From the NCBI GenBank assembly GCA_964016885.1, contig OZ024753.1, positions 15,872,001-15,936,000 on the forward strand: a stretch of DNA of 64,000 bases. Reading direction: 5' to 3'. Below, piece by piece: positions 1 to 64,000 of this stretch; position 1 is the stretch's first letter, and each line of letters begins with the position of its first letter. The position numbers and the translations under genes were made by a program. The stretch comes from Eledone cirrhosa (lineage: Eukaryota). Under the pieces are notes generated by a model. It saw only the letters and a program-made list of their open reading frames with translations. It was not told the origin of the DNA and searched no databases.

Positions 1-11532: not shown

Positions 11533-13931
11533 AACATACATATATACATACTTATATATACATATCAGCACATACATAAATATTCGTATATCTACACATA
11601 CACACACATATTCTCATACATATATACATACATATATATATACATATATACACATACATGTATGTACCTGTATTTACACATACACACACTTACTCATACA
11701 CATACATATACATATATATATATACTTATATATACATATCTACACATACACACAGATACTCATACACATATATACATATCTGCACATACACACAGATACT
11801 CATATATACACATAGAGACTCATATATATATATCTATATGCATATATACATATCTTCACATACACACACATATTCATACATATACATATACATATATATA
11901 TAATGAAAAAATTTGAACAGGGACAAAACAGAGAGGCAGTACAATAAATGTTTATTAATTTCACGCTCAGGAGAGTGGGGGGTAGGTACATATATATATA
12001 TACATATCTTCACATACACACACATATTCATACATATCTTCACATACATATATATATACATATATATTTACATATCTTCACATACACACACATATTCATA
12101 CACATACATATATATATATACATATACACATACATACTCATACATATATACATACTTATATATACATATCTACATACACATACATACATATCTACACATA
12201 CACATATACATATCTACACACACAGTCATACACTTACATATATATACATACATATACACTTACACATATCTACACACACACACACACACACACAGTCATA
12301 CACTTACATATATATACATACACATACACATATCTACACACACACACACATAGTCATACACTTACATATATATACATACACATACACATATCTACACACA
12401 CACACGCAGTCATACACTTACATATATATACATACATATACACATACACATATACATATCTACACACACACACACAGTCATACACTTACATATATATACA
12501 TACACATACACATATACATATCTACACACACACACAGTCATACACTTACATATATATATACATACATATACACATACACATATACATATCTACACACACA
12601 CACAGTCATACACTTACATATATATACATACACATACACATATACATATCTACACACACACACAGTCATACACTTACATATATATATACATACATATACA
12701 CATACACATATACATATCTACACACACACACGCAGTCATACACTTACATATATATACATACATATACACATACACATCTATATATCTACACACACACGCA
12801 GTCATACACTTACATATATATACATACACATACACATATACATATCTACACACACACACAGTCATACACTTACATATATATACAGACATATACACATACA
12901 CATCTACATATCTACACACACACACACACACAGTCATACACTTACATATATATACATACACATATACATATCTACACACACACACAGTCATACACTTACA
13001 TATATATAGATACATATACACGTACACATACACATCTACACACACACAGTCATACACTTACATATATATACATACACATATCTACACACACACACACACA
13101 CACACAGTCATACACTTACATATATATACATACCTATACACGTACACATATACATATTTACACACACACACACACAGTTATACACTTACATATATATATA
13201 CATACATATACACGTACACATATACATATCTACACACACACAGTCATACACTTACATATATATACATACACATACACATATCTACACACACACACACACA
13301 GTCATACACTTACATATATATACATACATATACACATACACGTATACATATCTACACACACACACACACAGTCAGTCATACACTTACATATATATACATA
13401 CACATACACATATACATATCTACACACACACACAGTCATACACTTACATATATATACATACACATACACATATCTACACACACAGTCATACACTTACATA
13501 TATATACATACACATATACATATCTACACACACACACAGTCATACACTTACATATATATACATACATATACACGTACACATACACATCTACACACACAGT
13601 CATACACTTACATATATATACATACACATATCTACACACACACACACACACAGTCATACACTTACATATATATACATACACATACACATATCTACACACA
13701 CACACACAGTCATACACTTACATATATATACATACATATACACATACACATATACATATCTACACACACACACACAGTCAGTCATACACTTACATATATA
13801 TACATACACATACACATATACATATCTACACACACACACAGTCATACACTTACATATATATACATACATATACACGTACACATACACATCTACACACACA
13901 CAGTCATACACTTACATATATATACATACAC

Positions 13932-13962
<31 letters not shown>

Positions 13963-15010
13963 GTCATACACTTACATATATATACATACATATACACGTA
14001 CACATATACATATTTACACACACACACACAGTTATACACTTACATATATATATACATACATATACACGTACACATATACATATCTACACACACACAGTCA
14101 TACACTTACATATATATACATACACATACACATATCTACACACACACACACACAGTCATACACTTACATATATATACATACATATACACATACACGTATA
14201 CATATCTACACACACACACACAGTCAGTCATACACTTACATATATATACATACACATACACATATACATATCTACACACACACACAGTCATACACTTACA
14301 TATATATATACATACATATACACATACACATATACATATCTACACACACACACGCAGTCATACACTTACATATATATACATACATATACACATACACATC
14401 TACATATCTACACACACACGCAGTCATACACTTACATATATATACATACATATACACATACACATATACATATCTACACACACACACACACAGTCATACA
14501 CTTACATATATATACATACACATACACATATACATATCTACACACACACACAGTCATACACTTACATATATATACATACATATACACGTACACATACACA
14601 TCTACACACACACAGTCATACACTTACATATATATACATACACATATCTACACACACACACACACACACACAGTCATACACTTACATATATATACATACA
14701 TATACACGTACACATATACATATTTACACACACACACACAGTTATACACTTACATATATATATACATACATATACACGTACACATATACATATCTACACA
14801 CACACAGTCATACACTTACATATATATACATACACATACACATATCTACACACACACACACACAGTCATACACTTACATATATATACATACATATACACA
14901 TACACATATACATATCTACACACACACACGCAGTTATACACTTACATATATATACATACATATACACAAACATATACATACATACATACATATACACAGA
15001 CATATACTTA
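11470..15010. repeat. Compound microsatellite that becomes a 45-65 bp variable-unit array (CAGTCATACACTTACATAT...ATCTACACAC)
   Basis: Recurrent anchor CAGTCATACACTTAC from about 12220 to 14950. Confidence 0.9.
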
Positions 15011-15504
15011 CATAACAGCTATTATAGCTTAAATCCTGTATTATGCAATTATTCAAAAAATATCTAAAACTGGATAAAGGTATTCAAGAATAGCATTCTT
15101 GATCACAAAATATTAAACGGAGCTTTCATAAATGCCAAAACTAATGGAACATTAACTGTATCAAAGTAATATGTAAATAATCTTCTCAATAGTTTCAATT
15201 GACATGACAAAGTCTCCTATTTTGGCTAACAAGAAATGTAAATTTATTTTATACTTATTTAATTTCCTTTTCGTCTTTGATGAAATTTACTTGAAATAAC
15301 TCAGCCACCTTATTAACAACTGTTCGTCTTTGCAACCGCTGTCAAAATTTTCCTGACAAAGTTTCTCTACAATTCACTATATTCTCCATTGCTCCCGGCA
15401 ACTGTCCCCTACCTGAGGTTCGTATCACCTGAGATTTGATGAAGATTTTAGCAAGTTTCCCCTACTGCATCTCCTGAGAGCTGGTTCCCACAATATCACA
15501 CATG

Positions 15505-15530
<26 letters not shown>

Positions 15531-15536
<6 letters not shown>

Positions 15537-16320
15537 AAATTCTATAAAATGTACACAATGCAGATCTTGGGTACACAAGAGGTATAATGGGATAGCAGGA
15601 AAACTAACAGGAAGGGAAAACTACATATGCAGTAGATGTTCAGGGAAATTTGATAGCAGAAGTGTCAGAAATAGGCCCATTTTTCAAATGCAGGTAGGAT
15701 ATATAGAGGTGGTTGATAGCTTCCAATACCTAGATGATCAGATTTAAAAGGGAGGAAGATGTTCCGAGGCCATAGTATCTAGAATAAGGATGGGTTGGAA
15801 GAAGTTTAGGGAGCTGTTTTCTCTGTTGAGAAAGAAGGGTTTCTCCCAACGAATGAAAGGTTAGTTATATGATGCCTGTGTGAGATGCACAATGCTGCTT
15901 GGTAGTGAGACATGGGCAGCAACTGCAGAGGATATGCGAATGCTGGAGGGAAATGAAGCAAGCATGCTCTGATGAATATGCAATGTCAATGTGCGTGAAT
16001 GACCAAGCGTGAACAGGTTGAGAGTGAAACTGTGTATGAGAGGGATAAGCTGTAGTGTGTGGGAGAGAAGACTGCATTGGTATGGACATGTGATGCGCAG
16101 GAGGAAGACCGTTGGGTAAAGAAGTGCCAAGAAATCCCAGTGAAAGGAAACGCAGTAGAGGAAGACCACGGAAATCATGGGTGGAGGTGGTGAGAGCTGA
16201 CCTCAGATCACTGACACTCACAGAGGACATGGCGAATGACCATGACAAATAGAGAGATGCTGTGCTGAATAGGACCCATTCCACCGTTGCAAGCAAGGAA
16301 AAGGAGACGTAAAATGGTGA
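15531..16320 (+). mobile_element. RTE family A, 5'-truncated degenerate copy
   Basis: Colinear with 2032-2820 (GINSIKCTQCRSWVHKR onward) with stops; flanked by (TA)n. Confidence 0.92.
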
Positions 16321-16530
16321 TATATATATATATATATTAAAATAACAAATTAATGTTTAAGCAAAGAATCGTTGCTTTCACCCTTAACGAGATCTTCTGA
16401 AACTTTAATCTGTTATTTTAATAAATATTTGCTCTACAGTTTTCATATATTTGATATATATTTATCCTTATCGAGCCCTCTTTGGATTTTAGTCTTCACA
16501 ATTATAATTATTATTATATATATATATATA

Positions 16531-16725
16531 ACAAAGAAGGTTTGGTAAGGAACCAGATGGACCATAATGCACTAGAGTACTCAATACTTAGGGTACTAGA
16601 GTGGGTAATAGGAAAATGTTTAACCCGGAGGCCAGAGCTCAAGCTGTTTCGACGGCTATTTCTGGACTATTTTCAGAAATAGCCGTCGAAACGGCTTGAG
16701 CTCTGCCGTCGGGGTTAAACATTTT

Positions 16726-16730
<5 letters not shown>
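16531..16730. mobile_element. Asymmetric fold-back element in (TA)n, PLE-terminus-like
   Basis: Inverted repeat 16608-16730; longer left arm carries GTATTGAGTAC on the minus strand, shared with about 50152-50162. Confidence 0.6.
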
Positions 16731-16763
<33 letters not shown>

Positions 16764-17259
16764 TAATCGAGTATCGAAAAATCGGCGCACGAGTTCACGA
16801 TAAACAAAATTCGAAATGAGCGGCAGAGGGCTCAATAATTCAGATAAATCAGAGCTATAACTATCGTTAAAATACCGTCACACATAGAACAAGTCTATAA
16901 TCAACCGTACGACCGAAAAATTGCGATCTGGAAGATTCGGGACATTCAGAAAAAATATCAATAAATCAATAAATCAAATGAATGTAAAAAGCATACCCGG
17001 ACCCGCTAGAAAGATGGTAAATCTAGCTTCTTGGGTTTCTGTAAATCCTTAAACTGCCCTCTATCAGCTCACATAAAAATATATGAGACTTCTCGAAGCC
17101 AGCGGACGGGAAATTTACTTCCTCAACGAGCCTTTGTCCGAACGAATGAAAAGGCATAACCCAGGCCGAAGAAACGCACATGTAATTCAGCAAGGGAGAT
17201 AACCTCTACATCCGCAAAAAATATTCGGGAAAATGGTGGTGATATACATATATATCATC

Positions 17260-20200
17260 ACCACCAATTGTAGTTGTTCTCTTGGGCAAGTTTCTCTATA
17301 AACTTTGATTTCAAATACATTGACACCAGTTTGTCTTTTGTACAACCCTTGGCATTTTATTGTATGCAACATCAAGTTCCTTCTCAAGTGTTGATGTCAC
17401 ATTACATATACCTGCTCCATATAACACTGACTCAAGTGCTGGTGTCACATTACATATACCTGCTCCATACAACACTAACTCAAGTGCTGGTGTCTGGTTA
17501 CATATACCTGCTCCAATATAACACTGACTCAAGTGTTGGTGTCAGGTTACATATACCTGCTCCATACAACACTGACTCAAGTGTTGGTGTCAGGTTACAT
17601 ATACCTGCTCCAATATAACACTGACTCAAGTGTTGGTGTCAGGTTACATATACCTGCTCCATACAACACTGACTCAAGTGTTGGTGTCAGGTTACATATA
17701 CCTGCTCCATACAACACTGACTCAAGTGTTGGTGTCAGGTTACATATACCTGCTCCATACAACACTGACTCAAGTGCTGGTGTCAGGTTTCATATACCTG
17801 CTCCATACAACACTGACTCAAGTGTTGGTGTCAGGTTACATATACCTACTCCATACAACACTGACTCAAGTGCTCGTGTCAGGTTACATATACCTGCTCC
17901 ATACAACACTGACTCAAGTGTTGGTGTCAGGTTACATATACCTGCTCCATACAACACTGACTCAAGTGTTGGTGTCAGGTTACATATACCTGCTCCATAC
18001 AACACTGACCCAAGTGCTGGTGTCAGGTTACATATACCTGCTCCATACAACACTGACTCAAGTGTTGGTGTCAGGTTACATATACCTGCTCCATACAACA
18101 CTGACTCAAGTGTTGGTGTCAGGTTACATATACCTGCTCCATACAACACTGACTCAAGTGTTGGTGTCAGGTTACATATACCTGCTCCATACAACACTGA
18201 CTCAAGTGTTGGTGTCAGGTTACATATACCTGCTCCATACAACACTGACTCAAGTGTTGGTGTCAGGTTACATATACCTGCTCCATACAGCACTGACTCA
18301 AGTGCTGGTGTCAGGTTACATATACCTGCTCCATACAACACTGACTCAAGTGTTGGTGTCAGGTTACATATACCTGCTCCATACAACACTGACTCAAGTG
18401 TTGGTGTCAGGTTTCATATACCTGCTCCATACAACACTGACTCAAGTGCTGGTGTCAGGTTACATATACCTACTCCATACAACACTGACTCAAGTGTTGG
18501 TGTCAGGTTACATATACCTACTCCATACAACACTGACTCAAGTGTTGGTGTCAGGTTACATATACCTGCTCCATATAACACTGACTCAAGTGTTGGTGTC
18601 AGGTTACATATACCTGCTCCATACAACACTGACCCAAGTGCTAGTGTCAGGTTACATATACCTGCTCCATACAACACTGACTCAAGTGCTAGTGTCAGGT
18701 TACATATACCTGCTCCATACAACACTGACTCAAGTGCTAGTGTCAGGTTACATATACCTGCTCCATACAACACTGACTCAAGTGCTGGTGTCAGGTTACA
18801 TATACCTGCTCCATACAACACTGACTCAAGTGCTGGTGTCAGGTTACATATACCTGCTCCATACAACACTGACTCAAGTGTTGGTGTCAGGTTACATATA
18901 CCTGCTCCATACAACACTGACTCAAGTGTTGGTGTCAGGTTACATATACCTGCTCCATACAACACTGACTCAAGTGCTGGTGTCAGGTTACATATACCTA
19001 CTCCATACAACACTGACTCAAGTGTTGGTGTCAGGTTACATATACCTGATCCATACAACACTGACTCAAGTGCTGGTGTCACATTACATATACCTGCTCC
19101 ATACAACACTGACTCAAGTGTTGGTGTCAGGTTACATATACCTGCTCCATATAACACTGACTCAAGTGTTGGTGTCAGGTTACATATACCTGCTCCATAC
19201 AACACTGACTCAAGTGCTGGTGTCAGGTTACATATACCTACTCCATACAACACTGACTCAAGTGTTGGTGTCAGGTTACATATACCTGATCCATACAACA
19301 CTGACTCAAGTGCTGGTGTCACATTACATATACCTGCTCCATACAACACTGACTCAAGTGCTGGTGTCAGGTTACATATACCTACTCCATACAACACTGA
19401 CTCAAGTGTTGGTGTCAGGTTACATATACCTGCTCCATACAACACTGACTCAACTGTTGGTGTCAGGTTACATATACCTGCTCCATACAACACTGACTCA
19501 AGTGCTAGTGTCAGGTTTCATATACCTGCTCCATACAACACTGACTCAAGTGTTGGTGTCAGGTTACATATACCTGCTCCATACAACACTGACTCAAGTG
19601 CTAGTGTCAGGTTACATATACCTGCTCCATACAACACTGACTCAAGTGTTGGTGTCAGGTTACATATACCTGCTCCATACAACACTGACTCAAGTGCTAG
19701 TGTCAGGTTTCATATACCTGCTCCATACAACACTGACTCAAGTGTTGGTGTCAGGTTACATATACCTACTCCATACAACACTGACTCAAGTGCTAGTGTC
19801 AGGTTACATATACCTACTCCATACAACACTGACTCAAGTGCTGGTGTCAGGTTTCATATACCTGCTCCATACAACACTGACTCAAGTGCTGGTGTCAGGT
19901 TACATATACCTACTCCATACAACACTGACTCAAGTGTTGGTGTCAGGTTTCATATACCTGCTCCATACAACACTGACTCAAGTGTTGGTATCAGGTTACA
20001 TATACCTACTCCATACAACACTGACTCAAGTGCTAGTGTCAGGTTACATATACCTGCTCCATACAACACTGACTCAAGTGCTGGTGTCAGGTTACATATA
20101 CCTGCTCCATACAACACTGACTCAAGTGCTGGTGTCAGGTTACATATACCTGCTCCATACAACACTGACTCAAGTGCTGGTGTCAGGTTACATATACCTG

Positions 20201-23200
20201 CTCCATACAACACTGACTCAAGTGCTGGTGTCAGGTTACATATACCTGCTCCATACAACACTGACTCAAGTGCTAGTGTCAGGTTACATATACCTGCTCC
20301 ATACAACACTGACTCAAGTGCTAGTGTCAGGTTACATATACCTGCTCCATACAACACTGACTCAAGTGCTGGTGTCAGGTTACATATACCTGCTCCATAC
20401 AACACTGACTCAAGTGTTGGTGTCAGGTTACATATACCTACTCTATACAACACTGACTCAAGTGTTGGTGTCAGGTTACATATACCTGCTCCATACAACA
20501 CTGACTCAAGTGTTGGTGTCAGGTTACATATACCTGCTCCATACAACACTGACTCAAGTGTTAGTGTCAGGTTACATATACCTACTCCATACAACACTGA
20601 CTCAAGTGTTGGTGTCAGGTTACATATACCTGCTCCATACAACACTGACTCAAGTGTTAGTGTCAGGTTACATATACCTACTCCATACAACACTGACTCA
20701 AGTGCTGGTGTCAGGTTACATATACCTGCTCCATACAACACTGACTCAAGTGTTGGTGTCAGGTTACATATACCTGCTCCATATAACACTGACTCAAGTG
20801 TTGGTGTCAGGTTACATATACCTGCTCCATATAACACTGACTCAAGTGCTGGTGTCAGGTTTCATATACCTGCTCCATACAACACTGACTCAAGTGCTGG
20901 TGTCAGGTTACATATACCTGCTCCATACAACACTGACTCAAGTGCTGGTGTCAGGTTACATATACCTACTCCATACAACACTGACTCAAGTGTTGGTGTC
21001 AGGTTACATATACCTGATCCATACAACACTGACTCAAGTGCTGGTGTCAGGTTACATATACCTGCTCCATACAACACTGACTCAAGTGTTGGTGTCAGGT
21101 TACATATACCTACTCCATACAACACTGACTCAAGTGTTGGTGTCAGGTTACATATACCTGCTCCATATAACACTGACTCAAGTGTTGGTGTCAGGTTACA
21201 TATACCTGCTCCATATAACACTGACTCAAGTGTTGGTGTCAGGTTACATATACCTGCTCCATACAACACTGACTCAAGTGCTAGTGTCAGGTTACATATA
21301 CCTGCTCCATACAACACTGACTCAAGTGCTAGTGTCAGGTTACATATACCTGCTCCATACAACACTGACTCAAGTGTTGGTGTCAGGTTACATATACCTG
21401 CTCCATATAACACTGACTCAAGTGCTGGTGTCAGGTTACATATACCTGCTCCATACAACACTGACTCAAGTGCTGGTGTCAGGTTACATATACCTACTCC
21501 ATACAACACTGACTCAAGTGTTGGTGTCAGGTTACATATACCTGATCCATACAACACTGACTCAAGTGCTGGTGTCACATTACATATACCTGCTCCATAC
21601 AACACTGACTCAAGTGCTGGTGTCAGGTTACATATACCTACTCCATACAACACTGACTCAAGTGTTGGTGTCAGGTTACATATACCTACTCCATACAACA
21701 CTGACTCAAGTGTTGGTGTCAGGTTACATATACCTGCTCCATATAACACTGACTCAAGTGTTGGTGTCAGGTTACATATACCTGCTCCATACAACACTGA
21801 CTCAAGTGTTGGTGTCAGGTTACATATACCTGCTCCATACAACACTGACTCAAGTGTTGGTGTCAGGTTACATATACCTGCTCCATATAACACTGACTCA
21901 AGTGTTGGTGTCAGGTTTCATATACCTGCTCCATACAACACTGACTCAAGTGTTGGTGTCAGGTTACATATACCTGCTCCATACAACACTGACCCAAGTG
22001 CTAGTGTCAGGTTACATATACCTACTCCATACAACACTGACTCAAGTGTTGGTGTCAGGTTACATATACCTGCTCCATATAACACTGACTCAAGTGTTGG
22101 TGTCAGGTTACATATACCTGCTCCATACAACACTGACTCAAGTGTTGGTGTCAGGTTACATATACCTGCTCCATACAACACTGACTCAAGTGTTGGTGTC
22201 AGGTTACATATACCTGCTCCATATAACACTGACTCAAGTGTTGGTGTCAGGTTTCATATACCTGCTCCATACAACACTGACTCAAGTGTTGGTGTCAGGT
22301 TACATATACCTGCTCCATACAACACTGACCCAAGTGCTAGTGTCAGGTTACATATACCTACTCCATACAACACTGACTCAAGTGTTGGTGTCAGGTTACA
22401 TATACCTGCTCCATACAACACAGACTCAAGTGCTGGTGTCAGGTTACATATACCTGCTCCATACAACACTGACCCAAGTGTTGGTGTCAGGTTACATATA
22501 CCTGCTCCATACAACACTGACTCAAGTGCTAGTGTCAGGTTACATATACCTGCTCCATACAACACTGACTCAAGTGTTGGTGTCAGGTTACATATACCTG
22601 CTCCATACAACTCTGACTCAAGTGTTGGTGTCAGGTTACATATACCTGCTCCATACAACACTGACTCAAGTGTTGGTGTCAGGTTACATATACCTGCTCC
22701 ATACAACACTGACTCAAGTGCTAGTGTCAGGTTACATATACCTGCTCCATACAACACTGACTCAAGTGTTGGTGTCAGGTTACATATACCTGCTCCATAC
22801 AACACAGGCTCAAGTGCTGGTGTCAGGTTACATATACCTGCTCCATACAACACAGACTCAAGTGCTGGTGTCAGGTTACATATACCTGCTCCATACAACA
22901 CTGACTCAAGTGCTGGTGTCAGGTTACATATACCTGCTCCATACAACACTGACTCAAGTGTTGGTGTCAGGTTACATATACCTACTCCATACAACACTGA
23001 CTCAAGTGCTAGTGTCAGGTTACATATACCTACTCCATACAACACTGACCCAAGTGTTGGTGTCAGGTTACATATACCTGCTCCATACAACACTGACTCA
23101 AGTGCTAGTGTCAGGTTACATATACCTGCTCCATACAACACTGACTCAAGTGTTGGTGTCAGGTTACATATACCTGCTCCATACAACACTGACTCAAGTG

Positions 23201-24385
23201 TTGGTGTCAGGTTACATATACCTGCTCCATACAACACTGACTCAAGTGTTAGTGTCAGGTTACATATACCTGCTCCATACAACACTGACTCAAGTGTTGG
23301 TGTCAGGTTACATATACCTGCTCCATACAACACTGACTCAAATGTTAGTGTCAGGTTACATATACCTGATCCATACAACACTGACTAGAGTGTTGGTGTC
23401 AGGTTACATATACCTGCTCCATACAACACTGACTCAAGTGCTGGTGTCAGATTACATATACCTGCTCCATACAACACTGACTCAAGTGTTGGTGTCAGGT
23501 TACATATACCTGCTCCATACAACACTGACTCAAGTGCTGGTGTCAGATTACATATACCTGCTCCATACAACACTGACTCAAGTGTTGGTGTCAGGTTACA
23601 TATACCTGCTCCATACAACACTGACTCAAATGTTAGTGTCAGGTTACATATACCTGATCCATACAACACTGACTCAAGTGCTGGTGTCAGGTTTCATATA
23701 CCTGCTCCATACAACACTGACCCAAGTGTTGGTGTCAGGTTACATATACCTACTCCATACAACACTGACTCAAGTGCTGGTGTCAGATTACATATACTTG
23801 CTCCATACAACACTGACTCAAGTGTTGGTGTCAGGTTACATATACCTGCTCCATACAACACTGACCCAAGTGCTAGTGTCAGGTTACATATACCTACTCC
23901 ATACAACACTGACTCAAGTGCTGGTGTCAGGTTACATATACCTACTCCATACAACACTGACTCAAGTGTTGGTGTCAGGTTACATATACCTGCTCCATAC
24001 AACACTGACTCAAGTGCTCATGTCAGGTTACATATACCTGCTCCATACAACACTGACTCAAATGTTAGTGTCAGGTTACATATACCTGATCCATACAACA
24101 CTGACTCAAGTGCTGGTGTCAGGTTTCATATACCTGCTCCATACAACACTGACTCAAGTGCTGGTGCCTGGTTACATATACCTGCTCCATACAACACTGA
24201 CTCAAGTGCTGGTGTCTGGTTACATATACCTGCTCCATACAACACTGACTCAAGTGCTGGTGTCACGTTACATATACCTGCTCCATACAACAACACTGAC
24301 TCAAGAGATGTTCTGAAAAATATTTTGATTTTTCTGGGTAAATCTGACCTCTGTATCCTTTCAATTTTGTTCAATGTTGTTCACA
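17260..24385 (-). mobile_element. Old LINE RT C-terminal fragment split by a minisatellite
   Basis: Right flank NKIERIQRSDLPRKIKIFFRTSLESVLLYGA; left flank NVTSTLEKELDVAYNKMPRVVQKTNWCQCI. Resembles the RTE-group ESVLLYGxExWTLT..LEK.LD..Y..M segment. Confidence 0.75.
17390..24305. repeat. 48-bp minisatellite, about 144 copies
   Basis: Unit CAAGTGTTGGTGTCAGGTTACATATACCTGCTCCATACAACACTGACT; phase is maintained throughout. Confidence 0.98.
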
Positions 24386-24421
24386 CTTTGGTAAACACTC
24401 GTGTCTACCAGGAGACAACAA

Positions 24422-24813
24422 CTAGCTTCTTTTGAAACAGAAAGATAAACCTACCTCTTCACAGGGTGCTAAACATCTAGTTAATTTATATTGTTATATT
24501 TGGGGAGGGTCATGTTGTTATATAGGGTTAGGGTTAGGGACTGACTAATACATAGTTACAATTTGAAGGAAATCGGTCTGACGTAATGCCTAAAAAAAAC
24601 GCCTAAAAAGCTGAAAAACGCAGTTTTTCACCTAATGAACCTAATGAACTTAGGGGATCAAAAAGTTGAATTTTTTAATGTGCATAACACTCCCTGAAAG
24701 ATAAGTAATACACATGTAACGTTTGAAAAAAATCGGTTGGGTACTTCTGAAGTTTTAGGGATTAAAACTCACAGACACACACACAGAGACATCCTCAGTT
24801 TTATATATATAGA
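24422..24813 (-). mobile_element. Non-autonomous Helitron
   Basis: Minus strand starts A|TCTATATATAAAA, then a (GT)n tract, and ends CTAG|T after a weak hairpin; short TTAGGG run inside. Confidence 0.65.
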
Positions 24814-25016
24814 TAACAACATGAAAAACTGAAAATTGTAGTGAAATATATGTGTGAGATATTTTGATACATAACATGGTACAAGTTTATAGAAAAGTGT
24901 GTATATAGATATGGCTGTACTTGGGGGCTTGTATTATACACAAAGAAATACACTGTGTGTCTGTAGAAAAATGGACGTAAAACAGTGATGATGATATATG
25001 TATGTATGTATAGATG

Positions 25017-25230
25017 CAAAAAGTAAAGAAAAACAAACATCACAGTACAATGAAGAAATATATTATTTTAACACTTGATATTGCAGAAAAAGAGTCATTA
25101 CATTTCGGACAGAAGTCATTCATCAGAAATAAAAGATGAAATAGCAAGATAGAGAGAGAAGAGGAATAAACAAAACATTTCTCTTGTTCCAGAAAAAGCA
25201 TATGTGCATTCAGTCAGCCATGTTGGAGAC
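25017..25230 (-). mobile_element. Hammerhead-bearing PLE-like fragment, degenerate
   Basis: Minus 25130-25095 reads CTGATGA-ATGACTTCTGTCC-GAAA-TGTA; homologous to 8601-8830. Confidence 0.6.
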
Positions 25231-25459
25231 ATATACATATGGTAGAAATACTGTTGTTTCTCTTATGTTTAAATATGGATTCCTCCTGCCGTGATATTCA
25301 ACAAAAATTTATCATTCTGCTTCTCTTTATTTCCTTTAAAATCCCTCCGATCCCCAACAATAATGACATGCTAATATTGGACCAGATGGCACCATGTTAA
25401 TGTTTGATGTGTTGAAACGTATGTTGAAAGCAATTACACAAAATATACGAGAGAGAGAG

Positions 25460-25511
<52 letters not shown>

Positions 25512-25535
25512 TAGAGAAAGAGAGAGAGAGACACC

Positions 25536-25565
<30 letters not shown>

Positions 25566-25570
<5 letters not shown>

Positions 25571-26177
25571 ACTAGAAATTGATTAACATATATAAACATG
25601 AATAATCACAGGAGATAATTTTTACAAGTGTGTAAGCACACATAGCTAGGTAGGTAACTAAATAAAGTTGACCAGAACTTCAAAAATAGATACCTTATAA
25701 TATGATTAATCTTCCCTGTATATATTCCATAAAAGAAATATATTTCACCAATTAATTTCCAGCTATCCGCGTTTACACAAGTTGTTGTGTAAACGCGGAT
25801 TGCTGGAAATTTCTTCCTTGTTGAAAGTCCAAATCTCCACTTCCGTGGTTTACCATCCGATTAATTGGTAAAATATATTTCTTTAATGGAATATATACAG
25901 GGAAGATTAATCATATTATAAGGTATCTATTTTTGAAGTTCTGGTCAACTTTATTTAGTTACCTACCTAGCTATGTGTGGTTACACACTTGTAAAAATTA
26001 TCTCCTGTGATTATTCATGTTTATATATATGTTAATCAATTTCTAGTTATTATAAAATGCTCGGACCTACTCGTTAGAATCTTAGAGCTTATTTTCCGGG
26101 TGATATGGTGCATGTCTTTCTGACATGACACCCATAATTTTGATTTAGATTAAATTCATTTAATTTATCTTAATTTT

Positions 26178-26180
<3 letters not shown>
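25566..26180. repeat. Fold-back element: about 190-bp inverted arms with a nested hairpin, in (TA)n
   Basis: 25566-25755 versus 25860-26052 near-perfect inverted repeat; internal hairpin 25754-25812. Confidence 0.85.
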
Positions 26181-26217
<37 letters not shown>

Positions 26218-26221
<4 letters not shown>

Positions 26222-26685
26222 AATTAGTATATCTACCAACATATTTATACAGAAGTATACTTATGCTAGCAAGAAATAGGTTTTATCTTAGTAACTTTGT
26301 GGTTCAATACAAAAATGTAGAACAATTATATGAAAGACGTAAAATAAGAAAATTATAATAATTAACTTACTTAAGTTTCACTCCAACTAATTAGTTTCTG
26401 AAAGGGGATATACATAGTGTTCAAAACCATGGAGAATTCCTTTCTTTGTTTGAAATTTAGTCCGCGCTTGCTTCTTTTCCATTCACTGAATTATTTTTGT
26501 TTGAGCTCCGTGTGTCTGCCTATCGCCAGGGATCTTAGCCGAGAATTGACTCCCTGATGAAGAAATGAATTCTCCATGGTTTTGAACACTATGTATATCC
26601 CCTTTCAGAAACTAATTAGTCGGAATGAAACTTAAGTAAGTAAGTTAATTATTATAATTTTCTTATTTTAAGTCTTTCATATATA
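26218..26685. mobile_element. Fold-back PLE-terminus-like element in (TA)n
   Basis: Inverted arms 26327-26445 and 26562-26683; hammerhead spans spacer and right arm. Confidence 0.75.
26549..26626 (+). ncRNA. Type I hammerhead ribozyme with long helix II
   Basis: ACTCC-CTGATGA-A-GAAA...TTTC-A-GAAA-CTAATTAG-TC-GGAAT; the left-arm copy gives GGAGT, which restores stem I. Confidence 0.7.
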
Positions 26686-26698
26686 AATATATATATAT

Positions 26699-27032
26699 CA
26701 TGGCTTAGTGGTTAGAGCATTGGCCTTGCAATCGAGAGGTTGTGGATTCAATTCTCGGACCGGGTGATGTGTTGTTTCCTTGAGCAAGACACTTTATTTC
26801 ACATTGCCCCAGTTTACTCAGCTGTAGAAATGAGATGATAGGGACTGGGTTCCCTATCATTCCACTGCAAAGTGGTCATTGAGGTGCCATGGCAAAAAAG
26901 CACCCAGCACTCACTGTAAATGAGGTTGGTGTTAGGAAGGGCACCCAGCTGTAGAAATCAAGCCAGAATCATTTCCCGTCCCACCCTTGCAAGCAGGGAA
27001 AAGCGGACGTAAAATGACGATGAGATGATGAT
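26699..27032 (+). mobile_element. CORE-type tRNA SINE with RTE-A tail
   Basis: Same family as 7302-7612. Confidence 0.88.
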
Positions 27033-27050
27033 ATATATATATATATGTAT

Positions 27051-27190
27051 GTAAAAGGAAAACAGAAATAACAACACAATTGGTACAGTATATGGAAGGG
27101 ATTAATTAGGTTAACACTTCTTGATATAGCAGGAAGAGGATCTTAACTTTTCGGATGCTAGTCCTTCATCAGAAGAAAGAATAAGAAATA
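27051..27190 (-). mobile_element. Hammerhead-bearing PLE-like fragment
   Basis: Minus 27176-27141 reads TCTT-CTGATGA-A-GGACTAGCATCC-GAAA-AGTT-AAGA. Confidence 0.7.
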
Positions 27191-27685
27191 AATATATATA
27201 CATATATATAATATATACACACACATAATTTACAGGGACTAACGCAAGTCTATGACTCCGTTAATATTTGGATATTTTGCTCCTTATAACAGTCTTTCCT
27301 CCCTCTGTTTGGTTGAGCACTTTTTTTTGAGTGGTTTCGGGCTGCCATTTCTAGCCTCTCATCCCTCAAGGGCCGCTGGTTCACTGTCCTTCGCATGCAA
27401 TCACTTCTCCCTACCGCGTGGTGGAAGACGGTTATCTTAAGTATTTTTAGAGTTGTTTGGAATGTATCTATTAAACACACGCTGATGAGCCATTAGTATT
27501 TCCATTTCAGTCAATAAAACAGCTTCTGTCTACCCAATTTCCCTCACAAGTCATGGGTTGACCTATGGTTTATGTACAGTAAATGATACTTGGCCAAGAT
27601 GCCATGTAGTGGGATCAAACCAGGCACCTCTTATAAAGTTCCTTAAACATTCAGTCATGCTGAGTCAATATTATAACTATTATTA

Positions 27686-27871
27686 TGTGGATTGGCAGTA
27701 TCGGTAGAGGGTTTGACGCCATGCTTTCCAGCATAGTTACGTCCCTTTATGATCTGTGTTCAAATCCCGCCGAGGTTGACTTTGCCTTTCATCCTTACGG
27801 GGTCGATAAAATAAAGTACCAGTAATGCACTGGGTAATTGCTGGCCTTGTGCCTAAAGTAGAAACAATTAT
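27686..27871 (+). mobile_element. tRNA-derived SINE, second family (Meta-domain-like body)
   Basis: A box TGGCAGTATCGG, B box GTTCAAATCC, central GCCTTTCATCC..GGGGTCGATAAAATAAAGTACCAG; related copies near 28240-28440, 57090-57215 and 63300-63720. Confidence 0.8.
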
Positions 27872-28568
27872 TTTAAGTTTCACCTGAAAAGGAAAATCAG
27901 GGTGGAGTGAGAAATATTGCCTTCTAGCCAGTTTGTTGAAAGGTGGGTGAGAGAGGCAAGCATGGTCCGCCATGAGTGTGTCCCTGTAGTATTGAAAGAG
28001 GACAACTGGCAGAGGGTGCTTGCCCTAGCAATCAAGGTCACTGTGGCTTTTGTGGGATTTCACCACGAGTAACCCTTGGAGTCTCCTCACCTTTGGGGAA
28101 TTCGTTGTTTGTTTTTTAAATGTTTATTTTCTTAATCTCTGTTATAGATTTTATTCTACACAAAAAAGAAACACACAGGTTCGTCCTGTACCATCTTTAA
28201 TGTTTCCTTAATGTGAACCCTGTGTGGCTAAAAAAGAAATCTAGCAGTATTGATAGAGTGTCAGACATGCTTTATGGCATAGATTTACGTCCCTTTTCGA
28301 TCTGAGTTCAAAACCCATTGAGGTTAGCTTTGCCTTTCATCCTTATCGGGTCAATAAAATACAGTACCAGTAATGCACTGGGAGCGATTTAATCAACTTT
28401 TCCCTCCCCCAAAATTGTTGGTCTTTCTAAATCAGAAACCATTATTATTTGAGTATATTAGGGCGGTGGATTGCCAAAATCGGTAGAGGGTCGGACAACA
28501 TGTTTTGTGGCAAAGGTTTACACCGAGGTTAACTTTGCCTTTCATCCTTACAGGGTCGATAAAATAAA

Positions 28569-29253
28569 TCTAAACTATAATAAAGTAAGAAGCATGGGAC
28601 TGCGTACGGTTTATAATGTTTTATCCCCTAAGTAAAATAAGTTGGATTACTTTGAATAAATAATTGTTTCTACTTTTGTCACAGCAATTATCCCAGTGCA
28701 TTACTGGTACTTTATTTTATCGACCCCGTAAGGATGAAAGGCAAAGTTAACCTCGGCGGGATTTGGACTCAGATCATAAAGGGAGGTAACTCTATGCTTC
28801 AAAGCATGGCGTCCGACCCTTACCGATACTGCCAATGCACCGTTACTTTGAATAAATAATGAATGAATATTACATAATTTATCTACTAAATTGTGTGGCT
28901 GTTCATTAAATATATTTTATTACTTATTTAAAGATTCACTTCTTTAAAATTTCTGAAATGTCAACACTTCCGGTTGGCCATCGCTTAAATAAACATACTA
29001 ATTTTCTGTCACTAATTTTCTCTTAATGCAGTTTATATATAATATCGTCTTTTTTTAATGAATCATGGATTACGTTACTGATTAAATAAGACAGTGTAAC
29101 GCAGTCTCCGTTCAATTTCTATGTATTATATATTGTCAATTACGATTTTATTTGATGTATCATATCTACATGTATATATACTTGTGTATAATATCAATAT
29201 ACACACTACACATGCAAGCAGAAAAACCACCCGAGGGGTGGTTTTTCTGCTAG
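28569..29253 (+). mobile_element. Non-autonomous Helitron
   Basis: A|TCTAAACTATAATAAA start; strong hairpin GCAGAAAAACCACC/GGTGGTTTTTCTGC then CTAG|T; precise A-T insertion inside a SINE. Confidence 0.75.
28665..28842 (-). mobile_element. Second-family SINE with 18-bp TSD
   Basis: TTACTTTGAATAAATAAT at 28647-28664 and 28843-28860. Confidence 0.88.
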
Positions 29254-29715
29254 TTACCAGTAATGCACTGGGGTAATTGCTGGCCTTGTGCCAAGAATAG
29301 AAACAATCATTACGGGGTCTATAAAATAAAGTACCACTAATGCACTGGGGTAATTGCTGGCCTTGTGTCAAGAGTAGAAACAATCCTTACAGGGTCTATA
29401 AAATAAAGTACCAGTAATGCACTGGGGTAATTGCTGGCCTTGTGCCAAGAGTAGAAACAATTATTATCAGAGCATATTTCCAGGAGCCAATTTTATGCTG
29501 GAAATATTGACTAGAGCAGAGATGGAGCCAATCTGATCTAAGATGGCTGCTGTACGAATCCAAGTGTTAACAACATAGACTATATTTACTTCAATACTAA
29601 TCACCAAAGTCTCACTTGATCTTCTACTGAGACAATTACTGTGAACATTCCATTGTTGAGTCTTAACATAGCTTTAACACAATCTTAGTAAAGGTCAACA
29701 ACATGCAGCTACCAT

Positions 29716-32700
29716 TGATGATGGTGATGGTGATGGTTAATGTAGTTATGATGGTGATGATGATGGTTAATGTAGTTATGATGGTGATGGTGATGATGAT
29801 GGTTATGGTAGTTGTGATGATGATGATGGCAATGATGCTTATGGTGGTTATGATGGCTATGATGGTTATGGTGGTTTAATGGTGATGGCTATGGTGGTTA
29901 AGGTGGTTATGATGGTGATGATGATGATGATGATAAGGATGGCTATGGTGGTTATGGTAGTTATGATGGTGATGACTATGATGGTGATTATGGCTATGGT
30001 GGTTATGGTAGTTATGGTGGTTATGGTAGTTATGGTAGTTATGATGGTGATGGCTATACTGATGGTGATGACTATAATGATGGTGATGACTATAATGATG
30101 GTGATGGCTATAATGATGGTGATGGCTATAATGATGGTGATGGCTATACTGATGGTGATGGCTATAATGATGGTGATGACTATAATGATGGTGATGACTA
30201 TAATGATGGTGATGGCTATAATGATGGTGATGACTATACTGATGGTGATGACTATAATGATGGTGATGGCTATAATGATGGTGATGACTATACTGATGGT
30301 GATGGCTATAATGATGGTGATGACTATAATGATGGTGATGACTATAATGATGGTGATGACTATGATGATGGTGATAACTATAATGATGGTGATGGCTATA
30401 ATGATGGTGATGGCTATAATGATGGTGATGGCTATAATGATGGTGATGGCTATAATGATGGTGATGGCTATACTGATGGTGATGACTATAATGATGGTGA
30501 TGACTATGATGATGGTGATGACTATAATGATGGTGATGACTATGATGATGGTGATGACTATAATGATGGTGATGACTATAATGATGGTGATGACTAGAAT
30601 GATGGTGATGGCTATAATGATGGTGATGGCTATAATGATGGTGATGGTGATGACTATAATGATGGTGATGATGACTATAATGATGGTGATGGCTATAATG
30701 ATGGTGAAGGCTATAATGATGGTGATGGCTATAATGATGGTGATGACTATACTGATGGTGATGGCTATAATGATGGTGATGGCTATAATGATGGTGATGG
30801 CTATAATGATGGTGATGACTATAATGATGTGATGGCTATAATGATGTTGATGACTATAATGATGGTGATGACTATAATGATGGTGATGGCTATAATGATG
30901 GTGATGACTATAATGATGGTGATGACTATAATGATGGTGATGACTATAATGATGGTGATGACTATACTGATGGTGATGGCTATAATGATGGTGATGGCTA
31001 TAATGATGGTGAAGGCTATAATGATGGTGATGGCTATAATGATGGTGATGACTATACTGATGGTGATGGCTATAATGATGGTGATGGCTATAATGATGGT
31101 GATGGCTATACTGATGGTGATGGCTATACTGATGGTGATGGCTATAATGATGGTGATGACTATAATGATGGTGATGACTATAATGATGGTGATGACTATA
31201 ATGATGGTGATGGCTATAATGATGGTGATGACTATACTGATGGTGATGGCTATAATGATGGTGATGACTATAATGATGGTGATGACTATAATGATGGTGA
31301 TGACTATGATGATGGTGATAACTATAATGATGGTGATGGCTATAATGATGGTGATGGCTATAATGATGGTGATGGCTATAATGATGGTGATGGCTATAAT
31401 GATGGTGATGGCTATACTGATGGTGATGACTATAATGATGGTGATGACTATGATGATGGTGATGACTATAATGATGGTGATGACTATAATGATGGTGATG
31501 ACTAGAATGATGGTGATGGCTATAATGATGGTGATGGCTATAATGATGGTGATGGTGATGACTATAATGATGGTGATGATGACTATAATGATGGTGATGG
31601 CTATAATGATGGTGAAGGCTATAATGATGGTGATGGCTATAATGATGGTGATGACTATACTGATGGTGATGGCTATAATGATGGTGATGGCTATAATGAT
31701 GGTGATGGCTATAATGATGGTGATGGCTATAATGATGGTGATGACTATAATGATGTGATGGCTATAATGATGTTGATGACTATAATGATGGTGATGACTA
31801 TAATGATGGTGATGGCTATAATGATGGTGATGGCTATAATGATGGTGATGACTATAATGATGGTGATGGCTATAATGATGGGGATGGCTATAATGATGGT
31901 GATGACTATAATGATGGTGATGGCTATAATGATGGTGATGACTATAATGATGGTGATGGCTATACTTATGGTGATGGTAATAATGATGGTGATGACTATA
32001 ATGGTGATGGCTACACTGATGGTGATGACTATAATGATGGTGATGGCTATAATGATGGTGATGACTATAATGATGATGATGACTATAATGATGATGATTG
32101 CTATAATGATGGGGATGGTTATAATGATGGTAATGGCTATAATGATGTGATGGCTATAATGATGGTGATGACTATAATGATGGTGATGACTATAATGATG
32201 GTGATGACTATAATGATGGTGATGGCTATAATGATGGTGATGGCTATAATGATGGTGATGGCTATAATGATGGTGATGACTATAATGATGGTGATGACTA
32301 TGGTGATGGCGATGACTATAATGATGGTGATGGCTATAATGATGGTGATGATGACTATAATGATGATGATGATGACTATAATGATGGTGATGACTATAAT
32401 GATGGTGATGACTATAATGATGGTGATGGCTATAATGTTGGTGATATCTATACTGATGGTGATGGCTATAATGATGGTGATATCTATACTGATGGTGATG
32501 GCTATAATGATGGTGATGGCTATAATGATGGTCATGACTATAATGATGGTGATGGCTATAATGATGGTGATGACAATAATGATGGTGATGGCTATAATGA
32601 TGGTGATGGCTATAATGATGGTGATGGCTATAATGATGGTGATGACTATACTTATGGTGATGGCTATAATGATGGTGATGGCTATACTGATGGTGATGAC

Positions 32701-33040
32701 TATACTGATGGTGATGGCTATAATGATGGTGATGACTATAATGATGGTGATGACTATAATGATGGTGATGGCTATACTTATGGTGATGGCTATACTGATG
32801 GTGATGGCTATACTGATGGTGATGGCTATACTGATGGTGATGACTATAATGATGGTGATGGCTATAATGATGGTGATGACTATAATGATGGTGATGGCTA
32901 TAATGGTGGTGATGGCTATAATGATGGTGATGACTATAGTGATGGTGATGACTATAGTGATGGTGATGGCTATACTGATGGTGATGGCTATAATGATGGT
33001 GATGGCTATAATGATGGTGATGGCTATAATGATGGTGAAG
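29716..33040. repeat. (GAT)-derived 18-bp minisatellite GATGGTGATGRCTATAAT
   Basis: Irregular GAT/GGT repeats become a regular 18-mer from about 30040. Confidence 0.95.
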
Positions 33041-33130
33041 AGGTGGCAATTATTCTAGACATGTGTCTGGAGAGAAATGACTTAGTAATGTTCAGTAAAC
33101 ATGAACACAGCAATTGGTAATCTGATGTTT

Positions 33131-33935
33131 ACTACTACCACCACTACTACCACCACTACTACCACTACTACTACCACCACTAATCTTACTACTACTACCA
33201 CTACTACTCCTCCTACTACCACCACTACTACTACTACCACCACTACTACCACCACCACCACTACTACTACTACCACCACCACTACCACCACCACTACTAC
33301 CACCACTACTACCACTACTACCATACCACCACTACTACTACTACCATACCACCACTACTACTACCACCACTACTGCTACCGCTACTACCACTACCACCAC
33401 TACTACTATTACCACTACCACCACTACTACTATTACCACTACCACTACTACCACTAACACCACTACTACTACCACTACTACCATACCACCACTACTATTA
33501 CTACTACCACCACTACTGCCACTACTACCACTACCACCATACCACCACTACTACTACCACCACTACTGCTACTACTGCCACCAGTACTGCTACCGCCACT
33601 ACTGCTACTACTTCTGCCGCTACTACCACTACACCACTACTACTATTACTACCACTACCACCATTACTACTATTACTACCACCACCACCACCATGACTAC
33701 GACTGCTACCTCCACCACTACTACTACCACCACCACCACTACTGCCACTACCAGCACTCCTACCACTACTACTACTCTCACTACTACTACTACCACTACT
33801 ATGTTTTATTAATGCTAGATTCATTATTTGAAGATGGTTGAGATGAAAGACGTGTTGTGTTGTTGTGTTGTTGTTACTGTTGTGTTGTTGTTGTTGTTAC
33901 TGTTGTTGTTGTTGTTGTTACTGTTGTTGTTGTTT
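33131..33935. repeat. (ACT/ACC)n and (GTT)n microsatellites
   Basis: Direct inspection. Confidence 0.92.
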
Positions 33936-34264
33936 CATTGTTTTGTTTGTTTCTGATGACATTTCATGCAATGTTAGTATTTGATGACAACTATTATTCT
34001 AATTATCCATTAGTATAATTTCCTGGATCCAAGTGACTGTGTAGGCGGAGAAGGATTAACAGCAGTCAGATCAGATCTGTTTCTAGATCAGTTGAAATGA
34101 TATTTAATTCCTGTGTGTCAGTAAGTGGCTTAGTGTTTAGGGTGTTTGGCTGACACTTCAAAGGTCATCAAGATAATTGTGTAACTTCAACATGTACATT
34201 GTGACCTTCAGCAAGAAACTTTATTTCATGTGGCTCAAGTATACTAAACAGAAAAGTTCATAAG

Positions 34265-34935
34265 CTGATTATGAAGGAGTGATGCTAGAGCTGTGAAATT
34301 TTGTATGCATTAATTTCAATTCTTATTTAATAGCTGCATTGTTTCTTTCCAGGAACTATGTTGAAAGATAAACCTCATGTGGTCATTCCATGAGAGTATC
34401 TTGGTCAGCCTATGAAGGAGTGATGCTAGGGCTGAGGAAACTTGCATGTATTAATTTCAACTTTTTTTTTATTAATAACTACATTGTTTCTTTCCAGGGT
34501 CTATGTTGAAAGATAAACCTCATGTGGTCATTCCATGAGAGTATCTTGGTCAGCCTATGAAGGAGTGATGCTAGGGCTGAGGAAACTTGCATGTATTAAT
34601 TTCAACTTTTTTTTTATTAATAACTACATTGTTTCTTTCCAGGGTCTATGTTGAAAGATAAACCTCATGTGGTCATTCCATGAGAGTATCTTGGTCAGCC
34701 TATGAAGGAGTGATGCTAGGGCTGAGGAAACTTGCATGTATTAATTTCAACTTTTTTTTTATTAATAACTACATTGTTTCTTTCCAGGGTCTATGTTGAA
34801 AGATAAACCTCATGTGGTCATTCCATGAGAGTATCTTGGTCAGCCTATGAAGTGATGCTAGAGCTGTGAAATCTTGCATTAATTTCAACTCTTCTTCTTC
34901 TTAATAACTCCATTGTTTCTTTCCACGGACTATGT
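34265..34935. repeat. 145-bp tandem repeat, about 4.6 copies, downstream of a degenerate CORE-SINE head (about 34125-34260)
   Basis: TATGAAGGAGTGATGCTAG at 34411, 34556 and 34701. Confidence 0.9.
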
Positions 34936-35424
34936 TACTAGGTGTTGTGACCGGTAGATAGTATCAGCAATGGAAAGACCAATGGAAACATTGTTTCCTT
35001 GGTTCAATTTGACAAGTTCCACTTCACTGAGTAAGGTCTGAGATCTTGTCGATTGCCTAAAGAAATAAGGGAGGGGGCTAGCCTTTTTCATAAATCATGT
35101 TATGCTGAATGTTCATGAGAACTATGTTAAAGGTACACACATCTGTGGAATACTCAGCCACTTGGGTTAATTTCACCAGCAAGCTGTTAGATTAAACTAA
35201 TCTACTCGTCACTCTTTGGCTTACATTCATTTAAAAATAATGTTTAAATAATTAAAATATACACAGACATGTATATAATGTAAAATGAAACTGGGAGGCC
35301 CATATATATATGTGTGTGTATTTCATTCAACAACACCACCAGCTCTCTCTTCAATTTTCCTTCTCTGTTTCCTTCTGTTTCTCTCTCTCTGTCTCTCTTT
35401 CAATCTACTCTCTCACAACCACTA

Positions 35425-35465
<41 letters not shown>

Positions 35466-35700
35466 TTATGAAGGTACCCGGAAAATCTCCGTATCTTGGG
35501 CATCCTTGCTCCGATTTATGCAAAATCTGTTTTATTCTATTTGTATTCTCATTTCAGGGGCAACTTCCTTTCAAAATATTTTGTCACTATGAGCCGTTTT
35601 GGCTGTATTAAATTACAGACAAGACACAATCACAAAGTTTTAGTAGTATATAGATAAACAACTAAAATACTCATCATCAGGACCAAGATCCAATGCACAT

Positions 35701-35918
35701 TTAACCTTTAGCATTTAAACCGGCCATATACAGTCAGAATTCTCTCACCCCTTTCTATTCAAACTGGTCATAATCGGCTGATTATACTTATGTTAAGGTA
35801 TTGTTCTCAAAATAAATAATAACAAAATCTCATAGATTCGATATTATGTGAGATATTATGTGAGATAAAGCCTTTACCATGAAAATGTAATATATATAGA
35901 GTAATGCTAAAGAGTTCA
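35701..35918 (-). mobile_element. piggyBac-like MITE
   Basis: TTAA-CCTTTAGCATT ... AATGCTAAAGAG-TTCA termini; same family as 37689-38476. Confidence 0.7.
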
Positions 35919-36689
35919 TTCACAAACATTTATGTCTTTCTCCTAATGTTTGTGATACAACAAAATGCATCAAGTACACTCTGTAAAGTGGTTGGCATTA
36001 GTAAGGACATCCAGCCTTAGAAACCATGTAGTTTTAATTTATCATCATAATCATCGTTTAATGTCCATTTTCCATGCTAGCATGGGTTAGACATACATAA
36101 GATATATATTCATATACTTCGTGAAATTTATATCGACTATATAATAGATTTAATGAAAATCAATTGTTTTATAATTTCTAAATTATGAAAAAAAGAAAAT
36201 GTTTGTGATGACAATATAAAAGGACTCCCATAGCAATAATTCAATAATTTTACTTGTTTTTCACAAAGAAGATTTATTTGAATGGGACTAACAAACCAGG
36301 TAATATGAAGCTTTCTGGAATATTCAGCACCCATCTTTCTTCCTCTCACTTCCCACTAGCTCAATGAATGTTTGAAATACAGAAATTTTCTAAATGGTTG
36401 CTGCAAAGTTGAAGCAAGAGAAATGTTTTGTGTGCCTTGACTTTGAGATACAAAATATGATACAATGTTTGTAACAAAAACAGGAGTGGAAATACCTGAA
36501 AAGGAAATGTCTGTTTTATTAGTGAGAGAGGGGAGGGAGTACCTATAAAATTACCAGTGGATATTTGGAAGCCGAGAGGTGTAAATGGAAGTAGAAACCA
36601 TAATCCATGGAGTATCTACAGACCTGTGAGTTAATCTAAATGTTTGAAATGGAGGCAAAACTCAACATTGATGCCATGAAACTACTATT

Positions 36690-37042
36690 CCTCTAAAAAA
36701 ACTCGAGTAAGTACCCAGATGTGGGAGCAGTACTTCACTGTACTTCTACATCTAGGACTATTAAACCTCTACAAAACTAGAGTACCCAGATGTGGCAGCA
36801 GTACTTCACTGTACTTCTACATCTAGGACTATTAAACCTCTACAAAACTAGAGTACCCAGATGTGGCGGCAGTACTTCACTGTACTTCTACATCTAGGAC
36901 TATTAAACCTCTACAAAACTAGAGTACCCAGATGTGGGAGCAGTACTTTACTATACTTCTACATCTAGGACTATTAAACCTCTACAAAACTAGAGTACCC
37001 AGATGTGGCAGCAGTACTTCACTGTACTTCTACATCTAGGAC
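36690..37042. repeat. 71-bp tandem repeat, about 5 copies
   Basis: AGTACCCAGATGTGG at 36710, 36781, 36852, 36923 and 36994. Confidence 0.92.
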
Positions 37043-37688
37043 AGTGTTGCAGTGAAATAGCAGTCATTAGAGAATCAAATTAAATGCCTTAGTATTTATA
37101 CTTATTGTAGCTCTGTGCTATGAGTTCAAATCCCACCAAGGTTAACTTTAACTTTCATCTTTCTGGAGTTGCTAATTAAAGACCCAGTCGATAGGTTGGC
37201 AGAGTTGTTAAAAAATCAGATGGGATGCCTTGCAGTATCTGATTCTGTGTATTCTGAGGTTGAACCCCTCATTATTCTGGCAGGAGTTAAAACTGGTAGA
37301 TAGTATAAACGGTTTAATCAATTGATTGGCTCCTCACCTTTATGTTTTGAAACAGGTGCATGGTTTAGTGGTCTAGTGGTTAGAGAATTAGATTTGCAAT
37401 CATGAAGTTGCTAGTCCGATTCCCAGACTTGCCGACGAGTCATGTCCTTGAGCAAGACACTTTATTTCATATAGCACATTTTGCCAGGAGTTGCAACCGG
37501 TAGATAGTATTAGCAATGGAAAGACCAATGGAAACAATGTTTCCTTGGTTTAATTTGATGAGTTCCACTCCACTCAATGTGCAAATGAGGTCTGGTATCT
37601 TGTAGATCAATCAATTCAATGTGACACACAAACATACTAAACACCATTTAAAGATAGGGATGTGATACACAGACATACTAAACACCAT

Positions 37689-38476
37689 TTAACCCTTTAG
37701 CATTTCCATTACTCTATATATACTATTGTGTTTTCATGGGAAAAGGTTTATCTCACACAATACTGAATCTACGAGATTTTAATATTGTTTATTTTGAGAG
37801 CAATAACTTAAAGTTGGTATGAGTGTCCAGTTACAGCTGGTTTAAACAGAAAGAGGTGAGAGTATTATGGCTGGATACAGCTGGTTTAAACAGAAAGAGG
37901 TGAGAGAATTCTGGCTGGATACAGCTGGTTTAAACAGAAAGAGGTGAGAGAACTCTGGCTGGATACAACTGGTTTAAACAGAAAGAGGTGAGAGAATTCT
38001 GGCTGGATACAGCTGGTTTAAACAGAAAGAGGTGAGAGTATTATGGCTGGATACAGCTGGTTTAAACAGAAAGAGGTGAGAGAATTATGGCTGGATGCGG
38101 CTGGTTTAAACAGAAAGAGGTGAGAGAATTCTGGCTGGATACAGCTGGTTTAAACAGAAAGAGGTGAGAGTATTATGGCTGGATACAGCTCGTTTAAACA
38201 GAAAGAGGTGAGAGAATTATGGCTGGATGCGGCTGGTTTAAACAGAAAGAGGTGAGAGAATTAAGGCTGGATACAGCTGGTTTAAACAGAAAGAGGTGAG
38301 AGAATTATGGCTGGATACAGCTGGTTTAAACAGAAATAGGTGAGAGAATTAAGGCTGGATACAGCTGGTTTAAACAGAAAGAGGTGAGAGAATTATGGTT
38401 GGATGCGGCTGGTTTAAACAGAAAGAAGTGAGAGAATTATGGCTGGATGCGGCTGGTTTAAATGTTAAAGAGTTAA
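37689..38476 (+). mobile_element. piggyBac-like MITE with an internal 44-bp minisatellite (about 14 copies, 37834-38462)
   Basis: TTAA-CCCTTTAGCATT ... AATGTTAAAGAG-TTAA; unit CAGCTGGTTTAAACAGAAAGAGGTGAGAGAATTATGGCTGGATA. Confidence 0.8.
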
Positions 38477-38610
38477 GGGTAGATTACTTTACTGATGGGT
38501 AAGAACTCATACAATAACAATCTCAGGCAACTTATCTAATATCATCTCCACTCCGGTACGCTCAACTCACCTAACATTTCAATCTTATTACTGATATTGT
38601 GTTAAATTCC

Positions 38611-41600
38611 ACACTACATCTCCTGGCTACCAAACTAACCACTACATCTCTTGGCTACCAAACTAACCACTACATCTCCTGGCTACCAAACTAACCACTA
38701 CATCTCTTGGCTACCAAACTAACCACTACATCTCTTGGCTACCAAACTAATTACTGCATCTCTTGGCTACCAAACTAACCACTACCTCTCTTGGCTACCA
38801 AACTAACCACTACATCTCTTGGCTACCAAACTAACCACTACATCTGGCTACCAAACTAACCACTACATCTCCTGGCTACCAAACTAACCACTACATCCCT
38901 TGGCTACCAAACTAACCACTACATCTCTTGGCTACCAAACTAACCACTACATCCCTTGGCTACCAAACTAACCACTACATCTCTTGGCTACCAAATTAAC
39001 TACTACATCCCTTGGCTACCAAACTAACCACTACATTTCTTGGCTACCAAACTAACCACTACATCCCTTGGCTACCAAACTAACCACTACATCTCTTGGC
39101 TACCAAACTAACCACTACATCCCTTGGCTACCAAACTAACCACTACATCTCTTGGCTACCAAATTAACTACTACATCCCTTGGCTAGCAAACTAACCACT
39201 ACATCCCTTGGCTACCAAACTAACCACTACATCTCTTGGCTACCAAATTAACTACTACATCCCTTGGCTACCAAACTAACCACTACATCTCTTGGCTACC
39301 AAACTAACCACTACATCCCTTGGCTACCAAACTAACCACTACATCTCTTGGCTACCAAACTAACTACTACATCTGGCTACCAAACTAACCACTACATCTC
39401 CTGGCTACAAAACTAACCACTACATCCCTTGGCTACCAAACTAACCACTACACCTCCTGGCTACCAAACTAACCACTACATCTCTTGGCTACCAAACTAA
39501 CCATTACATCTCCTGGCTACCAAACTAACCACTACATCTGGCTACCAAACTAACCACTAGATCTCTTAGCTACCAAACTAACCGCTACATCTCTTGGTTA
39601 CCAAACTAACCACTACATCTCTTGGCTACCAAACTAACCACCACATCTCTTGGCTACCAAACTAACCACTACATCTCTTGGCTACCAAACTAACCACTAC
39701 ATCTCTTGGCTACCAAACTAACCACTACATCTCTTGGCTACCAAACTAACCACTACATCTGGCTACCAAACTAGCCACTACATCTCTTGGCTACCAAACT
39801 AACCACTACATCTCTTGGTTACCAAACTAACCACTACATCTCTTGGCTACCAAACTAACCACTACATCTCTTGGTTACGAAACTAACCACTACATTTCTT
39901 GGCTACCAAACTAACCACTACATCTCTTGGCTACCAAACTAACCACTACATCTGGCTACCAAACTAACCACTACATCTCCTGGCTACCAAACTAACCACT
40001 ACATCTCTTGGTTACGAAACTAACCACTACATTTCTTGGCTACCAAACTAACCACTACATCTCTTGGCTACCAAACTAACCACTAGATCTCTTGCCTACC
40101 AAACTAACCACTACATCTGGCTACCAAACTAACTACTACATCTCTTGCCTACCAAACTAACCACTACATTTCTTGGCTACCAAACTAACTACTACATCTC
40201 TTGCCTACCAAACTAACCATTACATCTCCTGGCTACCAAACTAACCACTACATCTCTTGGCTACCAAACTAACCACTACATCTGGCTACCAAACTAACTA
40301 CTACATCTCTTGCCTACCAAACTAACCACTACATTTCTTGGCTACCAAACTAACTACTACATCTCTTGCCTACCAAACTAACCATTACATCTCCTGGCTA
40401 CCAAACTAACCACTACATCTCTTGGCTACCAAACTAACCACTACATCTCTTGGCTACCAAACTAACCACTACATCTGGCTACCAAACTAACTACTACATC
40501 TCTTGCCTACCAAACTAACCACTACATTTCTTGGCTACCAAACTAACTACTACATCTCGTGCCTACCAAACTAACCATTACATCTCCTGGCTACCAAACT
40601 AACCACTACATCTCTTGGCTACCAAACTAACCACTACATCTCTTGGCTACCAAACTAACCACTAGATCTCTTAGCTACCAAACTAACCACTACATCTCTT
40701 GGCTACCAAACTAACCACTACATCTCTTGGCTACCAAACTAAACACTACATCTCCTGGCTACCAAACTAACCACTACATCTCTTGGATAACAAACAAACC
40801 ACTACACCTCCTGGCTACCAAACTAACCACTACATCTCTTGGTTACCAAACTAACCACTACATCTCTTGGCTACCAAACTAACCACTACATCTCTTGGCT
40901 ACCAAACAAACCACTACACCTCCTGGCTACCAAACTAACCACTACATCTCTTGGCTACCAAACAAACCACTACACCTCCTGGCTACCAAACTAACCACTA
41001 CATCTCTTGGATACCAAACAAACCACTACACCTCCTGGCTACCAAACTAACCACTACATCTCTTGGTTACCAAACTAACCACTACATCTCTTGGTTACCA
41101 AACTAACCACTACACCTCCTGGCTACCAAACTAACCACTACATCTCTTGGTTACCAAACTAAACACTACATCTCCTGGCTACCAAACTAACCACTACATC
41201 TCTTGGATACCAAACAAACCACTACACCTCCTGGCTACCAAACTAACCACTACATCTCTTGGTTACCAAACTAACCACTACATCTCTTGGTTACCAAACT
41301 AACCACTACATCTCCTGGCTACCAAACTAACCACTAAATTTCTTGGCTAGCAAACTAACCACTACATCTCTTGGCTAGCAAACTAACCACTACATCTCTT
41401 GGCTACCAAACTAACCACTACATTTCTTGGCTACCAAACTAACCACTACATCTCTTGGCTACCAAACTAACCACTACATCTGGCTACCAAACTAACCACT
41501 ACATCTCCTGGCTACCAAACTAACCACTACATCTCTTGGTTACGAAACTAACCACTACATTTCTTGGCTACCAAACTAACCACTACATCTCTTGGCTACC

Positions 41601-44600
41601 AAACTAACCACTAGATCTCTTGCCTACCAAACTAACCACTACATCTGGCTACCAAACTAACTACTACATCTCTTGCCTACCAAACTAACCACTACATTTC
41701 TTGGCTACCAAACTAACTACTACATCTCTTGCCTACCAAACTAACCATTACATCTCCTGGCTACCAAACTAACCACTACATCTCTTGGCTACCAAACTAA
41801 CCACTACATCTGGCTACCAAACTAACTACTACATCTCTTGCCTACCAAACTAACCACTACATTTCTTGGCTACCAAACTAACTACTACATCTCTTGCCTA
41901 CCAAACTAACCATTACATCTCCTGGCTACCAAACTAACCACTACATCTCTTGGCTACCAAACTAACCACTACATCTCTTGGCTACCAAACTAACCACTAC
42001 ATCTGGCTACCAAACTAACTACTACATCTCTTGCCTACCAAACTAACCACTACATTTCTTGGCTACCAAACTAACTACTACATCTCGTGCCTACCAAACT
42101 AACCATTACATCTCCTGGCTACCAAACTAACCACTACATCTCTTGGCTACCAAACTAACCACTACATCTCTTGGCTACCAAACTAACCACTAGATCTCTT
42201 AGCTACCAAACTAACCACTACATCTCTTGGCTACCAAACTAACCACTACATCTCTTGGCTACCAAACTAAACACTACATCTCCTGGCTACCAAACTAACC
42301 ACTACATCTCTTGGATAACAAACAAACCACTACACCTCCTGGCTACCAAACTAACCACTACATCTCTTGGTTACCAAACTAACCACTACATCTCTTGGCT
42401 ACCAAACTAACCACTACATCTCTTGGCTACCAAACAAACCACTACACCTCCTGGCTACCAAACTAACCACTACATCTCTTGGCTACCAAACAAACCACTA
42501 CACCTCCTGGCTACCAAACTAACCACTACATCTCTTGGATACCAAACAAACCACTACACCTCCTGGCTACCAAACTAACCACTACATCTCTTGGTTACCA
42601 AACTAACCACTACATCTCTTGGTTACCAAACTAACCACTACACCTCCTGGCTACCAAACTAACCACTACATCTCTTGGTTACCAAACTAAACACTACATC
42701 TCCTGGCTACCAAACTAACCACTACATCTCTTGGATACCAAACAAACCACTACACCTCCTGGCTACCAAACTAACCACTACATCTCTTGGTTACCAAACT
42801 AACCACTACATCTCTTGGTTACCAAACTAACCACTACATCTCCTGGCTACCAAACTAACCACTAAATTTCTTGGCTAGCAAACTAACCACTACATCTCTT
42901 GGCTAGCAAACTAACCACTACATCTCTTGGCTACCAAACTAACCACTACATCTCTTGGCTACCAAACTAACCACTACATCTCTTGGTTACCAAACTAACC
43001 ACTACATCTCTTGGCTACAAACTAACCACTACATCTCTTGGCTACCAAACTAACCACTACATCCCCTGGCTACCAAACTAACCACTACATCTCTTGGCTA
43101 CCAAACTAACCACTACATCTCTTGGCTACCAAACTAACCACTACATCTGGCTACCAAACTAGCCACTACATCTCTTGGCTACCAAACTAACCACTACATC
43201 TCTTGGTTACCAAACTAACCACTACATCTCTTGGCTACCAAACTAACCACTACATCTCTTGGCTACCAAACTAACCACTACATCTCTTGGTTACGAAACT
43301 AACCACTACATTTCTTGGCTACCAAACTAACCACTACATCTCTTGGCTACCAAACTAACCACTACATCTGGCTACCAAACTAACCACTACATCTCTTGGT
43401 TACCAAACTAACCACTACATCTCTTGGCTACCAAACTAACCACTACATCTCTTGGTTACGAAACTAACCACTACATTTCTTGGCTACCAAACTAACCACT
43501 ACATCTCTTGGCTACCAAACTAACCACTACATCTGGCTACCAAACTAACTACTACATCTCTTGCCTACCAAACTAACCACTACATTTCTTGGCTACCAAA
43601 CTAACTACTACATCTCTTGCCTACCAAACTAACCACTACATTTCTTGGCTACCAAACTAACTACTACATCTCTTGCCTACCAAACTAACCACTACATCTC
43701 CTGGCTACCAAACTAACCACTAGATCTCTTAGCTACCAAACCAACCACTACATCTCTTGGCTACCAAACTAACCACTACATCTCTTGGCTACCAAACTAA
43801 ACACTACATCTCCTGGCTACCAAACTAACCACTACATCTCTTGGATACCAAACAAACCACTACACCTCCTGGCTACCAAACTAACCACTACATCTCTTGG
43901 CTACCAAACTAACCACTACATCTCTTGGCTACCAAACTAACCACTACATCTCTTGGTTACCAAACTAACCACTACATCTCCTGGCTACCAAACTAACCAC
44001 TAAATTTCTTGGCTAGCAAACTAACCACTACATCTCTTGGCTAGCAAACTAACCACTACATCTCTTGGCTACCAAACTAACCACTACATCTCTTGGCTAC
44101 CAAACTAACCACTACATCTCTTGGCTACCAAACTAACCACTACATTTCTTGGCTACCAAACTAACCACTACATCTCCTGGCTACCAAACTAACCACTACA
44201 TTTCTTGGTTACCAAACTAACCACTACATCTCTTGGCTACCAAACTAACCACTACATCTCTTGGTTACCAGACTAACCACTACATCTCCTGGCTACCAAA
44301 CTAACCACTACATCTCTTGGTTACCAAACTAACCACTACATCTCCTAGCTACCAAACTAACCACTACATCTCTTGGCTACCAAACTAACCACTACATCTC
44401 TTTGTTACCAAACTAACCACTACATCTCCTGGCTACCAAACTAACCACTACATCTCTTGGCTACCAAACTAACCACTACATCTCTTGGCTACCAAACTAA
44501 CCACTACATCTCTTTGTTACCAAACTAACCACTACATCTCCTGGCTACCAAACTAACCACTACATCTCTTGGCTACCAAACTAACCACTACATCTCTTGG

Positions 44601-45677
44601 CTACCAAACTAACCACTACATCTCTTGGCTACCAAACTAACCACTACATCTCTTGGCTACCAAACTAACCACTACATCTCCTGGCTACCAAACTAACCAC
44701 TACATCTCTTGGCTACCAAACTAACCACTACTTCTCTTGGCTAGCAAACTAACCACTACATCTCTTGGCTACCAAACTAACCATTACATCTGGCTACCAA
44801 ACTAACCACTACATCTCCTGGCTACCAAACTAACCACTACATCTCCTGGCTACCACACTAACCACAACATCTCCTGGCTACCAAACTAACCACTACATCT
44901 GGCTACCAAACTAACCATACATCTCTTGGCTACCAAACTAACCACTACATTTCTTGGCTACCAAACTAACCACAACATCTCCTGGTTACCAAACTAACCA
45001 CTACATCTGGCTACCAAACTAACCACTACATCTCTTGGCTACCAAACTAACCACTACATCTCTTGGCTACCAAACTAACCACTACATCTCCTGGCTACCA
45101 AACTAACCACTACATCTCTTGGCTACCAAACTAACCATTACATCTGGCTACCAAACTAACCACTACATCTCCTGGCTACCAAACTAACCACTACATCTCC
45201 TGGCTACCACACTAACCACAACATCTCCTGGCTACCAAACTAACCACTACATCTGGCTACCAAACTAACCATACATCTCTTGGCTACCAAACTAACCACT
45301 ACATCTCTTGGCTACCAAACTAACCACAACATCTCCTGGCTACCAAACTAACCACTACATCTGGCTACCAAACTAACCACTACATCTCTTGGCTACCAAA
45401 CTAACCACTACATCTCTTGGCTACCAAACTAACCACTACATCTCCTGGCTACCAAACTAACCACTACATCTGGCTACCAAACTAACCACTACATCTCTTG
45501 GCTACCAAACTAACCACTACATTTCTTGGCTACCAAACTAACCACTACATTTCTTGTCTACCAAACTAACCACTACATCTCTTGGCTACCAAACAAACCA
45601 CTACATTTCTTGGCTACCAAACAAACCACTACATCTCTTGGCTACCAAACTAACCACTGTATCTCCTGGCTACCAAA
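38611..45677. repeat. 28-bp minisatellite (with 25-bp variants), about 250 copies
   Basis: Unit TTGGCTACCAAACTAACCACTACATCTC. Confidence 0.98.
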
Positions 45678-46350
45678 TGCATCACTGATTCCTCATTCAT
45701 CATCATTATCGTCGTTTAACGTCCATCTTCCATGCTAGCATGGGTTAGATGTTATCTATAATAATATACTCTGCTCCGCCTGAGCATCGAGTGCTCAAAT
45801 GGCATACGACCTACGGACGCATTTATTGCAACCTTACAACAACTATACACATATATATATTTGTGTATTTGCGTGTATGTGTATATGTATGTATACATAT
45901 ATATGTATGTGTTTGTGTAAATATGCATATGTAGAGACAGTGAGTAAATAATGTTTTGAAATAATGATTCTCCCTGGATAATTTTAATAATGTCACTTTG
46001 ACGAATCAAGGAAGAAAAAAGGAAAATCGGATCCGTAAATGTTTTCCGTGCTATTTCCAAAATAATATCAACACCAATCTCCTCGGCCCTCCCAATGTTG
46101 TATACAATAACATCAGTCATGAGTTTGGTATAAAACTTGAGAGAGCTTTATACCAAACTAGTTGACCCTGTGCTGCCACAAAGGACAGCTAATTGTAATA
46201 TCTATACATAATATAAAAAAGAGATGTTTGTTTGTTGGTTGGCTGGTTCCTTCACACTCACTCACACAAGTAATACAAACACACAAACGCACCCCTTCCT
46301 TCCTCAGTCGATGTCATCACCTCTTTCCTCAGTCCCTATTATCACCTCTT

Positions 46351-46525
46351 CCTTCCTCAGTCTACCTAATCCCGCCTCCTTCCTCAGTCTACCTAATCCC
46401 GCCTTCTTCCTCAGTCTACCTAATCCCGCCTCCTTCCTCAGTCTACCTAATCCCCCCTTCTTCCTCAGTCTACCTAATCACCCTTCCTTCTTCAATCTAC
46501 CTAATCCCCCCTCCTTCCTCAGTCA
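46351..46525. repeat. 27-bp tandem repeat, about 6 copies
   Basis: Unit TTCCTCAGTCTACCTAATCCCGCCTCC. Confidence 0.9.
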
Positions 46526-47446
46526 TCTCTAGTCTGTGACAGACAAATACACAATATTAGTAGAGATGAATGCTGTGTCACAAATAAATGATAGTTTCTC
46601 TGATTACGGCTGAATGATCGTTTCTTTTCTGGCTAGAAATCCTATTTAATTTAAACTGACGCCATATACGTTAGCAGTTAGCATGGAAAGAAGTATCGCA
46701 GAGCTGTGGCAGTAGTAATTGCTGAGATTGGCTAAATATCTTGAGGATGGGTGGCGAGGGGGTGGGGGTGAGAGAGTGTGAGAGAAAAAGAGAGAAGAGA
46801 GAGAGAGAGAGAATCTAGTTATTATAAACATTATTTGGCAAACTTCGCCGTCAGGAGGGAAATCCATTACAAAATTGTTTGCATGTTGTTTTAGATGAAT
46901 GATTTTGTATTAGAGTTGAATGTGGTACTGCAAGGTAATTATTGAAATAGAAATTAAATGAACCTCCCAATTAGAGAAGTTAGATATTTTCTACATGTTA
47001 CAAGACTTCTTCAAAACTAATCATTTTCTATTTCACCCCAGTGACTGTTGTTGTTCTTGTTGTTTTGAACCAAATCAACTCCCATAGACCAGAAGACTTT
47101 CAATCAAAAGAAACCCCAGCCATGGGCATCCTAAGATGTTTTACTCACTCTGTTGGTTTTAAGAATGAGCATTGAGCTGTTTAATCGGCTTAATGTCAGG
47201 ATCATGGCTGAGTATTCCACAGACGCGTGTGGATCAATGTGACACCTTTGACATACAAGTACAATCCATCTGACGGTCTTCCAGTTAGTTTCACTTACAA
47301 GGCTTGGATCAACATGAGGCTATGATGAAGATATTGTAATATGTGATGCAGAGGGATTGAAACTAGTGTTCACCAGTCACCGTGGAGATCTCAGGCATCC
47401 TTGAACCCCATACAGCTGACCTCCTCCGTAAAAATGGGATGATAGC

Positions 47447-49594
47447 AGCCCACCTGAGGTAGGAGCCCTGTGTGTTGGGGTGGCTGTTACAGTAGGTGTC
47501 ACTGCCCACCTGAAGTAGGAGCCCCGTGAGATGGGGTGGCTGTTACAGTAGGTGTCACTGCCCACCTGAGGTAGGAGCCCTGTGTGATGGGGTGGCTGTT
47601 ACAGTAGGTGTCACTGCCCACCTGAGGTAGGAACCCCGTGAGATGGGGTGGCTGTTACAGCAGGTGTCACTGCCCACCTGAGGTAGGAGCCCTGTGTGTC
47701 GGGGTGGCTGTTACAGTAGGTGTCACTGCCCACCTGAGGTAGGAACTCCGTGAGATGGGGTGGCTGTTACAGCAGGTGTCACTGCCCACCTGAGGTAGGA
47801 GCCGTGTGTGTTGGGGTGGCTGTTACAGCAGGTGTCACTGCCCACCTGAGGTAGGAGCCCTGTGTGTTGGGGTGGCTGTTACAGTAGGTGTCACTGCCCA
47901 CCTGAGGTAGGAGCCCTGTGTGTTGGGGTGGCTGTTACTGGACATCTGAGGTAGGAACCCCGTGAGATGGGGTGGCTGTTACAGTAGGTGTCACTGCCCA
48001 CCTGAGGTAGGAGCCCTGTGTGATGGGGTGGCTGTTACAGTAGGTGTCACTGCCCACCTGAGGTAGGAGCCCTGTGTGTTGAGGTGGCTGTTACAGCAGG
48101 TGTCACTGCCCACCTGAGGTAGGAGCCCTGTGTGTTGAGGTGGCTGTTACAGCAGGTGTCACTGCCCACCTGAGGTAGGAGCCCTGTGTGATGGGGTGGC
48201 TGTTACAGTAGGTGTCACTGCCCACCTGAGGTAGGAGCCCTGTGTGATGAGGTGGCTGTTACAGCAGGTGTCACTGCCCACCTGAGGTAGGAGCCCTGTG
48301 TGTTGAGGTGGCTGTTACAGCAGGTGTCACTGCCCACCTGAGGTAGGAGCCCTGTGTGATGGGGTGGCTGTTACAGTAGGTGTCACTGCCCACCTGAGGT
48401 AGGAGCCCTGTGTGTTGAGGTGGCTGTTAAAGCAGGTGTCACTGCCCACCTGAGGTAGGAGCCCTGTGTGTTGAGGTGGCTGTTACAGTAGGTGTCACTG
48501 CCCACCTGAGGTAGGAGCCCTGTGTGATGGGGTGGCTGTTACAGTAGGTGTCACCGGACACCTGAGGTAGGAGCCCTGTGTTTTGGGGTGGCTGTTACAG
48601 CAGGTGTTACTGCCCACCTGAGGTAGGAGCCCTGTATGATGGGGTGGCTGTTACAGCAGGTGTCACCGGACACCTGAGGTAGGAGCCCTGTGTGTTGGGG
48701 TGGCTGTTACAGCAGGTGTTACTGCCCACCTGAGGTAGGAGCCCTGTGTGATGGGGTGGCTGTTACAGCAGGTGTCACTGCCCACCTGAGGTAGGAGCCC
48801 TGTGTGATGAGGTGGCTGTTACAGCAGGTATCACTGGACATCTGAGGTAGGAACCCCGTGAGATGGGGTGGCTGTTACAGCAGGTGTCACCGGACATCTG
48901 AGGTAGGAACCCCGTGAGATGGGGTGGCTGTTACAGCAGGTGTCACTGGACATCTGAGGTAGGAGCCCTGTGTGTTGGGGTGGCTGTTACAGCAGGTGTT
49001 ACTGCCCACCTGAGGTAGGAGCCCTGTATGATGGGGTGGCTGTTACAGCAGGTGTCACCGGACACCTGAGGTAGGAGCCCTGTGTGTTGGGGTGGCTGTT
49101 ACAGCAGGTGTTACTGCCCACCTGAGGTAGGAGCCCTGTGTGATGGGGTGGCTGTTACAGCAGGTGTCACTGCCCACCTGAGGTAGGAGCCCTGTGTGAT
49201 GAGGTGGCTGTTACAGTAGGTATCACTGGACATCTGAGGTAGGAACCCCGTGAGATGGGGTGGCTGTTACAGCAGGTGTCACCGGACAGTTGAGGTAGGA
49301 ACCCCGTGAGATGGGGTGGCTGTTACAGCAGGTGTCACCGGACATCTGAGGTAGGAGCCCCGTGAGATGGGGTGGCTGTTACAGCAGGTGTCACCGGACA
49401 TCTGAGGTAGGAGCCCCGTGAGATGGGGTGGCTGTTACAGCAGGTGTCACCGGACATCTGAGGTAGGAGCCTTGTGAGATGGGGTGGCTGTTACAGCAGG
49501 TGTCACCGGACATCTGAGGTAGGAGCCTTGTGAGATGGGGTGGCTGTTACAGCAGGTGTCACCGGACATCTGAGGTAGGAGCCTTGTGAGATGA
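47447..49594. repeat. 56-bp GC-rich minisatellite, about 38 copies
   Basis: Unit CACCTGAGGTAGGAGCCCTGTGTGATGGGGTGGCTGTTACAGYAGGTGTCACTGCC. Confidence 0.97.
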
Positions 49595-49607
49595 AACACT
49601 AAAACAA

Positions 49608-49983
49608 TCAATGGAAGCCTTGGAGTGGGGAGACCCAAGAAGAACTGGGATGAGGAGATGAAAGCTGACCTTACCCAATTGCACCTCTAGCGTTATGCAG
49701 TAATACAGAAGACCCGACTTCCCACGGGTACAAACCGAAGCTGAAGCATATAGACAGTATGCTCCTACTGTATAGTGGTCGTGTAGGGACCACGGTAAGG
49801 AAAGCACCTAGTACTCACTGTAAATGAGGTTGGTGTTACGAAGGGCTTCCACATGTGGAAATCAAGCCAAAATCAGTTCCATATGAGCAAGGTATGGTCA
49901 ACTGACCTGGCATTGCACGCAACAGGACAACCTGTCTAACCCATGCTAGCATGGAAGAATGGGCATAAAACGATGATGATGAT
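49608..49983 (+). mobile_element. RTE family B 3' fragment
   Basis: GRPKKNWDEEMKADL, 3'UTR, CCATGCTAGCATGG hairpin, (GAT)n. Confidence 0.85.
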
Positions 49984-50008
49984 ATATGCATATATATATA
50001 TATATATA

Positions 50009-50201
50009 TATTTAATATAGAAATGGCTTCTACAGGACTAGAACTGTTTCATTCGGGAGAAATCATCAGGAAACCCTGATGATTTCTCCCAAATGAAACA
50101 GTTCTAGTCCTGTAGAAGCCATTTCTATATTAAATATTTATAATCTGCTATGTATTGAGTACCTTACTTACAGTGGTTACACTCAATTGAACCTGGGATA
50201 A

Positions 50202-50204
<3 letters not shown>
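50009..50204. mobile_element. Fold-back element with hammerhead core in both arms, in (TA)n
   Basis: Near-perfect palindrome 50009-50136; CTGATGA-TTTCTCCCAAAT-GAAAC-AGTTCTA-GTC from 50076. Confidence 0.75.
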
Positions 50205-50713
<509 letters not shown>

Positions 50714-50728
50714 TATGTATATATATAT

Positions 50729-51196
50729 AATTGTTTCCAGGGCATTACTGGTACTTTATTTCATCGACCCCATAAGGATGAAAGGTAAAGTTAACCTCGG
50801 TGGGATTTGAACTCAGAACATAAAGGGCCGTAACTCTATGCTGCAAAGCATGGTGTCCAACCCTCTACCAATTCTGCCAATTCACTGCCCTATAAACAAT
50901 ATAGAGAAAATAGCACAACTTGTTGAAACTCAACAGACAGTAGAAAATCTAGTAATTATATTTACCATGTAAACCATCAACAACAACAACAACAACAATA
51001 ATAATAATAATTGTTTCTACTTTAGGCATATATATATAATTGTTTCCAGGGCATTACTGGTACTTTATTTTATCGACCCCGTAAGGATGAAAGGCAAAGT
51101 CAGCCTCGGCGGGATTTGAACTCAGATCGTAAAGGGACGTAACTATGCTGGAAAGCATGGCGTCCGACCCTCTACCGATACTGCCAATCCACCACA
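50729..51196 (-). mobile_element. Two second-family SINE copies (50729-50890 and 51039-51196)
   Basis: Reverse complements of 27686-27871; both share a shortened tail. Confidence 0.82.
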
Positions 51197-51216
51197 ATAA
51201 TAATAATAATAATAAT

Positions 51217-54200
51217 GGAATCGCTCCTGTAAGTTTTTGATTTTTACTTATTTAAAACAACTGTGATAGAATAATTCTTATTACAAATGAAGTATAAGAT
51301 TACAGTTTTGACCCTCAGCAAACGACAACGCATCACATTACGGCATAGGGCCTCAATATATAATATTTAATTTTGGATCAGAAATGTTATAGTCGAAAAA
51401 GAGAAAAATGGCTAAGTGGACAGACAGGCAAATAATTTCACAACCAACACCACCACCGCCACCATCACCACGACCACGCCAAACACTCTAGTCAAGTTAC
51501 CTCAACTTCTATTTCAACTTCAACACCATCACTACAGTACTACGATCACATCACCACCACCACTGCCTCATTATCGCTACCGCTGCTATTCTCTCCCACT
51601 ACCTCCTGCTAAGTACCACCACCACTGCCTCAGTATCGCTACTGCCGCTATTCTCTCCCACTACCTCCTGCTAAGACAGGCATCGTAGTATTCCCACTAA
51701 ATGAAGAAGGCATCAAAAGATATAAATAGACTGATTTGATGACCCGGGGTGATGAAATCACCGGTGGTTATGTAACCATGCATTCACCAATCCTCGATAA
51801 GAGTGTTTAAATGTCGAACCTAAACAGTTTGAATAACGGTGAAGTGGAGACTGGAATGTCATGTGACAGACTCTCACCCAACAGGTGCTCCCTGGCTCAG
51901 CAGCAGGGACCTGGCTGTCAACCAAATACTGCTGGTGTCGGAGGAAGAAGAAGAAGGAAAGGGACCAGAACCAACTGGACGAAAGAATTGAATAGAACTG
52001 TTATGCAATGTTACCTGAAGAGTAACCCCAAGGAAAAAGGCTATAGGAAACGGATGCATAACATCTGGAACGAGATTGGTCTATTTAAATTAGATGAACA
52101 AAAATTGGCTGGGTAGGCTCGGGTAATAAGAACTAATGGGTGGATAAGCGAGCTGGAACTGGAGGAACTGAGCAGAGGGATTAGGTTGGAAATGGAGAGT
52201 GGAGTATGCCAGGCAAACGAGCCAGTGGGAAATGAAGATGAAGGGATTGAGATGAATGGAGGAACCATCCGAAGCAGACAAGGATCTGAATGCTGAAATA
52301 AATAATACCTGGAACAGAGATACGGCCATTGAGGAGATGAATGCTGACGGGCTAGGACAAGATTTGGTTGATATCCTAAACTTAGTGGTAGATGAATTGA
52401 ACAATGATAGTGGGAAACCTATGAACCTAAGATTTGTCGACAGGAAAAAGTTAAAAGAAACAACAGCTAAGGTAAACAAAGTCATCCCATACCTTGAGGC
52501 GAGGAGCCTTCACCAGTGCAACAATATCCTCAAAGCAACAGCAAATGAGGTGAGGAAATTACTTGGCATAAAAGCGAGAGGAAACAACAAACAAGAAAGA
52601 TCAGAACCTTGGTGGAAGAAACGACTTAATGGTCAAATCAGGGAAATGAGAAATGACATTGGAAAGCTTGAGTCCCTACTGAATGGGACACTAAAAAACA
52701 TAGACACTAAAAATAGACTGGAAATAAAGTACAAAACTAGGAGGAAAAAGCTAAATATTATCATAGAGGAACTGAAGCAACGCATGGTAGCAAAGAGTGC
52801 AAACATTAGGCGATACGAGAGCAGAGTCAGTCAGTATAGACAGAACCGCATGTTTGACAACAACCAGAAGATGTTGTCTGGACAGCTTGAAGGGAAAGAA
52901 AGAGGCAACGACTTGATCCCTGAGGCGGAACAAACTAAGACATTCTGGAGAGGAATATGGGAGCAGGATGTTAAACATAATGACCAGGCAGTGTGGATTG
53001 AGACAGTACAAAACGAGATTAGTGAACAGGCACACCAAGAAACTGATTTGAGTATCACAGTTGAAACTCTTAAAGGGCAGGCCAAAAAACTTACCAACTG
53101 GAAATCACCAGGCCCAGATGGTGTGCAGGGGTATTGGATTAAAAATATAACATCCCTCCACCCGAAACTGACAACCATGTTCAATGACTGCTTGATGTCA
53201 GGTGAGGTACCAGAGTGGTTGACAAAAGGTACCACAGTTCTGGTAATGAAAGACCGAATCAAGGGTAATGATGTTACCAACTATAGACCTATCACATGTC
53301 TGTCCGTAATGTGGAAACTGTTGACAAGCATTGTGTCTGAGGAAATCTACCATCACCTGCACACAAACAATTTGTTACTGGACGAACAGAAGGGATGCCG
53401 AAAGAAGTCCTGTGGTACAAAGGACCAGATACTTATTAATAAGATGGTAATGAGGAATTGCAAGAGGAGACACACTGGTCTTGCCATGGGATGGATAGAC
53501 TACAAAAAGGCATTTGACATGGTGCCTCATTCTTGGATCACCAAAAGCCTAGAGATCTTCAAAGTGGCAAATAACATCAGACAGTTGTTGAGCAAAAGTA
53601 TGAAGTCCTGGAAAACAGAGTTAACATCGGGTGGAGAATCCTTGGGAGGCGTGAAGATCAAGAGAGGTATCTTCCAGGGAGATAGTCTGTCCCCTCTGTT
53701 GTTTGTCCTTGCCTTGATGCCCCTGACCATTATACTGTGAAAAGTGAGAGCAGGATACAAGTTGGGAAAGGGAGAGCTTACCATCAATCACCTCCTCTTC
53801 ATGGACAATCTTAAGCTCTTCGGGAAGAGTGAGAAGGAGTTGGATGCGCTTGTTGACACTGACCGTATTTTCAGCAATGATATATGTATGTAATTTGGTA
53901 TTAGTAAGTGTGGAGTCCTTGTGATAAAGAGGGGTAAATTGAACAGAAGCAATAGAATCCAGGTACCAACAGGTGAGATGATAAAGGAAATTGACACTGA
54001 AGAAGGATACAAGTATTTGGGTGTTCTGGAGGCTGATGACATCAAGAACAAAAAAGTGAAGGAATTGATAAGATCTGAATACATTCGGAGAGTAAGGAGC
54101 GTATTAAAGTCACATATGAACAGTAGGAATGCCGTAAGTGCAGTAAATTCCCGAGCTGTGTCTATTATTAGGTACAGTGCGGGAATTCTGAGATGGAATG

Positions 54201-55296
54201 TTGCTGAACAAAAAGAAATGGATAGGAAGACTAGGAAGCTATTGACTATCTACAACGTGTTTCACAAGAAGAGTGATGTCGAGGGACTCTATTTAAGGAG
54301 ATCTGAAGGTGGAAGAGGTCTTATCAGCATAGAGGACTGTGTTCAGATGGAGAAAAACAACTTACACAAATACGTGACCGATAGTAAGGAGCCAATGCTC
54401 AGAATTGTACTGAAGGAGAGGACAATAGACCAGGGGATGTCCAAGGAGGAAATAACAACAAGGAGAAAGAGCAGCCTTCATGAAAAATCCCTTCATAGTA
54501 CCTTCTTTGAGAAAATGGAATTCAGAAATCCACAGACATGGAACTGGTTGAAAAGAGGAGACCTTAAAAAGGCTACAGAAGGAATGCTAATGGCTGCACA
54601 AGAGCAGGCCCTCAAAACGAAGTGAGTGAAACACCATATTTACAAGGAGGAGGCTAGCCCACTGTGCAGGATCTGTGGAGAGAGAGAGGAGACTGTGGCT
54701 CACATTGTATCCGAGTGTAAACACCTAGCCCAGACTCACTATAAAGGCTGGAGACATGATGTGATGGGCAGGGTGATCCACTGGCACCTATGCAAAGTAA
54801 ACAGTTTACCACATAAGCCAGAGTCGGTGATAGAAAACGATCAGGTGAAGGTGCTGTGGGATTTTAGGATACAGACAGACAAGAAACTGGAACACAATAG
54901 ACCTGACCTGGTGGTTTGGGACAAGGAAAAAAGATTGTGCCTGATTGTGGATGTGGCCTGCCCATTCGACACGAGAGTGCAAGAGAAGGAGAGGGAGAAA
55001 ATTAACCGATACCAGGATTTAAAGTGGGAGGTAAAAAGGATTTGGAACTGCCATGAAGTCAAAGTGGTCCCGATTGTCATAGGCGCACTAGGTACTATCT
55101 CAAGGAGTTTCTAGGGATGGTTAAAGAAGATTAGTACAGCCCTGCTTTTTGGAACACTTCAAAAGGCATGCTTCCTGGGAACAGCAAGAACCCTCCGATA
55201 CGTCCTGAATATCTGAGGCTGCAGGTAGCGGCTTGATATTCATTTCAACAAACTTTCCAGTTAAATAACATCAATGACTGAGACTCAAAGAACAAT
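51217..55296 (+). mobile_element. R4/Dong-type RLE non-LTR retrotransposon (5' boundary uncertain)
   Basis: RT motifs (KSPGPDG, YRPITCL, DYKKAFD, RGIFQGDSLSP, FMDN, YKYLG), CCHC knuckle CRIC..H..SEC, RHD, RPDLVV..IVDVACP..K..Y nuclease; (TAA)n nearby on both sides. Confidence 0.9.
51811..55216 (+). pseudogene. RT-RLE polyprotein, disrupted
   Basis: Stops at 52114, 53738, 53891, 54623 and 55112; frameshift near 52240; catalytic DD reads DN; ends LQKACFLGTARTLRYVLNI*. Confidence 0.88.
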
Positions 55297-55685
55297 CATC
55301 GTCGTCGTCGTCGTCATCATCAGTGTTCCACGCTTGCATGGGTTTGGACGGGGGTTTCCCACTTGAGGCAAGAGTGGTTGTCTTGCTCGCATAGGACTAT
55401 CTGGCGGGTTTTCTACAGCTGGATGCCCTTCCTAACACCAACCACATTTACAGTGTGGGGCTGGGAGGTTTTTACCGTATTACCTACATGGTCACATTAC
55501 AGCGTGAACTGTGTGTTTTTTTTACATGACACCTACACGATCTCATTTGTTTCGGCCTGGATGTTGTGGCACTAACATAACTTTACATTGAAAGGGGCGG
55601 TGTGGATGGGGTGGGGGTGGTGGGGCGGGGGTGTATTTTGTTAGAGATGCCTACTGACTGTAGTAGGTTTTACTTTGTATTTAGG
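55297..55685 (-). mobile_element. RTE family B 3'UTR fragment
   Basis: Reverse complement of 10045-10450. Confidence 0.85.
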
Positions 55686-55709
55686 TAATAATAATAATAA
55701 TAATAATAA

Positions 55710-55795
55710 TATCTGAGGCTGCAGGTAGCAGCTTGATATTCATTTCAACAAACTCTCCAGTTAAATAACATCAATGACTGAGACTCAAAGAACAA
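55710..55795 (+). mobile_element. About 85-bp copy of the R4/Dong 3' end inside (TAA)n
   Basis: Matches 55210-55296 with two substitutions. Confidence 0.9.
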
Positions 55796-56199
55796 TAATA
55801 ATAATGATGATAATAATAATGGCGTTGAAAGAAATTGAAAAGATAATGAAATATACCGAGTTAAAAATCAGAATTGTATGCAATCTTCATATTTACTGTG
55901 CCAACTGTTTAATTTCTATATTGTATTGAAAGAGGAAAATATTTGAAACTATATAGTAATAATATACAGAAGTGTGATTAATGTAAATTGAGAGAGTAGC
56001 CTGATGGGGAGATCATAGTATATAGATGTAGACATGGTTGTATGCTTAAGTTCAATTTACAAGTATAGGGTTTCTAGTTCCAACCCATTGCATGGCACTT
56101 TGGGCAAATATCTTCTGCTAGCCACAGCTTGACCAATACGTTGGCAAGGAAATTTGGAAGATGAAAACTGAAAACACACATCATATATATATATATATC

Positions 56200-57077
56200 A
56201 TCATTATCATTTAACGTCCATTTCCCACGCTAGCATGGGTTAGACAAGTTGTCCCATTACAGGAAAGTTTGGTCAGGTCAAGAGTGTCTTGCATATATAG
56301 GACTGTTTCTGGCTAGGTTTCTATGGCTGGATGCCCTTCCTTATACCAACCACATTTACAGTGTCTGCCGTGTGTTTTTTGTCATGACACCTACATAACC
56401 ACTTTACAGTGGGTGCTGGGTGCTTTTTATCATGGCACCTACATGACCACTCTACAGTGTGCGCTGGTTGCTTTTTGTCATGGCACCTACATGACCCCTT
56501 TACAGGGTGGGTTGGTTGCTTTTTGTCATGATACCTACATGACCACTTTACAGTGTGGACTGGGTGCTTTTTGTCATGACACCTACATGACCACTTTACA
56601 GTGTGGACTGGGTGCTTTTTGTCATGGCACCTACATGACCACTCTACAGTGTGGGCTGGTTGCTTTTTGTCATTGCACCTACATGACCCCTTTACAGGGT
56701 GGGTTGGTTGCTTTTTGTCATGACACCTACATGACCACTTTACAGTGTGGACTGGGTGCTTTTTGTCATGATACCTACATGACCACTTTACAGTGTGGAC
56801 TGATTGCTTTTTGTCATGACACCTACACGACCACTTTACAGTGTGGACTGGGTGCTTTTTGTCATGGCACATAGATGACCACTTTACAGTGTGGACTGGG
56901 TGCTTTTTGTCATGGCACATAGATGACCACTTTACAGTGTGGACTGGGTGCTTTTTGTCATGACACCTACATGACCACTTTACAGTGTGGACTGGATGCT
57001 TTTTGTCATGACACCTACATGACCACTTTACAGTGTAGACTGGATGCTTTTTGTCATGACACCTACACGACCACTTT
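56200..57077 (-). mobile_element. RTE-B-type 3'UTR with an expanded 48-bp repeat (about 15 copies, 56345-57077)
   Basis: Tail hairpin near 56226-56240; unit CCACTTTACAGTGTGGACTGGGTGCTTTTTGTCATGACACCTACATGA. Confidence 0.85.
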
Positions 57078-59918
57078 GTATGTATACATGGCTAATTGAT
57101 AGAGTCATTACAACGTTGGACAGAATGCTTTGTGGAATTCGTTCAGACTCTCTGCTCTCTGAGTTCAAATCCTGCCGGGGTCAATAAAATAAAAGTACCA
57201 GTCTAATACTGGGTTGATTCTTCCTCTATATCTCTTTCTCACTTCCTCTCTCTCTCTCTCTTTTTCCTTCTCTGGAAGAAATCTGCTGTACTCAGGCCTG
57301 GAGGGGGATGAGCATCACTAGGCTTAAAATGCACTAGAAACATTGTATGTCCGTCCCTACAGTGTTCTTATGAATCTATCAGGAGTTATGGCACCATACC
57401 ATTCCATAACATAACATATATATAGATATGTGTGTGCGTGTGTGTGTCTGTGCGTGTGTGCCTGCAATATCAGCTAGTGCGTTCGTCACAGAAACCAGGT
57501 GAAGGTCAAAAGAAAAAGAAGAGATGAGAATATCCTCAAAACCCCAGCAAAGAGATCCACCTCGTACAGAAAGCTTTGGAAATGTGAAAATGTGGTTAAA
57601 ATGTTGAATGTATGCAGGAGTGTGTAAAGAAAGCAACTTTAATGTACAAAAAAAAACCTAGTGAAGATAATAAAATGAAACTGAATATCTAAAGTTGCGT
57701 TGAATTATCAAATTGATATAGAAAAAAGAACACAAAATTAAATATAATTGTTCAGAAGTGAAGATTTCATATCAATATTTTTATGGTTTTTTTTTCTTCT
57801 ACTTGTGTTTGTTTTGTTTTTCTGTCTAATTTTCTTTTGGTTTCAATGCTGCAGAAGAAATCTTTGGTTGTTACACATGGATCAATAACACCCCCCACCC
57901 CCAACCCCCAACCCCCAAAAAGACAGTTGAAGTTGATGTTCTTTTAGCAGGAACAAACATAGACATTAGAACTCTGTGAGAACAATTGTTTTTTTTGTTT
58001 TTTTGTTTCTTTCTTGTTTTTTATTGTTTTTTTTTTATGGTCAAAGTGGCTTCAAGTAGAATTTTCATGTTCAACAATTTGAACATTTTATTGAAGGAAA
58101 GGAAGCTGCAGTGAGAAAGCTGTTGGTTGTTGGGTGACCAGCTTAAGTCATACTGGGGTACAAATATTACTAATGAAGTGAGTTGGAAAATGAAAGCTGT
58201 ATGTTGGTTGTTGAGGGTTAAACTAAAGCAAATATTCTGATATGGCAGGCTGAAAGAAGTGTGATATTATTAGTTTCGTCAGGTTGTAAGATTGAATGAG
58301 TAATTCAATGTTGCATGTGTTGCTGTGAGGACTTAGTTGTGGTTTCATTAATGTGTAGTAGAAATTATTTGAGAAAATTAGGTTATAGCCAATAACATGT
58401 GGTTAGCATGGTGGAAAGTCCAATGGCAAAATTTTATTTCATCCATCCCAGCTTAATTTAGATTTTGAAGAAAAGCAAACGAACACACAGTCAACAGAGA
58501 TAACAAAATCATCATTAATATCATCGTTTAATGTCCATTTTAATTGCTTGTGTGGATTAGAAGGGTTGTATGGATTAGAAGGGTTTTATATTTTGAGAGA
58601 AGTGAGGACCAGAGACCACATCATGCTTATAAGTATCTGTAGTTTGGTTTGAGTACACTGAGTTGGAATGGTTCTTTCAGGTCCTCTCCCTTAATCCAAT
58701 GTAACATATTCACAATTCTGTCTGTCAGGATCATGAGACAACATCACAATCATTTGAGATTTTCCAAATGAAACACCAGATGGCAGAGTTTTTCAATTAA
58801 TATTGGTTTACCTAAACATCAGAAGCAGAATTAATACTACAAAGCAGTCTATCCCCACACACTAACCACCCCCAACAAACAGAAATGTTTCTCTTTTCCT
58901 AAGGCTTTTAATGTGGGTGAGGAAACACCTGAATCAAGACCAATGACAAAGAGAATCTCTCAAAGGACAAAACTGAATTAATGATCAACTAAGGCTAGGT
59001 ATTCAACCTAAATCAATAAACACTTCAGTTATTAGAATTATAGAGGAATAAATTCCAACACACATTAGAGCTAATAAATGAAATTATTAATATTCAGTGT
59101 TATAAAATTTGATTAAACAATTTGCTTTGCTAACTTTCTCCCACCACCAATTCACTGTAAAATATCTGTCTTTCAAATAAATATGTTATGTAACTCAGAC
59201 AGGAATATTTTGGAGAAAATATTTGATATTGTAGTTATTGTTAGTATTATTATTCTTGTTTTTTTTTATTCTGCTCACATCAAACCTGCTCAAAAGCATT
59301 CAAAATATTCCAACCTTATTGATCTTTTTTCAGGCATTTTATCATGGCACAAACACTAGGGAGGCTATTGTGTCCTAGACACAATTGAACAGACCTCCAA
59401 AACTTTTGTTTAGCAAGTTTTCTATGGTTGGATGCCCTTCCTAACACCAACCACTTTACAGATCGTACTGGGTGCTTTTTAACATGGCAACAACACTAGG
59501 GAGGTTGTTGATTACTTGACTGGACTGAAAGGTCCTCTCCACTCCATGGAGAGAGTGCCTTGTCCTAAAACAGACATGTTTAGAAGGTGAGAATAGGATG
59601 GATTAGTGTAAATGTACAGGTAGCATGAAAATAGTTACCAAAGTTGAGTGTGGACAAATCAGAGGTAAGATCTGTTACAAGTTCTGGTTCAATAGTGAAG
59701 GAGAAAGTGGAGAAAGTGATGATAGATTTAAGAGGAGGTCAAGGATCACAGAATTGAGGCCAGGGTCCCCTGGAGTAAGCTATGGGTTGCAGCCCACATT
59801 TTTTGCATGTACCTATGTTTTTCTTTCCATGTAAACTGGATATATATACATACATATATTTATATATATACATTTATATGCACATGCAGATACACACACA
59901 TGTTATATATATATATAT

Positions 59919-60344
59919 CATCATCACCATTTTACATCCGTTCTTCCATGCTAGCATCGGTTAGACGGGTTGTCCTGTTGTGGGCAGTGTCTGGTTGGCT
60001 GACCTTGTCTTGCTCATACGGGAACTGATTCTGGCTTAATTTCTACAGCTGGATGCCCTTCCTAACACCAACTTCATTTACAGTGAGTGCTGGGTGCTTT
60101 TTTTCAGTGGCGCCTACACGTCCACTTTACAGTGTGGGCTGCATGCTATTTTGCCGTGGTACCTCCACGACCATTTTGCAGTGGAATGATAAGGACCCCA
60201 GTCCCATCATCTCATTTCTACAGCTGAGTAAACTGGAGTAATGTGAAATAAAGTGTCTTGCTCAAGGAAACAACACATCACCCGGTCCGAGAATTGAACT
60301 GACAACCTTTCGATTGCAAGCCCAATGCTCTAGCCACTAAGCCA
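59919..60344 (-). mobile_element. CORE-type tRNA SINE with RTE-B tail
   Basis: Head and body as 50379-50713, but continues ATGAGCAAGACAAGG...GCTAGCATGGAAGAACGG. Confidence 0.88.
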
Positions 60345-60377
<33 letters not shown>

Positions 60378-60900
60378 ATATATATATATAAACTAAGCCA
60401 TATATATATATAAAATTAAAATGAGTTAAAAACTCACAATATTCCCTTATAATCGAATAAGCTCAAGGAAGAAATTCCAAGCCCTTTATAACACAGTAAA
60501 GAAAGAAATACATATATATATACATATATATATGTATGTATAGTATCTTTGATAATATACTGTATATTCAAATGAAAACCATTTTAAAGACCAATCACTA
60601 TGAGTTTAGTTCTAAAATAGTGACTATGTCACTTATTTATTCTCAGTTTTTGCCGAGAAGAAGTAAGTAACTAATAATAAAGTCATTACTTTAAAAGTCA
60701 TAGCGAATGGTCATCAAAATGTTTTAAATTAAACATACAGTATATTATGAAATATACTATACATACATACATGTATACATTCAGTTGTAGTGCACCTGGG
60801 CACTTGACACAATAATTTCATTATATTTCATGTATACATCGCTATTTCAGAGCACTAATACTAATACATTTATTTATATCTCTCTCTTTACTGTGTTTTA

Positions 60901-60951
<51 letters not shown>

Positions 60952-60954
<3 letters not shown>

Positions 60955-62225
60955 TGCGGACGATATTTGTTCGCAAGATTACTGTCTAGGTAAAAATAAC
61001 ACAGTAGTTTTATTTTTTAAGATTTATTTATCAAACTTGTGTCAGTTTGTCTTCATGATTTGTTCTTTCGATCTCACTCGATAAACCCGACATTGGCTTT
61101 GATGACGGCCTCAAGGTGGCCTCGGAACCAGCTACAGGCCTTCATCACTGTCTCCCGACTTAGGCCTCTAAACGCACTTGTGATCCTGGCCTTCAGATCA
61201 TCTTTTGTATTGCAGCTAGATCTGTTGGTGTCTCATTCCACTGCAACCCGCACAAAGAAGTCGAGGGGGTTGCAGTCAGGCGAGCTGAGAGGCCAGATGT
61301 CAGGTGAACTGTGGTCGATGAAGTTCTCTGACAGCCAGGCTTGGGTCTTTCGGCTGGTATGGCAGGGCACTGAGTCTTGCTGCCACACGTATGGCCTACC
61401 TGCAGCTACCTGGTCGATCCAGGGCTTTACTACCTTGCTCAGAATGCGGATGTAGCCATCAGTGTTCAGCTTGAGGCCCTCATGGAAGAAGTGAGGTGGA
61501 ATGAGGTCACCTTGTCTGCTGACGACACCTAAGACCAACGTTGTCACTGGAAACTTTGTCTGCATGACTCTGGGCATGTCTATGGATGAGACAGCGAGCT
61601 ACCTGTTGTTCTGGGAGTTGATCTTCTGGTCCTGGCAGAAGTTTTTCTCGGAGAAAATCCACAACATGTCTGGTTCCAGTGGGTGTTTCAACTTGTTGAT
61701 CAGCTTCTTTGCAGCTTCAGTCGCTTTTCTTGCATCGCCTTTGACAGAAATTTTCCTTTCCCCATCTTGTATGAAACGTAGCGAATGTCTTCATGTACCA
61801 CCAGCCTAATGAGCTTTTCATCCACGCCTTTCTACCTTGCAAAGGCACGCATCGACTTGCTAGGTTCATTGTTGATGAAGGCGTTCTGAAGGCGTCAGAT
61901 TGTTGATCATGTGTTTTCCTCTCTGATGTTGCTTCGTAGTCGAATCCTGAATCTTCCAATTCCTTTCTGACCTTTTCCATCATTCTCCTGCTGATGCTGA
62001 GAAAGTCTGAAATTTCCTTATTTGTCCTCCCGGCGCGGATTCCAAGAAGAATTCTGTGTCTCTTCCACAAATTTGGAGGTTCAAAATTATTCATAATCAA
62101 TTATTCTGAAAATAAATAATGGAAATATAGTCACTGTTTTTATGAAGACAAGAGTGACAACAGAAGTTAAAAAAATTTGCATAAAATTAGCAGTTGAAAA
62201 TTGCGAACCAATATCGTCCACACCA
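60952..62225 (-). mobile_element. Tc1/mariner transposon, DD37D (maT) family, degenerate
   Basis: About 25-bp TIRs (CGGTGCGGACGATATTTGTTCGCAA / TTGCGAACCAATATCGTCCACACCA), TA at the right end; WQQD...SPDCNPLD with 37 residues between the Asp residues; HTH-like N-terminus 61717-62100. Confidence 0.92.
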
Positions 62226-62304
62226 TACATATATATAGTGTGAAAGTAGTTCAGTGAAATATTGGTGTTGATACCAGATCAACTTCCTCGTTTTTTCTAT
62301 TATA

Positions 62305-62335
<31 letters not shown>

Positions 62336-62336
<1 letters not shown>

Positions 62337-62935
62337 CTGTATATATATAAAAATGTAGTTTTCTCTATGTGTGTGTGTGTGTGGACAATTTTTAATGAGG
62401 GCTCATTCTAAACCATTCATGCGATTTCTTTGAAATTTTTTACATAGCTTTTCCTTGTACAAAACCTGTACATTATCTACAAAGGCTTTCAAAGATCGAT
62501 ATTGGGGCCTTTGGAGACATTAAAAAAGTTTCGTTTTTTTTGTGTTAATTTTCGTGATTAAGTAAGACAAGAGTTATCTTTCGTCAATACAATAGGAACT
62601 CATTTTTTATGTTGTCAAAAATTTTGTTTTGGGGATTTTGATTATTATAATTCGGCTCATTTGGATTTTACTTTACTCTTTGTACTTGAAACAAAAGGTA
62701 CGCTTCCTTGAGACTGTTGTCAAAAAAATTTATACCTAGACTGGATTTCTGTCGTTACATGGGATAACGGATGACACCGAGCTCACATATTAATTATTTC
62801 GCTGGAATAATGCCTAAGGTTTTCATTTTTACATAAAGTACACTTTTCTTCTATGTATTCAAATTTACTTTGTTTAGTTTAATGAGCTACATCAAAAGCT
62901 ACTTGAACCATCCAAAGGACGGATACTTTAGCTAG
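62336..62935 (+). mobile_element. Non-autonomous Helitron
   Basis: A|TCTGTATATATATAAAAATG start, (GT)n, CCATCC-AAA-GGACGG hairpin about 10 nt before CTAG|T. Confidence 0.8.
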
Positions 62936-63190
62936 TGTATATATATATATATATTATATTCATCTCAGTTTACTGAAAATATTCTGTACATCAGTAATTT
63001 TATGTCTTCTCTAAAAAAGCAATAATTCTCAAAGCTCCTTCACCCTTTTTTTGCCACATTTCTAATGAAAGAAACTGCCTATAATTCTCAAATAATTTTG
63101 AATTTAAATAAAGTATCAAGCTGTTGCTTGGAACATAACAAAGCTTAGATAGAAAAACTGATGGAAGATTTTGAAATAAATATAATATCT

Positions 63191-63869
63191 TTAACCTTTT
63201 TGCTATCATATTTATGATATATTTATAATATTTTTATCAGTTTGAAAATAATCAAGAATTTGGAGGGATTTAGTAAAATAACTAACTTTCATTACTAAGA
63301 TGGCATTGGCAGAATCGGTAGAGCATCGGACACCATGTCTTACAGCTTTTACATTCTGAGTTCAAATCCTGCCAAGGTTAGCTTTGTCTTCCCTCCTTAC
63401 AGGTTCAATAAAATAAAGTACCAGTAACACACTGGGGTTGATTTAGTCAATTTTCCCCTTCCCCCAAAGATTATTTACCTTGTGCCTAAATCAGAAACCA
63501 TTTACCGATTCTGTCAATTCATAGCTTAATAAAGCTATGAGTTGACCGAATCGGTAGAGGTTCGGACGCCATGTTTTACAGCATAGAGTTACGACCCTTT
63601 ACGGTGTGATTTGAAATCCAGCTGAGGTAACTTTGTCTTTCGTCCTTGCGAGATCAATAAAATAAAGCACCAGTAATGTACTGGGATAATTGCTGGCCTT
63701 GAGCCAAAAGTAGAAACAATTATTCAGCTGGTATTTGGACCATAAGAAAAGATTCTTCCATAAAATTATGATGAAAGTATTTTTAAATAAGTAGAAACAA
63801 TTTAAAATAAACAGCCTAGTATTACTGAAGCAAAGCTGGTTTCAAATCGTTTTGTATCAAAAGAGTTAA
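63191..63869. mobile_element. piggyBac-like MITE with nested SINE copies (about 63300-63720)
   Basis: TTAA-CCTTTTTGCTA ... TATCAAAAGAG-TTAA termini. Confidence 0.55.
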
Positions 63870-64000
63870 ACTGCCATATTCTAGAGAATGAGTAAGTCAA
63901 GTGAAAAGTAGTATTTGTGCACTGGAACAAATCGATAACTCTATATATGAAATAATTGCTTTCAAAAAGAAATTGTCACCAATATGGTCTTCTTCAGGAC

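What the first reader, a model, noticed from the sequence alone, without database searches (positions are those of the whole stretch)
26549..26626. Second long-helix-II hammerhead with the same A.A juxtaposition
Seen: CTGATGA-A-[GAAA(T/G)G...CATGGT/ACTATG...CCTTTC]-A-GAAA-CTAATTAG-TC; helix II region is 47 nt. The sequence is unrelated to 2966-3082 but the design is the same: A opposite A where R10.1-Y11.1 normally pairs, palindromic helix III, GUC. The other arm restores the GGAGT and GAAAGG pairings. Inference: two independent examples suggest a distinct hammerhead subtype.
Basis: partly seen in the sequence, partly recalled or inferred. Interest (0 to 1): 0.75.

Follow-up and report, generated by a model that had tools for sequence, protein, structure and literature searches.

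The report
Pseudoknotted hammerhead of a Penelope parasite
This is a damaged copy of a hammerhead motif, a predicted self-cutting RNA, carried by a short non-coding repeat with about 10,000 copies in this animal genome; the A·A mismatch is a minor version of a known variable position, and the less usual part is a long, covarying helix II with a likely pseudoknot clamp.

Summary
The motif is real. It is a type I hammerhead in a 508-571-bp non-coding repeat with Penelope-like tandem and inverted copies (10,867 pattern matches, control 0). It is not an 'A·A subtype'. Only 311 matches (2.9%) have A after CUGAUGA; C·A is the family norm and A·A is one derived clade. The A before GAAA is near-fixed (99.5%), and G-C follows the mismatch in 61 of 62 aligned copies. 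GUC is private to this copy; the family has GUU. A·A recurs in the Hydra-clade element at 2931-6478 and in a third family with a short helix II, so A·A and the long helix are unlinked. Mismatches at this position are published (U·U, U·C, C·A, probably A·A). The unusual part is an extended helix II with strong covariation and a conserved upstream GAGAA/UUCUC pairing that changes to GAAAA/UUUUC. It is probably a pseudoknot, possibly an off-switch. Copy 5' ends pile up modestly at the predicted cut. Cleavage and expression are untested. The scan apparently met this family before on other DNA (e1-8664355). Verdict: new variant of a known kind, interest 0.4.

The parts
26451..26683 (+). 5'-truncated copy of the ~520-bp non-coding hammerhead repeat (A·A subfamily), ending at CTTTC followed by (AT)n
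26217..26446 (-). Inverted arm of the same element. It starts at A9, so it has no CUGAUG; it has GUU, GGAGT and GAAAGG and runs about 110 bp into the next unit. Flanked by (TA)n. This is a Penelope-type inverted structure.
26541..26547 (+). GAGAA(UU), upstream strand of the proposed pseudoknot or alternative stem
26549..26553 (+). Helix I 5' strand ACUCC
26554..26560 (+). Catalytic core C3-A9, CUGAUGA
26561..26561 (+). Variable nucleotide after A9: A here, C in most of the family
26562..26567 (+). Helix IIa 5' strand; subfamily GAAAGG, private G>T at 26566
26568..26574 (+). (AA)UUCUC, 5' side of the helix II internal loop, partner of GAGAA
26575..26593 (+). Distal hairpin IIb (CAUGGU/ACUAUG); covaries across subfamilies
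26601..26606 (+). Helix IIa 3' strand CCUUUC
26607..26607 (+). Near-invariant extra A 5' of G12
   Evidence: non-A in 50 of 10,867 matches
26608..26621 (+). G12-A14, palindromic helix III ACUAAUUAGU and N17 (C here, U in the family); predicted cut between 26621 and 26622
26622..26626 (+). Helix I 3' strand; subfamily GGAGU, private G>A at 26625 leaves 3 bp
2966..3082 (-). Comparison motif: A·A hammerhead with a longer helix II in the 3' end of an autonomous Penelope-like element; unrelated in sequence
2931..6478 (-). Young Hydra-clade Penelope-like element: ORF 4026-5963 here, intact 785-aa frame in many copies; RWK, DKT, CxCX5C motifs

Best explanation
The motif is the type I hammerhead of a ~520-bp non-coding repeat with tandem, partial-tandem and inverted copies in (TA)n, which is likely mobilised by a Penelope-like element and likely cuts its multimeric transcript into monomers, probably as a dimer through the palindromic helix III. 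The base of helix II is a non-Watson-Crick N·A step (C·A in most copies, A·A in one derived clade) stacked on a retained G-C pair. Helix II is a 6-bp stem, an internal loop and a distal hairpin. The UUCUC side of that loop probably pairs with GAGAA upstream of helix I, giving a pseudoknot that would hold helices I and II together. The window copy has three private changes and is probably crippled. Shown: anatomy, copy number, covariation, element structure. Inferred: cleavage, dimer use, pseudoknot geometry, circular intermediate, partner element.
For: Copy number and control. Tandem array of period 520-522 and units of 508-571 bp. No open frame over 69 codons in a two-unit stretch, and no tblastn match to the neighbouring Penelope protein. 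Helix IIa has four standard pair types at one position, helix IIb has double changes at 4 of 4 pairs, and 96.4% of cells pair against 32-53% in slid controls. RNAalifold finds the same helices unaided. For the pseudoknot pair, the first 100 of 1,298 matches show G-C 63, A-U 32, G·U 2, A·C 2, U·U 1 (hand count), and the upstream letter was predicted correctly before fetching. The helix III palindrome has no monomer fold and a -9.0 kcal/mol duplex. 5' ends of copies: 18 of 104 lie at -5 to +17 from the predicted cut, 14 after dropping 4 artefactual rows, p = 0.0015 against the flanks. Literature: Penelope hammerheads have an extra nucleotide after A9, G10.1-C11.1 and a palindromic helix III, and act weakly as dimers. 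Retrozymes give circular RNAs and derive from Penelope termini.
Against: No cleavage or expression data. Seventeen 5' ends lie in the 69 nt upstream of the cut, so many templates were not cut there. The pile-up window was chosen after seeing the data and overlaps a small palindrome that could favour inversions. The pseudoknot covariation is one position and one or two evolutionary events; its covariation score (0.148) is close to one slid control (0.143). A control search on the other side of the loop also finds runs of 5 or more pairs in 38 of 62 copies. A nested fold using the same GAGAA/UUCUC helix is as stable as or more stable than the monomer hammerhead fold in 40 of 62 copies; that comparison leaves out pseudoknot and dimer energy. 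No autonomous partner with sequence homology was found.
Confidence: 0.68

Rival explanations
1. The GAGAA/UUCUC helix is an off-switch rather than a pseudoknot: it closes an alternative hairpin over CUGAUGA and keeps the ribozyme inactive until dimerisation or a protein refolds it.
For: The free minimum-energy folds of the window copy and of L141 use this helix and break helix IIa. The nested fold is at least as stable as the monomer hammerhead fold in 40 of 62 copies. Covariation of the pair fits this reading equally.
Against: UUCUC is left unpaired in the hammerhead fold in 45 of 62 copies. Stem lengths (5-6 bp helix I, 6-bp helix IIa) match published pseudoknotted hammerheads. The inner pairings of the nested fold differ between subfamilies.
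Confidence: 0.25
2. One reading: A·A plus a long helix II defines a distinct hammerhead subtype that replaces R10.1-Y11.1.
For: A·A is fixed in the young active element (48 of 48), in a third family (27 of the first 100 rows, all with A where C was allowed) and in a clade of about 300 matches here. The A before G12 is shared by all three.
Against: C·A is the norm of this family and A·A is derived once. The third A·A family has a short helix II. An R-Y pair is retained next to the mismatch. U·U, U·C and C·A are published at this position, and probably A·A.
Confidence: 0.1
3. The motif is a vestigial or non-catalytic structure (a protein-binding or priming signal) that the element keeps for transposition, with little or no self-cleavage.
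For: Published Penelope hammerheads cleave poorly in vitro. U·U was reported as the best-tolerated mismatch at this position, so C·A and A·A may be slow. Many copies read through the cut site.
Against: Helices covary across subfamilies whose flanks are about 67-95% identical (5th to 95th percentile), and about 10,000 matches carry the exact core. The core letters were fixed by my search pattern, so their invariance in the alignment is by construction. 5' ends are enriched at the predicted cut.
Confidence: 0.15

Closest known systems
Hydra-clade and related Penelope-like element hammerheads (Craig et al. 2021, PMC8557442; passages, section 11, supplement part 2 of 59 with File S2, and a motif search of the supplement)
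   Same: Type I, palindromic helix III, N17 often U, (TA)n insertion, non-Watson-Crick step at the base of helix II: U·U in 14 and U·C in 1 of 26 Hydra rows (hand count). PLE-X1_cBra has C·A followed by G-C and a 6-bp stem, the majority state of this family.
   Different: All listed Hydra motifs have a short helix II (3-7 bp, loop up to 10 nt). No A·A among the 26 rows and no pseudoknot annotated. This family's helix III motif is absent from the supplement.
[quoted passage not shown]
   Same: Extra nucleotide between 9 and 10.1, G10.1-C11.1, longer helix II, palindromic helix III, short helix I, copies on opposite strands. One of 56 rows of Fig. S3 has AGAAA; by row order it is the Cotesia row, which would be A·A.
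   Different: The extra A before G12 is rare there (1 of 56, row assignment inferred from text order and not seen in the figure). No internal loop with distal hairpin. A later review describes these motifs as usually lacking tertiary contacts (PMC6155905, passages).
Metazoan non-LTR retrozymes (Cervera and de la Pena 2020, PMC7229834, passages and section 15; bioRxiv 10.64898/2026.07.22.740005, passages and section 14)
   Same: Non-coding, low-GC tandem units with one type I hammerhead each. The axolotl Amex2 motif has U·U at the base of helix II and cleaves better as a dimer. Related to Penelope termini.
   Different: The unit is longer (508-571 bp against 150-450 bp). Most copies are dispersed partial tandems or inversions. 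The unit fold is only 1.7 SD below shuffles. RNA circles are not shown here.
Pseudoknotted hammerheads (Perreault et al. 2011, PMC3088659, passages and section 7; de la Pena et al. 2021, PMC7936874, passages)
   Same: Watson-Crick contact between the helix I and helix II regions. The toad and termite type III motifs use an internal loop capped by an extra hairpin, with 5-bp and 6-bp stems.
   Different: There the looped extension is on helix I. Here it is on helix II of a type I motif, and its partner is the 5' flank. The pseudoknot here is inferred from one covarying position.

Membership tests
Type I hammerhead ribozyme | Core CUGANGA, GAAA and NUH in type I order | tested here: met
Type I hammerhead ribozyme | Three helices supported by pairing across copies | tested here: met
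   Helix IIa covaries, helix III is invariant (fixed by the search pattern), helix I varies between 5 and 6 bp with matched indels. The window copy keeps only 3 bp of helix I.
Type I hammerhead ribozyme | Watson-Crick pair directly next to A9 and G12 | tested here: not met
   C·A or A·A intervenes. Published natural members also depart here, so this marks a variant and does not exclude it.
Type I hammerhead ribozyme | Self-cleavage at N17 | not testable with these tools
   Indirect only: pile-up of 5' ends
Rfam hammerhead families | Match to a curated covariance model | tested here: not met
   No hammerhead family at E <= 10 on 26300-26700
Penelope-like element hammerheads | Extra nucleotide after A9, G10.1-C11.1, palindromic helix III | tested here: met
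Non-LTR retrozyme / non-autonomous Penelope-like element | Non-coding tandem units with one hammerhead each | tested here: met
Non-LTR retrozyme / non-autonomous Penelope-like element | Penelope-type insertion structure (partial tandems, inverted 5'-truncated arms, (TA)n target) | tested here: met
Non-LTR retrozyme / non-autonomous Penelope-like element | Expressed as linear and circular monomer RNA | not testable with these tools
   No RNA holder listed, contigs only
Non-LTR retrozyme / non-autonomous Penelope-like element | Homology to the terminus of an autonomous element | tested here: inconclusive
   No match to the one autonomous family tested; other families were not surveyed
Pseudoknotted hammerheads | Four or more Watson-Crick pairs linking the helix I and helix II regions, with covariation | tested here: inconclusive
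   Five or more pairs possible in 55 of 62 copies and one covarying position; the nested alternative is not excluded
Hydra-clade Penelope-like element (for 2931-6478 only) | RWK, DKT, CxCX5C linker, C-terminal GIY-YIG-type endonuclease, (TA)n insertion | tested here: met
   Motifs read by eye in the 785-aa frame against the description. No tree was built, and Pfam gave no hit.

The most novel reading that the evidence does not exclude
A pseudoknot-clamped type I hammerhead variant of Penelope-derived elements. An invariant extra A before G12 forms a C·A or A·A step at the base of helix II, and an internally looped, hairpin-capped helix II pairs with the 5' flank of helix I to restore the tertiary contact that Penelope hammerheads were reported to lack. 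This would be a mirror image of the pseudoknotted type III motifs, present in about 10,000 copies that descriptors demanding a pair next to the core reject.
Probability: 0.45. Interest if true: 0.6.

Novelty: new variant of a known kind. Interest (0 to 1): 0.4.

Why it matters
Standard descriptors reject mispairs next to the core and Rfam misses this motif, so large hammerhead families with an extra A before the catalytic G12 go uncounted: one descriptor gives 14,226 matches against 64 in the control. The family is a ready natural mutant series (C·A against A·A, five helix IIa sequences, two or three pseudoknot sequences). It can test how much the hammerhead core tolerates at this position and whether Penelope-type hammerheads, reported as slow and without tertiary contacts, can use a pseudoknot. 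It does not change the known biology of Penelope elements or retrozymes.

Tried and rejected
Rfam: no hammerhead hit on the region. In the whole window the best 150 of 188 rows were microsatellite-driven noise. Expression: no RNA holder listed; the two layings were contigs only and say nothing for or against transcription. A shared subtype with 2966-3082: the family model R1 hits only the two arms at 26376-26630 and one weak repeat-rich stretch, not that motif. No convincing equivalent of the GAGAA/UUCUC pairing in that motif, and its copies are too identical for covariation. Partner search: no homology between units and the neighbouring element; RT fragments near some copies look like co-insertion in (TA)n. 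A candidate family seen (CTGATGAACTAC...) has no helix I or II and was rejected. One search was mis-registered by one base, and included references with inverted pieces; both were superseded. One search did not retrieve relatives of the 2966-3082 motif in number. Papers not held: Lunse et al. 2017 on Penelope hammerhead variants, Hammann et al. 2012, Arkhipova et al. 2017. Any of these, and the closed bioRxiv supplements, could already show this architecture. Literature searches that found no description of a pseudoknotted, long-helix-II Penelope hammerhead.

Full report
Observation. The motif reads as a type I hammerhead: helix I 26549-26553 with 26622-26626, CUGAUGA 26554-26560, a 47-nt helix II region 26561-26607, GAA 26608-26610, palindromic helix III 26611-26620 and C17 at 26621. 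An inverted arm at 26217-26446 repeats the 3' part with GAAAGG and GGAGT, but has GUU and starts at A9. Rfam has no hammerhead hit on the region.

The element. The 40 best-scored genomic matches are 93-100% identical to the window stretch. They belong to a non-coding unit of 508-571 bp that occurs as partial tandems, inverted 5'-truncated arms and arrays. One array has 13 exact helix III motifs at periods of 520-522 bp or twice that. Many copies are flanked by (TA)n. A two-unit stretch has no frame longer than 69 codons. This is the insertion anatomy described for Penelope-like elements and the unit organisation of non-LTR retrozymes. The pattern CTGANGA-N30-70-GAAACTAATTAGT has 10,867 matches and its reversed control 0; these are pattern matches, not curated copies. 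The genome is 3.0 Gb, AT-rich and full of TA repeats. That it is a cephalopod is my guess from recalled repeat landscapes and was not tested.

The A·A claim. With A fixed after CTGANGA the count falls to 311 (2.9%). Among the first 100 listed matches, 99 have C and 1 has T (hand count). With a non-A fixed before GAAA the count is 50 (0.5%). A tree built from flanks without the hammerhead, for 54 of 88 copies with enough flank, puts all A copies in one clade nested among C copies (midpoint root). The first pair inside the mismatch is G-C in 61 of 62 aligned copies. So the family motif is C·A over G-C, and A·A is a derived state. N17 is U in 122, A in 2 and C in 1 of 125 copies held, the one C being the window copy. 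The window copy also has G>T in helix IIa and G>A in helix I; its constrained hammerhead fold is -4.1 kcal/mol against -14.9 for a sister copy. It is probably crippled.

Does A·A recur? Yes. The 2966-3082 motif ends a very young autonomous element: the 40 best DNA matches are 100% identical, many copies have an open 785-codon frame, and the protein has the RWK, DKT and CxCX5C motifs of the Hydra clade. All 48 full motifs held have A·A and GUC. A third family, found with a descriptor allowing A or C before and requiring A after helix II (14,226 matches, control 64), has A·A with a 4-bp helix II, a 3-nt loop and an internally looped helix I. It made up 27 of the first 100 rows, and all 17 fetched copies show it. 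Single flanking motifs show A·A, G-C, U·U and U-A at the same position. A·A and the long helix II are therefore independent features, and the family model does not recognise the 2966-3082 motif.

Precedent. Cervera and de la Pena 2014 give an extra nucleotide after A9, a conserved G10.1-C11.1 pair, a longer helix II and a palindromic helix III as the Penelope consensus, with weak dimer-dependent cleavage. One of 56 rows of their Fig. S3 carries AGAAA; by text order it is the Cotesia row, which would be A·A (inferred). Craig et al. 2021 File S2 lists U·U in 14 and U·C in 1 of 26 Hydra rows and C·A in PLE-X1_cBra (hand count). Perreault et al. 2011 report a natural U10.1·U11.1, note that U·U is the best-tolerated mispair, and rejected other mispairs next to the core. 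The axolotl Amex2 retrozyme has U·U and cleaves. Whether one numbers the step as 10.1·11.1 or as two inserted bases is a convention; both are in print.

What is less ordinary. Helix II is a 6-bp stem, an internal loop and a distal hairpin. On 62 copies chosen to span subfamilies, one helix IIa position shows A-U 23, G-C 20, U-A 13 and C-G 5, and all four counted helix IIb pairs show double changes. Overall 96.4% of cells pair, against 32-53% in slid controls. RNAalifold returns the same two helices. Cells count sequences, not events. The 5' side of the internal loop, UUCUC, is complementary to GAGAA upstream of helix I. I predicted that copies with UUUUC would have GAAAA or GGAAA upstream, and this held in the fetched copies apart from one G·U case. 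In the first 100 of 1,298 matches of one clade, the middle pair is G-C 63, A-U 32, G·U 2, A·C 2 and U·U 1 (hand count). This rests on one position and one or two events. The helix's covariation score barely exceeds one slid control, five-pair runs are also found on the control side in 38 of 62 copies, and a nested fold using the same helix is as stable as or more stable than the monomer hammerhead fold in 40 of 62. A pseudoknot is my preferred reading because the partner strand is free in the hammerhead fold in 45 of 62 copies and the stem lengths match published pseudoknotted hammerheads. An off-switch is not excluded.

Mechanism. Inferred: tandem copies are transcribed, two motifs pair through the 10-nt palindrome (no monomer fold, duplex -9.0 kcal/mol), each cuts after GUU, and monomers or circles are copied by a Penelope-type RT/endonuclease into (TA)n. 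Indirect support: of 104 mapped 5' ends, 18 lie at -5 to +17 from the predicted cut, against 17 in the 69 nt upstream and 11 in the 69 nt downstream. Dropping 4 rows that are inverted self-matches leaves 14, p = 0.0015. The window was chosen after inspection, the loci were selected for holding a hammerhead, and many copies read through the site, so this is modest evidence. It prompted this test and is not independent support. The partner element is unknown; the Hydra clade is the best guess from hammerhead style and target, but no homology to the one family tested was found. No RNA holder was listed.

Verdict. This is a Penelope/retrozyme-type hammerhead variant whose stable marks are an extra A before G12, an elaborated helix II and a probable pseudoknot. 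I found no description of that combination in the searches, but three relevant papers were not available. Novelty: new variant of a known kind. Interest 0.4, or 0.6 if the pseudoknot and activity are shown.

Noticed in passing
window 2931-6478 (-): Very young Hydra-clade Penelope-like element; over 100 near-identical copies, many with an open 785-codon frame. The window copy's open frame is shorter (670 codons). The non-coding 3' part is about 1.1 kb.
   Followed up: partly
L201-L217 (e.g. L202:1478-1560): A ~290-bp repeat family with an A·A hammerhead, 4-bp helix II, internally looped helix I and GUC; probably thousands of copies.
   Followed up: partly
L181-L200: Further abundant families with CTGANGA, a 45-60-nt insert and GAAACA(C/T)(A/G)TGT (3,639 matches, control 25); helix II anatomy not worked out.
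   Followed up: no
L049:-77, L105:+321, L116:+808, L024:-2611, L139:-480, L140:+2634 (positions on the strand given): Other hammerheads in flanks, with A·A, G-C, U·U or U-A at the base of helix II. L049 and L105 share helix III but differ as A·A against G-C.
   Followed up: no
window 25564-26054: A ~490-bp near-perfect palindromic element in (TA)n directly beside the finding (arms 98-100% complementary); MITE-like or fold-back.
   Followed up: no
window 26699-27020: A tRNA-like-headed SINE-type repeat, with relatives at 7309-7596, 50356-50687 and 60018-60345.
   Followed up: no
window 17500-24300: 48-bp minisatellite of about 139 units with long open frames.
   Followed up: no
L106:1904-4700: A second Hydra-like family (57% identical over 227 aa) whose 3' region has 113-119-bp repeats holding CTGATGA but no foldable hammerhead.
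   Followed up: partly
L091 unit, about 170-190 nt upstream of the core: A conserved TGTCACGTGAT...TTTGAAT block across subfamilies; possibly an internal promoter element.
   Followed up: no
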